Both the position numbers and the translations under genes were made by a program. This document shows, piece after piece, positions 1 through 64,000 of a stretch of 64,000 bases of DNA (position 1 is the stretch's first letter; each line of letters starts with the position of its first letter). Origin of the DNA: an uncultured delta proteobacterium (GTDB lineage: Bacteria; Myxococcota; Myxococcia; Myxococcales; Myxococcaceae); assembly GCA_963771175.1 (NCBI GenBank), contig CAVYSY010000024.1:160001-224000 (forward strand). The letters are read 5' to 3'. The notes under the pieces are model-generated. The model was not told where the DNA came from. It was given only the letters and a program-made list of their open reading frames with translations, and ran no database searches.

Positions 1-209
1 TGGTGAGCCACGACCTGGAAGTAGCCGCTGAGTTCTCCGATCAGATCCTCTTCGTGGACAAGGACGCCCCGGCCATCGTGCTGGGGGACGCGAAGACGGT
101 CTTCTGCCACCCTGCCTTCCGACACAAGTACGGCGATGACTACTGCCCTGTCCACCCTCGCGCCCATCCTCCCCAACCAGGAAATCCGATTGGACCCGCT
201 GCCGATTGA
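1..209 (+). CDS. Metal (Zn/Mn-type) ABC transporter ATP-binding subunit, 3' end only
   Basis: VSHDL H-loop followed by 'FSDQILFVD'; His/Cys-rich tail (CHPAFRH...CPVHPRAH); directly upstream of an ABC-3-type permease. Confidence 0.8.
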   Translation, partial: VSHDLEVAAEFSDQILFVDKDAPAIVLGDAKTVFCHPAFRHKYGDDYCPVHPRAHPPQPGNPIGPAAD

Positions 210-1068
210 AACCTCCTCCTGGTCACAGTTCTGGGACGCCTACGAGCTGTTCCGGGACCCGATGCTGTGCGCCCTCATCGCCGGGTGCGTGCTGGGCTTC
301 CTCAGCATGTACGTGGTGCTGCGGCGCATGGTGTTCGTCAGCGCCGCGGTGACGCAGTCGGCCGGCCTGGGCGTGGCACTGGCCTTCTTCGCGCAGATCC
401 ACCTGGGCTTCCACGTGGAGCCCACGCTGGGCGCCGCGGGCATGGCGCTGCTGGCCACGGTGCTGCTGATGATGGACCCGTCGAGGATGCGACTCACCCG
501 CGAGAGCCTGCTGGGTCTCGCCTACGCCCTCACGGGCGGCGCGGCCATCCTGGTGGGAGACCGCATCTCGCAGGAGGCCCATGACATCCAGGGCATCCTC
601 TTCGGCACGGCGGTGCTGGTGGAGCGGCCCCAGCTCATCGCGGTGGCGGTGGTGGGAGGCGCCACCCTCTTCATCCACCTGTGGTGGTTCCGCGGCCTCA
701 CCTTCGCCAGCTTCGATCGCATTGGAGCCATGGTGCAGGGGCTGCCGGTGCGGCTGCTCGACGCGGTGGTGATGATCTCCATCGGCCTGATGGTGGGCGT
801 GTCGGCGCGAGCCCTGGGCGCGCTGCCGGTGTTCGCCTTCTCCACCCTGTCGGCCATCGCCGCGCTGATGCTGGACCTGCGGCTGCCGTGGACCTTCCTG
901 CTGGCCACCCTGGTCGGAGCCATCTCGGGGCTGGGCGGCTACCTGTTCGCCTACTTCTACAACTTCCCCGTGGGCGGCTCACAGACGGTGCTCGCCAGCG
1001 TGCTGGTGCTGCTGGCGCTGCTCGTGAGGACCGTGCGGCAGCTCGTCACCCACGGAACAGCGCGCTGA
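190..1068 (+). CDS. Metal ABC transporter permease (ZnuB/MntB, ABC-3 family)
   Basis: Many TM helices; 'GFLSMYVVLRRMVFVSAAVTQSAGLGVA' and 'ILFGT' match the ABC-3 pattern. ORF track starts at 136; in-frame TTG at 190 with AGGA upstream is the more likely start. Confidence 0.85.
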   Translation: MDPLPIETSSWSQFWDAYELFRDPMLCALIAGCVLGFLSMYVVLRRMVFVSAAVTQSAGLGVALAFFAQIHLGFHVEPTLGAAGMALLATVLLMMDPSRMRLTRESLLGLAYALTGGAAILVGDRISQEAHDIQGILFGTAVLVERPQLIAVAVVGGATLFIHLWWFRGLTFASFDRIGAMVQGLPVRLLDAVVMISIGLMVGVSARALGALPVFAFSTLSAIAALMLDLRLPWTFLLATLVGAISGLGGYLFAYFYNFPVGGSQTVLASVLVLLALLVRTVRQLVTHGTAR

Positions 1069-1083
1069 TTCACCCCGGAACCT

Positions 1084-1632
1084 CTAACGGACCGCGGCGG
1101 AGACCTTCTTGAACTCGGGTGTGCCCGCGCACCCGAGCAGGTCGAAGAGCGCGGCCTCCACGGTGACGATGTGCGCGCCCGCCTCGCGGCACATCTCCAG
1201 GCCCACGCGGCGATCCTCGGGGTTGCGCGACATCACCGCGTCCGCGCAGAGGAACGGGGTGAAGCCCTTCTCGACCAGGTCGCGCACCGTCTGGAAGACA
1301 CAGACGTGCGTCTCCATGCCGATGAGGATGACCTGCTTGCGGTTGCCGAGCCGCGTGGCCACGTCCGGCACGCAGGCGCTGAACTCGAGCTTCTCCACGG
1401 CGGAGTAGTTGCCCAGCCGCATCTTCACCAGCGAGTGCGTGGGCCCCAGGCCCTTGGGGTACTGCTCGGTGACGAGCACGGGCAGCTCGAGCGCCTTCGC
1501 GCCCTCGATGGCGGCGTTGGTGCGGTTGAGCACCCGGTCGAGCGCGTCCCGCTCCATGGCGGCGCACAGGCGCTCCTGGATGTCCACGACGAGCAGCGAG
1601 GCCTGGTCTCTCTTGAGTCGGAAGGTGGGCAT
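1084..1632 (-). CDS. Isochorismatase-family cysteine hydrolase
   Basis: LLVVDIQERL, VTEQYPKGLGPT, K..FSA, GMETHVCVFQT motifs; GGAGGA RBS before ATG 1632. Confidence 0.9.
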   Translation of the reverse strand: MPTFRLKRDQASLLVVDIQERLCAAMERDALDRVLNRTNAAIEGAKALELPVLVTEQYPKGLGPTHSLVKMRLGNYSAVEKLEFSACVPDVATRLGNRKQVILIGMETHVCVFQTVRDLVEKGFTPFLCADAVMSRNPEDRRVGLEMCREAGAHIVTVEAALFDLLGCAGTPEFKKVSAAVR

Positions 1633-1763
1633 GGAGGCCATTCCTCCGAAGCGGCGCCCGCTCGTCAAGCACTCCGCACTCGGAGTACGCGAGCTGCCGG
1701 GATGTGGACGCACCGAACGGCGGGAGATTGACGCATTCCCGCCCCCCATCGAAGCTCGGCGAC

Positions 1764-2165
1764 ATGAAGGGACACGCCCGCAACCTGATGACCGCTCCCG
1801 TGAAGTCCGTTTCCCCGGAGACCTCGCTCCGGGAAATCGCCCAACTGCTGGCCGAGGAGCGCATCGGTGGCGTACCGGTGACGGACGCCGAGGAGCGCGT
1901 GCTGGGCTTCGTGAGCGAGGCCGACATCATGAACGCACTGCTCGCGGGCCGCTCGCTGCGCACCCTGGCGGAAGAGGTGATGTCCTCGCCCGTGCACACG
2001 GTGGACGAGTTCGACCTCTCCGACGAGGTGATGGAGCTCTTCCGCAAGCACCGCATCCACCACCTGCCCGTGGTGCGCGAGAAGAAGCTGCTGGGCATCA
2101 TCACGCCCTCGGACGTCATCCGCTTCCTGGCGAGCACCCTCCCGGACGGCCCTCGGGCGGGCTGA
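1764..2165 (+). CDS. CBS-domain pair protein
   Basis: Two CBS repeats (IGGVPVTD..VLGFVSEADI; IHHLPVV..LLGIITPSDV). Confidence 0.9.
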   Translation: MKGHARNLMTAPVKSVSPETSLREIAQLLAEERIGGVPVTDAEERVLGFVSEADIMNALLAGRSLRTLAEEVMSSPVHTVDEFDLSDEVMELFRKHRIHHLPVVREKKLLGIITPSDVIRFLASTLPDGPRAG

Positions 2166-2208
2166 CGGAGGAAGACACCCGGGGCCGCGTGAGGTATGCG
2201 GGAGCGCG

Positions 2209-3087
2209 ATGAGCGACTCCCTGCACCTGGATGACTGGGGCGGTACCGGCCCGGTCCTGCACCTCGCGCACGCCAATGGCTTCCCGCCGGCCACCTACCG
2301 CAGGCTCATCGAGGTCCTGAAGTCGCGCCACCACGTCTTCACCCTCCGGAGCCGCTGCCTCGTGCCGGGGACGGACCCCCGGACGATGCGCGACTGGGAT
2401 GACATGGCCGATGACCTGGCCCAGGCGCTGCGAGCGCGCGGGCTGGAGAACGTGGTGGGAGTGGGCCACAGCATGGGCGGCGTGGCCACCCTGCTCGCCT
2501 CGGTGAAGAACCCGGGGCTCTTCCGGGCCGTGGTGATGTTGGACCCGGTGCTGTTCACGGGCACGCGCGCCCTGGCCATTCAGGCGATGAGCCTGCTCGG
2601 CCTGCGGAGCCGGATTCCCCCCGCGAGCCTCGCCCGGCGCCGCCGCGAGCACTGGAACTCCCGCGAGGAGGCCGCCGCGAGCTACCGCAAGAAGGCCCTC
2701 TTCCGGCACTTCGACGCCGAGTGCTTCCAGGACTACATCACCCACGGCCTCACCGAGGCGCCCGGCGGCGGCTTCCGCCTCACCATCCCCACGGCCTGGG
2801 AGGCCCGCATCTTCGAGACGTCCCCGCACGGCGTCTGGCGGCGGATGCGCTCGGTGACGGTGCCGACGCTCGTGCTGCGCGGGGCGGACTCGGACACGCT
2901 CACCCCGGCCGCCCTGGAGCGCGTCCGGCGTACCCTGCCCGGTGTGCGCACCGAGGAAGTCCCCGGCACCCACCTCTTCCCGCTGGAGCAGCCGGAGGAG
3001 TGCGGACGGCGCATCCTCTCGTTCCTCGGCGCGGAGGGAGAGCGGCCCGCGACGTCCGAGCGAGCGCCTACGCGGCACCGGGCCTGA
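2209..3087 (+). CDS. Alpha/beta-fold hydrolase
   Basis: HANGF oxyanion motif, GHSMGG nucleophile elbow, C-terminal 'GTHLFPLEQP' His. Confidence 0.9.
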   Translation: MSDSLHLDDWGGTGPVLHLAHANGFPPATYRRLIEVLKSRHHVFTLRSRCLVPGTDPRTMRDWDDMADDLAQALRARGLENVVGVGHSMGGVATLLASVKNPGLFRAVVMLDPVLFTGTRALAIQAMSLLGLRSRIPPASLARRRREHWNSREEAAASYRKKALFRHFDAECFQDYITHGLTEAPGGGFRLTIPTAWEARIFETSPHGVWRRMRSVTVPTLVLRGADSDTLTPAALERVRRTLPGVRTEEVPGTHLFPLEQPEECGRRILSFLGAEGERPATSERAPTRHRA

Positions 3088-3099
3088 GCGCGCGGGTGC

Positions 3100-4831
3100 T
3101 CAGCACGAGGCGTTCTCCACGGCCCGCAGGGGAATGACGTTGGCGGGCATCACGCCCCCCACTTCGAGCCGCCCATGGCTCACGAGGAAGGTGCGGGCGC
3201 GGCGGCTCTCCGGCAGGTGCGGATCCGCATCGCCCCAGCACTCCAGGAAGGAGGCGAAGGCATGGGCCGCCTCGGTGAAGGACTCCCGGGCGACGTGGAC
3301 CTCGGCCAGGAGGAACCAGGCATGGCCGCTGCCGGGCCGCTCCTTCACGAGGGCCTCGACCAGTTCCACCGCCTTGTCCTCCCGACCGAAGCGGATCCGC
3401 GCAGCGGGCCAGCGTCTCACGGGCCGAGCGGGAGAAGGCCGGGGGACCCACCGCCCGCAGCCGGCGCTCCAACCGCATGGCCTTGATGAGCGTGGCCTCG
3501 GCGCGAGCGTACTCCCCCTGACGCGACTCCAGCGAGCCCCGCAGCTCGCATGCCGCCAACTCCACCACCCGGGCGACATCTCGCGGGCAGAGCGCGCGGC
3601 CCTCGCCCTTGCGCTCGTCGGCCAGCGGCGGGTGCAGCGCCTCGAGCTCCTCGCACGTCCGCTCCGCCTCCACGAGCTTGCCGGCCTCCAGCGCACGCAA
3701 CCCCCGGGCGTACACCTCCATGGCCGAGAGCAGCGCGCGCTCGGACAGACTCGCCTCCGGGCCCAGCTCCACGCGGAGGTCCACCGCCGCGCGCGAGAAG
3801 CCGAAGCGCAGGTGCAGATTCGAGAGCGCACCGGCCGCGAACACGAGCGCCTGTCCCGAGTGCGGCTTCACCGCCTCCACGCGGGTCCGCAGGCGCCGCG
3901 CCCAGGCCTGGGCCTCGCCATACCGTCCCGCGTCGGCGCATGCGACCGTGAGCAGGCGCAGCGCGAGGCCCGCCACGGGCGCGGCGGACTCGGGCAGGGA
4001 CTCCTGGGAGAGCCAGGCGTCGTCCACGGCCACCGCCGCCTCCAGCACCTCGCACGCCTCGCGGGTGTGGCCGGTGCGCAGCAGCAGCCGGCCGGAGCCG
4101 AGCAGGGCCGTCCCGGCGCGAGGCGCCAGCAGCCGCAGGCGACGTGCGCTCTCCAGTGCCACCTCGGGGCGCCCGCTGCCCACCATCACCTGCACCCAGG
4201 CATGGTGGACGCCCTCGTGGTGCGGGTGCGTGCGCAGCAGGTCGCGCAGCAGCGCCTGCGCATAGGGCTGGCTCATGGTGGGGCGCCCATCCGGCTCGTA
4301 CCCCTCCGAGAGGAAACCCGCGAGCAGCAGGCGCGCCTCGGCGTCCTCGGGGAAGCGGTCGATGAGCGCCTCCATCTCACGCATGAAACCGTGGCGACCG
4401 TTGGCCGGGCCCTTGTCGGCCAGGAAGGTGGCCGCGACGATGTAGCGCTGCTCGGCATCCGTCACGCCCTCGCTGAGCGCGAGCGCCCGGTGGATGGTCT
4501 CCGCCCGAGCCGTCGCGTAGCGCGCCCCGGCCCCCCGCGTCAGGGCCAGGCCCCAGTACGCCATGGCGAGCCCCGGATCCAACCGCGCCGCCTCCGCGAA
4601 GGAGCGCCGCGCCTCGGGTCCCCACCCGAGGTGCAGCAGACGCAGCCCCTGGTCGAAGTACGCCTGGGCCAGGGGCACCTGGGTGCTCACCCGCAGGTGC
4701 GCGCGTCCCAGCCCCTCGCGCAGCGGAGGCGTGGGCAGCTCCGCGTCCGGGACGTCGTCCCAGGGACCGGCGGGGAAGAGGGAGGGCTCCTCGGCTCGAA
4801 GGTGTCGCACCAGCATGGTGACCTCACTCAC
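3100..4831 (-). CDS. Tetratricopeptide-repeat protein (one frameshift near 3400)
   Basis: 'AQAYFDQGLRLLH..EARRSFAEAARLDPGLAMAYWGLA' and further TPR-like helices; C-terminal TPRs continue in the 3100..3831 frame. Confidence 0.75.
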
Positions 4832-5442
4832 GCCCCGACGAGCGGGGCAAACGCTTCATCCACAACGGGCTGCTCCAGCGCGGCCACACGCTCGGCCAGC
4901 CGCCTCCACTCCGCCGCCAACAGCTCCACGGGGACCGGCGAGGCCTTGCGTCGTGCCGCGAGGCACTCGTGCCGCCAGCCGGAGCCCGTCGACTCCACGA
5001 CCCACTCCTCGTACCCGGCCAACCAGCCGGCCAGCGCCACCACCGCGACGCGCGCGGCCTGGTGCTCGCACGGGGTGGCCGGCTCGCGCAGGGCACCGCC
5101 GAGCCCCGACGCATGGAAGACGGGCCACGCCACCCGGGCCTCGTCCACCAGGGCCGGGGTGAAGCCGTCACGCGGGACGTAGACGGCCTCGCCGCACACT
5201 CGGCACAGCGCCCCGAACCCCCACAGCGTGAAGGCCCCTCCCCCGGGCAGCACGCCCGAGTAGGCGCTGGTGCCCTGCTGTCCCGCGGGAATCCGCTCGC
5301 GGGAGAGACCACGGCGCAGCAGCAGGTTGCCCTCGTGGGAGACATCGCGACCGATGCACCACATGGACACATCGAACAGCCGCTCGCCCTCGCGTCGCAT
5401 GTCCAGCGGGAGGGCCTGGGGAAGGGAGGAGCCCATCACCAT
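4828..5442 (-). CDS. Hypothetical protein
   Basis: AGGAG RBS before ATG 5442; protein-like composition (MWCIGRDV..GNLL, LWGFG); stop overlaps the TPR gene start (GTGA). Confidence 0.65.
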   Translation of the reverse strand: MVMGSSLPQALPLDMRREGERLFDVSMWCIGRDVSHEGNLLLRRGLSRERIPAGQQGTSAYSGVLPGGGAFTLWGFGALCRVCGEAVYVPRDGFTPALVDEARVAWPVFHASGLGGALREPATPCEHQAARVAVVALAGWLAGYEEWVVESTGSGWRHECLAARRKASPVPVELLAAEWRRLAERVAALEQPVVDEAFAPLVGA

Positions 5443-5477
5443 CGTCGTCTCCTGTTCTTTGAATCGGGTGGGGACAG

Positions 5478-5511
5478 CGGAGCGGGGGGCGGCCAGCACT
5501 CCCCCGCTCCG
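5478..5511 (-). other. Strong intergenic stem-loop (no U-tract)
   Basis: CGGAGCGGGGG (5478-5488) pairs with CCCCCGCTCCG (5501-5511), just downstream of the lipoprotein stop. Confidence 0.5.
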
Positions 5512-5531
5512 AGTCCGTTGAGCAGGGACGC

Positions 5532-6014
5532 TCAGTCCGCGTGCGCTTCGTCGTGCGCCATCTCCTCGATGACGAGCGAGACGCTGGCCTGCGAGGTGGG
5601 GCCGAAGGTCAGGGTGTACGTGCCCACCTGCAGCGGCACCACGTGGCGGCCCTTGACCTCACTGCACTCCTCCGAGCGCGTCGCGGTCTCCTCGAACGTC
5701 ACCTCCGCACCGGCGGAGCTGGCGACCTTCACGGGCACGTCCGCGCCAAGGAAGAGGACGTAGTCGGTGGCCTCGGACACGGCGAACGACACCGAGCCGA
5801 CATTGCCCCCGGTGCCCGCCGGCAGCGTGATGTCGTAGCGCTTGTGGTCGTTGCTCACGGCGGGCGCGCCGCTCGTCGAGGCCGTCGCGGTCACGGCGGC
5901 GCCGGGGCCCTCCTGGAGGTGCTCGCAACCCTCGACATCGGCAACGTTGGTATCGCCGCAGGCAATGAGCAGCGCGCTCGACAGCAGGCAGGCGGACAGC
6001 AGCTTCTTGGTCAT
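5532..6014 (-). CDS. Lipoprotein of unknown function, possibly metal-binding
   Basis: MTKKLLSACLLSSALLIAC lipobox; GGAG RBS; CEH motif, NDH, second Cys, His-acidic tail EEMAHDEAHAD. Confidence 0.8.
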   Translation of the reverse strand: MTKKLLSACLLSSALLIACGDTNVADVEGCEHLQEGPGAAVTATASTSGAPAVSNDHKRYDITLPAGTGGNVGSVSFAVSEATDYVLFLGADVPVKVASSAGAEVTFEETATRSEECSEVKGRHVVPLQVGTYTLTFGPTSQASVSLVIEEMAHDEAHAD

Positions 6015-6319
6015 GGCGTGTGACTCCAGATGTGGACAACAGGGTGGTGCTGCGAAGCCCTCGCGCTCCCGTCCCGAGAACGGACAAGGACGCCGGAGCG
6101 AGAGGGAAGGTGTGCGCGGGCGCACGGCGGGAGGGTATCGCGCTCGCGCACCGGGGCCCGGGAATCGGAGCTCCGGGTGCGTGCACGGCCGCGGACCAGG
6201 CACCTCACGTGAGGCGCGGGGACACGTCCGGATGCACGGAGGGAGTCTCCGCGGCCTGAGTGCGCCAGGGCGATGCGTGGAAGGTGCAGGAGCTCTGGCC
6301 CGACCCTCCCGGGTCCCGA

Positions 6320-6731
6320 TCAGGCCCGCGGCGGTGAGGACTTGGGTGCCATGTGGAGCCACGCCACCGGAGGCTCCCAGGCCTCGCTGTCGGCCTCCAG
6401 CACGGACCCCGACGGGACCGGTGCTTCCAGCGACAGCATCACTCCGACGGGCGGCGGCGCCACCCGGCGGAGGAAGACGTGCGCGCAGTGCGCATCCGCG
6501 CCGTGCGGCACGGAAGCCATGGCATCCGCGCGCGTGAGGCGCTCGTCCGAGAAGGACGCACGCCACCTGCACCGGCGCGTCACCCGGCCCGACCTCGGCC
6601 TCGTGCAGCAGGTCGCCGTGCTCGACGCACGTGCCGTGCCGCACGAGGAAGAAGTGCGCCGCGCTTCCCAGGTACGCCAGCGCGCAGAGCAGCACCAGCG
6701 GCAGCGCCAGCAGGCGGGACCGTCGGGGCAT
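6320..6731 (-). CDS. Small His/Cys-rich membrane-anchored protein ending APKSSPPRA (DUF2946-like leader candidate; apparent frameshift near 6560)
   Basis: N-terminal hydrophobic helix plus H-x5-H-x2-C-x2-HG-x3-H in one frame; HGADAHCAH and LHMAPKSSPPRA* in the 6320..6583 frame. Confidence 0.6.
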
Positions 6732-6762
6732 CACTGACTCTGGGCGGCTCTGGCGGCTCACG

Positions 6763-6777
6763 GGAAACACGGTTTCA
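6763..6777. promoter_or_regulatory. Palindromic operator candidate (Fur/Zur-like geometry)
   Basis: GAAAC-ACG-GTTTC perfect 5-3-5 palindrome, between the predicted promoter and ATG 6731. Confidence 0.4.
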
Positions 6778-6801
6778 ACGAAAATACAGGTATGCCCCTG
6801 C

Positions 6802-6830
6802 GTTGTACGCGAGGGCGCCCGCACGCGCAA
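6802..6830 (-). promoter_or_regulatory. Sigma70-type promoter for the 6731-3100 operon
   Basis: Minus strand TTGCGC-17 bp-TACAAC. Confidence 0.45.
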
Positions 6831-6869
6831 GCAGTAGTGACACGCGGAAGCACCTGCAATCGAGTTACA

Positions 6870-8541
6870 TCAGACCGCGTACCCCATGGCGCCCGCCTTC
6901 ACCGGCGCCTCGGGGTCGAGCATCACGTTGACGCAGGCCACGGTGCCGCTGGCCACCGCGCGCTCGAGCGCCGGGACGAATCTGCGCGGGCTCGGTGACG
7001 AGCTCGCCGTGGCCGCCCAGGGCCTCGACCACCTTGTCGTAGCGGGTGGGCGCGAGCAGCGTGCGCCGGGCGACTTGTCCTCGCCGAACATGCTGCACCT
7101 GCGGAAGGCGGATCTGCCCCCAGGCGGCGTCGTTGCCCACCACGCACACCATGGGCAGCTTGAAGCGCAGCGCCGTCTCGAAGTCCATGCCGTTGAGGCC
7201 GAACGAGCCGTCGCCCTGGATGATCCAGATGCGTGCGCTCGGGGTGCAGCACCTTCGAGGCGATGGCGAACGGCGCGCCCACGCCCAGGCACCCGAGCGG
7301 CCCCGGATCGAGCCAGCGGCCCGGCTTGCGCAGCTCGATCACCTTGGCCGCCATGGCCACCCAGTTGCCGCCGTCCGCGATGAACACCGGATCCTGCCCC
7401 GCCGCGTTGGCCACGTCCGACATCTCCTTGGCCAGCCGGTAGTGGTGGATGGGCACGCTGTCGTCCTCGTCCACTGCCTCGAGGTCGCTTGCAGCTTCTT
7501 CTGCTCGCGGCCGCGCAGCTGCGCGAGGAACGCGTCCCGCTTCGCCCGGGGCGCCGCGTCCGCGAAGGCGGTCGAGCGCGCTGTAGCTGTCGCGCGATGA
7601 TGCCCACGTCCACCGCGCGGTTGCGCCCGATCTCGGTCGGGTCGATGTCCACCTGGACGATCTTCGACTCGGCGCTGAAGGTGGGCTCGGCGCCGTAGTT
7701 GAGCCGGAAGTCGAACGGGCGTGCCGATGACGAACACCACGTCCGCGCCGCTGAGCGCCTCCTTGCGCGTGTGCTGGAAGAAGAGCGGGTGGCTCGCCGG
7801 CAGGCAGCCGCGGCCCGCGCCGTTGAGGTACACGGGCATCTGCGCCGTCTCGCAGAAGCGCCGCAGCGCGTCCCACGGCCCCGTCCCAGTACACCGACGA
7901 GCCGGCGATGACGGCGGGGCGCTCGGCGGACTTGAGCAGCGCCATGCGCCTCGTCCACCTTGCGCGGATCCGGCGCCTGCGCGCGCGTCCGTGCGGTAGC
8001 TCGCGGGCAGCTGCAGCGCCGGCCTCGTCCGCGCGCGTTGCAGAGCACGTCCCAGGCCAGCTCCAGGAACACCGGCCCCGGCCGCCCGGAGAGCGCCACC
8101 CGGAAGGCCTTGGCCAGGTAGGCGGGCACCAGCTCCGGCGTGGGGACGCGGTCCGACCACTTGGTGATGCGGTGGAAGAGGTCCACCTGCTCCATCTCCT
8201 GCAGCGAGCCGCGGCTCTGGTTGAAGATGGGCGCCGCGCCGCCCAGGAGGATCATCGGCGAGCTGGCCGCGTAGGCGTTGGCCACGCCGGTGAGCGCGTC
8301 GGTCACGCCCGGGCCCGGCCGTCACCACCGCCACGCCCACCCCGCGCGTCACCCGGGCGTAGGCGTCCGCCGCGTGCGCGGCCGCCTGCTCGTGGCGCGT
8401 GTCGATGACCTGGATGCCCTCCTCCACGCAGCCCGCGTAGATGGGGGCCACGTGCAGGCCCGAGAGGGTGAAGATGTGCCGGACGCCCTCCTTCTTGAGC
8501 ATCCGCGCGACGAGCTGCCCGCCGGTGACCATGTCGCCCAT
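6870..8541 (-). CDS. Thiamine pyrophosphate-dependent enzyme (acetolactate synthase / 2-hydroxyacyl-CoA lyase-like); multiple frameshifts
   Basis: TGGQLVARML, RHEQAAAHAADAYAR, VTAGPG, LQEMEQ, GRPGPV, PGPLGCLGVG, GDGSF...VGNDAAWG motifs spread across frames. Confidence 0.85.
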
Positions 8542-8728
8542 GACGTGCTGCCTCCTTATGAGGGGAACCTCGAAAGTCCGGTCATCATCGCCGAATCAGG
8601 CCGCCCGGGTAGCCCCTGAGCGCCCGGCCGCTCCCAGGACCGGCGTTGCAACCCCCTTCCTGGCATGTCGAAGACACTCCCCGGACGCCATCGGCCGGAG
8701 TAGGAAGGGCCGAGAGAGAAGGATCCCC

Positions 8729-10202
8729 GTGCAAGAACTCCTGGAAGTCCTGCGGCGCCAGGCGGTCCACTTCGGACCCGAGCTGGCGCGCACCGCGTAC
8801 GCGCGAGGCCTGGCCGTCACCCAGAAGGACGGCTCCACCCGGCCCATCCCCGTCACCGCCACCCCCGTCATCCTCGACGCCGCGGAGATCCGCCGGCGCG
8901 CCGCGCTCTCGGCGCACCTGGCCTCGGCCACCGTGAAGATGACGCGCGCGGTGCTCGCCGGAGCGCAGCGCGAGCTGATTCTCGGCGGCCTCTCCCCGCT
9001 GGAGCGCGCGCTCACCGAGCGCACCTGTCGCGAACGTGTCGCGCCTGGCCACCACGCGGGTGGACTTCTTCGTGGACGCCACCGGGCCGCGCGCCCTGGA
9101 GGTCAACGCCACCATTCCGGCCATGCAGGGCTACTCGGACATCGCGGCGCGCACCTTCATCGAGGTGGTGGCCCGGCACTTCGCGCTACCCCGAGAAGGC
9201 CCTCTACGCCGTCATCTCCGCCAACGGCAGCAACACGCTCGCCCTCTACCGCGCCCTGCTGGACGGCTACGCGGCCGAGCGCGACGGGAAGCATGCCGGA
9301 CACCATCGCCCTGCTCTGCCGCCGCAACGACGCGCAGATCACCGAGCAGCGCTACCTGTGCGAGCGCTTCCGCGAGTTCGGCGCGGACGCGGACGTCGTC
9401 CACCCGGACGAGGTCTCCGGCGACGAGTACTTCGAGGTGCGCGGCAAGCGCTACGACCTGGTGTACCGGCACCTCTTCGTGCGGCGGCTGGAGGAGACGC
9501 CCGCCCCGTGGGTGCAGGACTTCTTCGGCACGGTGCCGGGCCGCAAGGCGGTGCTGCTCAACCCGCCGGCCTCGCAGGTGGAGGTGAAGACGACGTTCGC
9601 CCTGCTCTCCCAGGCGCTGGTGGAGCCCGCGCTCGCGGAGGCCGCCGGGCTGTCCCCGGAGGAGCTGGAGGCGATCCGCGCCTCGGTGCCCTGGACGCGG
9701 CCCTTCCGGCACGGCCCCGGCGTGGGCCCGGATGGCGCGCAGCGTGGAGGACCTGGTGGCGCGGGTGGCCGCGGAGCCGAAGCGCTTCGTCCTCAAGCGG
9801 GCATGGGACTACGGCGGCCGGGCGGTCTATCTCGGCCGCTCGGAGGGCACTCCGGCATTCGAGGAGCGCGCGCGCGCCGCCTACGGCACCGTGCCCACCT
9901 GGGCGGAGCTGTGCGAGCGGGCCTCGACGGATCCCGCTGGCGGCGGCTTCGTGGTGCAGGAGGTGGTGGAGACCACTCCCGAGGAGCACCTGCTGTGCGA
10001 GGAGAGCGGCCTGACGTCGCTGCAGCTCCACGTGGACTACTCCGCGTATGCCTCGGTGGGACTGGAGAAGCAGCCGGCCTGGGGCGGCGTGTGCCGCGGC
10101 TCGACGTCGGAGATCGTCAACATCGTGGGAGGCGGCGGCGTGCTGCCCCTCATCACCACCGAGGTCGCCCAGAAGCTGCTGATGGCCTGGAAGGCGATTT
10201 AG
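8729..10202 (+). CDS. ATP-grasp-like (circularly permuted / glutathione-synthetase-like) ligase; frameshifted
   Basis: RVDFF..LEVNAT, FVLKRAWDYGGRAVYLG, FVVQE, CRGS..IVNIVGGGG motifs across three frames; GTG start at 8729. Confidence 0.6.
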
Positions 10203-10316
10203 TCACTGACACCGGACATCCGGGAAGGGATGCCCGGCGCGGCTGTTCCGGACGCGCTATAAAGACGACGCCGGGTGGGAATTTCCACCCGACACAAGGA
10301 AAGGAACCAAAAATCC

Positions 10317-11032
10317 ATGGCTTGGGAAACCCCCGGTTGGCAGACGACGGCTCGCGCCGAGGTCAGTGACGTCCTCGTGCAGGAGTCGCAGCGCGCCTTC
10401 ATGTCGCGCGTGTACGGCTGGATGTTCGCCGGGCTCTCCGTGACCGGCCTGGTGGCGATGTTCACCGCCACCAACGAAGCGGTCCTCATGCAGGTCATCC
10501 AGTGGCGGTGGGGGCTGTTCCTCGCCCAGCTCGGCCTGGTGTTCGCCCTGTCGGGGATGGCGCACCGGCTCTCCGAGCGCGGTGGCCTCGGCGCTCTTCC
10601 TCGGCTACTCGGTGCTCACCGGGCTCACCATGTCGGTGATCTTCCTCATCTACACGTCGGCCTCCATCGGCAGCGCCTTCCTGCTGACGGCGGGCACCTT
10701 CGGGGCGATGAGCGTCTTCGGAACGGTCACCAAGAAGAACCTGAGCAGCTGGGCCACCTTCCTCATCATGGGTGCCATCGGCATCGTGCATCGCCAGCAT
10801 CGTGCAGGTCTTCATGCAGAGCCCGATGCTGAACTTCGTGCTCGGGTGCGCGGGCGTGCTCGTCTTCGCGGGCCTCACCGCCTACGACACGCAGAAGCTG
10901 CGCGAGATGCACGCCGGCTCGGGCTACAGCTCGACCGCCACGCTGAGCATCGTGGGCGCGCTGGTGCTGTACCTGGACTTCATCAACCTCTTCATCTCGC
11001 TGCTGCGTCTCTTCGGCGACCGTCGTCGCTAG
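10317..11032 (+). CDS. Bax inhibitor-1/YccA family membrane protein; frameshifted
   Basis: FMSRVYGWMFAGL, LTAYDTQKL, GALVLYLDFINLFISLLRLFG motifs; AAGGA RBS. Confidence 0.9.
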
Positions 11033-11056
11033 TCGCACTCTCGCGGGATGAGACTC

Positions 11057-11093
11057 AGGCGGTGGGCTCCCGGGCCCGCCGCCTTTTTCTTTT
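11057..11093 (+). terminator. Rho-independent terminator
   Basis: AGGCGGTGGGCTC..GGGCCCGCCGCCT stem followed by TTTTCTTTT. Confidence 0.8.
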
Positions 11094-11142
11094 CGCACAC
11101 GCCAGCCACGCCTCCCGTCGGCCTCCCGGCCGCACTTCTCGG

Positions 11143-11169
11143 AAACCTGTCCGACAGTCGGACAGGTTT
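11143..11169. repeat. Perfect 13-1-13 inverted repeat
   Basis: AAACCTGTCCGAC-A-GTCGGACAGGTTT. Confidence 0.8.
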
Positions 11170-11228
11170 TTGAAGACCGCGTCCGGCGCCCCCTCCCTCA
11201 CGGATTTTCTTCGGATAGGCTCTCCGGC

Positions 11229-12050
11229 ATGAGCCACGAGCACGGCCGAAAGCCAGATGACAGCGGGTTGGAGCTGGACTGGAAGGGGCGCACCACGCCG
11301 GAGGAGCGAGCCCTGGCGCCCGCGCCTGGGCTCCCCGAGGCACAGGCGGGCCGTGGAGCCCCGGGGGAGCCGCGCTACATGAGCATGGAGCTGCGCACCG
11401 TGCTCGCCCCGCTGTTCGAGGGTCCGGGCCTGCGCGTGCGCCAGTTGCGCGAGTGGCCGGAGATGCTCGTCGGCTGGGAGACGCGCAACCGCTACGAGGC
11501 CATCGACCTCGACGGACGCTTCATGCTGTACCTCGGCGAGACGGGCGAGGGCTGGGGCAACGCGCTGCTGCGCAACTTCTGGCCCTTCCGCCGGGTGGAG
11601 ATGGAGTGCGTGACCCAGGGGGGCACGCGGGCCCTGAGCCTTCAGCAACCCTGGACGTTCTTCTTCAAGTACGTGGAGGTGACGGCCTGGGACGGGCGCC
11701 AGCTCGGCTACATCCAGCAACGCTTCGGGGTGTTGCGCCGAACCTTCGACCTCTGCACTCCGGCCGGCGTGGTGATGGCCACCCTGGAGGGCCCGCAGTG
11801 GCGACCGTGGACCTTCTACGTCAAGCAGCGCGGCGAGGAGGTGGCCATCATCCGCAAGCAGTGGAGCGGGTTCGGCACCGAGGTCTTCAGCGACGCCGAC
11901 AACTTCGGCGTGGAGTTCAAGCCGGGGCTCACCGACCCCCGGCTGCGGCAGATGGTGCTCGCCGCCACCCTGATGGTGGACCTCCTCTACTTCGAGAACC
12001 GCGAGAGCTCGGGCAGCGGCGTGGGCCACCTGCTCAGCTTCTTCGACTGA
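11229..12050 (+). CDS. Phospholipid scramblase / LURP-one-like protein
   Basis: GWETRNRY, IRKQWSGFGTEVFSDADNFGVEF, LAATLMVDLLYFE match the scramblase pattern. Confidence 0.8.
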   Translation: MSHEHGRKPDDSGLELDWKGRTTPEERALAPAPGLPEAQAGRGAPGEPRYMSMELRTVLAPLFEGPGLRVRQLREWPEMLVGWETRNRYEAIDLDGRFMLYLGETGEGWGNALLRNFWPFRRVEMECVTQGGTRALSLQQPWTFFFKYVEVTAWDGRQLGYIQQRFGVLRRTFDLCTPAGVVMATLEGPQWRPWTFYVKQRGEEVAIIRKQWSGFGTEVFSDADNFGVEFKPGLTDPRLRQMVLAATLMVDLLYFENRESSGSGVGHLLSFFD

Positions 12051-12057
12051 GCCGGCC

Positions 12058-12393
12058 CTACTCCGCGGCCTTCTTGCGCGAGAACGGCATCAACAGCCGC
12101 TCCACGGGCTGGCCGCCCACGAGGTGCTCGTCGACGATGGCGGGCACGTCCTCGGGCTTCACCCCGCCGTACCAGGTGCCCTCCGGGTAGACGACCACGG
12201 AGACCCCGAACGTGCAGGTGTCCAGGCACCCGGCCGCGTTGGCCCGCATCTGTCCCTTGAGGCCGCGCTTGTCCAGCTCCTCCTTGAAGCGGGCGCGGAC
12301 CTCCTCGGCACCCTTCGAGGCGCAGCAACCCTTGGGGTGCCCTTCGGGGCGCTGGTTCGTGCAGACGAATACGTGACGCTTGAAGGGAGGCAT
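12058..12393 (-). CDS. Thioredoxin-like [2Fe-2S] ferredoxin
   Basis: HVFVCTNQR..GCC..AGCLDTC..VVVYPEGTWY..IVDEHL; AGGAG RBS. Confidence 0.9.
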   Translation of the reverse strand: MPPFKRHVFVCTNQRPEGHPKGCCASKGAEEVRARFKEELDKRGLKGQMRANAAGCLDTCTFGVSVVVYPEGTWYGGVKPEDVPAIVDEHLVGGQPVERLLMPFSRKKAAE

Positions 12394-12687
12394 GTCGCCC
12401 TCCTAACGCGGCTTCCGTCCAAAAGCGATAACCCGTCCGTGACCCGCCTGTCCCTTTCTTGCCTCGGACCCTAGGCAGCCGGACGATCCGTGCACAGACT
12501 CTCAGCAAACATCCGCTAGTGATCACCGGCCTTTCCGCGGGAGTGACGCTACATGACTGGTCAGCCAAGGACACTCCACCATTCAAGAGAGTTGATCGGC
12601 GGCCGGGCAGGCTTTAGATCGGCTCCCTCGCCGCGGTCCGGGACCGCGGGAGTCGATCCGGACGTGCGCTCTCGGAGCGTTCACCGT

Positions 12688-12734
12688 CCCCTATTTGTAG
12701 GTGTCTCAATGGCGGCGGACACAAGATCTGGGGG
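12688..12734 (+). promoter_or_regulatory. Tandem NrdR boxes
   Basis: CCCCTATTTGTAGGTG (12688-12703) and ACACAAGATCTGGGGG (12719-12734), 31 bp apart, resembling acaCwAtATaTwGtgt, upstream of an RNR gene. Confidence 0.7.
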
Positions 12735-12744
12735 GCACGGAACC

Positions 12745-12774
12745 TTGACGAGCCCGGAACGAAGATCGTACCTT
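12745..12774 (+). promoter_or_regulatory. Sigma70-type promoter of nrdJ
   Basis: TTGACG-18 bp-TACCTT immediately after the NrdR boxes. Confidence 0.55.
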
Positions 12775-12780
12775 TGCTTA

Positions 12781-12935
12781 CCTGTTTGCCCCTCTCGCGG
12801 GCGGGCAGGACCCCAACAAACGAGAATTTGACCCCGCGCCACGCACCTCTCCCTACCTGGGAAGAGCGCGTGCCGTATTGAGATCACTTGATCCCAAGAG
12901 ATCTCGCGGGCTTGGCTTTTTGCAAATTTTGCAGT
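12781..12935 (+). ncRNA. Structured 5' leader of nrdJ (candidate cis-regulatory RNA)
   Basis: Hairpin 12781-12809 with G-U pairs; hairpins 12840-12872 and 12880-12905 enclosed by CCCGC/GCGGG; U-rich tract at 12916-12921. Confidence 0.4.
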
Positions 12936-12971
12936 CGCACAGCGAGTGAAAGCAGTACCGGAGGGTGGACC

Positions 12972-15752
<2,781 letters not shown>

Positions 15753-15804
15753 TCCCCCTGCCCTCTCCCCTCGGGAGAGAGGGCCGTGAGGGAAACAGGT
15801 GAAC

Positions 15805-15876
15805 TCGGGTTCAACCCCGGCCCTTGGATCAAGGGCTGGGGGTCAAGGTGCCCGTTGGCTCCTGACGTGAACCCGA
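15805..15876 (+). ncRNA. Three-way-junction RNA structure in the nrdJ 3' region
   Basis: Closing stem TCGGGTTCA/TGAACCCGA encloses a 12-bp hairpin (15815-15841) and a second hairpin (15842-15866). Confidence 0.45.
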
Positions 15877-15881
15877 AATCG

Positions 15882-15913
15882 AGGCTCCGGTGCCTGCGCA
15901 CCGGGGCCTTTTT
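15882..15913 (+). terminator. Rho-independent terminator after nrdJ
   Basis: AGGCTCCGGTGC-CTGC-GCACCGGGGCCT followed by TTTT. Confidence 0.8.
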
Positions 15914-15940
15914 CATTTCGGAGAAGCCCCCGAGGGCACC

Positions 15941-18900
15941 TCAGCGAGCGCCGTCGTTCAGCCGGCCGTAGACCTCGGAGGCCTCCGCGATGAGCTGCTC
16001 CAGCTCCTGGAGCTCCTGGGCCCTGAACGGAGACGGCCCGCCGTCGATGACGACGAAGCCCACCGTGCCCTGGTTCAGCCGGATCGGCGCGGCCAGCAGG
16101 TGCGAGAACGACTCGCCCAGGGCTCCGAAGAGGATCTCGTCCTCCTGGCTCTCCGGAACGCTGGAGATGATGGGCCTCCCATCCGCCGCGGCCTTCGCGA
16201 GGATCGACGGAGCCTCGAGGTCCACGTGCAGCGCCGAGACCGCGTACTTGTCGCTGCCAGCGCCATACGCACGCCCCACCCGGGCGAAGCCGAACGTCTC
16301 GCCCAGGAGGAAGCCTCGCGGGAATCGCCCATGGCAGTAGGCCAGCAGCGCCTTGCCCAGCGCGCCCCGCGTCGTCGCCTGCCGCAGGGCCTCGAGTGCC
16401 TCCTGGAACTGCAAATGTCGGGCGCCCGCGTCCTCGGTCGACAAGCTCCCGGCCCACGCGCCACCCGCATACGCCGCACCCGACTCCGGCTCGGCCGAGG
16501 GCTGCCAGGACGGGATGAACTCGTGGACGGAGGCCAGTGGGACCTCGTCTCCCTGGAAGGAGAAGTCCGCCCCCGTGGAGCTCGCGTCGTTCGTCGAGAA
16601 ATCCACCTCGATGGCTCGCCGCTCCCAAGGAGACGTGGGCGCCTGACGCAGGTTGGCCTCCGCCCCACCCTGGTCCATGGCGTCCCAGTTCGATGACACC
16701 TCCATCTCCCCAATGGGCATCGGCGGCAGCTCGACCGGTGCCGAGGGAACAGCCTTGACCTCACTCTCGATGGGCGCCTCGGGGGCCACCTCCACCGTCG
16801 ACTCCTGCGTGGGAGCCGGAGTGGCGGAGCCAGCGTCCGCCATCATGACCGGAGGCGACTCGCTCACGGGGGCCGGTGCCACGGCGTTGCTGGGAGGCGC
16901 GGCGGAGACAGCCACTTCCGAGGGCGGGACCTCCGAGAAAACGGACGAAAAAGACTCGGCCTGCGCGGCGGCAGGCACCGGAACCTCTGGCAGAGGAGCC
17001 ACTTCCACGAGCGGCTCGGGCTCGCGCGAAACGTCCGCCAGGGCCACTGGAGGTTTCGCCTCGGGCACCGGCGCGGCGGGTACGGGCTGGGCAGGAGGCG
17101 CGGCGGCTGTTGTCCCCTGAGTCGGCGCGGGCTGCGGCTGGCTCACGCCCGAAGCACCCGTCGCGGGAGCCGTTGCCGGAGACTGGCCAGCAGGAGCCGC
17201 CTGGGTCGCGCTCTGCGTCGGCGAGGACGGAGCGCCCACCGGGGGACGCATCGCGGGCGCGCCAGGAGGAACCTGGGCGCCAGCGGGAGCCGGCGGCACA
17301 CCAGGAGCCGGAGGACGCGCCGCGGTGGCCGGTGCCGGCGGACCCGCAGGAGGACGCGCCACTCCCGGTGCTTGAGGCGCTCCCTGCGCCATTCCCGCTC
17401 CGGCGCCGGGCGAAGTCCCCGCCGAGGCAGCAGGAGCCGAAGGGGCGCCGGGCTGGGACGACCCGGGAGCGCTCCGAGGCATCATGCCCGGAGGCAGGTT
17501 CTGCCCGGCCTGCGCGGGCCCACCCGGCACGGGCGCGGGTCCCACCGGCCGGGCCACCGGCTGTGCACCCGGGGAGGCGGGCGCTGCGGGTGACGAGGGT
17601 TGTGAGGGCACCGCGCCGGCCGAGGCGTTCACGGGAGCCGTCGGCCCGGCGGACGGTTTCGCGGACACCGGAGGCTGCGGCAGCACGGCCCCTCCCGGCG
17701 CTCCAGCGGGAGACCCCGGCACTCCGGGCGCGGCAGGAGCCGCCGCCGGCCGAGGAGGCACGGCCGCGCTGGGTGCCCCGGGTGCTCTCATGGCCACCGG
17801 CTGCGGAGGCTGCGCGGGCACCGCTCCAGCCGGTGCATTGCCCGGTACCGAGGGCGGTCCAGACTGCGGCCGTTGAGGCATCGCCACACCCGCCCCAGCT
17901 CCGGGCGCCGCCGGAGCCGCGGACATCCCCGAGGCCGGCGAAGGCTGCGGTGCAGGAGGAGCTCCCGCCGGAGCACTCCCCGGCGCGACGGGCGAGGGCT
18001 GTGGCCGTGGCGCCATGGCGCCAGCAGGAGCCGCCCCAGGAGCGCCCGGCACCGGAGCGCCCATCGGAGCCGAGGGAGGCCGCGCCGGCACGGCACCAGG
18101 CGCCGCACCACCGGGCGCACCCGGCCCTGGCCCGGCAGGCGTTCCCACCGCCATCGGCGCGGGCTTCGCGGCAGCTCCAACCGCCGAGGGCTGTGGAGCC
18201 GCCATCGGCGCGGGCCGCATCCCAGGAGGCTGACCCTGAGGACTCGCCCCGGGGACGGCGCCGGAAACGGGCGTGGGCGGAGCGGGCCGTACGGCGGCGG
18301 GAGCCGCCGCGGGCGGAGGCTGTATCGGGCTCGCGGCAGTCGGCGGAGTCCCAGGAGCCGGGCGGGGCGCCGAGACCGGAGCCGCCTGGACGGGAGTCGG
18401 CTGCGGAACCGTCGCGGAAGCCGGAGCAGCCGAGGGAGCCGGTCGCGGCGCCGCCGGAGACGGCTGCGGCGAGCTCGGAGCCCCCTGCGTCGGAGTCACA
18501 GGCGGCAGAGGACCCGTGGGACGCTGCGGAACCGGAGCCCCCTGCCCCATCGGAGGAGCCACCCGCGCCGCGGGCGCCTGTGCCCCGGCGACAGGTCCGG
18601 CGGGGCCGTTCGGAGGCGCTGCCGGCGCGGCCACTGGAGCGGGAGCGAGCGGCGGCGCGACCTTGGGTTGAACCGGGCGGACGGGGCGCACCGGCTTGGG
18701 GATGCCGTAGTACTTCTCCAGCAGGGAGAAGAGGCGCAGCTCCGGCACGATGGAGGGCACGATGCGCATGCCCGTGGCGAAGCCGAGCGCATCGACGTGC
18801 TTCGGCTCCTGCGGATTCACCATGGCCACGCGCAGGCGGCGGCCCTCGAGCGCGATCGGACACGACAGGTGGTTGCGCGCGAGCTCGGGCTTGAGCGCCG

Positions 18901-19126
18901 CCAGGGCCTCGGGCGAGACCACCTCCAGCTCCGCCTCCGTGGCGAGCGGATAGTGGTACGCATCCGACAGCACCTGGCCCAACGTGCCCAGGTCGAGCAG
19001 ACCCAGCTCGACCAGGTTGGTCCCCAGGCTGGCGCCGTAGATGAGTTGAGACTTCAGGGCCTCATCGAGCTGCGACTGCGTGATGAGTCCCTTGCGGACC
19101 AGAAGCGCTCCGAGCTGTTCGACCAT
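15941..19126 (-). CDS. MshEN/GspE-N-terminal domain protein with very long Pro/Ala-rich linker and C-terminal GAF-like domain
   Basis: QLGALLVRKGLITQSQLDEALKSQ..SLGTNLVELGLL, 'LRVAMVNP' T2SSE_N motif; low-complexity middle; 'LLAAPIRLNQGTVGFVVIDG' GAF-like end. Confidence 0.75.
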   Translation of the reverse strand: MVEQLGALLVRKGLITQSQLDEALKSQLIYGASLGTNLVELGLLDLGTLGQVLSDAYHYPLATEAELEVVSPEALAALKPELARNHLSCPIALEGRRLRVAMVNPQEPKHVDALGFATGMRIVPSIVPELRLFSLLEKYYGIPKPVRPVRPVQPKVAPPLAPAPVAAPAAPPNGPAGPVAGAQAPAARVAPPMGQGAPVPQRPTGPLPPVTPTQGAPSSPQPSPAAPRPAPSAAPASATVPQPTPVQAAPVSAPRPAPGTPPTAASPIQPPPAAAPAAVRPAPPTPVSGAVPGASPQGQPPGMRPAPMAAPQPSAVGAAAKPAPMAVGTPAGPGPGAPGGAAPGAVPARPPSAPMGAPVPGAPGAAPAGAMAPRPQPSPVAPGSAPAGAPPAPQPSPASGMSAAPAAPGAGAGVAMPQRPQSGPPSVPGNAPAGAVPAQPPQPVAMRAPGAPSAAVPPRPAAAPAAPGVPGSPAGAPGGAVLPQPPVSAKPSAGPTAPVNASAGAVPSQPSSPAAPASPGAQPVARPVGPAPVPGGPAQAGQNLPPGMMPRSAPGSSQPGAPSAPAASAGTSPGAGAGMAQGAPQAPGVARPPAGPPAPATAARPPAPGVPPAPAGAQVPPGAPAMRPPVGAPSSPTQSATQAAPAGQSPATAPATGASGVSQPQPAPTQGTTAAAPPAQPVPAAPVPEAKPPVALADVSREPEPLVEVAPLPEVPVPAAAQAESFSSVFSEVPPSEVAVSAAPPSNAVAPAPVSESPPVMMADAGSATPAPTQESTVEVAPEAPIESEVKAVPSAPVELPPMPIGEMEVSSNWDAMDQGGAEANLRQAPTSPWERRAIEVDFSTNDASSTGADFSFQGDEVPLASVHEFIPSWQPSAEPESGAAYAGGAWAGSLSTEDAGARHLQFQEALEALRQATTRGALGKALLAYCHGRFPRGFLLGETFGFARVGRAYGAGSDKYAVSALHVDLEAPSILAKAAADGRPIISSVPESQEDEILFGALGESFSHLLAAPIRLNQGTVGFVVIDGGPSPFRAQELQELEQLIAEASEVYGRLNDGAR

Positions 19127-19223
19127 GTCGCGCCGATTCTAGTCCGGCCTCCCCCGAGAGAGCAGCGTGCTCGCCCAGAAGGCGTGAATCAGCGCACACA
19201 CTCCCGAGTGTCCACGGTCGTAC

Positions 19224-20619
19224 CTAGTAGGCGTTCTTCGACAGGAAGCCGCCGAGTGCAGTCCGGATGAGAATCTTCAGGTCCATCAACAGCGACCAGT
19301 TCTCGATGTAGTACAGGTCGTACTCAATCCGCTTCTGGATGGACGTCTGACCGCGCAGGCCGTTGATCTGCGCCCAGCCGGTGATGCCGGCCTTGACCTT
19401 GTGGCGCAGGTGGTAGCGGGGAATCTGCTTCTTGAACTCCTCGATGAACACGGGGCGCTCGGGCCGCGGGCCCACGAGGCTCATGTCACCGAGCAGCACG
19501 TTGAAGAACTGGGGCAGCTCGTCCAGCGAGTACTTGCGCAGGAAGGTGCCGATGGGCGTGCGCCGCGGATCGTCCTTGCTGGCCATCATGGCGCCCGTCA
19601 CCTCGGCGTCCACGCGCATGGTGCGGAACTTGAGGATGGGGAACGTCTCCCCGTCCATGCCCATGCGCTCCTGGGCGTAGAGCAGGGGCCCGCGGCTGGT
19701 GAGCTTCACCGCGATGGCCACCGCCAGCATGATGGGCGCGCTCACCACGATGGCCACCAGCGCGAAGAGGATGTCGAAGACGCGCTTGGCCACCATGTTC
19801 CAGCCCGTCATCGGATCGCCCTGGAGGCTGATGATGGGCAGCCCGCCGAACTCCTCGAGCCCACCGTACAGGGTGACGTACTGATAGAGGTCCGGCACCA
19901 CCTTCACGTCCACCGTGCGCAGCGCGAGCTGCTCCATCAGCGGCTTGACGGCGGCCTGATCCTCCAGCGGCACCGCGATGATGACCTGGTCCACCGGGCG
20001 CGCATCCAGCACGGCGTCCACGTCCTTCACGTGGCCAAGCACCTGCACGCCCCGCACCTGCTGGCCCACCTTCTCGGGCCGCAGGGTGAGCAGGCCCTCC
20101 ACGCGGAAGCCCAGCTCGCGGTGGCCCTCCACCGTCTCGATGACGCGCTGGCCCAGCTCGCCCGCGCCGATGACCAGGATGGACTTGAGGTTGAAGCCAC
20201 GCCGGCGCACCTCGTTGAGCACCGCGCGCAGCACCAGGCGCACCAGCGACACCAGGATGAACGCGTAGCCAGCGAAGAAGGCCAGCATCAGACGCGAGTA
20301 GCGCTCGCGCGTGAAGTACGTCAGCGCCACCACGATCAGCGTGGCCATGACGGTGGCCTTGAAGACCTCGAACACCTCGCCGATGTGCGTGCGCGCCCGG
20401 TTGGTCGACGTACAGCCGCGACTGGCGGTAGGTGACGGGGAAGACCACCAGCACCGTCGCCAACGAGACCAACGTCTCGTCCAGGGGCGGCAGTCCGTAG
20501 TGGACCGGGATGGGTCCGTCGAAGCGGGTGACGTAGGCGAGCACGAAGGCCACCGTCAGCATGACCACGTCGGCGGCGACCTTGATGGACGTGTAGAAAC
20601 GCTGGAACCGGCTGAACAC
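19224..20619 (-). CDS. Undecaprenyl-phosphate hexose-1-phosphate transferase (WbaP/WcaJ family); frameshift near 20400
   Basis: KRVFD, KFRTM, DPRRTPIGTFLRKYSLDELPQFFNVLLGDMSLVGPRPE, GITGWAQING; AGGAGG RBS before GTG 20619. Confidence 0.9.
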
Positions 20620-20842
20620 GCGGGCCTCCTTACTGTGGCCTGCAAAACGCTCGGCCGCGACCTGCAATCATCGCACCCTGCCCCCACGGGCCGTCCTGTA
20701 CTGGACAGCCCACGCGGCCGGAGCGCTCGTACCACGAAAACCCCCCGGAATCCAAGGGGTTGCCCCGGCTTGTGACCCACGGTGCGAGCCCCTCCGCACA
20801 GGTGTGTCCCCCTCGGAAAAGCCCTCCACCAGGGCAGCGGTG

Positions 20843-21955
20843 TCAGGCCCGCGAGCCCATCAGCGCGTCCACCTCGGACTGGATGGCGCGCAGGAAGGTG
20901 GCCCGGCTGAAGCGCTCGGCCTGGGCGCGGGCGTCCGCCGGATTGAAGGCGGGCTCCCACTGCTCGAAGCGGCGCACGGCCTCCACCAGCGCGGCTGGCG
21001 TCTGCTCGTCGAAGAAGAGGCCCGTGCGAGGGCTGACCGTCTCCAGCGCCCCACCCCGCCCGTAGGCGATGACGGGGCGACCGCTGGCCTGGGCCTCGAG
21101 CGGGACGATGCCGAAGTCCTCCTCGGGGGTGAAGATGAGGGCGCGCGCGTCGCGGTAGAGGCCGGCGAGCGCCTCGTTGGGCACGGGCCCGAGGAAGCGG
21201 ATGTGGGACGGCAGCGCCCCCGAGGTGAGCTTCGCCGCCTCCTGGCCGGTGCCCACCATCCACAGCGGCGCATCCAGGTGCCGGAAGGCCTCCAGCGCGA
21301 TGTCGAGCCGCTTGTACGGGGCGAAGGCACCCAGCCAGAGGTAGTAGCCGCCCTGGCCGAGCCCCTCCAGCGGGTGCTGGCAGAAGCGCTCCAGGGCGAT
21401 GGGCGGGTACACCACCGAGGCCTCGCGGCCCCAGAAGCGCTGCACCTTGCCGGCGATGTGCTGGCTGTTGACGAGGATGCGGTCCACCCCGGCGGTGCTC
21501 TCGCGGTCCCACTTCTGGAGCCAGGGCCGCACCGCGTGCGCCGCCGCGCGCACCGGCAGCGAGGCCCGCCCCGGCCCGAAGTAGTCGTCGAACAGGTCCC
21601 ACATGTACCGCATGGGCGCGTGCACGTACGCGAGGTGCTTCGCCCCGGGCGGCTTGCGGATGCCCTTGGCCACGCAGTGGCTGGAGGAGATGACGAGGTC
21701 ATACCCCTCCAGGCGCATGGACTCGATGACCTGGGGCAGCACCGGGAGGAAGTGCCGGTAGAGCTTGTGGATGCCGGGAATCCGCTGGAGGACGGAGGTG
21801 TGGATGGGCCGCGACTCGATGCGCGGGTGCACGGCGCCGGGGCGGTGCACGAGGGTGTAGATGTCAGCCCGCGGGAACAGCTCGCACATTGCCTCGAGCA
21901 CGTGCTCGCCGCCGCGCTGGGTGACGAGCCAGTCATGGACGAGGGCGACCTTCAC
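20843..21955 (-). CDS. Glycosyltransferase family 4
   Basis: KVALVHDWLVTQRGGE, EDFGIVPLEAQASGRPVIA. Confidence 0.9.
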   Translation of the reverse strand: MKVALVHDWLVTQRGGEHVLEAMCELFPRADIYTLVHRPGAVHPRIESRPIHTSVLQRIPGIHKLYRHFLPVLPQVIESMRLEGYDLVISSSHCVAKGIRKPPGAKHLAYVHAPMRYMWDLFDDYFGPGRASLPVRAAAHAVRPWLQKWDRESTAGVDRILVNSQHIAGKVQRFWGREASVVYPPIALERFCQHPLEGLGQGGYYLWLGAFAPYKRLDIALEAFRHLDAPLWMVGTGQEAAKLTSGALPSHIRFLGPVPNEALAGLYRDARALIFTPEEDFGIVPLEAQASGRPVIAYGRGGALETVSPRTGLFFDEQTPAALVEAVRRFEQWEPAFNPADARAQAERFSRATFLRAIQSEVDALMGSRA

Positions 21956-22046
21956 GGGCGGGCCTTGTACCACCGCTCGGTCCCGATGCCGACAACCAGG
22001 CAACCGAGCCCCCCATCCCGCCCGCGCGTGTGGTAGTGCCTCCCCC

Positions 22047-23131
22047 GTGGCGAGCGTCCTCATCGACCTGCGCATGGTCCGTGGCCGGCTGCACGGCATC
22101 GCGCGTTACGCGCTGGAGCTGGCGCGCCGGTTGCCCGCGCTGGCCCCCGACCTGGCGCTTCAGCGGCCTCACCGCGCCCGAGGGACTGCCCGACGGGCCT
22201 GGGCGCCCTCACCCCGCGCATCCCCCTGCACCGCTGCCCGGCGGGCTTCCTCTCGCCACTCGAGCAGCCGGCGCTCGCCGCCTCGCTGCGCCCGGCTGGG
22301 GCCGGACCTGTTCCACGCGACCTCCTTCTCGGTGCCGGCGCTGTGGCCCGGGACGGCTGGTGGCCACGCTCCACGACGCCAACCACCTGGCGCTGTCGGA
22401 GCAGTACGGCCCGGGCCGCCGCGCCTACTACCAGCTGATGGTCGGACCCCGGGCCGAGGACGGCCCAGGCGCTCATCACCGTCTCCGAGTTCTCCCGCGC
22501 GGAGCTGGCCGAGCACCTCGGCCTGTCGCCCTACAGCTTCCAGGTCATCCCCAACGGCGTGGACGCGCGCTACCAGCCCTCGACGGCCTCGGAGCTGAAG
22601 GCCTTCCGCGAGCGCCGCGGGCTGCCGCCGCGCTTCTTCGCTCGCGGTGGGCAACACCAAGGCCTTCAAGAACCTCGGGCTGCTGGCGGACATCGCCCCG
22701 TCCCTGCCCGAGCCCATCGCCCTGCTGGCCGGCAAGGGCGCGGCATGGGAGCTGGGCTTCCCGGAGTCCACCCTCGAGCTGGCCGATCTCCCCGAGGATG
22801 ACATGCCGCTGCTCTACGGGGCCGCGACCGCGCTGCTGATGCCCTCTCGCTACGAGGGCTTCGGCCTGCCCGCGCTGGAGGCCATGGCGTGCGGCCGCCA
22901 GCGGTGGTGGCGCGCACCACGTCCCTGCCGGAGGTGGTGGGCGATGCCGCACTGCTGCTCTCGCCCGACGATGCCAACGCGTGGCGGGAGACGGCGCTGA
23001 AGCTGCTGCGCGACGAGGCCCTGCGCCGGGAGCTCTCGGAGAAGGGCCGCGAGCGCGCCGCGCTCTTCACCTGGGACGACTGCGCCCGGCGCACCCTGGC
23101 CACCTATCGCCGGGCGCTCGAGTCTCGCTGA
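22047..23131 (+). CDS. Glycosyltransferase family 4; multiple frameshifts
   Basis: [59 protein letters not shown] across frames. Confidence 0.85.
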
Positions 23132-23141
23132 GCCACACGAT

Positions 23142-24251
23142 ATGCCGGAGCCGCTCAAGACCTTCTTCAGCCCGAGTGTGGTGGAGCGCATCGCCACCAT
23201 GCTTCGCGCCGCCCACCCGTCCTTCCCGGAGCAACGATTCCTGGCCGAAGCCAGCGACGGGCTCGAAGCGCATGAGCTCCTGGGCCGTGCCCGTCACATC
23301 ATGCAGGCCATGCACCGGGCCCTCCCCCAGGACTTCGAGCGCGCGGCCACCATCCTCCTGCGGTCGCTCGGGCCGGAGCACGAACGCGCGGAGCTCCAGG
23401 GCATGGGGGTGTTCCTCTACCTGCCTCACACCATGTACGTCGCGGAGCACGGGCTCGGCCATTTCGAGACGTCCATGAGCGCCCAGTACGAGCTCACCAA
23501 ACGCTTCACCGCCGAGTTCTCCATCCGCCCGTTCCTCGAGCGCCATCCACGCGAGACGCTGGAGCGCCTCCATCAGTGGGCTGGAGATCCGAATGTCCAC
23601 GTCCGACGGCTCGTCTCGGAGGGCACGAGGCCCCGGCTGCCCTGGGCCCCCCGGCTCCGCGCGTTCCAGGAGGATCCGCGCCCGGTGCTCACGCTGCTCG
23701 AGCTCCTCAAGGATGACCCGGAGCTCTATGTCCGGCGCTCCGTCGCCAACAACCTGAACGACATCGGCAAGGACCACCCGGACGTCCTGGTGGACACCTG
23801 CGCGCGCTGGAAGAAAGGCGCCTCGCCGGAGCGGCTGTCGATCATCCGCCATGCGCTCCGCTCGGCGGTGAAGCGCGGGGACTCACGCGCGCTCTCGGTG
23901 CTCGGGTTCAGCGGAGGCAGCGAGCTCGAGGTCACGGCCTCGTTCCAGCCGAAGCGGGTCCGGCTCGGCGAGAGCGTGGGGATCACCCTTTCCGTCACCA
24001 ACCGCGCCCAGACACGCCAGAAGGCCGTCATCGACTTCGCCGTGCACTTCATCAAGGCGAACGGCTCGGCCCGCCCGAAGGTCTTCAAGGGCGGGAAGGT
24101 CGAGCTCCCAACCGGCGCGTCGTGCACCTTCGAGAAGACGATTTCCTTCGCTCCGATGACGACGCGCAAGCACTACGCGGGGACGCACCGGGTCGAGGCG
24201 CTCGTCAATGGCCAGGCCACGGACCTGGGAAGCTTCACCGTTACCGACTGA
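23142..24251 (+). CDS. DNA alkylation repair glycosylase, AlkC-like HEAT-repeat protein with C-terminal Ig-like domain
   Basis: FTAEFSIRPFL, HVRRLVSEGTRPRLPW, YVRRSVANNLNDIGKDHP, TTRKHYAGTH. Confidence 0.85.
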   Translation: MPEPLKTFFSPSVVERIATMLRAAHPSFPEQRFLAEASDGLEAHELLGRARHIMQAMHRALPQDFERAATILLRSLGPEHERAELQGMGVFLYLPHTMYVAEHGLGHFETSMSAQYELTKRFTAEFSIRPFLERHPRETLERLHQWAGDPNVHVRRLVSEGTRPRLPWAPRLRAFQEDPRPVLTLLELLKDDPELYVRRSVANNLNDIGKDHPDVLVDTCARWKKGASPERLSIIRHALRSAVKRGDSRALSVLGFSGGSELEVTASFQPKRVRLGESVGITLSVTNRAQTRQKAVIDFAVHFIKANGSARPKVFKGGKVELPTGASCTFEKTISFAPMTTRKHYAGTHRVEALVNGQATDLGSFTVTD

Positions 24252-24283
24252 TTCAGTAACCAGCTCCCCGCCGAGGGCTCGTC

Positions 24284-25720
24284 CTACGCCGCCCCGCGGG
24301 GCGGCACCGCCGCGAAGTTGCCTGACTGCCGCGTCACTCGCGAACCGGCTGGCCGGCTGGGGAACTCGAGCCGCAGGCGAGCCCCGCCCTCGGGCCTGTT
24401 ATCCGCGGTGAGCACGCCGCCGAACTGCGCCACCAACTCGCGCGACAGGGGCAGGCCCAGTCCGGTGCCCTTGTCGGGGCTCTTGGTGGTGAAGAAGTTC
24501 TCGAAGAGCCGCGACATCACATGCGGGGCGAAGCCCGGTCCGTTGTCCTCGATCAGCAACACCACACGATCGCCCTCGGCCAGACCCCTCACCCATACCT
24601 CGCCCTGAAGCACCTGGTGCTCCTCCAGCGCGTCCCCCGCGTTGACGAGCAGGTTGAGCACCACCTGCGCCAGCTTGCGACGCACGGCGAAGACCTCGGG
24701 CAGCTCCTTGGGCACGTCCACGTTCAGCCCGGCCACGTGCTTCAGCCGGATCGACGCCAGCTTCACCGCGTCTCCCACCACGTCGGCCAGCGCGCACTCC
24801 GAGGGCTCCTCGGTGTCCATGCGCGAGAAGCCCTTCAGGTCCGCGGCGATCCGGTGGATGTGATCCACGCCCTCGCGCGTCTCCGCGATCACCTCGGCCA
24901 CCTCGGCCTTGTCCGAGGGGGTTTCCGCGAGCATCTCCCGCTGGAGGAAATCGAGGTTGGCGCGGATATAGGACAGCGGGTTGTTGATCTCATGCATCAC
25001 GCCCGCGGCGATCCGTCCGATGATGGCCAGCTTCTCGGACTGGGTCCGGCGGCGCTCACTGAGGGCCAGCGCCTCGAGGGCCTCGCGGCGAGTGCGCTCC
25101 AGACGGGCCTGGTGCTCCGCCGCCTGCATCTTGAAGAGCCAGGAGGAGCAGTAGAGCCCGAAGAAGGTACAGGACACCACCATCGTGCTCCACGTCAGGG
25201 ACTCGGAGATGGAGCGACCATCCGCATGCATGAGCATGAAGGCCCCGATGGCCCCCACCACCCCGCTCGTGATGATCTCGATGATGCCCCGCTGGTACAG
25301 CAGGGTGACGACGAGCTGCCAGCCCGGGAGGAAGGCCACGTAGGGACTGTTGACGCCTCCCGCGAAGATGGCGAGCGCCAGACCGGCGCCTCCCGAGAGC
25401 ACACCGTGGAAGGCCGCGAGCAGATGCGCCTGCCAGGCGGAAGACCGCTTGAGCATCCACGGGTAGACCGCCAGGAGCGCGGCCCAGACGACGCGGACCG
25501 CCAGCATGTCGAGCCGGAAGCCCCCCACGACGATGACATCCAGCGAGTACAAGCCCAGGACGACCACGGGGAACACCCGGGGAACCTGGGTGCGACCCAG
25601 TCTGTACACCTCCGCGGACTCACCCGGGTCTTGCTGCCCCGAGGGGCCCAGCCCGTCCTGCTCATCTCCAGTAGTCGAATGAAGCATCTGCATGACTCGC
25701 GAGAACGAGGGAAAGGGCAT
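24284..25720 (-). CDS. Membrane-bound sensor histidine kinase (start uncertain)
   Basis: N-terminal TM helices; HEINNPL H-box, NLLVNA, DNGPG, FFTTK, GTGLGL. Confidence 0.85.
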   Translation of the reverse strand: MPFPSFSRVMQMLHSTTGDEQDGLGPSGQQDPGESAEVYRLGRTQVPRVFPVVVLGLYSLDVIVVGGFRLDMLAVRVVWAALLAVYPWMLKRSSAWQAHLLAAFHGVLSGGAGLALAIFAGGVNSPYVAFLPGWQLVVTLLYQRGIIEIITSGVVGAIGAFMLMHADGRSISESLTWSTMVVSCTFFGLYCSSWLFKMQAAEHQARLERTRREALEALALSERRRTQSEKLAIIGRIAAGVMHEINNPLSYIRANLDFLQREMLAETPSDKAEVAEVIAETREGVDHIHRIAADLKGFSRMDTEEPSECALADVVGDAVKLASIRLKHVAGLNVDVPKELPEVFAVRRKLAQVVLNLLVNAGDALEEHQVLQGEVWVRGLAEGDRVVLLIEDNGPGFAPHVMSRLFENFFTTKSPDKGTGLGLPLSRELVAQFGGVLTADNRPEGGARLRLEFPSRPAGSRVTRQSGNFAAVPPRGAA

Positions 25721-25816
25721 CGGTCACACGGAAGAGGCTGCGGGTCTCGCCAGCCTAACATGCGAAGGAAGCGGAGCCGGAACCACTCCACCATTTCCGC
25801 TCCAGTGTTTCCGTGT

Positions 25817-26917
25817 CTAACCGGGAGTTCCGTTCTCTGTGCACTCCATGTCTGATCGGGTGGGATTGGGGGCGGAATCGGTCCGCTCCAGCTCGGTGGG
25901 ATTGAGGCGGAACCAGCGGGCGACGAGCAGGACTTCCTGGGCCTCGTGGGCGCGCAAGCCGACGGTCCTGGCCTCCGGCCGCTCGAAGACCTCGCCCACC
26001 TTCTCCCGCAGTGCGCGGTGCTCACTCGGAGTGCGTGGAGCGGCGAGCTCGGCGCGCACGCTGCCCCGGCGGACGATGTAGACGCGGTCGTCCCCGCCAT
26101 GGCCCGGGACGGTGTAGACGAAGGAGAGGCGCTCCACGGTCTGGCCGAGCTGGATGAGCTCGGTCTGCGCGCGCTCCAGCGTCGCCGCGCGGTCGCGCAG
26201 CTCGGCGGCGTACTCGAACTGGAGGCGCCGGGACGCAACGGTCATGCGCTCGCGCAGCAGGGCGAGCGGCACGTCCGAGATGCCATTCAAGAAGTCTCGG
26301 GCCTGGGCGATGCGCGCGAGGTACTCGGTGCGCGTGCAACCGCCGGCACACGGGGACAGGCAGCGGCCGACCTGACCGCGCATGCACCGCGGATCCGCTC
26401 GGAGGCGGAAGAGCTCGATCTGATCCGCGAGCCGCATGGGCGTGTCCGAGGGGCAGTCGCGCAGCTCCAGCAGATCACACACGGCCCGCACCGCCTCGGT
26501 GACGCCCTGCCGACCCCGGAGGGGACCGAAGTACTCGGCGCCATCGTTGATGACGTGGCCCACGACGAGCAGCCTGGGCACGGGCTCGCGGGTGAGCTTG
26601 ATGAAACACAACAGGCTGTCGCGCTTGTGCTCCACGTTGAAGAGGGGCCGCCAGCGCTTGATGAGCCGGAACTCCTGCAGCAGCGCGGCGAACTCGCTCG
26701 GGACGTACTCCCACTCCACGTCGTGGGCGTGCCCGATGATCTCCGCGGCCTTCTCTCCCCGCGGAGCCCGGAAGTAGGAGAGCAGCCGCGTGCGCACCCG
26801 TACCGACTTGCCCACGTAGAGCACCTCTCCCGAGGGACCGCGCATGCGGTAGACCCCGGGCCGGTTCTCGGCGCGGGCCCGGACCTCTGCGCGGAGTTGA
26901 TCGAGACGTGGGCTCAT
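25817..26917 (-). CDS. GIY-YIG excinuclease, UvrC N-terminal/Cho-like, with UvrB/C coiled coil
   Basis: PGVYRM..VLYVGKS..RLLSYF, LIKRWRPLFN, Cys cluster (C..C.SPC), FEYAAELRD; no UvrC C-terminal RNase H/HhH part. Confidence 0.85.
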   Translation of the reverse strand: MSPRLDQLRAEVRARAENRPGVYRMRGPSGEVLYVGKSVRVRTRLLSYFRAPRGEKAAEIIGHAHDVEWEYVPSEFAALLQEFRLIKRWRPLFNVEHKRDSLLCFIKLTREPVPRLLVVGHVINDGAEYFGPLRGRQGVTEAVRAVCDLLELRDCPSDTPMRLADQIELFRLRADPRCMRGQVGRCLSPCAGGCTRTEYLARIAQARDFLNGISDVPLALLRERMTVASRRLQFEYAAELRDRAATLERAQTELIQLGQTVERLSFVYTVPGHGGDDRVYIVRRGSVRAELAAPRTPSEHRALREKVGEVFERPEARTVGLRAHEAQEVLLVARWFRLNPTELERTDSAPNPTRSDMECTENGTPG

Positions 26918-27097
26918 GCGGCGGAAGCCCGGCGCGGAACACACCGGGACCGCCAAAGGTACAGCGGAGCTACGGGTAATTCGGACAACCGACGGAGCGT
27001 GCGCCTCTGGTCTGGCCCTGGAGGGAGCGGCGGGACGAGCGGTTGAACCCCCTCACCCGCTCAGTTCCGACCCCATCCAGGCCCGGGGCTCACGTCC

Positions 27098-28654
27098 TCA
27101 CTGGTCGTCACACGGGGTGCCCAGACGGTCACCCGTGTACACCCCCAGCTCGTTGTAGATGAGCGGGAGGTTCTCGGCGACGGGCACCGCGCGCAGCTCG
27201 ATCTTCTTCTTGTTGTTCTCGATCCACGTCGAGGGCGCCTCCTTGTCCAGCACCAGCCGGAGCTCGCCCTTCTCCGTCGAGAAGATCTCCCCCTCCGAGT
27301 CAGCGACGATGTCCGTCATCTTCTGCTGCTGGAGCTGGCCCTTGGGGCCGATGGACACCCGGAAGTTCCGCTCCTCGGACGGCTGGAAACCCCGCTCCAC
27401 CAGGTAGTAGCGGCCGAGCTGATCGCGAAGCAGCGCATGGGGCACGTACTTCTGCGGGTTCGGCTCGAAGGTGGCCTTGCGCACCAGCTCCTGCGCCTGC
27501 TCGGACTCGACCAACGTGAACGGGATGGTCCGCTCGCCGCACCGCACCGCACAGGTCTTCTTCTCGTCGTCCAGCTCCACCTCCGAGTACACGCGCATGT
27601 CGAGCCCGCGGAACGAGGAGTTCATCGTCTTGTTGAAGAAGCGAGGCTCGAGGAAGTGGTAGCCGCTGAGCACCCAGGGTGGAGGGGCCACCTGGACGAA
27701 GCGCTTGCCGTCTCCGTAGGCGAGCTGCACGCTCTGCCGCTCATGGGGCATCGCCGCCACGTAGTGCCCCTTGCCATCCGTGCACATGCGGACCTTCTCC
27801 AGGCGCAGCCGCTCGGCCAGCTTCTCTCCCTTGCCACGCGCGGACTCGAGGTTCTCCTCGAGGTACTTCGTGGCGAACTCCTCCTGGTTCGCCGCGTCCT
27901 TGGCGGTCGTCCAGGAGACGCGGCCCGCCTGTACCTCCAGCTTCAGGGCGTCGCCGAAGCGGCAGGTGAACTCCCTGGCCTGGGCCTGAATGGCCTTCTT
28001 CCCCTCGGCGGAGGCGCACAGCTTGCTCAGCGACTCCAGCGGGGACCCACAGTAGGAGGGAATGCTGTACGTCTTGAGCAGCTCGTCCGAGATGCTGCTC
28101 CAGTCGATCGTCGCCTTCACCGAGGTGCCGCACGCCGCGTTCAGGGACTTCACCGACTCGGCGAGCGTCTGCTCGGCTCCGGCCATCTCGCCCTTCCGGT
28201 CGAAGGCCATCAGCCGCGTGAGCGTGCCATCCGCCTGCTGCTTCTGGTGCAGCGCGTACACCTCCTCGGCCTTCAAGGTGTTGGTGCGCGCTTCGTCGAA
28301 GGAGACGGTGATGCCGTCCCGTCGGTTGGGCACGTAGAGGGTGTACCTCCTGCGGCCCCCGCTCGAGCGCACCACGAGGGTGGAGTAGCCGCGCCCCTGC
28401 CGCTGCGTGGTGTAGCGCACGTCGTCGCCCGACTCATGCACCTCGTAGGGAAGCACCTTGCCGTCGAGCTCGCTGTCCGTCCCCTGCACGTGGAGGAGGG
28501 CCTTCTTGCTCTCCACGGGGCTGAGCGGAACGACCGCTACCCGCTCCCCCTCCGGACCGGAGAACACCTTGCCTGCTTCCACGGGCGCCGCCGCGCGGGC
28601 GGGTGCTCCACCCAACGCAGCGACCACGATGACCGTCGCCAGAATGCCTCTCAC
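27098..28654 (-). CDS. Secreted hypothetical protein
   Basis: GGAGG RBS, GTG start, signal peptide VRGILATVIVVAALGGAPARA; about 518 aa with several Cys. Confidence 0.7.
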   Translation of the reverse strand: MRGILATVIVVAALGGAPARAAAPVEAGKVFSGPEGERVAVVPLSPVESKKALLHVQGTDSELDGKVLPYEVHESGDDVRYTTQRQGRGYSTLVVRSSGGRRRYTLYVPNRRDGITVSFDEARTNTLKAEEVYALHQKQQADGTLTRLMAFDRKGEMAGAEQTLAESVKSLNAACGTSVKATIDWSSISDELLKTYSIPSYCGSPLESLSKLCASAEGKKAIQAQAREFTCRFGDALKLEVQAGRVSWTTAKDAANQEEFATKYLEENLESARGKGEKLAERLRLEKVRMCTDGKGHYVAAMPHERQSVQLAYGDGKRFVQVAPPPWVLSGYHFLEPRFFNKTMNSSFRGLDMRVYSEVELDDEKKTCAVRCGERTIPFTLVESEQAQELVRKATFEPNPQKYVPHALLRDQLGRYYLVERGFQPSEERNFRVSIGPKGQLQQQKMTDIVADSEGEIFSTEKGELRLVLDKEAPSTWIENNKKKIELRAVPVAENLPLIYNELGVYTGDRLGTPCDDQ

Positions 28655-28704
28655 GTCTGCCTCCTGTGGGCGCGCCAGGGCCCGAGCCGGGCTGGCGCGA
28701 GCGT

Positions 28705-30510
28705 TCACAAATCCATGCCGTACTTCTTGCAGTACTGACTCACCCGGCGCCGCTCCGCGGAGGGCAGGAGCCTCCACTGCGCCTTGGCGTTGGAGAGATC
28801 GAGTCGCCGACAATAAGCGCGAGCGAGCAGGAAGACCGCCGCCTGGGTCTTCTGCTCGCGCTGGCTCCGGAGGGCGAGACGGATCGCATCCTCGAACTGG
28901 CCGGCGTCCAATGCGCGCTCCGCCTCGTTCAGGACCGCCTGCACCGCCTCCGGAATGACCTCGCGCTTGCCCTGACTCGCCAACTTGGGCGTGGGCTTGC
29001 TCTCGACGACAGCGGGGACGACCGGTGTTGCGGGGGTGGCAACGGGCACCTGCGGCACGGTCTCGGGAGCGGCCGGGGGCGTGGGTGGAGCCTTCGCCTC
29101 GGGAGGGGGCTCGGGCGTGGGCGGGGCCTTCGGGGCGAGAGCGGGCACCACCACGCTCTCCGGCGCGTTGCTCGCGGGACACGGGTGCGGAGCGAGAACC
29201 GAACCACGCATTCACGACGGCCACGCCGAGGAGCACCACCATCGCGCCGAGCGCTATGGGGATGATCGGCTTCGCACGGGCCGGTCGAAGCTCCGGGGCC
29301 ACGGACGGAGACGCCACGACCTGGGGAGGAGAGGTGGGAGCGGGACTCGCGGGTGGCGGCTCCGCCACCGGGGCCGGCATGCGCGCCGTGGACGAGGGCA
29401 CGAGCGTCGCGGCGAATCCAACGTCATCCGTCGCGGGAGCCGGGAAGCGCGCGGTGGACGAGGGCATGTGCGTCGCGGCGAGTCCGACGGCCTCGCTCCA
29501 GCGACCGGCGCGGGAGCCGGGAAGCGCGCGGTGGACGAGGGCACGTGCGTCGCGGCGAATCCGCCCTCCTCCGCGGAGGACGGTGCGACCCGGGAGAAGG
29601 ACGGGGCCGGAGCCGTTCCGGGGAGGCTCTGGAGGGGGCTGCCGGTCAGCTCGGCGATGAAGGACGCGACATCCGGATAGCGGTCCCGCGGGCTCTTCGC
29701 GAGCGCCCGCTCCACCACCGAGAGGACCTGCTCGGGGAGGTCCGGACAGCGCGTCGCCAGGGGCTCGGGCTGCGTGTGGACGATGCGGAAGATGATCTGC
29801 ACGATGCTCCCGCCCTCGCCCGCGAACGGCGGAGTCCCGGACAGCATCTCGTAGACGATGCACCCGAGGGCGAAGAGGTCCGTCCGGGCATCCACCTCGC
29901 TGTTCTTCCCCAGTGCCTGCTCGGGCGCCATGTACTGCGGCGTGCCGATCAGTACCGCGTCCTGGGTCTGCAGCGTCTGCGAGTCGAGCATCTTCGAGAT
30001 GCCGAAATCGAGCAGCTTCACCCGCTCGCCCACCACGCCCCCGGAGTCGGTGGGCACGAGGAACACGTTGGCGGGCTTGAGGTCGCGGTGGACCACTCCG
30101 GCACGGTGCGCCGCCTGGAGGGCCGAGCCGATCTGCCGGGTGATGGCGAGCACCTCGGTGAGCGGGAGTCGTCCGCGCAGCAGCCGCTGTTCGAGGCTCT
30201 CGCCGCGCAGGTACTCCATCACCAGGAAGGGCGTGCCGTCCTGGAGGGTGTCGAAGTCGAGCACCTCGACGATGTTCGGGTGGCCGAGCTGGGTGGCGAT
30301 CTCCGCCTCGCGGCGGAAGCGCGCATACAGCTCCGGGTTGAGGCTCGCGCTGTTCTGGAGGACCTTGACGGCCACCTGTCGCCCGGGGAGCCGGCGGTGA
30401 CGGGCCAGGAAGACCTCGCCCATCCCCCCCTTTCCGAGCAGAGAGGTGATCTCGTACGTCTCCTGCAGGACCGCGCCCACGCGAATTTCACTGGCAGCCG
30501 GTTGGGTCAT
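28705..30510 (-). CDS. Hanks-type Ser/Thr protein kinase with TM helix and C-terminal helical domain; frameshifts near 29500 and 29200
   Basis: LGKGGMGEV, VAVK, HRDLKPAN, DFG, GTPQYMAPE; TM 'IIPIALGAMVVLLGVAVV'. Confidence 0.85.
29371..29565 (-). repeat. Three imperfect tandem repeats in the kinase juxtamembrane region
   Basis: GFAATHVPSSTARFPAP / GLAATHMPSSTARFPAP / GFAATLVPSSTARMPAP. Confidence 0.75.
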
Positions 30511-30575
30511 GGGGGGCATCGGGCCGAGCTGGGGCCCGGGTCATGACTTAGCCCGCTTCGACCCCACTTCGCCAG

Positions 30576-31799
30576 TCACCTCCGCGAGACCGGAGGCTCG
30601 AGCCCCGCCCCCAGCACCAGCGCGAAGGCCTGCGAGGCCTGCACGTGGAAGAGCGGATCGTGCAGCAGGGAAAGCAGGCAGAAGAAGGCGAGCGCCCCCA
30701 GCGCGCCCAGGCCCTCGGGCCGGGACAGGGGGAAGCGCCAGGCGAGCCAGCCGAGCAGCACCACGAAGAGGATGGCGCCCGGCACGCCCGTCTCCGCGGC
30801 CATGCTGAGGTACTGGTTGTGCGACTTGCCCGGGTGCTCGCGCGCCTGCTGGGGCATGTCCGGGGTGGCGTAGAGACGGGCCTGGAAGCGCCCCGGCCCC
30901 ACTCCGGTGAGGGGGCTCGAGCGCAGCGCGCACAGGCCCGTCTCCAGCAGCGCGGAGCGGCTCCCCGAGCCCTTCTCCGTGGCGCTGTTGAGGAAGCGCT
31001 CGCGCAGGGGCTGGTTGAGGGCCAGCGTCAGCGCCGCCAGTCCCAGCACCGCCGCGCACGTGGGCACCGCCACGCGCCTCGGCAGGCCGAGCAGCACCAC
31101 CAGCCCCATCACCGCCACCAGGGCCACGCTGGCCGCTCGCGCGTACGGGAAGAGGCCCACCGAGACGAGCCCCACCGCCGCCACCGCCAACGCCGCGGCA
31201 CGGCGCCGGCCCTGGAGGCGCAACCCCATGCCCAGGGCGAAGGCCACGCCCATGCCGCCGATGTGCGAGAACTTCAGCCGGTGGAACAGCAGTCCTCCGG
31301 CCATGAAGCGACTCTCCGTGCCGGGCACGGCCTCGTAGACGCGGTCGAACGGGAGTCGCGTCCACGCGAGCGGCGCCCAGGCCTCCGGCGCGGGCCACAC
31401 GCCGAAGTGCTGCAACCCCGCCACCGCGCACGAGACGACGAACACGCCGCCCAGCACCCACGCCAGGCGCACCCGCCGCGCGTCCGACAGGTGGCCGATC
31501 GCCACCGCCGCCACGGGAATGCCCGCGAAGTCCAGCAGGCGCGCCACACCGGTGCCGCTCGGCGGGTGGCCGGACAGCAACGGCGCCAGCAGCGCCCACG
31601 CGAGAAAGACCACCAGGGGCGCCCACGCGCGCAGCGCTCCGCGCACGGTGACGCCGTCCCGCCGGGCCGCCACCAGCGCCACCAGCGCGCAGCCCGCGAG
31701 CCCCACCGCCGCGAGCGCCTCCAGGAACAGGCAGCCCACGCCCCACAGGGCCAGGCACACCAGGAACCCGCGCTCGAGCACCTCGGATCGGACGTTCAC
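30576..31799 (-). CDS. waaL: O-antigen ligase family protein
   Basis: Polytopic membrane protein; PLTGVGPGRF, HNQYL..AAETGVPG; sits in an LPS cluster with lptFG. Confidence 0.8.
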   Translation of the reverse strand: MNVRSEVLERGFLVCLALWGVGCLFLEALAAVGLAGCALVALVAARRDGVTVRGALRAWAPLVVFLAWALLAPLLSGHPPSGTGVARLLDFAGIPVAAVAIGHLSDARRVRLAWVLGGVFVVSCAVAGLQHFGVWPAPEAWAPLAWTRLPFDRVYEAVPGTESRFMAGGLLFHRLKFSHIGGMGVAFALGMGLRLQGRRRAAALAVAAVGLVSVGLFPYARAASVALVAVMGLVVLLGLPRRVAVPTCAAVLGLAALTLALNQPLRERFLNSATEKGSGSRSALLETGLCALRSSPLTGVGPGRFQARLYATPDMPQQAREHPGKSHNQYLSMAAETGVPGAILFVVLLGWLAWRFPLSRPEGLGALGALAFFCLLSLLHDPLFHVQASQAFALVLGAGLEPPVSRR

Positions 31800-32896
31800 G
31801 CGCCGCGTCTCCCCAGCCGGCCCTCACCGCGCAGCCACAGCAGGGCGGCGGCCACCACCAGCAGCGCGGTCGGCATCCACGCGGCCACCACCGGCGTCAG
31901 ACGATCGGTGAGCACCAGCGTGCGGGCCACCACCATCAGGCCCCACATCGTCACGGAGATGAGCAGGCCCTCGACGATGGCCACCGTCAGGTGCCCCTTG
32001 CGTCCCGGGCGCAGCGCCAGCCCCACCGCCAGCATCGCCGCGGGGAAGCCCGCCAGCGGGTAGGCGAAGCGGTTGTGGAGCGCGAGCGAGAACTGCCGGA
32101 ACTCCAGCCCCACCTCCTCGCGCACGACGATCTGCTCGCGAAGCACGGGCAACCGCATCTGCTCGGGCCGGCCGGGGCGGATGCGGAACGTCTCCGCGGA
32201 GACGCCCAGGTCGTACTCGGCCTCCTCCAGCTCACGCACCGGGGACTTGCCGCCCTTCGTGAAGGAGCGCTCCACCACGCCGCTCAGCTTCCAGCGGGTG
32301 CCCTCCACCGAGTGCATCGCCTTCGCGTCCAGGCGCCGCGCCAGCCGGAAGTCCGGGGTGACAGTGAGGATGGACACGTTGTCGAAGCCGTCCTGCGCGC
32401 TGCCGCCTCGCAGGTAGAAGATGTTCTCGCCCCGGCGGAACCACTGCTTGGGCGAATGGTACAGGCCCCAGTCCCCCCAACGATTGAAGCGCTGGGTGGT
32501 GATCTCCTCCACGCGCCGAGAGGCCGTTACGCTCACCCACTCGTCGAAGGCCACGAGCCCCACGCACGCGAGGCCCACGCACAGGGCCACCGGCAGGTAG
32601 AGGGCCGAGGGCCCGAAGGTGAGCGACTGCATCGCCGTCACCTCGCCGCGCTTGCGCAGGGAGGACACCGCGGCCCCGGCCGCCAGCAGCAGCGCCGCCG
32701 GCCCGAGCTGCTGCGTGACCACCAACGCCTTGTTGGCGTACAGCAGCATCACGTTCCAGACCCAGCCCTCGCCGGAGTAGTTCCGAGCCCGGTCCACGAA
32801 GTCCACCACCAGGAAGATGGTGAGCACGGCGGCGAAGATGCCCACCGCGAACTGGACGTACGTGCGAGCCACGTAGCGGAAGAGCGTCCGGTTCAC
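31796..32896 (-). CDS. lptG: LPS export ABC transporter permease LptG
   Basis: LFRYVAR, LRKRGEVTAM, periplasmic beta region, 'VVAAWMP'; second of two tandem LptF/G paralogs. Confidence 0.8.
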   Translation of the reverse strand: MNRTLFRYVARTYVQFAVGIFAAVLTIFLVVDFVDRARNYSGEGWVWNVMLLYANKALVVTQQLGPAALLLAAGAAVSSLRKRGEVTAMQSLTFGPSALYLPVALCVGLACVGLVAFDEWVSVTASRRVEEITTQRFNRWGDWGLYHSPKQWFRRGENIFYLRGGSAQDGFDNVSILTVTPDFRLARRLDAKAMHSVEGTRWKLSGVVERSFTKGGKSPVRELEEAEYDLGVSAETFRIRPGRPEQMRLPVLREQIVVREEVGLEFRQFSLALHNRFAYPLAGFPAAMLAVGLALRPGRKGHLTVAIVEGLLISVTMWGLMVVARTLVLTDRLTPVVAAWMPTALLVVAAALLWLRGEGRLGRRGA

Positions 32897-34005
32897 CGCA
32901 CCGTCCCCGAGCGGCTGACGCGGTACATGGCCACGAGCCCCGCCGCGCAGAAGATGATGTTGGCGAGCTGGCCTGCCAGGAGCACCGGCATCTTCCCCTG
33001 CTGGCCCATCTGCTCGAAGAAGCGCATCAGCAGGTAGAAGAGCACGTAGCCGCCGAGCGTGAGGAGGTAGCCCCACGCGCGCCCGCCCTGCCGACGCCCG
33101 ATGGCCAGCGGCGTGCCCAGCAGCGCGAAGGACAGCGGCGCGAGCGCGTTCCCCAGCCGGTTGTGCAACGCCATCAGGAAGGAGCGGGGATCTCCCCCGG
33201 TGCGCTCGGCCTCTTCCGCGGCCTGCAGCAGCTCACTGGGAGTGAGCTCCTCCTTGGGCGAGCGGAAGCGGTTGCGCCGCCCCATGGAGCCCTCCACGCC
33301 CACGGCGATCTCCCCCGTCTGGAAGGTGACGACCGAGTAGTTCTCGGTGCCCCGGTTGGCCCGGTGCGCCTCGCCATCCCCGAGCACCAGCGTCAGCACC
33401 TGCCCGGCGACACTCGTGTTCACCCGGCCCTCGCGCGCGAGCATCAGCAGCGGCGCGGACCGCTCACGGTCGTCGTGGAGCAGCACGTTGGTCCACCCGC
33501 GATCCTCGCCGTCCACCTTCTCGGCGTAGAGCGTGAGGTTGGAGAGGTCCTCGTAGAAGACGCCGGACTTCACGTCGCCCACCACGTTCTTCTTGATGAT
33601 CTCCGCGACGAATTCCTTCACGCCGGTGAGGCCCCACGGCTCGACGGTGGAGGTGATCAACACCATCAACCCGGCGAGCACCGCGCCAATGGCCAGCGGC
33701 CCGGCGAGCAACTGCACCGGGCCGATGCCGAGCGCCTGCAGCGCGGTGAGCTCGCGGTCCTCCGCCAGCCGGCCCAGTCCCAGGAGGATGGCCAGGAGGA
33801 AGGCGATGGGCAGCGCCATCATCAGGAAGTGCGGCGCGAGGTAGCCGAGCAGCCGCCCGATGTCCCCCAGCGTCACGGCGGACCCGAGGAGCACGTCCGT
33901 GCCCCGCAGGAACTGCATGACGAAGAGCAGCAGGAAGAGGAACGCCACCCACACCCCGAGGGGGATGACCAGTTCCTTCAGCAGGTAGCGGGCGAGCAGC
34001 TTCAC
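32893..34005 (-). CDS. lptF: LPS export ABC transporter permease LptF
   Basis: LARYLLKEL, LPIAFLLAILLGLGRLAEDRELTALQALGI, SGVFYE. Confidence 0.8.
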   Translation of the reverse strand: MKLLARYLLKELVIPLGVWVAFLFLLLFVMQFLRGTDVLLGSAVTLGDIGRLLGYLAPHFLMMALPIAFLLAILLGLGRLAEDRELTALQALGIGPVQLLAGPLAIGAVLAGLMVLITSTVEPWGLTGVKEFVAEIIKKNVVGDVKSGVFYEDLSNLTLYAEKVDGEDRGWTNVLLHDDRERSAPLLMLAREGRVNTSVAGQVLTLVLGDGEAHRANRGTENYSVVTFQTGEIAVGVEGSMGRRNRFRSPKEELTPSELLQAAEEAERTGGDPRSFLMALHNRLGNALAPLSFALLGTPLAIGRRQGGRAWGYLLTLGGYVLFYLLMRFFEQMGQQGKMPVLLAGQLANIIFCAAGLVAMYRVSRSGTVR

Positions 34006-35270
34006 GGCGTCGTTGCTGGCGCCCGAAGTCCCTTGGCGCCGATGTCCCGGCGGAAGTGCATGCCCTCGAAGCGGATGCGGGCCGTGGCGGCGTACGCGGT
34101 GGAGCGGGCCTCCGCCAGGTCCGCCCCACGCGCGCATACGGTGAGCACCCGGCCACCGGCCGTGAGCCACTGGCCGCCCTTCTCCTCCACGCCCGCGACG
34201 AACACGGGGGCATCGGCCGGCACCGAGTCGACACCCTCGATGCGATCACCCTTCCGCGGCGCCTCCGGGTAGCCGTGGGCGGCGAGCACCACGCCCACCG
34301 AGGCCCCCGGATGCACCGCGAGCGGACGCGACTCCAGCCGGCCGCGCGCGCACGCATCCAGCAGCGGCAGCACGTCCTCCGCGAGCTGCATCATCAGCAC
34401 CTGCGTCTCGGGGTCCCCGAAACGCGCGTTGAACTCGAGCACCTTGGGGCCACCGCGCGTCAGCATCAGCCCCGCATACAGCGCACCCTTGAAGGGGATT
34501 CCCCGCCGCCGCAGCGTCGCCAGCGTCGGGGCGATCACCTGCTCGCCCACCGCGGAGAGCTGCTCCGGGGACAGGAACGGCGCCGGTGCGTACGCGCCCA
34601 TACCGCCGGTGTTGGGACCCGTGTCGCCCTCCCCCACCCGCTTGTGGTCCTGCGCCGGGGGGAGCAGCACGTAGCGCTCGCCGTCGCAGAGCGCGATGAC
34701 GGAGACCTCCTCGCCCTCGAGCAACTCCTCCAGCACCATCCGCTGGCCCGCCGTGCCCATGGCGCCCACCGCGCGCACGGCCTCGCGGGCCGCCTGCGCG
34801 TCCTGCGCCACGATGACGCCCTTGCCCGCGGCCAGCCCGTCCGCCTTGACGACGATGCGCCCCTGCGCCACCGCGTAGGCCTCGGCCTGGGCCACGTCGG
34901 TGAACACCTGGAAGCCGGCGGTGGGCACTCCCGCCTCGGCCATGATCTCCTTGGCGAAGGCCTTGGAGCCCTCGATGAGCGCGGCTCCGGCCACCGGGCC
35001 GAAACACGGGATGCCGGCCGCGACGAGCGCATCCGCCACACCCGCCACCAGCGGCGCCTCCGGGCCCACCACCACCAGATCCACCTGCTCCTGACGGGCA
35101 AGCGCCACCACCGCATCGGGCGCGTCCGCCTGGAGGGGGACGTTGGTGCCCACGCGGGCGGTGCCGGGATTGCCCGGGCCCACCAGCAGCTTCGTCAGCA
35201 GCGGGCTCTGGGCCAGCTTCCATGCGAGCGCGTGCTCTCGCGCGCCGGAACCGAGGAGAAGGACCTTCAC
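34002..35270 (-). CDS. purD: Phosphoribosylamine--glycine ligase
   Basis: [59 protein letters not shown]. Confidence 0.97.
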
Positions 35271-35271
35271 G

Positions 35272-38200
35272 TCAACCTCGTTTGTCGAGCATGTAGAGAA
35301 CGCGCTTGGCGGGCAGGTACGAGGGATCGATCCCCAGCAGCCGGACCAGTCGCGAACGGACCGAGTCGCGGCTGGTGGCCGCCTCCAGCTCGGCCAGCTT
35401 CACCTCCGCCGCGTACAGCTTCGGAGCGAGCGTCACCGCCTCGCGGAAGGCCTTCTTGGCCGGCTCCACCTGCTTGGACTCCACCAGCACGAGCCCCTGG
35501 GCGAGGTGGGCGATAGCCACCTGGCGCCCGCCCGCGACCGCGCGACCGGCATGCCCCTTCGCCGCGTTCAGGTCCTTGCGACCGCCCAGCAGGCCCAGCG
35601 AGATGAACGCCCGGTAGGCGAACGCGGGAGCGTTGTTGGAGTCCACCTCGTTCACCTGCTTCAGCATCTTCTCGGCCGCGGCGACATTGCCCTGGTGGAA
35701 GCGCAGGAGCCCCTCGTAGAGGTGGGGCAGGATGTCGTCGTCGCCCCGGGCGATCCCCACGATGGAGCCCTCGAGCCCATCGAGCAGATCTCCCGGCTGC
35801 AGGTAGAAGGACGTGACGACCGGCCTCGGAGCCAGTCGCAGCGGATCCGCCTGGAGCACCTGGGCGAGCACACGGAAGGACTCGTCCCGACGCCCGTCCT
35901 GGGCGGCGGCCACTCCGGCCAGCAGCAGCGCGTCCGCGCGACGAGGGTCCGTCCGCGCGACTTCCATGAAGCGCTCGATCGCCTCGGTGGGCTTGCGCTC
36001 CAGCAGTCGCAACCGGCCCTCGAGCAGCTTCTCCAGCTCCGGCTCCTCGAGTTGACCCCGCAAGGAGGCAAGATGGCCGGCCGCCGCCGCGGCATCCTTG
36101 CGTGCCAGCGCCACCAGGAAGAGCTGGAGCTGCGCGGCCGGGTTGTCCTTCACCAGTTCCAGGGATTCGCGAGCCGCCTTGGCCGCCGCGTCCAGGTTGT
36201 TGGCCGAGCGCTCCGCGGCCGCCAGGTGCAGCAGCAGCTCCGCCACCTCGCGATCCTCATACTTCTCGCGGTTGCGCAGCATCCCGCGCAAGGCCCCCAG
36301 CGCACCGGGCAGTCCGCCTTCCACCTGGTAGCGCAGCACCGCGAGCGACAGGAGCGTCTGGAAGTCCCCCGGCGTGCTCTTGAGACGCGTCTCGTAGAGT
36401 TGGCGCGCCCGCTCCACTTCCCCCACCTCCAGGAAGATGCGGGCGAGGGTGATGCGGGTCTCCCAGTGATCGGCATCCTGCGTGAGCCGCTTCTCCAGGC
36501 GGTCGATCGCCAGCGAGAAGTCGCCCGCCGTCTCATCGGCCAGCGCGCGGTAGTAGTGGACGCGCTGGAGGTCCGGCGCGAGCGCCAGCGCCGAGTCGAA
36601 GTGCTGGTTGGCCAGCTCGCGCGAGGACGTCAGGAAGACGCGACCCAGCACCAGGTGGGCCTCGGCCTTGGGCGCCGTGGCATCCTTGGGACTGGCCAGC
36701 ACCTCCTCGGCGAGCTTGCGCGCCTGCTCCACGTTCTCCGACTGACGCGAACGGGCGAGCAGGAGGTTGGCATGGGCCGCCAGCAGCTCCGCGCCCCGGC
36801 TGGACCGACTCTCGGCGGCCTCGATGAGGGAGCGCGCCTCCTGGAAGGTCGCATCGTCCATCCGCGCACCGTGACCCAGCGCGAGCGCCTGGACATAGCC
36901 GCCGATGGCCGCATCGCTCTTCGGATCCAGCAACAGCGCCCGCTGGAAGGACTCGGCCGCCTGTGCGTAGGACAGACGCTGGTCCTTGACGAGCAGCGAC
37001 TGCCCCTCGGCGAGGAGCTGCTTGCTGTCACCGCTGCCAGCATCCACGAACATGAGCTGCCAGCGTGGCAGCACCGCTTCCACCGCGGGAGGCAACGTGA
37101 CGGTCGTGGGATGATCCGACGGGGTCTCGGTCTCCCCGCCTCCGCCCACCAGCGCCTTCACCTGGGGAACGAAGACGTACGCGGACCCAGCGACACCGAC
37201 CACCAGCAGGAGAACCACGGCGCCCACCAGCGCGCCTCGACCCCGCCCGCTGGAGGCGGACACGGCCACTCCCGTCATGGCGGGGGAGCGCTGTCCCGTG
37301 GGACGGACAGCACTGCGAGGCTCGGCCGCCAGTGAGGGCGGAGCCCCGGCGGAGCGTCCACCGCTGTCCGGCTCGGGCGGCAGCGACGCGTTCCCCGACG
37401 CCCCATTGCCCATGGGAGGCAGGTCGAGGATCTCCACGGACCTGGCCGCGGGCGGGGGCGAGGAGGACGGCTTCGCACGCTGTCGGCAGTCCTCGCACGC
37501 ACCGAGCGCCTGATCGAACGGATCCACCAACGACTTGCCGCACTCACGGCACGCCTTCGGCGCGGCGTCGAACGAGGGGGCCGCGGGAGCAGGAGTCGAA
37601 GCCTTGACGGGAGCCGAAACGGGCGCCTGTTGCGGCTGCGAGGTCGGCGCTCCGAAGAAGTCGAGGAGCGGATCGCCCTCGGGAGCCGCCGCGACCGGGG
37701 CCGCCGACTGGGGCGGCGCATTGAAACCCGGAGGCGAGTTGAAGTCGAACAGCCCGTCGTCCGCTGGCTCCGGGATCGCCGCGACAGCCGGCTTCGGCTG
37801 AGGCGCGGGAGCCGCCGGCTTCATCTGCACCGGAGGCGCGGCCGGCTTCGGCTGAGGCGCGGGAGCCGCCGACTGAGGCGGCATGCTGAACCCGGGAGGT
37901 GCGTTGAAGTCGAACAGCCCGTCGTCCGCTGGCTCCGGGATCGCCGCGGCAGCCGGCCTGGCCTGCACGGGCGACGCGGCCGGCTTCGGCTGAGGCACGG
38001 GAGCCGCCGGCTGGGGTGGCGCATCGAACCCCGGAGGCGAGTTGAAGTCGAACAGCGCATCGTCCGACGGCTCCGGGAAGGCGGGGGCCGCGGGTTTGGG
38101 TTGCACTGGCGCGGCGGGCTTCGCCTGCACCGGCTTGGGCGCGGGCGGAGCGATGTCGTCGAACAGCAGATCGCCCGACGGAATCGAGTACCCCGGCGTG

Positions 38201-38733
38201 GCCGGCCTGTCCTGGGCCGGATCGGACGCGGAGAGGTCGATGTTGTCGAACAGCGGATCGCCCGCTGGCCCCGAGGAGATCGGGTTGGACGGAGACGACT
38301 GGGTGAGCTCCGCGAGATCGCCGAACAGCGAGTCCTTCGACAGAGCCGGAGAGGCCGCGGCCGGAGCCTTGCCGATCGCGGCGAGGTCTCCCATCAGCGA
38401 GTCGGACTCGGCCGCATCGGCATCCGGCGCCGGCTCCATGTCTCCGAGGTCCCCGAAGAGCGAGTCGGACAGGGTGCCCGACGGAGTCGTCGGAGCCGAA
38501 GCTGGCTTCGCCGCCGCCGCGGGCTTCGCGACAGCGGGCTTCGGCGCGGCCGCGGGCTTCGGCGCCGGAGCCGTGGCAACAGGAGCGGGAGCACCCGGTT
38601 GGGCGGGAGCGTCCTCCCGCTTCACCAACTGCAAATGGCGGCAGCGCGGGCACTGCGCGCGCACACCCTTGGGCGTGATGACCCGATCATCGATGGCGTA
38701 GGCCGCCGCACACTTTTGACAGACGATCCGCAT
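35272..38733 (-). CDS. MJ0042-type zinc-ribbon protein with disordered repeat region, second CxxC pair, TM helix and TPR array
   Basis: MRIVCQKCAAAYAIDD..RAQCPRC; CREC..CEDC; TM 'ALVGAVVLLLVVGVAGSAYVFV'; many TPR-like helices. Confidence 0.85.
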   Translation of the reverse strand: MRIVCQKCAAAYAIDDRVITPKGVRAQCPRCRHLQLVKREDAPAQPGAPAPVATAPAPKPAAAPKPAVAKPAAAAKPASAPTTPSGTLSDSLFGDLGDMEPAPDADAAESDSLMGDLAAIGKAPAAASPALSKDSLFGDLAELTQSSPSNPISSGPAGDPLFDNIDLSASDPAQDRPATPGYSIPSGDLLFDDIAPPAPKPVQAKPAAPVQPKPAAPAFPEPSDDALFDFNSPPGFDAPPQPAAPVPQPKPAASPVQARPAAAAIPEPADDGLFDFNAPPGFSMPPQSAAPAPQPKPAAPPVQMKPAAPAPQPKPAVAAIPEPADDGLFDFNSPPGFNAPPQSAAPVAAAPEGDPLLDFFGAPTSQPQQAPVSAPVKASTPAPAAPSFDAAPKACRECGKSLVDPFDQALGACEDCRQRAKPSSSPPPAARSVEILDLPPMGNGASGNASLPPEPDSGGRSAGAPPSLAAEPRSAVRPTGQRSPAMTGVAVSASSGRGRGALVGAVVLLLVVGVAGSAYVFVPQVKALVGGGGETETPSDHPTTVTLPPAVEAVLPRWQLMFVDAGSGDSKQLLAEGQSLLVKDQRLSYAQAAESFQRALLLDPKSDAAIGGYVQALALGHGARMDDATFQEARSLIEAAESRSSRGAELLAAHANLLLARSRQSENVEQARKLAEEVLASPKDATAPKAEAHLVLGRVFLTSSRELANQHFDSALALAPDLQRVHYYRALADETAGDFSLAIDRLEKRLTQDADHWETRITLARIFLEVGEVERARQLYETRLKSTPGDFQTLLSLAVLRYQVEGGLPGALGALRGMLRNREKYEDREVAELLLHLAAAERSANNLDAAAKAARESLELVKDNPAAQLQLFLVALARKDAAAAAGHLASLRGQLEEPELEKLLEGRLRLLERKPTEAIERFMEVARTDPRRADALLLAGVAAAQDGRRDESFRVLAQVLQADPLRLAPRPVVTSFYLQPGDLLDGLEGSIVGIARGDDDILPHLYEGLLRFHQGNVAAAEKMLKQVNEVDSNNAPAFAYRAFISLGLLGGRKDLNAAKGHAGRAVAGGRQVAIAHLAQGLVLVESKQVEPAKKAFREAVTLAPKLYAAEVKLAELEAATSRDSVRSRLVRLLGIDPSYLPAKRVLYMLDKRG
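37721..38080 (-). repeat. Three near-identical intragenic repeats
   Basis: PEP(S/A)DD(A/G)LFDFN(S/A)PPGF x3, also near-identical at DNA level. Confidence 0.8.
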
Positions 38734-38736
38734 GGT

Positions 38737-40281
38737 TCAGTGCCGGAAGTGTCGCACTCCGGTCACCACCATTGCCATTCCATGTTCATCGGCGGCGGCG
38801 ACGACCTCTGAGTCGCGGACCGAGCCGCCAGGCTGGATGACGCAGGTGGCCCCTGCCCGAGCGGCCTCATCGAGCCCATCCCTGAAGGGGAAGAAGGCGT
38901 CCGAGGCCACGGCACTCCCCTTGAGGGCTTCGCCTCCACGTGCAGCGGCAATTTTCACCGAATCCACACGGCTCGTCTGGCCGCCACCCGCGGCCAGGAG
39001 CTCGGAGCTATTGGCGAAGACGATGGCGTTGCTCTTCACGTGCTTGCACACCCGCCAGGCGAAGCGCAGGGCCCGCTCCTCGTCGGGTGTGGGGGCGCGC
39101 TTGCTGACGACCTTCCACTCGAGCGGGGGCTCGACCGCATCCTTGTCCTGCAGCACCAGGCCGCCGGACACGCTGCGGGCCTCCAGCTGGGCGCGGGGAC
39201 GGGCCTGGGGCGAGGCCAACGCGGAGCCGGCCTCCAGCAGGCGCAGGTTCTTCTTGGCCGACAGCACCTGCAGGGCCTCGGCCGAGTAGGACGGGGCGAT
39301 GACCGCTTCGAGGAACGTCTCGGCGAGCGCCTCGGCGCAGGTGCGGTCCACCTCGCGGTTGAGCGCCACGATGCCACCGAAGGCGGACACCTCGTCGATC
39401 GCGCGCGCGGTGCGGTAGGCCGTGGTCAGCGACGTGTCCACCGACACGCCGCAGGGCGTGTTGTGCTTGATGATGACCGCGCAGGGCTGCTCGGGGAACT
39501 CCAGCACCAGACCGAGCGCCGCATCCAGGTCCAGGATGTTGTTGTAGGAGAGCTCCTTGCCCTGGAGGATGCGGGAGAAGGCCACGGTGGGCTCCGCGGG
39601 CGCGGCGTGCTCGCGGTAGAAGGCGCCGCGCTGGTGCGGGTTCTCGCCGTAGCGCAGGTTCTGCACCTTCTGGAACGCGAGCGTCTGCTCGTGGGGGAAC
39701 GGCTCCCCGGCCTGGGTCGACAGCCAGCTCGCGATGGAGGCGTCATAGGCCGCGGTGTGCGCGAAGGCCTTGCGCATCAGCCGCCGGCGCGTCTCCTCGC
39801 TCGTGGCGCGGGACTTCTCCATCTCGGCGAGCACGGCCTCGTAGTCGTCGGGGTCCACCACCACCGTCACGTGGCGGAAGTTCTTCGCCGAGGCGCGCAC
39901 CATGGCCGGCCCGCCGATGTCGATCTGCTCGATGACATCTGCCTCGGCGGCCCCGGAGGCGACCGTCTGCCGGAAGGGGTAGAGGTTGACGGCCACCAGG
40001 GAGATGGGCGCGATGCCTTGGGAGGCCATCTCCGCCTTGTCGCTCTCCACGTCCAGACGGCCGAGGATGCCGCCATGGATGCGTGGGTGGAGCGTCTTCA
40101 CCCGGCCACCGAGGATCTCCGGACTCTGGGTGTGCTCGGAGACCTTCTTCGCGGGGATACCCGCGGCTTGGAGCGCTGCGAGGGTGCCTCCGGTGGAGAG
40201 CAGCTCGAAGCCGAGCCGGACGAGTCCTTGAGCGAAGGGGACCAGACCGCGTTTATCGGAAACGCTGAGGAGAGCCAGCAC
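38737..40281 (-). CDS. purH: Bifunctional AICAR transformylase/IMP cyclohydrolase
   Basis: [65 protein letters not shown]. Confidence 0.97.
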
Positions 40282-40389
40282 GGGTATGCACGCCTCTGTC
40301 TGTAGGAGAGGCGGCCCGTCTAGCAACCACCCCTCTGGGTGTCAACGAAGCGTGCGACCCGTGTCCATCAATGGTTCCGCGCCCGATTT

Positions 40390-40884
<495 letters not shown>

Positions 40885-40937
40885 GTCCTGTCCCCTCCAA
40901 CGATATTTCCACTCTACCCGTTCCCCTCCCCCCCAGC

Positions 40938-41462
40938 CTATTGCGAATGGAGCTTTTCGTCTCGGCGCGCGGTGACCGCGCTCCCCAACCGGGCCACGTC
41001 CCGGACCAGATCCTGGGCCCTGCTCCTCAACGTGACCAACTCCTCCTCCAATGTGCGCCGGTACTCCGCACCGAAGGCTCGCTCCCCCAGTTGATCCTGA
41101 AAACCCTCGAACACCTCGGAGAGATCCCGCTCGAGCTGATCGATGTGATTCTTATGGAACAAGAATGAGCGCTTGATGTCCTCCAGGGTGTGACCTTCCG
41201 CCATCATCTTTTTGATGGCGTTGATCCGCCGCACCGCTTCCACCGGATACAGCCCCCGGCTTCCCTGGTGCTTCCCCTTGCGCCCCACTCGGCGGCTGCG
41301 AGGTAGCAGTCCTACCTGCACATACTTGCGGAACGTCGCCTCGGAGAGCTGAACGCCGCGCGGACGGAAGATCTCGACGATCTCCCTCGCGGGCAGGCCA
41401 CCGGCGAAGTCGCGTTCGATGCGCTCGAGCTCCTCGGGTTCCAGCAACCGCGTCCCTTCCAT
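40938..41462 (-). CDS. MerR-like winged-helix DNA-binding protein
   Basis: [41 protein letters not shown], then a coiled coil. Confidence 0.7.
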
Positions 41463-41495
41463 TGAATATACGCTACTGAATGGGCGCCCTTGAAT
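41463..41495 (-). promoter_or_regulatory. Three direct repeats (ATTCA on the coding strand) at exact 14-bp period abutting the start codon
   Basis: TGAAT at 41463, 41477 and 41491 on +; TTGACA on minus at 41520-41515. Confidence 0.5.
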
Positions 41496-41638
41496 GCCAG
41501 AAAGCTCGCGAAGGTGTCAAGAAGAGCCTGTAGCGGCCTGTAGCGGTGGGCGCACGAAGGCCGGGCGCTGCGGGCGGGCCGAGGCGCGACGCGGGGTTAC
41601 GGGAGCTGGCGAAGGACGGCCGACGTCGGCGACATCAA

Positions 41639-43561
41639 CTAGCGCTTGCGCGCGTCGAAGCTCTTCGTCACCGAGCCGTTGGGCGTGATGGAGACATCGA
41701 AGGTCTTGGAAGCGCCCGAGGGGGGCTGGAAGGTGACCTTGTAGGTGCCCGGCGGGAGCGAGTACCTGGAGGTCCCCTGCACTTCCCGGGGCTTCTGGCC
41801 CGTGACGAGGACGGTGGCGTAGGGCCTGGCGACCACGACGAGGGTCCCCTTGGCCTCGACGGGCGCGGCCTGCGCCACGACACCGGCATCGGCCACCTCC
41901 GTGGGGGCGGGCCCGGCATCAGGCGGCGTGGGCACCGCGACCTTCACTTCGGACGGAGCAGCGGTCCCCGTCGGAGGAGCCGCGAGGGGCTCGGCGGGCC
42001 TGGCGGTCGCCGGGCTCGGCGCCCCCGAGCTCGTCGACGAGGAAGCACCCTGCACGGCGGAAGGGGTCGTGGGAGCCGGGTCCTTCGACGGCAGCACCAG
42101 GGCCGTCGCTCCACCGATGAGGACCAGGGCCACCACGCCCACGCCCACCCAGAGGCCCTTGCCCCTCCCCTTCGCTCCGGCGGTCTCCTGCGCGGAGGTG
42201 ACCGCGGGCATCACCTGGGCCACCCGCACGGGGGCGACGGGCTTCGACGCGCGCCCCTTCCCCTCGGGGCTGGCCACCGGACACCGGGCGTGAATCCCTG
42301 GCGTCCGGGACCGAGGGCATCGGAATCGTGGGGCGCTCGGGAAGGTCGGACGGAGCGGACCGCGTCTCTCCTTCCCCCTCCAGGTCACGAGGCAGCACCA
42401 TGGTGGACGCGGAGACCAGGGACTCCTCGGGCGAAGCGGTGCGCACCGACTTGTTGCGCTCCGAGGACGAGCCGGTGTTGCGCGGCAGCACCGCGGTGGG
42501 CTCGCGGGTGGAAGAAGGCGCGGGCGACTCCCCCGTGCGGCTCCGGGCGCGTGTTCCCGAGCCCGTCACGGGCGTGCTGCCGGAGCGGCTCCGCTGCGGG
42601 CGATCCATCAGCGCGGCCGGAGTCGGGATGAACTGGGTGAGGGGCGCGTCGAGCAGCCGCCGCACGAAGGTGGCCACGTCCGTGTCGTCCACGCTCCTCG
42701 CGTTGCGCAGCACGCACTGGGCGAGCGCGCGCTCCAGCTCGCCGGCGGTCTGGAAGCGCGCCTCCGGGTCGCGCTCGAGCGCGATGGCACCACCTCGTCC
42801 AGGTCCTGCGGCACGTCCGGGTTGAGGCGGGCCGGCGAGGCGATGACGCTCTCCTGCACCGCGCGCAGCACGGCGATGTCCGAGTCACCGTCGAAGAGCC
42901 GGCCGCCGGTGAGCATCTCCCAGAGCACGATGCCGAGCGCGAAGACGTCGGTGCGCGCGTCCACCTCCTCGCCGCGCGCCTGCTCCGGGGACATGTACGC
43001 GAACTTGCCCTTGAGCATGCCCGACTGGGTGGCTGGTCGCCGCCTTGGCGATGCCGAAGTCGGTGAGCTTCACCGCGCCGTCGAGCGACAGCAGCACGTT
43101 GTGCGGGGTGACGTCGCGGTGCACCAGGCCCAGCAGCTCGCCGTCCGCGGACTGAGCCGGTGCGCGTAGTGCAGCCCGCGCGCCACCTGCGCGCCGATGT
43201 GCGCCACCAGCGTCGGAGGCACCGCCACGCCCTTCTCCCGGCAGCGCTTGCGCAGATCCCACAGCGAGCAGCCGCGCACGTACTCCATCGCCAGGTAGTA
43301 CGAGTCGTCGTGCTTGTCGAAGTCGAAGATCTGCACCACGTTGGCGTGGTTGAGCCGCGAGGCCAGCCGCGCCTCCGCGATGAACATCTGCACGAAGCCC
43401 TGGTCATCCGCGAGGAACGCGCGCACCCGCTTGATGACGACTTCCTTCTCGAAGCCCTCGGGGCCCATCGCGGTGGCCAGGTAGATCTCGGCCATGCCGC
43501 CTTCGGCGAGCTTGCGCTTGACGACGTACTTGCCGATCGGTGTGCCTGCTTCGATTGTCAC
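41639..43561 (-). CDS. Ser/Thr protein kinase with TM helix and C-terminal PEGA-like domain; several frameshifts
   Basis: [42 protein letters not shown] '[15 protein letters not shown]'; '[10 protein letters not shown]'. Confidence 0.85.
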
Positions 43562-43578
43562 GGCGGAGATCCAAGGGT

Positions 43579-45511
43579 CTAGAACTGCACGACCACGATG
43601 TTGGGAATGTTGGGCTTCACCTCGACACGCCGGGTGCGTGTGCCCTGGTCCGGATTCGAGAACTTGCAGTCATAGGTGCCAACGGTCATCTGCACGTCCC
43701 GGAAGGGCGTCTCGCCCATCTTGGTTCCATTGCACGAAACCTCGGCCCACACTGTGATCGGCTTCACAACGAAGCGGACCATGGCCTTCCGCGACTCCTG
43801 CGGACGGGTCTCCCGGACTCTCCGCCACGACGGCCCGGGCGGGCTCCGGTTTGCGCTCGTCCTTCGGGGTCGAAGCCACGGCCTGACGCGGGACCCGAGC
43901 CTCCCCGGTCGACGCCTGTCCGGTGGAGAGGCCGCCCCCCGAGGCCACCACCTGGGCCTTGACGACCGCCGGCGCCTGCTCGGGCTCCGTGCGCGGGGTG
44001 GGCGGGGCCGAGACGACCACGGCGGGCTTCGGCTCCTCCTTCGGGGTCGGCTTCGGCTGCGTCACGGGCTTCGCCGTCGCATCCGGAGGCACCTGGGAGG
44101 GCGCGGGACGCAGCGCCCACCAGGCTCCCCCAAGCAGGCTCACGAGGATTCCCCCCGCGATGAACCCCACCACCAGCCGGTTCGACTTCTTCTGGGGAGC
44201 GGGCGCGGGAGCCACGGGGGCGGAGGCAGGAGCAGCGGGGAGGGCTGGCTGCCGTGCCCGGCTCGGCCTCGGCACGGGTCTCTCGGCGGAGCGCGGCTCC
44301 TCTCCGAGCTCGGCGGTACGGCGGAGGCTCCCGGTGCGCCGGGGCTCCTGCGCCTTACGCCCCGAGGAGCCACCGCGCGGCTCGCTCCGGGAGGCCCGGG
44401 GCGGTGTACGCGACGGCGGCGTGCGCTCCAACCGATCCGTCGACTCCCGTGCCGCCGGTGCCACGCCCGAGTCCACCTGACGCGGCGCCGCCTTCGTCTC
44501 GGCGGACTTGTCGGACGACCTCGCCTCGGACGGAGAGAGGGGCTCGGAGTCCTCCACGAGCAACTCGCCCAGCCGGGACTCCTCGGCCAGCCGCGCGGCG
44601 TAGAGATTGTTCATGAAGTCCGCGACGTGCGCCGAGGACGACGCATGCTGGTGGGCGACGAGCCAGTCCTCCAGCGCGAGCTGGAGCTGCACCGCCTCCG
44701 AGTAGCGGTCCTCCGGGCTGCGCGCCAGCGCCTTCATGACGATGGGGTCCAGGTCCTCCGGCACGCGCGGGTTGACCTGGGAGGGCGGAGGAATGTCGCA
44801 CTCGGCCACCGCCTGCAGCGTGGCCATGTCGCTGGGCCGCTTGAAGAGGCGGTTGCAGGTGAGCAGCTCGTACAGCACCACCCCCAGAGCGAAGATGTCG
44901 CTGCGCCGATCGACCTTCTGCCCGGCGGCCTGCTCCGGCGACATGTACGAGTACTTGCCCTTGAGCACCCCCGAGCGCGTGACGGTGGCCTGGTCCGCCG
45001 CCTTGGCGATGCCGAAGTCCACCACCTTCACCCGCCCGTCGAACGTCACCAGGATGTTCTGCGGCGAGATGTCCCGGTGGACGATGTTCAGCGGCTTGCC
45101 GGCGGCGTCCGTCTTCTTGTGCGCGTAGTCCAGGCCGGCGCAGGCCTCGATGATGACGCGGCACACCAGCGGCACTGGAATGGGCGTGTCCGCCCGGTCC
45201 GCGCGCTTCCACACGCGCCGCAGGTCCTCACCATGGATGTACTCCATGGCGATGAAGAAGCTGTCGTCCTGGGCGCCCAGGTCGAAGATCTGGACGATGT
45301 TGGGGTGGTTGAGCCGGGCGGCGATGCGGGCCTCGTCCAGGAACATCCGGACGAAGTCCTCGTTCTCCGCCAGGTGCGGGAGGATGCGCTTGACCACCAG
45401 CCGCTTCTCGAAGCCCTCGGGGCCCCGCTGGCGCGCGAGATAGATCTGCGCCATGCCGCCCATGGCGAGCTTCTCGAGCAGCTGGTAGTTGCCGTAGTTC
45501 TCGATCGACAC
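43579..45511 (-). CDS. Ser/Thr protein kinase with TM helix and C-terminal PEGA-like domain; frameshift near 43790
   Basis: [37 protein letters not shown]; '[16 protein letters not shown]' in the 43579..43782 frame. Confidence 0.88.
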
Positions 45512-45631
45512 GGTGCGACAAGCCCCTTTCCACGGCAGGGCAACCGTGGACGGAGGCACCCGGGTGCGGAAGGACCCGAGCGTAAGCGGCCCGGCCGGGA
45601 GGGTCAAACCCCCTGTCGATCGTCCCCTCTC

Positions 45632-46006
45632 CTACCCCCCGCGGCGGGCGGGGGCTCGGACCTGGCGGGTCTCGCGCATGAGCGCTTCCAGCTCGTCCAG
45701 GTGCCGCCGCAGCACGGGCATCAGCACGGGCGCGGCATCCACCCGGTCGAAGAGGTCCAACACCCGGTCCACCTTGCGCTCGATCTCCTCGGCCCGGGCC
45801 GGGGAGATGCGGCGCAGCAACAGGTCCACCGCCGCCTCCATCATGGCCCGAGCCACCGCGTCGCGAGAGCCGAGCGGCTCGTCCTGCCGGCGCTGCCCAC
45901 CGCCCTCGATGACGCGCAGGCCGCCGGGCGGGCGGACGGGCGCGGGCGTAGAACGGGTGAGCGGACGCTCGGAGGTGGAGTTGTCGTCGTGCTGTCGGGA
46001 GCTCAC
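45632..46006 (-). CDS. Hypothetical protein
   Basis: GGAGG RBS before GTG 46006; LRVIEGGG motif then helical domain. Confidence 0.65.
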   Translation of the reverse strand: MSSRQHDDNSTSERPLTRSTPAPVRPPGGLRVIEGGGQRRQDEPLGSRDAVARAMMEAAVDLLLRRISPARAEEIERKVDRVLDLFDRVDAAPVLMPVLRRHLDELEALMRETRQVRAPARRGG

Positions 46007-46164
46007 CGTCGCCTCCTGCTGCGGGGATGCCCTCAGGGTACTCAGCATGGGTTGCCCTCCAATTTTCCGGTCAACCGCACAGACCGATGCAGAGCTGTAG
46101 CACTCGCGTCCGACATGTCGCGCCGGAGGCCGGATTCTCGGCCCCAGCGCGTTTCACCCCACTC

Positions 46165-49117
46165 TCAGCGGCACACGCGGCGGTAGTGGATCTCCACCTT
46201 CGCCCCCGGCGCGGGAGCCGTGGAGAAGACGACGCTGTTGCTGCCGCCGTCATAGGACCAACCGCTCGTCGCCGGAGAGCCGTTCACCTGCACCGTGATG
46301 CTGCCCGCGTCTGGCTGCTCGCTGAGCGGGAAGCGGTCCTGCGCGGAGAAGGCCTTGTTGGCCACCGCGCGCAGCAGGGGCGCGTAGTCGGCGGTGCACA
46401 CGGAGAGCACCTCGCCGCCGGTGCGGGCCGCGGCCTCCGCGTAGCGCGTCCCGGCACCGCCCGAGGTGGGGCACCCGGAGGCCGTGGGCGCGATGGCATA
46501 GATGGTCATGCGCTGCGGCTGGTGCTCGCCCTTGCGCTCCTGGAGGAAGTGCACGTAGGTGTCCACGCTGTCGGGCGAGTGGTCGTCCTCGTCCCCCATG
46601 AAGACGACCACCAGCGCCGCCTCGTCGCGCAGGAAGCCCCGGTTGCCGTCGTTCTTCTGGGGCGTGCGCGGATCATCCGCGCTGCCCACCAGCGGCTCCG
46701 ATAGAGCGCGGCGCACGGCCTCGAAGCCCTGCTCCACCACCGCGCACTGGCCCACCGACACGTTGCGCTGCAGCACCGTCCCCAGGTCCGCCGTGCGGTT
46801 CGTCAGGAGGCGCGGTCCGCTGTTGTTCACCGGGAAGAAGCGACCCGCCTCGCCGCCACGGGCCCCGCCGGGACAGGCGTCGGAGATGGGATCGATTCCC
46901 GTGGTGGTGACCGCCACGTGCATGTCCACGCCCGTGGCCAGCGCGGCGTCGGCGAAGGCGGGCATGGCCGACACGATGCGTGGCTGCTCCTCCACCATGG
47001 ACGCGGTGTTGTCCACCACGAAGAGGACGTCCACCTTGGAGCCGTCCTGCTGCACGAAGGTGTCCGTCTTCTCCACCCGCTTGGAGGACTCGCCGATGAG
47101 CGGCACGAGCAGCGGCTCGGGCAGGTCCGACACGTCCACGAAGAGCGGCGACATGTTCAGCCCATGCACCTGGGCCAGGTAGCCCACCTCCACCGTGAAG
47201 GCCTCACCCGGAGCCAGCGTGAAGGGAGTGCCCGGCGCGTCCTCCGAGCTCGAACTCGCCATCCGTGGTCCCCGCCCCGATGTGCACCCCGGACACCGTC
47301 ACCGGAGTCCGGCAGGCGTTGAGGAAGTTCACCTCTCGCGGGGGCGGCGGGCAGTCCGGACGCGCCACGCCGTAGTCCAGGTAGCGCGGCGAGGCCACCA
47401 GGCACGCGGCCTCCGAGTGGGCCATCAGCGGCACCAGCACCAGCGGGTTGGTGGGATCCGCCGGCTCGAGCTGCACCATGCCCGTGAAGTCGCCGCCCGC
47501 CGCCGGGGCAATGAAGGCCACCATGAAGCTGAACCAGTCCCCCGGCCACATGATGAGGCCGTCCAGCTCGCCGCCCGGCATGCTGAACACCCCGCCCCCG
47601 TTGTCGCGCAGGCGGAGGTTCTTCACCGCGCACAGGTCCGTGCCCTGGTTCTCCACCTTGATGCCCAGCACCGCGCCCTTGCCGGGCACCACCGTGCCGA
47701 AGTCCACCGCCATCGGGGTGACGGCCACCTCGCACGGCGCGTGCCGCTCCGCGAAGCCCGTGAAGTCCAGCTCCGCGGTGATGCCCGTGTACACGTTCGT
47801 GGTCATCACCAGCCGACCCGCCGCGGCCCCCACGCGCGTGGGCTCGTAGAAGACCTTGAAGTTCACCTCCTCGCCGGGCAGCAGCCGGTACGGCAGCGCC
47901 AGCGGCGGGGTGTTGAACTGGATGTCCGCGTCCGGGTGCCCATCCATCGAGTGGAACTCGAGCCCGTAAATGGTGAGCGGGCCCCCGTTGGAGGAGCCGC
48001 AGTTCTTCACGTTGACCACCACGGCCGTCTTCGAGCCGAGCGGCTGGCGCCCGAAGTCATGGGAGAGCGGCGACACGCACAGCTCCGCCGCGCCGCCGAA
48101 GCCGCGCAGCCCCACGTCCGTGGTGGGGTTGCGCTTGCTCTCCACATGGAAGATGGCCTTGTCCTCGGCCGGCCCCATGTGACCCGGGCTGTAGCGCAGC
48201 TCCCAGGTGCGCGTCTCACCGGGCCCCAGCACCAGCGGCAGGCCCGGGGCCCCATGGCTGAAGGAGGCGTCCTTGCCCTCCAGGTTCAGCGCCGTCACCG
48301 TCATGGGCTCGGTGCTGATGTTGTGCAGGCGCGCCAGCCGGAAGCTGTCCTTGTCCACCGGCACGGAGCCGAAGTCGAGCTCGGGCGGCTCGGCCACCAC
48401 CGCCCGATCCAGCGCCTCGGCCACCACCTGCACCGCCACGTCCGAGCACCCCCGGCACGGCGACACCGCCAGCGCCACCTGCTTGCGCCCCACCCTCCCG
48501 GGCGAGAACGTGAGTGGCACCTCGCGCTGCTCCCCCGGCCCCAGCGTCAGGGGGGCCACGGAGAACTCGTCCCGGTCCGCCCCCAGCGGCTTCGGCGTCA
48601 CCTCCACCGGCATGTCCGTGGGGTTGTTGACGGTGAAGCTCAGCGTCTTGGAGGACTCGGCCTCGATGCGCCCGAAGTCCAACCGCCGCGGCGACACGCG
48701 CGCCCACGCCTCCACCCCCATGCCCTGCAACGGGACACGGATGAGCGGCCCCCGCTTCGCGTCCGAGCGCACCACCAGCGTGGCCGGCAGGGGCCCGGAC
48801 TCCAGCGGAGTGAAGCGCACCCGCAGCGCGCAATCGCCGCCGGGGATGAGCGTGTGCGGACCCTCGTGGGTGAAGTCCACCCTCCAGGAGCCCGCCGGCC
48901 CTTCCACCCAGGCCTCGTCCACGATGATGCGCGCACGACCCACGTTGCGCAGCACCACCTCCGCCTCGCGCCCGTCGAAAATAGCCACCCGCTGGAAATC
49001 CAATCCTCCCGGCGTTGCCGTCAGCCGACCGTCGGCGATGGTCGGTCGATCGCGATCCGCGCACCCCGCCAACACCACCAGCACTGCGAGGGCCCACAGG
49101 CCCCAGCGCCCGCTCAT
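46165..49117 (-). CDS. Lipoprotein with six Ig-like (choice-of-anchor D/ASH-type) repeats and C-terminal vWA domain; frameshift near 47250
   Basis: Lipobox VLAGC; repeats P..LDFG.V; DVLFVVDNTASM MIDAS-like motif and GDEDDHS. Confidence 0.8.
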
Positions 49118-49375
49118 GGCTCCCCTTCCCCTTCCCACGCCCACCACCCCACCCTGGAACCCACACGAGGGACCTACGGGATCAGGGTGCGAAGCTAGGC
49201 ACCCACGGTGGGGGGAGCAACGGCCCAGGAAGGAGCGAATGTCCGCCACGAGAACACCTCTCCCCCCCTCCCACCTCCGCGCTGTCACCATTCGGAGCGC
49301 GCTCCCGGTCCCTCCCCGCCGGGCGGCACGTCGCTTGCTGTCCTCTTGAAGCAGACCCCTACGGGAGGACGAGTC

Positions 49376-49639
49376 ATGAACGAGCAGCAGATGCGCGACT
49401 GGATGAAGGAGAACCTCGGTCGGCTCAAGACGCTGCGCGATGAGATTCGCGTGGACATCCACCTGGCCAGCATGGACGCCAAGGACAAGTGGAAGGAGCT
49501 GGAGCCCGTGATGCGCGACGCGGAGAAGCTCGCCGATGAGGTGTCGGACGTCTCGCGCCGGACCATGGAGGAGCTGGTGGAGAAGTTCCGCCACTTCCGC
49601 GAGTCGGTCCGCTACCACCGGCCAGGCGGGCAGCCGTAA
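49376..49639 (+). CDS. Small amphipathic/coiled-coil hypothetical protein
   Basis: GGAGG RBS; LKTLRDEIRVDIHLASMDAKDKWKELE. Confidence 0.7.
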   Translation: MNEQQMRDWMKENLGRLKTLRDEIRVDIHLASMDAKDKWKELEPVMRDAEKLADEVSDVSRRTMEELVEKFRHFRESVRYHRPGGQP

Positions 49640-49741
49640 TCCGGAAGGCACGGCCCTGACGCGGCACACGCAATTACTGCGGACCGCCGCACCGGAGCCG
49701 CAAGCACTGCACCCACGCCCCGGCTGGCCGAGCCCACTCCC

Positions 49742-50620
49742 ATGCCCCATGATGGGAACCCTATGAACGTGCGGCCCGCGGAGCTGCAATCCCTGCTGGG
49801 GCGGGCCGGACGCCGGCTCGCCTCCGGATTGGTGGAGGGTTCCCTGGAGCACATGCGCTCCGTTCCCTTCCGGGACGCGGGCCACGGCTACGACGTCTTC
49901 GGGTACGAGCCCCTGCACGCGGCCTGTATCCTGCCCGTACTGAAGACCCTCCACCGGCACTGGTTCCGAGTCCGCTCGCACGGGACCGAGCACGTGCCCG
50001 CCCACGGCCCGGCCATCGTCGTGGGCAACCACTCGGGCACCCTGCCCTTCGATGCGATGATGTTGTGGACGGACATCGTCCTCCGGTGCCGGCGCCTGCC
50101 GCGTACGGTGGCCGACTACTTCGTGCCCGCCCTGCCCTTCATCGGCACCCTGTTCGCCCGAGGCGGCGTGGTGGGAGGCACGGCGGGCAACCTCCGGGTG
50201 CTGCTCGACGCGGGCGAGTTGCTGATGATCTTCCCCGAGGGCGTCCCCGGCATCGCCAAGCCCTTCCGCGAGCGCTACCAGCTCCAGGAGTTCCGCGTGG
50301 GCCACGCGGAGCTGGCCATCCGCCACCAGGCCCCCGTCGTGCCCGTGGGCATCGTGGGCGCGGAGGAACAGATGCCGCAGTTCGCCCGCCTGCCCGTCCA
50401 CGCCTTCGGCATCCCCCATCTGCCGATCATGTTGACGCCCCTGCCCCTGCCCGTGCGCTACCACTTCCACTATGGCGAGCCCCTGCGGCTCCACGAGGGC
50501 CTGCGTCCCGAGGACGCCGATGACCCGGAGGTGGTGCGGCGGGCCTCCGAGCGGGTACGTCACGCCGTCCAGGCGCTCGTCAACCGGGGCCTCCAGCTGC
50601 GCAAGGGGGTGTTCCGATGA
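49742..50620 (+). CDS. Lysophospholipid acyltransferase family protein (PlsC/DGAT-like)
   Basis: NHSGTLPFD (HX5D variant of the catalytic motif), FPEG, PVVPVGIVGAEE. Confidence 0.88.
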   Translation: MPHDGNPMNVRPAELQSLLGRAGRRLASGLVEGSLEHMRSVPFRDAGHGYDVFGYEPLHAACILPVLKTLHRHWFRVRSHGTEHVPAHGPAIVVGNHSGTLPFDAMMLWTDIVLRCRRLPRTVADYFVPALPFIGTLFARGGVVGGTAGNLRVLLDAGELLMIFPEGVPGIAKPFRERYQLQEFRVGHAELAIRHQAPVVPVGIVGAEEQMPQFARLPVHAFGIPHLPIMLTPLPLPVRYHFHYGEPLRLHEGLRPEDADDPEVVRRASERVRHAVQALVNRGLQLRKGVFR

Positions 50621-51615
50621 GCGCGCGCTCCGGCTGGCGGTCCCCGAGGGGCGTGCTGGTGCTGGGCGCGAGCACGCCGCTGGGAGAGCGCCTGTGCCGG
50701 GCGCTGCTGGCGGACCCCTCCCTGCGCGCGGTGCTCGCCGTGGGCAGGGAGCCTCGCGAGCAGGTCCACCTCCCGGACGACGCGCGGCTGACGTACCAGC
50801 CGGTGGACATCACCCACGCGCGGCCGGTGCACGACATGCTCTTCGGCACGGCGAGAGACCTTGGGGTCGACGTGGTGGTGCACCTCGCCATGCACCGGGC
50901 CAACGACTTCGGTGACCAGGTCCACATGCAGAACGTCGAGTCCCTGCGGTGGTTGCTCTCGCTGTCGGACCGGCACCCCACCCTGCGGCGGCTGGTGTTC
51001 CGCTCGAACGCGGACGTGTACCGCGTGGAGCCCGGCCTGCCGTCCGTCATCACCGAGGACCACCCGCTGGAGCTCTCTCCCGACGCCCCCCAGTGGGTAC
51101 GAGACCGCGTGGAGGCGGATCTGCTGGCCTGCGCGCGGATGGGAGTGGCGGCCGGGCTGGAGATCGCCGTGCTGCGCTGCGCGGAAGTGCTCGCGCCCAA
51201 CGAGGGCTCCCAGCTTCACGACTACCTGTCCGCGCCGGTGTGCCTGCGCTCGGCGGGCTTCAACCCCATGCTCAACGTGCTGTCGCTGGAGGACGCCACC
51301 GAGGCGCTCCGGCTGGCCGTGTACGCCGGCGGCACCCAGGGCATCTTCAACATCCCCGGCGCGGACACCCTGCCCCTGTCCGGGTGCATCCGCCTGGCGG
51401 GCCGGGTGGACGTGCCGGTACCGGGGCCCCTGCTCGCGCCCGTCTACGAGGCCCGGCGCCGCCTGAGGGGGGCCCAGTTCTCCTACCGCATCAACCGGGG
51501 CCGCTTCCACCTCGCGGCCGTGCTGGACGGCACCCACGCCCGCCGGCTGCTGGGGTACGAGCCCCACCACCCGGTGGATTGGAAAGAAAGCGGCGAAGGT
51601 CGCCAGATGCGATAA
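50617..51615 (+). CDS. NAD-dependent epimerase/dehydratase-like (atypical extended SDR)
   Basis: VLVLGAST, DVVVHLA, S..VY, ITED, GIFNIPG; ATGA overlap with the acyltransferase gene. Confidence 0.8.
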   Translation: MSARSGWRSPRGVLVLGASTPLGERLCRALLADPSLRAVLAVGREPREQVHLPDDARLTYQPVDITHARPVHDMLFGTARDLGVDVVVHLAMHRANDFGDQVHMQNVESLRWLLSLSDRHPTLRRLVFRSNADVYRVEPGLPSVITEDHPLELSPDAPQWVRDRVEADLLACARMGVAAGLEIAVLRCAEVLAPNEGSQLHDYLSAPVCLRSAGFNPMLNVLSLEDATEALRLAVYAGGTQGIFNIPGADTLPLSGCIRLAGRVDVPVPGPLLAPVYEARRRLRGAQFSYRINRGRFHLAAVLDGTHARRLLGYEPHHPVDWKESGEGRQMR

Positions 51616-51656
51616 GCCAGGGGGTCCACGCCCCCCCAGGGCCCCGGAGGGACCGC

Positions 51657-52298
51657 ATGCCGACGGAGTCGCAGCAGAAACGTGAGCCGCGCCACTTCTC
51701 GATGATCCGCACCTTCACGCCCGCGGACTTCGTCACACTGGGCAATGCCTTCTCGGGGGCGGGAGCCATCCTGGCCCAGATGCAGTACCTGGCCACCGGG
51801 CAGCCGCGCTGGCTGTGGCTGGCCTTCGGGCTCATGCCGCTGGCCTTCCTCCTCGACGCGCTCGACGGGCGCGTCGCGCGCTGGCGCTTCCAGTCCTCGC
51901 CCCTGGGCGCGGACCTGGACTCGCTGGCGGACGTCATTTCCTTCGGCGTGGCGCCCGCGTCGCTGGCCTTCTCGGTGGGGCTGCGCGGCGCGCTGGACGT
52001 GGTGGTGCTGCTCTACTTCGTGGGCTGTGGCGTCAGCCGCCTGGCACGCTTCAACGTCACCGCCGCCTCCCTCGCGGATGGCACCGGCAAGGTGAAGTAC
52101 TTCGAGGGCACCCCCATCCCCACCAGCCTGGCGCTCGTGCTGGTGCTGGCCATCCTCTTCTGGAAGGGGCTCACCGGGGAGGCGCTCCCCTTCGGGGTGT
52201 GGAACATCGGGGCGTTCCAGCTCCACCCGCTGGTGCTGATGTACTTCGCCAGCGGCAGCGCGATGATCAGCAAGACGCTGCGCATCCCCAAGTTCTGA
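51657..52298 (+). CDS. CDP-alcohol phosphatidyltransferase (PssA-like phosphatidylserine synthase)
   Basis: DALDGRVAR..SPLGADLDSLADVISFGVAP, RLARFN, FEGTPIP. Confidence 0.88.
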   Translation: MPTESQQKREPRHFSMIRTFTPADFVTLGNAFSGAGAILAQMQYLATGQPRWLWLAFGLMPLAFLLDALDGRVARWRFQSSPLGADLDSLADVISFGVAPASLAFSVGLRGALDVVVLLYFVGCGVSRLARFNVTAASLADGTGKVKYFEGTPIPTSLALVLVLAILFWKGLTGEALPFGVWNIGAFQLHPLVLMYFASGSAMISKTLRIPKF

Positions 52299-52299
52299 G

Positions 52300-53541
52300 C
52301 TATCGGATGACGGGCCACCACTGGCGCCGGGTGAGCGCCTGGCAGGTACCGATGCCGGCGGCCAGCGCTCCGATGCGCAGCGCCGTCTGCACCAGGGTGG
52401 CGGTGCCCGCGGAGTAGTCCTGCTCGGCCAGTTCCAGCACGGAGCGGAAGGCCAGCACGCCGGGCACGAGCGGGATGAAACCCGGAATGACGCAGATGCT
52501 GGTGGGCATGCGAAGGGCGTACGCGATGGGCTCGGACAGGAGCACGATGCCGAACCCCGCGAAGAACATGGCGCCCTCGGGAGGCATGGCCGGGGCGAGC
52601 AGCGCGACACCCCCTCGCAGGGCGTAACCCACCGCCCCCACGAGCGCACAGGGCAGCAGCGCGCCGCGGGGAACGTCGAAGAGCACGGCGAAGCCGGTGG
52701 TGGCCACGAGCGCCAGCAGGGTGGCGGGGATGAGCGGCGGTGACGTGCTGGTGGCGAGCGCCAACTGGACTCCGGAGACGAGCAGCACCACGTACAGGCC
52801 GGCCCCGACGATGATGATGATGAGCGTCGCGGACAAGGCTCGGGCCATGCCGGAGAGGGTGTCCCCTCGGAACAGATCCGCCACGGAGCTGACCATGAGG
52901 ACGCCGGGCACCAGCAGGAGCACCGAGGCGGCCAGGACGAGCCCCGGCTCGGCGGCCCCCAGCACGCGAGCCCCCAGCAGCCCGAGGCCGGCGGCCACCA
53001 CCGTCACCAGGAAGGTCATCGCCATCCGGCCCACCTGCAGGCGGGCCAGCAACTCGCGCAGGGCCTGCCCCACGCCGGCCGCCACGCCCGCCACCACTGC
53101 CTCCAGGGCATTGCCGCCGAAGAGGAGCGCGAAGCAGGCGCAGGCGGCTCCCACCGCCAGGATCGTGATGACATCCCCGTAGAGCCGGGGCGCGCGGGCG
53201 ATGCGCTCCAGCTCGTCGCGGAGCTGCGACCGACTCAGCTCGCCGGAGCCCGCCCGCTCGGCGAGCGCGTTGACGGCGGCCACCCGGTTCAGGTCGATGC
53301 CCGTCTTCACCACGCGCACGATGCGGGTGCGGTGCTGCTCGTGGGAGATGGCGGTGCTCACGATGCCGGTGGGCGTGGCGAACACGTCCAGCCGCTGGGC
53401 GCCCAGAGCCGTCCCGAAGCGGGTGACGGCCTCCTCCACCCGGGCCATGTTGGCGCCGTTCTCCAGCATGATCTGCCCGGCGCGCAGCGCCACGCCGAGC
53501 ACCTCGCCGAGCTCCTGGTTGCTGAGGGGATGTGTATCCAT
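52300..53541 (-). CDS. Threonine/serine exporter ThrE family (fused two-domain)
   Basis: G..MLENGA...RVEE, LLLVPG, PGFIPLVPG; about 10 TM helices. Confidence 0.88.
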   Translation of the reverse strand: MDTHPLSNQELGEVLGVALRAGQIMLENGANMARVEEAVTRFGTALGAQRLDVFATPTGIVSTAISHEQHRTRIVRVVKTGIDLNRVAAVNALAERAGSGELSRSQLRDELERIARAPRLYGDVITILAVGAACACFALLFGGNALEAVVAGVAAGVGQALRELLARLQVGRMAMTFLVTVVAAGLGLLGARVLGAAEPGLVLAASVLLLVPGVLMVSSVADLFRGDTLSGMARALSATLIIIIVGAGLYVVLLVSGVQLALATSTSPPLIPATLLALVATTGFAVLFDVPRGALLPCALVGAVGYALRGGVALLAPAMPPEGAMFFAGFGIVLLSEPIAYALRMPTSICVIPGFIPLVPGVLAFRSVLELAEQDYSAGTATLVQTALRIGALAAGIGTCQALTRRQWWPVIR

Positions 53542-53553
53542 CCGTGCTGGGGG

Positions 53554-54183
53554 CTACCTTCCGAGTGGTTTGGTGTTGGAGACCTGGAGACCCGCTTCCG
53601 AGACCTGGACGAACACCTCGCTCGCGGCGGGGACGTCGATGAAGCCGTGCTGATCCCTGCTTCCGAGCCCGAAGCTCACGTCCACCCGGTGGCGACCCGG
53701 TGTCACACCGTGCAGGGTGAGGGAGCTGGAGCTGCCGGAGATCCTACGCGCGTAGTCCATCGTGATGGTGCAGGGCCTATGGCAGCGGAGGTGGAGGAGC
53801 GAGGTGTCATCCTTGCTCCGCTCGGGGGGAGGCGCCTCGGGAGGTGCCGCGGGCTTCGTACCCGCGTCGGGCCTGGAGGAGGAAGACGGCCCCGGGGAGA
53901 CGCCCAGGCGCATCTTCGAATCGATATACACGGTGGCCTCGGGGGCCTCCGGGATGTCGACGTAGCTGGACACCCTGGGAAGACCGAGGACGCCCTTGAT
54001 CTCGATGCGCCGCCTGCCGGGGGGCACTTCCTTGAACTCCCACTGGGAGTCGCTCACCCGCCGGCCGGACCTGCCCTCGAGGAGCACGGAGCAGCTCTCC
54101 CGGCAGCGGACCGTGACGGTGGTGCCCTCGGCGGCGAGGGCCACCGGGGAGACGAACAGGAGGAAGAGGCAGAGCGCGCGCAT
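53554..54183 (-). CDS. Secreted protein with two PEGA-like repeats
   Basis: Signal peptide; two C-x3-C...V(P/T)PGR(R/H)R(I/V) repeats separated by a Pro-rich linker. Confidence 0.65.
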   Translation of the reverse strand: MRALCLFLLFVSPVALAAEGTTVTVRCRESCSVLLEGRSGRRVSDSQWEFKEVPPGRRRIEIKGVLGLPRVSSYVDIPEAPEATVYIDSKMRLGVSPGPSSSSRPDAGTKPAAPPEAPPPERSKDDTSLLHLRCHRPCTITMDYARRISGSSSSLTLHGVTPGRHRVDVSFGLGSRDQHGFIDVPAASEVFVQVSEAGLQVSNTKPLGR

Positions 54184-54226
54184 GGCAGACCGGAGAGGTC
54201 TACCACTTCCGGCATCGGGCGCGCCC

Positions 54227-54565
54227 TCAGTCCTGCTGCGGAACCTGGCCGCCCAGTTGGCCGAAGCCCTGGAAGATGGACGCCATGGTGCCCATCAGGA
54301 AGGAGCGGGACATCTCCTTGAGGGCCGTCATCTCCTTGCTCTCCCCGACCGTGCCAGCGGAGGAAGTCGCGTCCTTCTTCGCCTCGGAGATGGCCGTCGA
54401 GACGATGTCGCGACCGGAGACGAGCGGGGCACTCACCGGCTGGGGCGCCGCGCCGGAGGCACCGGCCTGCACGCGCGAGAGAAAGCTCGTACGGGGGGCC
54501 TCCTGTGCCGCGGACGGAGTCGAGGTGGGCACGCGGGGACCGGTCAGACCGTTGATGGTGGACAT
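54227..54565 (-). CDS. Hypothetical protein
   Basis: GGAG RBS; Ser/Thr-rich N-terminus, amphipathic C-terminal helix. Confidence 0.55.
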   Translation of the reverse strand: MSTINGLTGPRVPTSTPSAAQEAPRTSFLSRVQAGASGAAPQPVSAPLVSGRDIVSTAISEAKKDATSSAGTVGESKEMTALKEMSRSFLMGTMASIFQGFGQLGGQVPQQD

Positions 54566-54740
54566 GGAGCCTCTCCAGGGGGACCTCCCCTGGGGAGGGA
54601 CGTCCGTTCCCCATTATCGCCCAAGGCCCGCCGAAGTTGCGTGGGAGAATTCCTCCGGACCCGGCCGAGGCATCCCGCCGGGTTGGGCATCCACGCCTTC
54701 GGGCGTATCCTCCCCCTCCCTTCAGGAGAGACAACAGAGG

Positions 54741-55553
54741 ATGGAGCACCCCAGGAAGGTAGCGACGGCACTCACGATCGCCGGCTCGGACAGCGGCGGT
54801 GGCGCGGGCATCCAGGCGGACCTGCGGACCTTCGCGTTCCATTGCGTCCACGGAACCAGTGCGATCACCGCGCTGACGGCCCAGAACACGCTCGGCGTCA
54901 CCCGGGTGGACGTCATGCCCGCCGAGTCGGTGGCGGCCCAGATGGACGCGGTGGCCACGGACATCGGGGTCGACGCAGCCAAGCTCGGCATGCTGGTCAA
55001 CCGGGAGATCATCTCCACAGTGGCCTCCCGCCTCCAGGCGCTGGGCATCACCCGGGTCGTCGTGGATCCGGTGATGGTGTCGCGGGCGGGCGCCCGGCTC
55101 ATCGACGACGAGGCCGTGGAGGCGCTGCGGGAGCGACTCCTGCCGCTGGCCACCCTCGTCACCCCCAATCGGCACGAGGCGCAGCTCCTGGCGGGGATGG
55201 AGCTCCAGACGCTCGACGACATGCGGGAGGCGGCGCGCCGCATCCACCGGCTGGGGCCTGGGGCGGTGCTTGTCAAGGGAGGGGCGATGCCGGGCACCCT
55301 GCGCGGCACCGATGTCTGGTTCGACGGCCAGCGCCTGGAGACGCTGCACCTGGCCTCGGTGGAGACGCCCAACACCCACGGCACCGGGTGCACGCTGTCG
55401 GCGGCCGTCGCCGCCAACCTGGCCCTGGGACACGAGCTGCTCGATGCCACCCGGCGCGCCAAGGAGTACGTCACCCGGGCGCTGCAGCACCCGCTCGCGG
55501 TGGGCCGGGGCAATGGTCCCATCGGCCACTTCTTCCCGCTGCTCGGAGCCTGA
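54741..55553 (+). CDS. thiD: Hydroxymethylpyrimidine/phosphomethylpyrimidine kinase
   Basis: ALTIAGSDSGGGAGIQADL, TAQNT, VVDPVM, TPN..EA, THGTGCTLSAA. Confidence 0.95.
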   Translation: MEHPRKVATALTIAGSDSGGGAGIQADLRTFAFHCVHGTSAITALTAQNTLGVTRVDVMPAESVAAQMDAVATDIGVDAAKLGMLVNREIISTVASRLQALGITRVVVDPVMVSRAGARLIDDEAVEALRERLLPLATLVTPNRHEAQLLAGMELQTLDDMREAARRIHRLGPGAVLVKGGAMPGTLRGTDVWFDGQRLETLHLASVETPNTHGTGCTLSAAVAANLALGHELLDATRRAKEYVTRALQHPLAVGRGNGPIGHFFPLLGA

Positions 55554-55684
55554 GCGAGCACGCCAGGGAGCCCAAATCACTGGATGCTTGTTTTCTGAAC
55601 AGGCATGCGGACCGGACTCCTTGCTACAAACCGGGAGCTGGGGCTCCAGGCCCCGCCGCGCTTGGGGTAGCATGGGAGGAAGAG

Positions 55685-57217
55685 GTGCGCACGGCATTGG
55701 ACCATCAGAAAACGGGCAGTGGTCCGGTGTCCCAAGAGCTCCAAGCCAATAATCGGCTTCTCCACGCACTCACCGTGGCCCAGCAGGAGTTCATCCAGGG
55801 CAGTGACGCGCGCAACCTCTTCAACAAGCTCCTCGAGGTGCTGCTCGAGCTGACGGCCAGCGAGTACGGCTTCATTGGCGAGGTGCTCCGCGACCCGCAG
55901 GGCCAGCCCTATCTCCGCACCTACGCCATCACCAACATCGCCTGGACGGACGAGCTGCGGAAGTACTACGCCCAATACGCCGAGACGGGCATGGAGTTCC
56001 GCAACCTCCAAACGCTCTTCGGCACCGTGCTCCGGACCGGGGAGCCCGTGCTCACCAACACGCCCTCGTCGGATCCCCGCCGGGGTGGGCTCCCCCACGG
56101 TCACCCCGCCATGCACGCCTTCCTGGGGCTGCCCTTCAAGTCAGGCGAGGAGCTGGTGGGGATGGTGGGCATCGCCAACCGTCCCGGCGGCTACGGCCCC
56201 GACCTCATCGAGTTCCTCCAACCCCTGCTCGCCACCTGCTGCGCCATCATCCTGGGCTGGCGCAGCGAGCAACGCCGGCGCCAGGCCGAGGCGCTGCTGC
56301 GCCAGCGGGAAGAGGAGCTCCAGCGCCATCGCGAGCATCTGGAGGAGCAGGTGCAGAGCCGCACCGCGAAGCTGCTCCGCACCACCCAGGAGCTGGAGAA
56401 GCGGCAGGTCCAGCTCATCCACTCCGAGCGGATGGCCTCGCTGGGGCTGATCGCCAGCGGCGTCGCCCACGAGATCAACAACCCCCTGGGCTACATCACG
56501 AGCAACCTGGCCACGCTCACCCAGTATGTCTCGGTCTTCACACAGCTCCTGCGGCTCTACCAGGAGCTCGAGGCGGCCCTCGGGCCGGACCGCCCACCGC
56601 CCACGGCCGAGCTGCTCGCGCGCATCCACGCCCTGCGAGAGCAGGAGGATCTGGAGTACCTCCTCGGCGACGTGGACGATCTGCTCAACGACTCCCGCGA
56701 GGGTGCGCAGCGCGTGAAGGAGATCATCCACAACCTGCGCTCCTTCGTTCGGGAGGACTCGGGACGGCAGCAGCTCGTCGACGTGAACAAGGAGCTGGCC
56801 GCCACGCTGAAGCTGGTGTGGAACGAGCTGAAGTACCGGTGCGAGGTGCGGTGCGACTACAACGAGGTGCCGCCCGTCCTCGGCAACCCCACCCAGCTCA
56901 ACCAGGTGTTCACCAACCTGCTGCTCAACGCGGCCCAGGCCATCCCGGAGCGAGGGGAGATCCGCATCACCACCGCGCACGAGGCCGGCGAGGTGCTGGT
57001 GCACATCGCCGACACGGGGCACGGAATGACGCCGGAGGTGCTCTCCAAGCTCTTCACCCCGTTCTTCACCACCCGGCCCGCGGGCAAGGGCACGGGGCTG
57101 GGTCTCTCCATCAGCCAGGACATCGTCACGCGCCACCAGGGCCGCATCGAGGTCCGCAGCCAGCCCGGTGAGGGCAGCACCTTCACGATCCGGCTCCCCG
57201 TCGCACGAGACGCCTGA
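55685..57217 (+). CDS. Cytoplasmic GAF-domain sensor histidine kinase
   Basis: GAF (FLGLPF..LVGMVGIANRPGGY), HEINNPL, NLLLNA, DTG.G, GTGLGL; GGAGG RBS before GTG. Confidence 0.9.
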   Translation: MRTALDHQKTGSGPVSQELQANNRLLHALTVAQQEFIQGSDARNLFNKLLEVLLELTASEYGFIGEVLRDPQGQPYLRTYAITNIAWTDELRKYYAQYAETGMEFRNLQTLFGTVLRTGEPVLTNTPSSDPRRGGLPHGHPAMHAFLGLPFKSGEELVGMVGIANRPGGYGPDLIEFLQPLLATCCAIILGWRSEQRRRQAEALLRQREEELQRHREHLEEQVQSRTAKLLRTTQELEKRQVQLIHSERMASLGLIASGVAHEINNPLGYITSNLATLTQYVSVFTQLLRLYQELEAALGPDRPPPTAELLARIHALREQEDLEYLLGDVDDLLNDSREGAQRVKEIIHNLRSFVREDSGRQQLVDVNKELAATLKLVWNELKYRCEVRCDYNEVPPVLGNPTQLNQVFTNLLLNAAQAIPERGEIRITTAHEAGEVLVHIADTGHGMTPEVLSKLFTPFFTTRPAGKGTGLGLSISQDIVTRHQGRIEVRSQPGEGSTFTIRLPVARDA

Positions 57218-57319
57218 AGCAGCGCCCCGTCCGCACGCCCGCCCTCCAGGCATCCGCGCTTCCTGGAATGTGACAGACCCGGTCTGGGGGCATCTCATCC
57301 AGGAGAGAGGGAGGCACCG

Positions 57320-57922
57320 ATGCGGGAGAACCCACGTCACGAATGGAAGGTCCTGCTCATGGCCGGCGTCCTCGCGCTTCCCGCGTGGGCGGCGGACAGG
57401 CCGGAGCCCGGAGCACCCCTGCCCTCCTTCACGGCGAAGGATCTCCTGGGACAGGAGCACTCCAGCGAGGAGTACCAGGGCCAGCGCACCCTGCTCGTCG
57501 CCATCACCGACAAGAACGCGGGCGACGGGATGCGGAGCTGGTTCGAGGCCGCCGACGCGCACGCCCCCGAGAGCGTCCAGCGCGAGTCCATCATCTCCCT
57601 CCATGTGCCCTTCTTCGTGGGCATGGGGACGGTGCGCCACCGCGCGCAGTCACAGGTACCTCGGCAGTTCTGGGACGACACCCTGCTCGATCGCAATGGC
57701 GCCATGGCCGACACGCTGGGGCTCGCGTCCAGCAAGCAGCCCTACGTCTTCGCCCTCGACGAGCACGGCCAGGTCCTCGCCAGCGCTCACGGGCCTCCAG
57801 ACTCCCCGGAAGCCCAGCGCATCTGGTCTTCCCTGTCCGGTCGGAGGGCGACAGGCACTCCGTCCGCCCCCGACACGGCCACATCCGCTCCGGAGAGCCC
57901 ACACGGCTCCGGCGAAAAATGA
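57320..57922 (+). CDS. Secreted thioredoxin-like-fold protein without cysteines
   Basis: Signal peptide; GAPLPSFTAKDLLG, LLD..G, PYVFALDEHGQV resemble the AhpC/TlpA fold. Confidence 0.6.
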   Translation: MRENPRHEWKVLLMAGVLALPAWAADRPEPGAPLPSFTAKDLLGQEHSSEEYQGQRTLLVAITDKNAGDGMRSWFEAADAHAPESVQRESIISLHVPFFVGMGTVRHRAQSQVPRQFWDDTLLDRNGAMADTLGLASSKQPYVFALDEHGQVLASAHGPPDSPEAQRIWSSLSGRRATGTPSAPDTATSAPESPHGSGEK

Positions 57923-58013
57923 GTCGCATGAGAAGAAGACGCAACCCAAGGATCATGACTTGCGATAATCTTATCGACGCCTTTCTTGGCTCTTGAGACC
58001 GGAGGCTCACGCC

Positions 58014-58307
58014 ATGTGGATCGAAACCATCGTCATGCCCCGGGAAGAGCCAGCGCACTACAGCAGCCCCTCGCCCCGGTACGATCGCGAGTCCGGACAG
58101 CAGTCGGCGTGCGCCCTGGGCCAGCAGTTCCGTGACACCGTCCTCAGCTATCTCCAGAGCAACCAGCTCATGGGCGCGGTGAAGTGGATCAGCGAGCCGG
58201 GGAGCATCCCCATGGTGACGCTGCACTGCACCTCGCTCGTGCTGGAGCAGCTCCAGCAGTCCTCCGAGTTCGAGGCGGGCCGCACCCTGTCCCTCTCGGG
58301 ATTCTGA
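58014..58307 (+). CDS. Small hypothetical protein (possible protease-propeptide/I9-like fold)
   Basis: GGAGG RBS before ATG 58014; beta-alpha-beta-beta-alpha pattern. Confidence 0.6.
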   Translation: MWIETIVMPREEPAHYSSPSPRYDRESGQQSACALGQQFRDTVLSYLQSNQLMGAVKWISEPGSIPMVTLHCTSLVLEQLQQSSEFEAGRTLSLSGF

Positions 58308-58500
58308 AGGGCTCGGGTCAGGTCGCTCGTCGTCGACCTCGGGCGATGTAGGCAAGAACCCCACCTCGTTCGTCGTCGACGAGGAGTGGGGTGTGCGACA
58401 GTCCACTCGACATTGCCACGCATTGGACGAAGCCAGGGACCGGCATGTCACGGCTCCGGTGTCGGGCGGGACGACGGGGGTTCTGTTATTCAGAGGGCCC

Positions 58501-59756
58501 ATGACGGACACCCTCCGATACGTGCCGAGCGACACCGCCGTACCGAACACCAGCGTGGACGCGACCCTGCTCTCCCCGAGCTCGCGAAACGAGAGCCTCC
58601 CGGCCCCCGCGCAAGCTCAGGCACGGCGCAGCACGGTGCTTCCCCGCGTTCAGTGGAACGGGGATCGGCACGACGTGGTGCCCTTCCAGCGCGAGCGCTT
58701 CGAGGAGGTCCGTCCCCTGGGCCAGGGCGGCATGGGCGAGGTGGTGCTGCTCAAGGACAACGACATCGAGCGGCTGGTGGCCCTCAAACGCCTGCCGGAG
58801 GCAACCGACGTTGATCGCCTGCTGCGCTTCGTGGAGGAGATCCGCACCGTCGGGCAGTTGGATCACCCGAACATCGTCCCGGTCCACGACGTCGGCATCG
58901 ACCACCTCGGTCGGTACTACTTCGTGATGAAGCACCTGCAGGGAGACACGCTCGAGTCCATCATCGAGAAGCTCCGCCAGGGAGACCGCGCCGCGCACGC
59001 GCACTACACCTTCCCGATGCGGGTGCAGCTCTTCATCGGCGTGCTCAACGCGCTGGCGTACGCGCACCGCAAGGGCTTCATCCACAGGGACCTCAAGCCC
59101 GCCAACATCATGGTGGGGCCCTACGGCGAGGTCACCGTGATGGACTGGGGCCTGGCCCGGCGCATCGACACGTCGGGAGACACGGCCCAGGCTCCGGGGT
59201 CCGCCGGAGCGCCCGCCCGTCGGCCCGCGCGAGGCGGCCTCGCTGCGCACGCAGGCTCGGCTCCGTGGTGGGAACGCCGCTCTACATGTCGCCCGAGCAG
59301 GCGCGAGGCCAGCACGACCAGGTCGACGTGCGCAGCGACACGTACAGCCTGACCGTGCTGTTCCACGAGTTCCTCTACCTGCGCCACTACCTGGAGGGCC
59401 GCGAGTCGCTGACCGACGTCCTGGAGGGCGTGCAGAAGGTGACGCCCGACCTGATGAGCATCTGGAAGCATGCGCACCAGCCGGCCGTGCCCGCTGAGCT
59501 CTCCTGGTTCCTCGCCAAGGGATTCCAGAAGGATCCGGCGCGGCGCTACCAGTCCGTCGAGGAGATGATGGACGTGCTCCAGGGCGCCATGGATGGGCGC
59601 ATCCACGTGCAGTGCCAGCGCACCATGCTCAAGCGCGGGCTCCACAAGATGCTGCGCATGGTGGATGAATCCCCGAACACGGTCATCATCGGAAGCACAC
59701 TGGCAGTGGTGGTGGTGCTCGCCGCGCTGGGGAATCTGCTGATGGCGCTCTTCTAG
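58501..59756 (+). CDS. Ser/Thr protein kinase with C-terminal TM anchor; frameshift near 59250
   Basis: LGQGGMGEV, VALK, HRDLKPAN, DWG, VGTPLYMSPEQ. Confidence 0.88.
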
Positions 59757-59823
59757 CGCCCCCCCACTTTGAGCTAGATTCCCACGCCCGGGCGCCCTAC
59801 CGCTCTCCCCGAGGTCCCGCCGC

Positions 59824-62115
59824 ATGCCCTCACTCCCCAAAGACTCAGGTCCGGGCTCCCGGGAGTGGCCCGGTGTGTCCGCCAGTGGACCGGGCGCCGC
59901 CGAAGAGGAACTCCGGGCCAGCAACCGCCTGCTGCGGGCGCTCAACGAGGCCCAGGCGGACTTCATCCGGGGTGGTGACGCGGCCGCGCTGTTCGAGCGG
60001 CTGCTCGCGGTGCTGCTCGAGGTGACGGGCAGCGCCTCCGGCCTCATCGGCGAGGTGCTGACCGCCTCCGGGGGAACGCCTTCGCTCCGGGTCCTCGCCA
60101 GCACGCCGCGGGACTGGACGGACGCGCTGAGGGAGCACCCCGCCGGGCAGGACGCCGGGAACCCGGAGCCGCGAGACCTGCGCACGCTCGTGGGCGTCGT
60201 CCTCACCACCGGCCGGCCCGTGCAGTCCGGGGATGTCGCCCCGACGGCCCACGGCACCCCTCCCGACACCTCCCTGCACACCTTCCTCGGCCTGCCCCTC
60301 GAGTCCGCGGGCGAACGGGTGGGACTGGTGGGCCTCGCCAACCGCCCCGGCGGCTATGACGCCCGGGTCATCGAGCTCCTCCAGCCCGTCCTCTCCACGT
60401 GCGGCAACATGCTGCTCGGCCGGAGGAACGAGCACCGACGGCGCCAGACCGAGGAGGAGCAGTGCCGCGCCCTCGCCGAGAGCGCCGAGCGGATGCGGCT
60501 GACGCTGGACAACGTGGAGAACGGCTTGTGGGATTGGGACATCGCCACCCAGAAGCTGTACATGAGCCCGAAGTGGCTGGGCATGCTGGGATACCAAGAG
60601 GGGGAGCTGGAGCCCTCCATCGAGGTGTGGAGGTACCTGTGCCATCCGGAAGACCTGGCCGAAATGAACCGGCGCTTCCAGGCGTACCTGTCGGGGACCA
60701 CTCCCCTCTACGAGGTCGAGTACCGCGCGCGGTGCAAGGGTGGCGGGTGGAGGTGGATGCTGGGCCGAGCCAAGGCGGTGGCGCGCGACGAGCAGGGCCG
60801 TCCGCTGCGCATGGTGGGCACCAACCTGGACATCGATGCCCGCAAGCGCGGTGAGGAGCGCCTGCGCGCCCTGGTGCGGGCGATCCCGGACCTCATCTTC
60901 CGCAACAGCGCCGACGGCACCTACCTCGACTTCGAGGTCAACAACGACCGCCTGCTGGCGCCCGCCGAGTCCCTCATCGGCAGCAATATCCGCCAGATGC
61001 CGATGCCGCAGCCCGTCATCGAGAAGAGCCTCCTGTACATCGGGCGCGCCATCCAGCAGGGCACCCTGCAGGTCTTCGAGTACACGTTGGAGCAGCCGCA
61101 AGGGCCCCAGCACTACGAGGCACGCATCTACCGGAGCGGGCCGAACGAGGCGGTGTCGCTCATACGCAACATCACCGAGCGCAAGCAGACGGAGGAGCGC
61201 CTGCGCCAGCAGGAAGAGGAGCTGCGGCGCCACCGCGACAGCCTGGAGGAGCTGGTGCGCACCCGCACCGAGAAGCTCCGCATGGCCACGCTCGAGCTGG
61301 AGGATCAGCAGGCCCAGCTCATCCAGGCCGAGAAGATGGCCTCGCTGGGACAGATGGCGGCCGGCGTCGCCCATGAGATCAACAACCCGGTCAGCTATGT
61401 GATGAGCAACCTGGGCACGCTCGACGAGTACATCTCCGTGCTCACCCCGCTGCTCCAGCTCCAGCGCGGGCTGCTGGACAGCCAGGAGCCGGGGGCCGAG
61501 GGCACTCGGGAGGAGCTGCTCGCTCGCATGCGCGAGCTGTGGAATCAGGGCGACCTGGACTTCATCCTCTCGGACATGCCCGAGATGATCCAGGAGTCGC
61601 AGGCGGGCACCCGGCGCATTCAGGAGATCGCCCAGGGCCTGCGCTCGTTCGCCCGCGAGGACTCCGGCGCGCCGCAGCCCGTGGACGTGAACGCGGAGCT
61701 GTCCTCCACGCTGAAGATGGTGTGGAACGAGCTGAAGTACAAATGCGAGGTGAAGCGCGACTTCGGGCCGCTGCCCCCCGTCAACTTCCACCCCACCCAG
61801 CTCGCCCAGGTGTTCACCAACCTGCTCGTCAACGCGGCGCAGGCCATCGAGACGCGCGGGGAGATCCGCATCCGCACGCGGCACGAGGGCAATGACGTGG
61901 TGGTGGAGATCGCCGACACGGGCAAGGGCATGACGCCGGAGACGCTCTCCAAGCTCTTCACGCCCTTCTTCACCACCAAGCCACGCGGCCAGGGCACGGG
62001 GCTGGGGTTGTCCGTCAGCTACGGCATCATCACCCGTCACAAGGGCCGCATCGACGTGCAGAGCGAGCCCGGCAAGGGCAGCACCTTCATCCTCCGCCTG
62101 CCCACCTACCCGTGA
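59824..62115 (+). CDS. GAF-PAS-PAS sensor histidine kinase
   Basis: GAF; GLWDWD..HPED PAS/PAC; AIPDLIF PAS; HEINNPV, GTGLGL. Confidence 0.92.
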   Translation: MPSLPKDSGPGSREWPGVSASGPGAAEEELRASNRLLRALNEAQADFIRGGDAAALFERLLAVLLEVTGSASGLIGEVLTASGGTPSLRVLASTPRDWTDALREHPAGQDAGNPEPRDLRTLVGVVLTTGRPVQSGDVAPTAHGTPPDTSLHTFLGLPLESAGERVGLVGLANRPGGYDARVIELLQPVLSTCGNMLLGRRNEHRRRQTEEEQCRALAESAERMRLTLDNVENGLWDWDIATQKLYMSPKWLGMLGYQEGELEPSIEVWRYLCHPEDLAEMNRRFQAYLSGTTPLYEVEYRARCKGGGWRWMLGRAKAVARDEQGRPLRMVGTNLDIDARKRGEERLRALVRAIPDLIFRNSADGTYLDFEVNNDRLLAPAESLIGSNIRQMPMPQPVIEKSLLYIGRAIQQGTLQVFEYTLEQPQGPQHYEARIYRSGPNEAVSLIRNITERKQTEERLRQQEEELRRHRDSLEELVRTRTEKLRMATLELEDQQAQLIQAEKMASLGQMAAGVAHEINNPVSYVMSNLGTLDEYISVLTPLLQLQRGLLDSQEPGAEGTREELLARMRELWNQGDLDFILSDMPEMIQESQAGTRRIQEIAQGLRSFAREDSGAPQPVDVNAELSSTLKMVWNELKYKCEVKRDFGPLPPVNFHPTQLAQVFTNLLVNAAQAIETRGEIRIRTRHEGNDVVVEIADTGKGMTPETLSKLFTPFFTTKPRGQGTGLGLSVSYGIITRHKGRIDVQSEPGKGSTFILRLPTYP

Positions 62116-62118
62116 GCC

Positions 62119-63497
62119 TCAGCGCCGGACCCCGGCCCCGTTCAACGGCAGCCGCAGCCGCGCACGGCACCCGGGGCCCTCCGTCCGGTTCTCCAGACGC
62201 AGGCTGCCGCCGTGCGCCTCGGCGATCTGCCGGCTGAGCGCGAGCCCGATGCCGCTGCCGTTGGGCTTGGTGGTGAAGAAGGGCACGAAGAGGTTCGCCG
62301 TGTCCGGCAGACCCGGGCCCTCGTCCTCCACCCACACCTCGAGCCGCGTCCGGCGCAGCCGCGGTCCACGACACCCACACGCCCCCGCGCGTCTCCAGCG
62401 CCGCGTCCACCGCGTTGCGCACCAGGTTGATGAGCAGCTGCTCGAGCTGATCGCCGTCCGCGCGCAGCGTGAGCATCGGGCCCCGGGCGACACCTCCACC
62501 GGCAGCCGCGTCTCCAGCGCGGCCACCCGCCGCACCCAGGGCTCCACGCTCCACGGGCGCGAGCAGCGGCGGCGGCAGCCGCGCCAGCCGCGCGTACGCG
62601 GACATGAAGCGCGCCCGAGCGCCTCGCTGCGCGCGCGCGATGACCGCGAGGCCCGCTCGTCGCGTCCTCGCTCCCAGTCCGACGGCTCGCGGCGCTCTGC
62701 GCCAGCGCGTCCTGCAGCGACTGCGGCGATGGAGTGGATGGGCGCGAGCGAGTTGTTGATCTCGTGGCTCAGCACGCGCACCAGCCGCTGCCACGCCTCG
62801 CGCTCCTCCTCGCGCAGCGCCGCCGCAGGTCCGTGAGCACCACGCAGCGTGGTGCGGCAGCCCGTCCTGGCGGAAGGTGCTGCGCCGCAGCTCGTAGCGG
62901 CCCGCCCTCGGCACCGCGGAAGGTGCGCGTCGAGCCGCCGCGGCGCCGCGCCCTCCAGCAGCTCGTCGAGCCCGAGCGCGTCGGCCTTCTGGCCCAGCAG
63001 GCGCGCGCGCGGCCGCGCCGAGCAGCCGCTCGCCCGCGCGGTTCACCAGCCGCAGGCGCCCGTCCTCGTCGAAGGCGAGCACCGCGACGTCGATCTCCTC
63101 CATCACCTGCGTGAGCAGCGCGTCCGGCCTCCAGCGCGCCCAGCCGCTGCTCGCGCAGCGTCTCGCCCAGCGCGTTGGCCTCGAGCAGCACCTCGCCCAG
63201 CGGATCGTTCGCCGCGCGCGCCGCGCCCGCGCACGCGAGTAGTCGCCCTCGCGCAGCGCCGCGCAGCAGGTTGGCCACCGTCTGCAGGGGCCGGGACACG
63301 CGCTCGCGCACGACGAGCGCCGCGCACCAGGCCCACACGCAGCACCACCAGGGCGGTGAGCGTCCAGCGCACCTTCGGGCTCGCAGTCCCCCGTCCACAG
63401 CAGGATCGCAGCGCGGTGAGCGAGCCCGGCAGCCCCGCGAGCAGCGCCAGCGAGGAGGACGTGCACGGTCGTGCGTGAAGCGGCTGGCGCCGACGGC

Positions 63498-63501
<4 letters not shown>
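62119..63501 (-). CDS. Sensor histidine kinase (TM-HAMP-PAS-HisKA, NtrY-like); heavily frameshifted
   Basis: LSHEINNSLAPI, QLEQLLINLVRNA, DEGPG, FFTTK..GSGIGL across frames; ATGA overlap with the upstream regulator. Confidence 0.8.

Positions 63502-64000
<499 letters not shown>

Follow-up and report, generated by a model that had tools for sequence, protein, structure and literature searches.

Nascent-chain metal sensing is associated with two bacterial proteins, CruR of Bordetella pertussis, which is Bp2923 and belongs to Pfam family DUF2946/PF11162 (Roy et al. 2022, PMC9426467), and CutF of Rhodobacter capsulatus (Ozturk et al., bioRxiv 2022.11.11.516240 / PMC9973294, bioRxiv 2025.02.05.636593). 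DUF2946 is reported in PMC9426467 from Proteobacteria and a few Planctomycetes, Firmicutes and Deinococcus, while the locus described here comes from the Myxococcota, and the string 'Myxococc' is absent from the text of that article and three of its supplements as well as from the main text of the CutF-like paper. CutF-like clusters with Cys, His or both, including some in non-copper contexts, have already been described by Ozturk et al., whose list of CutF-like proteins holds 5,334 entries and may include the present family. Among arrest peptides ending in a proline core, RSPP is a partially arrest-permissive core in ApdA and ApdP mutants (PMC12992588). Our literature searches returned nothing joining 'CutF-like' with Myxococcota, nothing relevant on arrest peptides in Myxococcus and no paper on APKSSPP, APKASPP, APKNSPP, PKxSPP or APKxSPP.

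We analysed a small ORF within a 64,000-nucleotide stretch of myxobacterial DNA (the window; features of the locus are given in Table 1). Its product is a small, His/Cys-rich protein that is predicted to be exported, and our sequence comparisons and structure models leave evenly poised the reading that it acts mainly in cis as a CruR/CutF-like metal-sensing leader for the genes behind it. As assembled, the ORF is split between a first frame running from ATG 6731 as MPRRSRLLALPLVLLCALAYLGSAAHFFLVRHGTCVEHGDLLH...VQVA and a second frame reading ...HGADAHCAHVFLRR...WLHMAPKSSPPRA up to the stop, and read through the frameshift it encodes about 147 aa from the GTG or 137 aa from the ATG. The GTG, 10 codons upstream of the ATG, is likely the true start as it falls inside the conserved CGTGAGCC block and agrees with the starts of most orthologs. 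A first-pass annotation of this DNA had joined the two frames into a protein of about 137 aa and this is borne out by the intact family, whose orthologs of 134-160 aa span both frames; P0002 from Archangium sp., which at 136 aa is the nearest homolog to be intact, does so colinearly. The N-terminal part alone has 51 homologs with E-values down to 7e-25 and the locus is syntenic at 36 loci, which places the small ORF far beyond chance; the GC3 of the orthologous ORF bodies is 0.881 in comparison with 0.888 in reference genes. The small ORF is a real, conserved and translated ORF.

Table 1 Features at and around the small ORF, in window coordinates
Feature	Position	Strand	Basis or remarks
ABC-3 metal-transporter permease	136..1068	+	PF00950, E=6.6e-37
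TPR-repeat protein, 587-aa ORF	3068..4831	-	1-nt insertion near 3402; syntenic at 33/36 loci
223-aa ORF, conserved Cys/His	4828..5499	-	likely start near 5436; syntenic at 31/36 loci
Lipoprotein gene, 160 aa	5532..6014	-	lipobox LIAC, EGCEHL motif, His-rich C-terminal tail
C-rich, G-poor spacer, 305 nt	6015..6319	-	small ORF to lipoprotein gene
Small ORF	6320..6761	-	start GTG 6761 or ATG 6731, stop TGA 6322-6320
Conserved C-terminal block EPxVxxLxxAPKSSPP	6329..6376	-	APKSSPP at 6349-6329, then Arg-Ala-stop
His/Cys cluster 2, HGADAHCAH then FLRR	6464..6505	-	homolog conservation
Extra base (frameshift) in small ORF	6563..6565	-	DNA comparison with orthologs
His/Cys cluster 1, H-x5-H-x2-C-x2-HG-x3-H	6603..6656	-	homolog conservation
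Predicted hydrophobic signal/anchor segment (LLALPLVLLCALAYLGSAA...), Arg-rich N-terminus before it	6645..6713	-	AF2 helix and hydropathy
Promoter-like element TTGCGC-N17-TACAAC	6802..6830	-	upstream of small ORF; alignment
TPP enzyme gene	6870..8541	-	fifth same-strand gene, upstream, with the promoter-like element between

At E<=0.001 the family comprises 1407 representative clusters, with full-length matches of about 130-150 aa. Searches of the two ORF pieces against Pfam and NCBIfam found no model for the small protein, and no two of 150 family members matched the same NCBIfam family. The first-pass annotation had likened the protein to DUF2946, and as a statement of membership this did not hold, as none of 150 diverse members reaches the Pfam gathering score (best 19.3 bits, E=0.0021, vs a cut-off of 23.7 bits), the window's two ORF pieces have no match to the model at E<=1 and 50 close homologs yielded a single match at E=5.6. 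What recurs is a similarity below threshold: weak DUF2946 matches (E<=10) occur in 25 of the 150 diverse members, with no other Pfam family matching more than two of them, and matches at E<=0.05 occur in 9 of 139, of which several run nearly from end to end (one covers profile positions 2-117 of 117). An Atlas feature match at 0.93 likewise leads to a cluster with DUF2946 in 15% of its members. On this evidence the family appears to resemble DUF2946 repeatedly, at a level below the Pfam threshold. The CXXC motif was not found among the conserved ligands (H26, H32, C35, H38, H81, C82), and where RAPP was looked for the family has APK[SANT..]SPP, though its position near the stop fits.

PK.SPP is present in 197 of 200 family members and is followed by only 1-6 residues before the stop in 194 of those 197. 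In 37 syntenic sequences, which are related to each other so that counts among them are not independent, the A, P, K, S, P and P are invariant throughout while each is encoded by 2-4 synonymous codons, and invariance of the motif in spite of this variation points to selection on the peptide. The proline motif that the first-pass annotation expected to be kept among homologs is thus kept in both samples. The Ser before the two prolines is encoded by the rare codons TCT or TCA in 36 of the 37 related sequences (TCA at 6337-6335 in the window), these two making up 7.2% of Ser codons in a reference set of 131,994 codons, and this column is the top outlier among 128 codon columns. The second Pro is CCT or CCA in 21 of the 37 related sequences vs 15.8% in the reference. 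This rare-codon pattern is missing in the single paralog seen (L030). Of 180 members, 170 keep the HC of cluster 2 and the PP 50-53 residues apart (SD 1.7), and the other linker measures 37-59 residues (SD 3.0).

The H-x5-H-x2-C-x2-HG-x3-H cluster, the HCAH site and the C-terminal string were all found as the first-pass annotation had given them, and its export or transmembrane helix and two His/Cys clusters are supported by homolog conservation, an AlphaFold2 (AF2) helix and N-terminal statistics. The helix spans residues 4-29 with a pLDDT of 94-97, and across 225 family proteins the hydrophobic segment has a mean hydropathy of 1.66 and the N-terminus a net charge of at least +1 in every case; together these predict a Sec-type signal or anchor helix. 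In cluster 1, H26, H32, C35, H38 and G39 are invariant among 50 close homologs and at least 90% conserved among 150 diverse members. In cluster 2, H76, H81, C82, R88 and R89 are invariant in the close homologs; in the diverse set C82 stays invariant and H81 is conserved to 90% or more. The AF2 model, of moderate overall confidence (mean pLDDT 73.5), places a beta-hairpin at residues 32-43 in the region of cluster 1 and a helix at 80-88 in that of cluster 2, and predicts the C-terminal part as coil.

As the first-pass annotation had noted, the small ORF is the first of four same-strand genes, being followed by the genes for the lipoprotein, the 223-aa ORF and the TPR protein. It is always first in its gene run across the 36 syntenic loci and the lipoprotein gene comes after it in 34 of the 36, yet the downstream content varies, with the lipoprotein gene as the sole follower in L029 and L030 and the TPR gene directly after the small ORF, at about 200 and 320 nt, in L031 and L033. 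Pfam and NCBIfam gave no family for the lipoprotein and no match for the 223-aa ORF. The AF2 model of the lipoprotein is a beta-sandwich (pLDDT 85.7) for which a PDB fold search returned only generic beta-sandwiches (collagen-binding/PPC, GOLD and CUB) at a query-normalised TM of ~0.5. A RiPP-precursor reading was set aside, its sole support being a trivial TPR-repeat match to TIGR04510 at 20 bits vs a cut-off of 400.

With regard to metals, the L030 paralog heads an operon whose further products are a 452-aa secreted protein, a binding protein of the ZnuA family (E=3.6e-46), a lipoprotein, an ATPase of the ABC type and an ABC-3 permease, the next gene beginning 81 nt after the paralog. Within the window, the permease gene at 136..1068 stands at the end of a converging operon for metal import, the head of which lies outside the window, and in L030 it is an operon of this kind that the paralog heads. 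A link to metals is suggested by the paralog's ZnuA/ABC-3 operon together with the conserved CEH motif and His-rich tail of the lipoprotein. Of the first-pass view that homologs stand first in metal-related operons, the leading position held at all 36 syntenic loci and the metal operon was found behind the L030 paralog. The accompanying guess of Zn, Ni or Co rather than Cu would fit the Znu-type context of that one paralog, and given the same operon we consider Zn or Mn the more likely sensed metal in comparison with Cu.

Taking these features together, a cis-acting leader might work as follows. The ribosome would pause at Ser-Pro-Pro, with the rare Ser codon involved in this ortholog group, at which point the HC-x-H cluster, 50-53 residues upstream, would just have emerged from the exit tunnel and cluster 1 would already have reached the membrane's outer face. 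Binding of metal by the nascent chain could then lengthen or relieve the pause, and the pause in turn would set the expression of the downstream genes. Stalling at APKxSPP is purely a prediction from sequence, with KxSPP as a putative arrest core, and the signs pointing to it (peptide-level invariance, rare Ser-Pro codons and the position beside the stop) are indirect. Against the leader reading, the basic residue of the motif lies at -3 vs -2 in RAPP or RSPP, and the lipoprotein next downstream is without family assignment and has a generic fold. The sub-threshold DUF2946 scores, the lack of the rare-codon pattern in the L030 paralog, the hint of a folded state in the AF2 model and the failure to find a consistent RNA structure joining the putative stall site to the Shine-Dalgarno sequence downstream also count against it.

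The main alternative, which we consider doubtful but worth weighing, is that the small protein is a stable, trans-acting envelope protein, an anchored or secreted His/Cys metal binder serving as a metallochaperone, accessory subunit or sensor. Its partners would then be the lipoprotein or a Znu-type transporter, and the APKxSPP end would be a tag for partner binding, protection from degradation or processing rather than a stall site. Six near-invariant metal-ligand residues would suit such a protein, as would the predicted hairpin and helix, and a pLDDT of 82-84 over residues 101-120 hints at a folded state of the kind expected of a stable protein. Residues at -1 relative to the invariant His are A/S/G/T in 170 of 225 proteins and those at -3 are S/G/A/T in 202 of 225, and a likely signal-peptidase site here would put that His at the mature N-terminus. 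Envelope proteins constantly co-occur with the small ORF, and a leading place in an operon is normal for a structural gene too. Against this, the chain is mostly variable coil with a pTM of 0.39, and no solved structure was matched, either by a PDB sequence profile search with the family alignment (0 matches at E<=10) or by searching the PDB for folds like that of the model (0 matches at E<=0.001). The small ORF also keeps its first place while its downstream partners vary, the invariant motif sits only 1-6 residues from the stop, and the rare-codon bias falls exactly on the Ser-Pro of the motif. A purely structural role would furthermore leave the long C-rich spacer unexplained.

Upstream of the small ORF, 34 of 35 sequences carry a TTGNNN-N16-18-TANANN element, which in every case reads TTGC or TTGA and has a 17-nt spacer. 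None of the 35 spacers that separate the small ORF from the lipoprotein gene holds such an element. The window's copy at 6802..6830 may act as a promoter. A stringent sigma-70 consensus scan of 5900..6950 found no promoter-like site. One terminator-like site, a weak one at 6801..6786, falls within reach of the proposed 5' UTR and overlaps it (1 found, 0.4 expected). Conserved TGGCAC-like bases close to the start of the lipoprotein gene were considered as a sigma-54 element, a reading dropped on inspection by eye because their spacing does not fit. The spacer itself measures 257-366 nt across the 35 sequences and has more C than G in all of them (window skew +0.149), with a column identity of 42% in its alignment and inserted repeats in Archangium. 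The window's spacer gave no terminator-like site in our scan, and an Rfam search of 5900..6950 returned a chance-level match only (E=0.38).

These features bear on how a pause might be passed on. In a translational switch of the CutF/SecM type the ribosome, once paused, would melt a stem in the mRNA that hides the lipoprotein gene's ribosome-binding site, for which there is precedent in CutF (bioRxiv 2025.02.05.636593, 2022.11.11.516240). The GGAG Shine-Dalgarno sequence of the lipoprotein gene is indeed strongly conserved 8-10 nt before the ATG, and 3 of 35 minimum-energy folds show it paired to the motif's Ala-Pro codons. Set against this, the putative stall site and the Shine-Dalgarno sequence are separated by the full length of a spacer that accommodates repeats in Archangium, RNAalifold on 128 nt around the lipoprotein start gave no consensus pairs in 35 sequences, and the GGAG partners differ by locus, with a paired probability of 0.28-1.00 that lies near the background of ~0.64. 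As the 35 per-sequence folds thus held no consistent pairing partner for the Shine-Dalgarno sequence we downgraded this stem-loop model and regard it as improbable. For the cis-acting leader we instead prefer CruR-style control of Rho-dependent termination, which would be favoured by a spacer that is long, tolerant of insertions, richer in C than G and without a conserved fold sequestering the Shine-Dalgarno sequence.

DNA alignment with the orthologs L001 and L002 locates one extra base in the window's small ORF at about 6564, and the same comparison shows that the TPP-enzyme gene upstream carries 14 insertions of 1-2 nt and the TPR gene a single one. As such insertions occur across the window, conserved genes included, the frameshift is probably an assembly artefact. 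That the window's sequence as given has a +1 insertion splitting the ORF could mean a dead pseudogene, its frameshift real and the ORF without function in the source organism, but this is very unlikely as all such differences in the window are 1-2 nt insertions that hit conserved genes too, as is typical of read or assembly error, and both ORF halves are ~93% identical to the ortholog at the DNA level with the motif intact.

We would tentatively go further, and with more reserve than for the leader reading as such, in suggesting that the family may form its own, hitherto undescribed class of metal-sensing translational arrest leaders widespread in Myxococcota, with an APKxSPP core aided by a rare Ser codon in this ortholog group and a split His/Cys sensor read out during translation at a 50-53-residue ruler, gating Znu-type importers and envelope proteins, probably via Rho-dependent attenuation. 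If the leader reading is true, nascent-chain metal sensing would extend to another phylum, with a His-rich ligand set instead of CXXC, a different proline core and probably zinc or manganese uptake as its object, and ~1400 sequence clusters without a Pfam or NCBIfam model would gain a name as well as a function open to testing. Because the rare Ser codon is specific to one position, synonymous recoding there could separate translation kinetics from protein function in a simple way. In error-prone assemblies annotation pipelines will miss or split the small ORF, as in the window.

In comparison with known arrest peptides, the small protein shares with ApdA, ApdP and SecM a C-terminal x-x-Pro-Pro core and the setting of a small secretory or membrane protein encoded upstream of genes that it may regulate (PMC12992588). 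It differs from RAPP/RGPP-type peptides in having no Arg at -2 and a Lys at -3, and its downstream genes are not Sec/YidC components. With CutF it has in common a predicted Sec signal peptide, a Cys/His metal site, downstream envelope genes with a putative part in metal handling and, among the final 15 residues, a proline motif that is followed by two residues and the stop (CutF ends in GPPPRL). CutF as described by Ozturk et al. relies on PPP, has a metal site of the CxxxC form and carries a stem-loop close by that covers the next gene's ribosome-binding site, whereas here we find SPP, a long spacer and no conserved stem in 35 sequences.

CruR, as described in PMC9426467, has CXXC where the present family has H-x5-H-x2-C-x2-HG and HC-x-H ligands, and RAPP in frequent codons where the present family has APKxSPP with rare Ser/Pro codons; the downstream genes are different, and the Pfam model that defines CruR's family is matched here below threshold only. 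Both proteins measure about 145 aa, have an N-terminus of the export type (predicted here) and are expected to be poorly structured, and both keep a fixed distance between the metal motif and xxPP (45 residues in CruR, 50-53 here), the proline motif ending 3 residues from the C-terminal end in CruR and mostly 1-2 here. Each gene is the first of its operon, which serves metal acquisition in CruR and may do so here. A long spacer comes next, of 162 bp in CruR and 257-366 nt here, and in both cases a region of C>G, or bubble, takes in this spacer as well as the 3' end of the ORF.

The small ORF on the minus strand is split over two frames in the window, one reading MPRRSRLLALPLVLLCALAYLGSAAHFFLVRHGTCVEHGDLLHEAEVGPGDAPVQVA... 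from an ATG at 6731 and the adjoining one reading ...SFSDERLTRADAMASVPHGADAHCAHVFLRRVAPPPVGVMLSLEAPVPSGSVLEADSEAWEPPVAWLHMAPKSSPPRA up to a stop at 6322-6320, and between them these hold every motif listed in the first-pass annotation. Joining the two frames, as proposed there, is borne out by the nearest homolog P0002 (136 aa), whose match runs unbroken from the first frame into the second. Searching with the first 60 residues of the small protein gave 74 candidates, 51 of them with E<=0.01; these homologs are 134-160 aa long bar one partial entry, and those with names are all "hypothetical protein" from Archangium or Myxococcaceae. DNA alignment with two orthologous loci places one surplus base in the window at ~6564. 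The upstream TPP-enzyme gene, which is acetolactate-synthase-like and scattered over three frames, carries 14 insertions of 1-2 nt relative to its ortholog in the syntenic locus L002, a density far above that of neighbouring genes (1, 1 and 0), and the TPR gene has a single 1-nt insertion at ~3402 that moves its C-terminal part to another frame; the lipoprotein gene has none in the same comparison. As such insertions recur in the TPP-enzyme and TPR genes, the frameshift in the small ORF is most simply read from these alignments as an assembly artefact and not as a pseudogene. An intact ortholog served as stand-in for the protein and the window's frames were left unjoined. Further length differences in the TPR gene, near 3180 and 3080-3100, vary with the ortholog compared. 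At locus L012 (Cystobacter fuscus strain NCWS, 9640-11967) the 223-aa ORF and TPR gene match in several frame-shifted pieces, which suggests indel errors in that assembly also.

A family profile built from 50 homologs and scored against 1.84 billion representative proteins found 1407 proteins at E<=0.001, of which 122 reach E<=1e-10 and 10 reach E<=1e-30, with the matches listed being full-length and just 3 of 150 exceeding 200 aa. Across 150 diverse members mean column identity is 14%, and conservation reaches 90% or more, up to invariance, at only 14 positions (H26, V30, H32, C35, H38, G39, H81, C82, A128, P129, K130, S132, P133 and P134). The expected conservation of the terminal PP motif held, as PK.SPP is present in 197 of 200 proteins examined, the others being a partial entry, one ending ...SPT and one with APTTSPP. 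The PP is followed by 1-6 residues in 194 of the 197 and by 1-2 in 147. Among 180 proteins in which all motifs were found by pattern, 170 show a distance of 50-53 between the HC Cys and the first PP proline (SD 1.7) and the other linker spans 37-59 (SD 3.0), with corresponding SDs of 2.1 and 3.5 in 122 distant members. In 225 members a hydrophobic stretch (mean hydropathy 1.66) precedes the invariant first His, the N-terminus has a charge of at least +1 in all, and position -1 relative to that His is A/S/G/T in 170 and position -3 S/G/A/T in 202, which is the anatomy of a putative Sec signal peptide or signal anchor. The architecture originally described, a signal-type N-terminus, His/Cys clusters and a terminal motif, is thus upheld. 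An AlphaFold2 model from a 150-sequence alignment (mean pLDDT 73.5, pTM 0.39) has helices at 4-29 and 80-88, a hairpin at 32-43 and coil elsewhere, with pLDDT of 82-84 over residues 101-120, and no solved structure matched by sequence or by fold. One distant family member, the metagenomic protein P0117 (310 aa), begins with an in-frame MerC mercury-transporter domain (E=1.8e-13), and may be a true fusion or the result of two genes merged in gene calling.

Across 37 aligned sequences the residues A, P, K, S, P and P are invariant and each uses 2-4 synonymous codons; fixed residues with varying codons show that it is the peptide that is under selection. For the Ser that precedes PP the codons are TCT (23), TCA (13, n=37; including the window, at 6337-6335) and TCG (1), counts that come from related sequences and are not independent events, although two distinct rare codons are in use and the three common ones are avoided. 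TCT and TCA make up 7.2% of Ser codons in a reference of 131,994 codons from the same loci (GC3 0.888). Over 128 codon columns of 35 orthologs A/T-ending codons have a mean share of 0.127; the highest value, 0.97, belongs to this Ser column, followed by a linker Pro column (0.69) and the second Pro of the motif (0.60). The sole paralog seen, at locus L030, has common codons instead.

The small protein is encoded in 36 loci of Archangium, Cystobacter, Vitiosangium, Hyalangium, Myxococcus, Corallococcus, Pyxidicoccus, Citreicoccus and other Myxococcaceae, and in all 36 it ends in APK[S/A]SPP, two residues and a stop. Most orthologs start at a GTG 10 codons upstream of the ATG, within a conserved CGTGAGCC block, with GTG 6761 as the window counterpart. 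In 34 of 35 sequences a loose promoter-like pattern precedes the small ORF, its spacer being 17 nt every time (the sole miss is L029, where the match begins within the ORF), and the pattern occurs in 0 of 35 spacers before the next gene. A stringent sigma-70 consensus scan of 5900..6950 gave no promoter-like site, so support for the element comes from the looser pattern and from how well it is conserved. The TPP-enzyme gene is upstream in only 19 of 36 loci, yet the element is retained, which makes the small ORF the first gene of its own unit, in agreement with the operon position first assigned to it; the genes downstream are presumably co-transcribed. The small ORF always comes first and what lies downstream of it varies: the TPR gene follows directly in L031 and L033, the lipoprotein gene is the sole follower in L029 and L030, and in several loci two additional genes separate the lipoprotein gene from the 223-aa ORF. 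These encode a repeat lipoprotein rich in His, Glu and Met, and a small, basic ~130-aa protein (L004 9199-9714 and 9782-10165, L016 9223-9639), and both are missing from the window and L001. A perfect inverted repeat just 5' of the GTG, its conservation restricted to the Archangium group, may act as an operator or form a hairpin in the 5' UTR.

Features of the small-ORF locus and of the paralog operon at L030
Feature	Position (strand)	Occurrence or extent	Details
Promoter-like element	6830-6802 (-)		TTGCGC-N17-TACAAC, ~40 nt further upstream of GTG
Inverted repeat	6764-6776 (-)		GAAAC-CGT-GTTTC
TPP-enzyme gene	6870-8541 (-)
Lipoprotein gene	5532..6014 (-)	34/36 loci	absent L031, L033
223-aa ORF	4828-5499 (-)	31/36 loci	absent L006, L029, L030, L031, L033
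TPR protein gene	3068-4831 (-)	33/36 loci	absent L029, L030; L036 ends too early
ABC-3 permease gene	136-1068		E=6.6e-37
Spacer, small ORF to lipoprotein gene		305 nt in window; 257-366 nt in 35 sequences	mean column identity 42%; several Archangium loci with repeat insertions
Spacer composition		35/35	C>G
Spacer skew (C-G)/(C+G), first half		positive 30/35	mean +0.06
Spacer skew (C-G)/(C+G), second half		positive 35/35	mean +0.13
Window spacer skew			+0.149
Window C>G tract		~70 nt before small-ORF stop to lipoprotein start
L030 operon, gene after paralog			452-aa secreted protein, no known family
L030 operon, ZnuA-family binding protein			PF01297, E=3.6e-46
L030 operon, lipoprotein			after ZnuA-family gene
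L030 operon, ABC ATPase			AztA-like, E=3.8e-50
L030 operon, ABC-3 permease			PF00950, E=1.8e-35

The lipoprotein has a conserved E-G-C-E-H-L motif, a second Cys and a His-rich tail, which suggest a metal-binding role. Its model (pLDDT 85.7, pTM 0.78) combines a helix with a beta-sandwich, fold matches were to generic PPC/collagen-binding-like domains only, and the Atlas matches were all Myxococcota clusters named "putative lipoprotein". Conserved Cys/His motifs (WC, CxxC, CEH, HEC) occur in the 223-aa ORF, which lacks a signal peptide, belongs to no known family and has a stop that overlaps the TPR gene start. A profile search of locus DNA found one further family member, on the other strand of L030 (Citreicoccus inhibens, 15616..15188, E=3.9e-12). 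This paralog (142 aa, ending ...APKASPPVRSLSA) is followed after 81 nt by a same-strand gene run, the operon spanning 15616-10281 (-), and a promoter-like TTGACA-N17-TAGAGC lies upstream. The ABC-3 permease in the window is the tail of such a metal operon, converging on the locus with its head off the window.

The first-pass annotation had also likened the protein to DUF2946 (PF11162), and membership is not established. The window's pieces and close homologs gave no match; of 150 diverse members 25 matched at E<=10 (best E=0.0021), and the 9 of 139 at E<=0.05 all fall under the 23.7-bit cut-off, as does every PF11162 score. Several matches are near whole-profile (e.g. positions 2-117 of 117), and among the 150 any other Pfam family drew at most 2 members and any NCBIfam family at most 1. 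An Atlas feature search placed Myxococcota clusters on top (0.97-0.98), with 7 of 30 matches in a set headed by a cluster from Pseudomonadota (0.93) of which 15% of members carry DUF2946. Together these weak signals point to remote kinship or architectural convergence. The literature searched held no mention of an APKxSPP-type motif and no paper linking CutF-like proteins with Myxococcota, and Myxococc* is unmentioned in the examined text and supplements of the key CruR/CutF papers, a scope outside which the large list of CutF-like proteins falls; the family may already be within that list.

The explanation with the best support makes the small protein a metal-sensing leader that acts in cis, as CruR and CutF do, but has a ligand set and proline core of its own; we see about an even chance for it, with ribosome arrest as a predicted step. 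In its main rival, which we regard as less likely, the protein would be a stable metal-binding component of the envelope like many others, and the C-terminal motif would have some different role. With regard to how such a leader would act, the spacer has no Rfam family and no terminator-like site, and its RNA has no consensus fold, a conserved GGAG being without a consistent partner. These properties are at odds with a SecM/CutF stem-loop that a paused ribosome could reach. Several Archangium spacers have one or two copies of a ~40-nt inverted-repeat element (CCCTCTCCC...GGGAGAGGG then GGGGTGAGGGT) just past the small-ORF stop, at columns ~40-150 of the spacer DNA alignment (e.g. L005, L006, L009, L011), and the window spacer is without it. 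Across the 64 kb an absolute skew of at least 0.15 is reached by 7.0% of 300-nt windows.

The spacer does resemble the CruR case, where termination is Rho-dependent and a C>G bubble accompanies a spacer of 162 bp (PMC9426467). A long C>G spacer is common to both, at 162 bp in CruR and 257-366 nt here. In Caulobacter the czr Zn/Cd efflux genes are preceded by a DUF2946 gene that has a Zur box (PMC4176598), so leaders of this type are not confined to copper.
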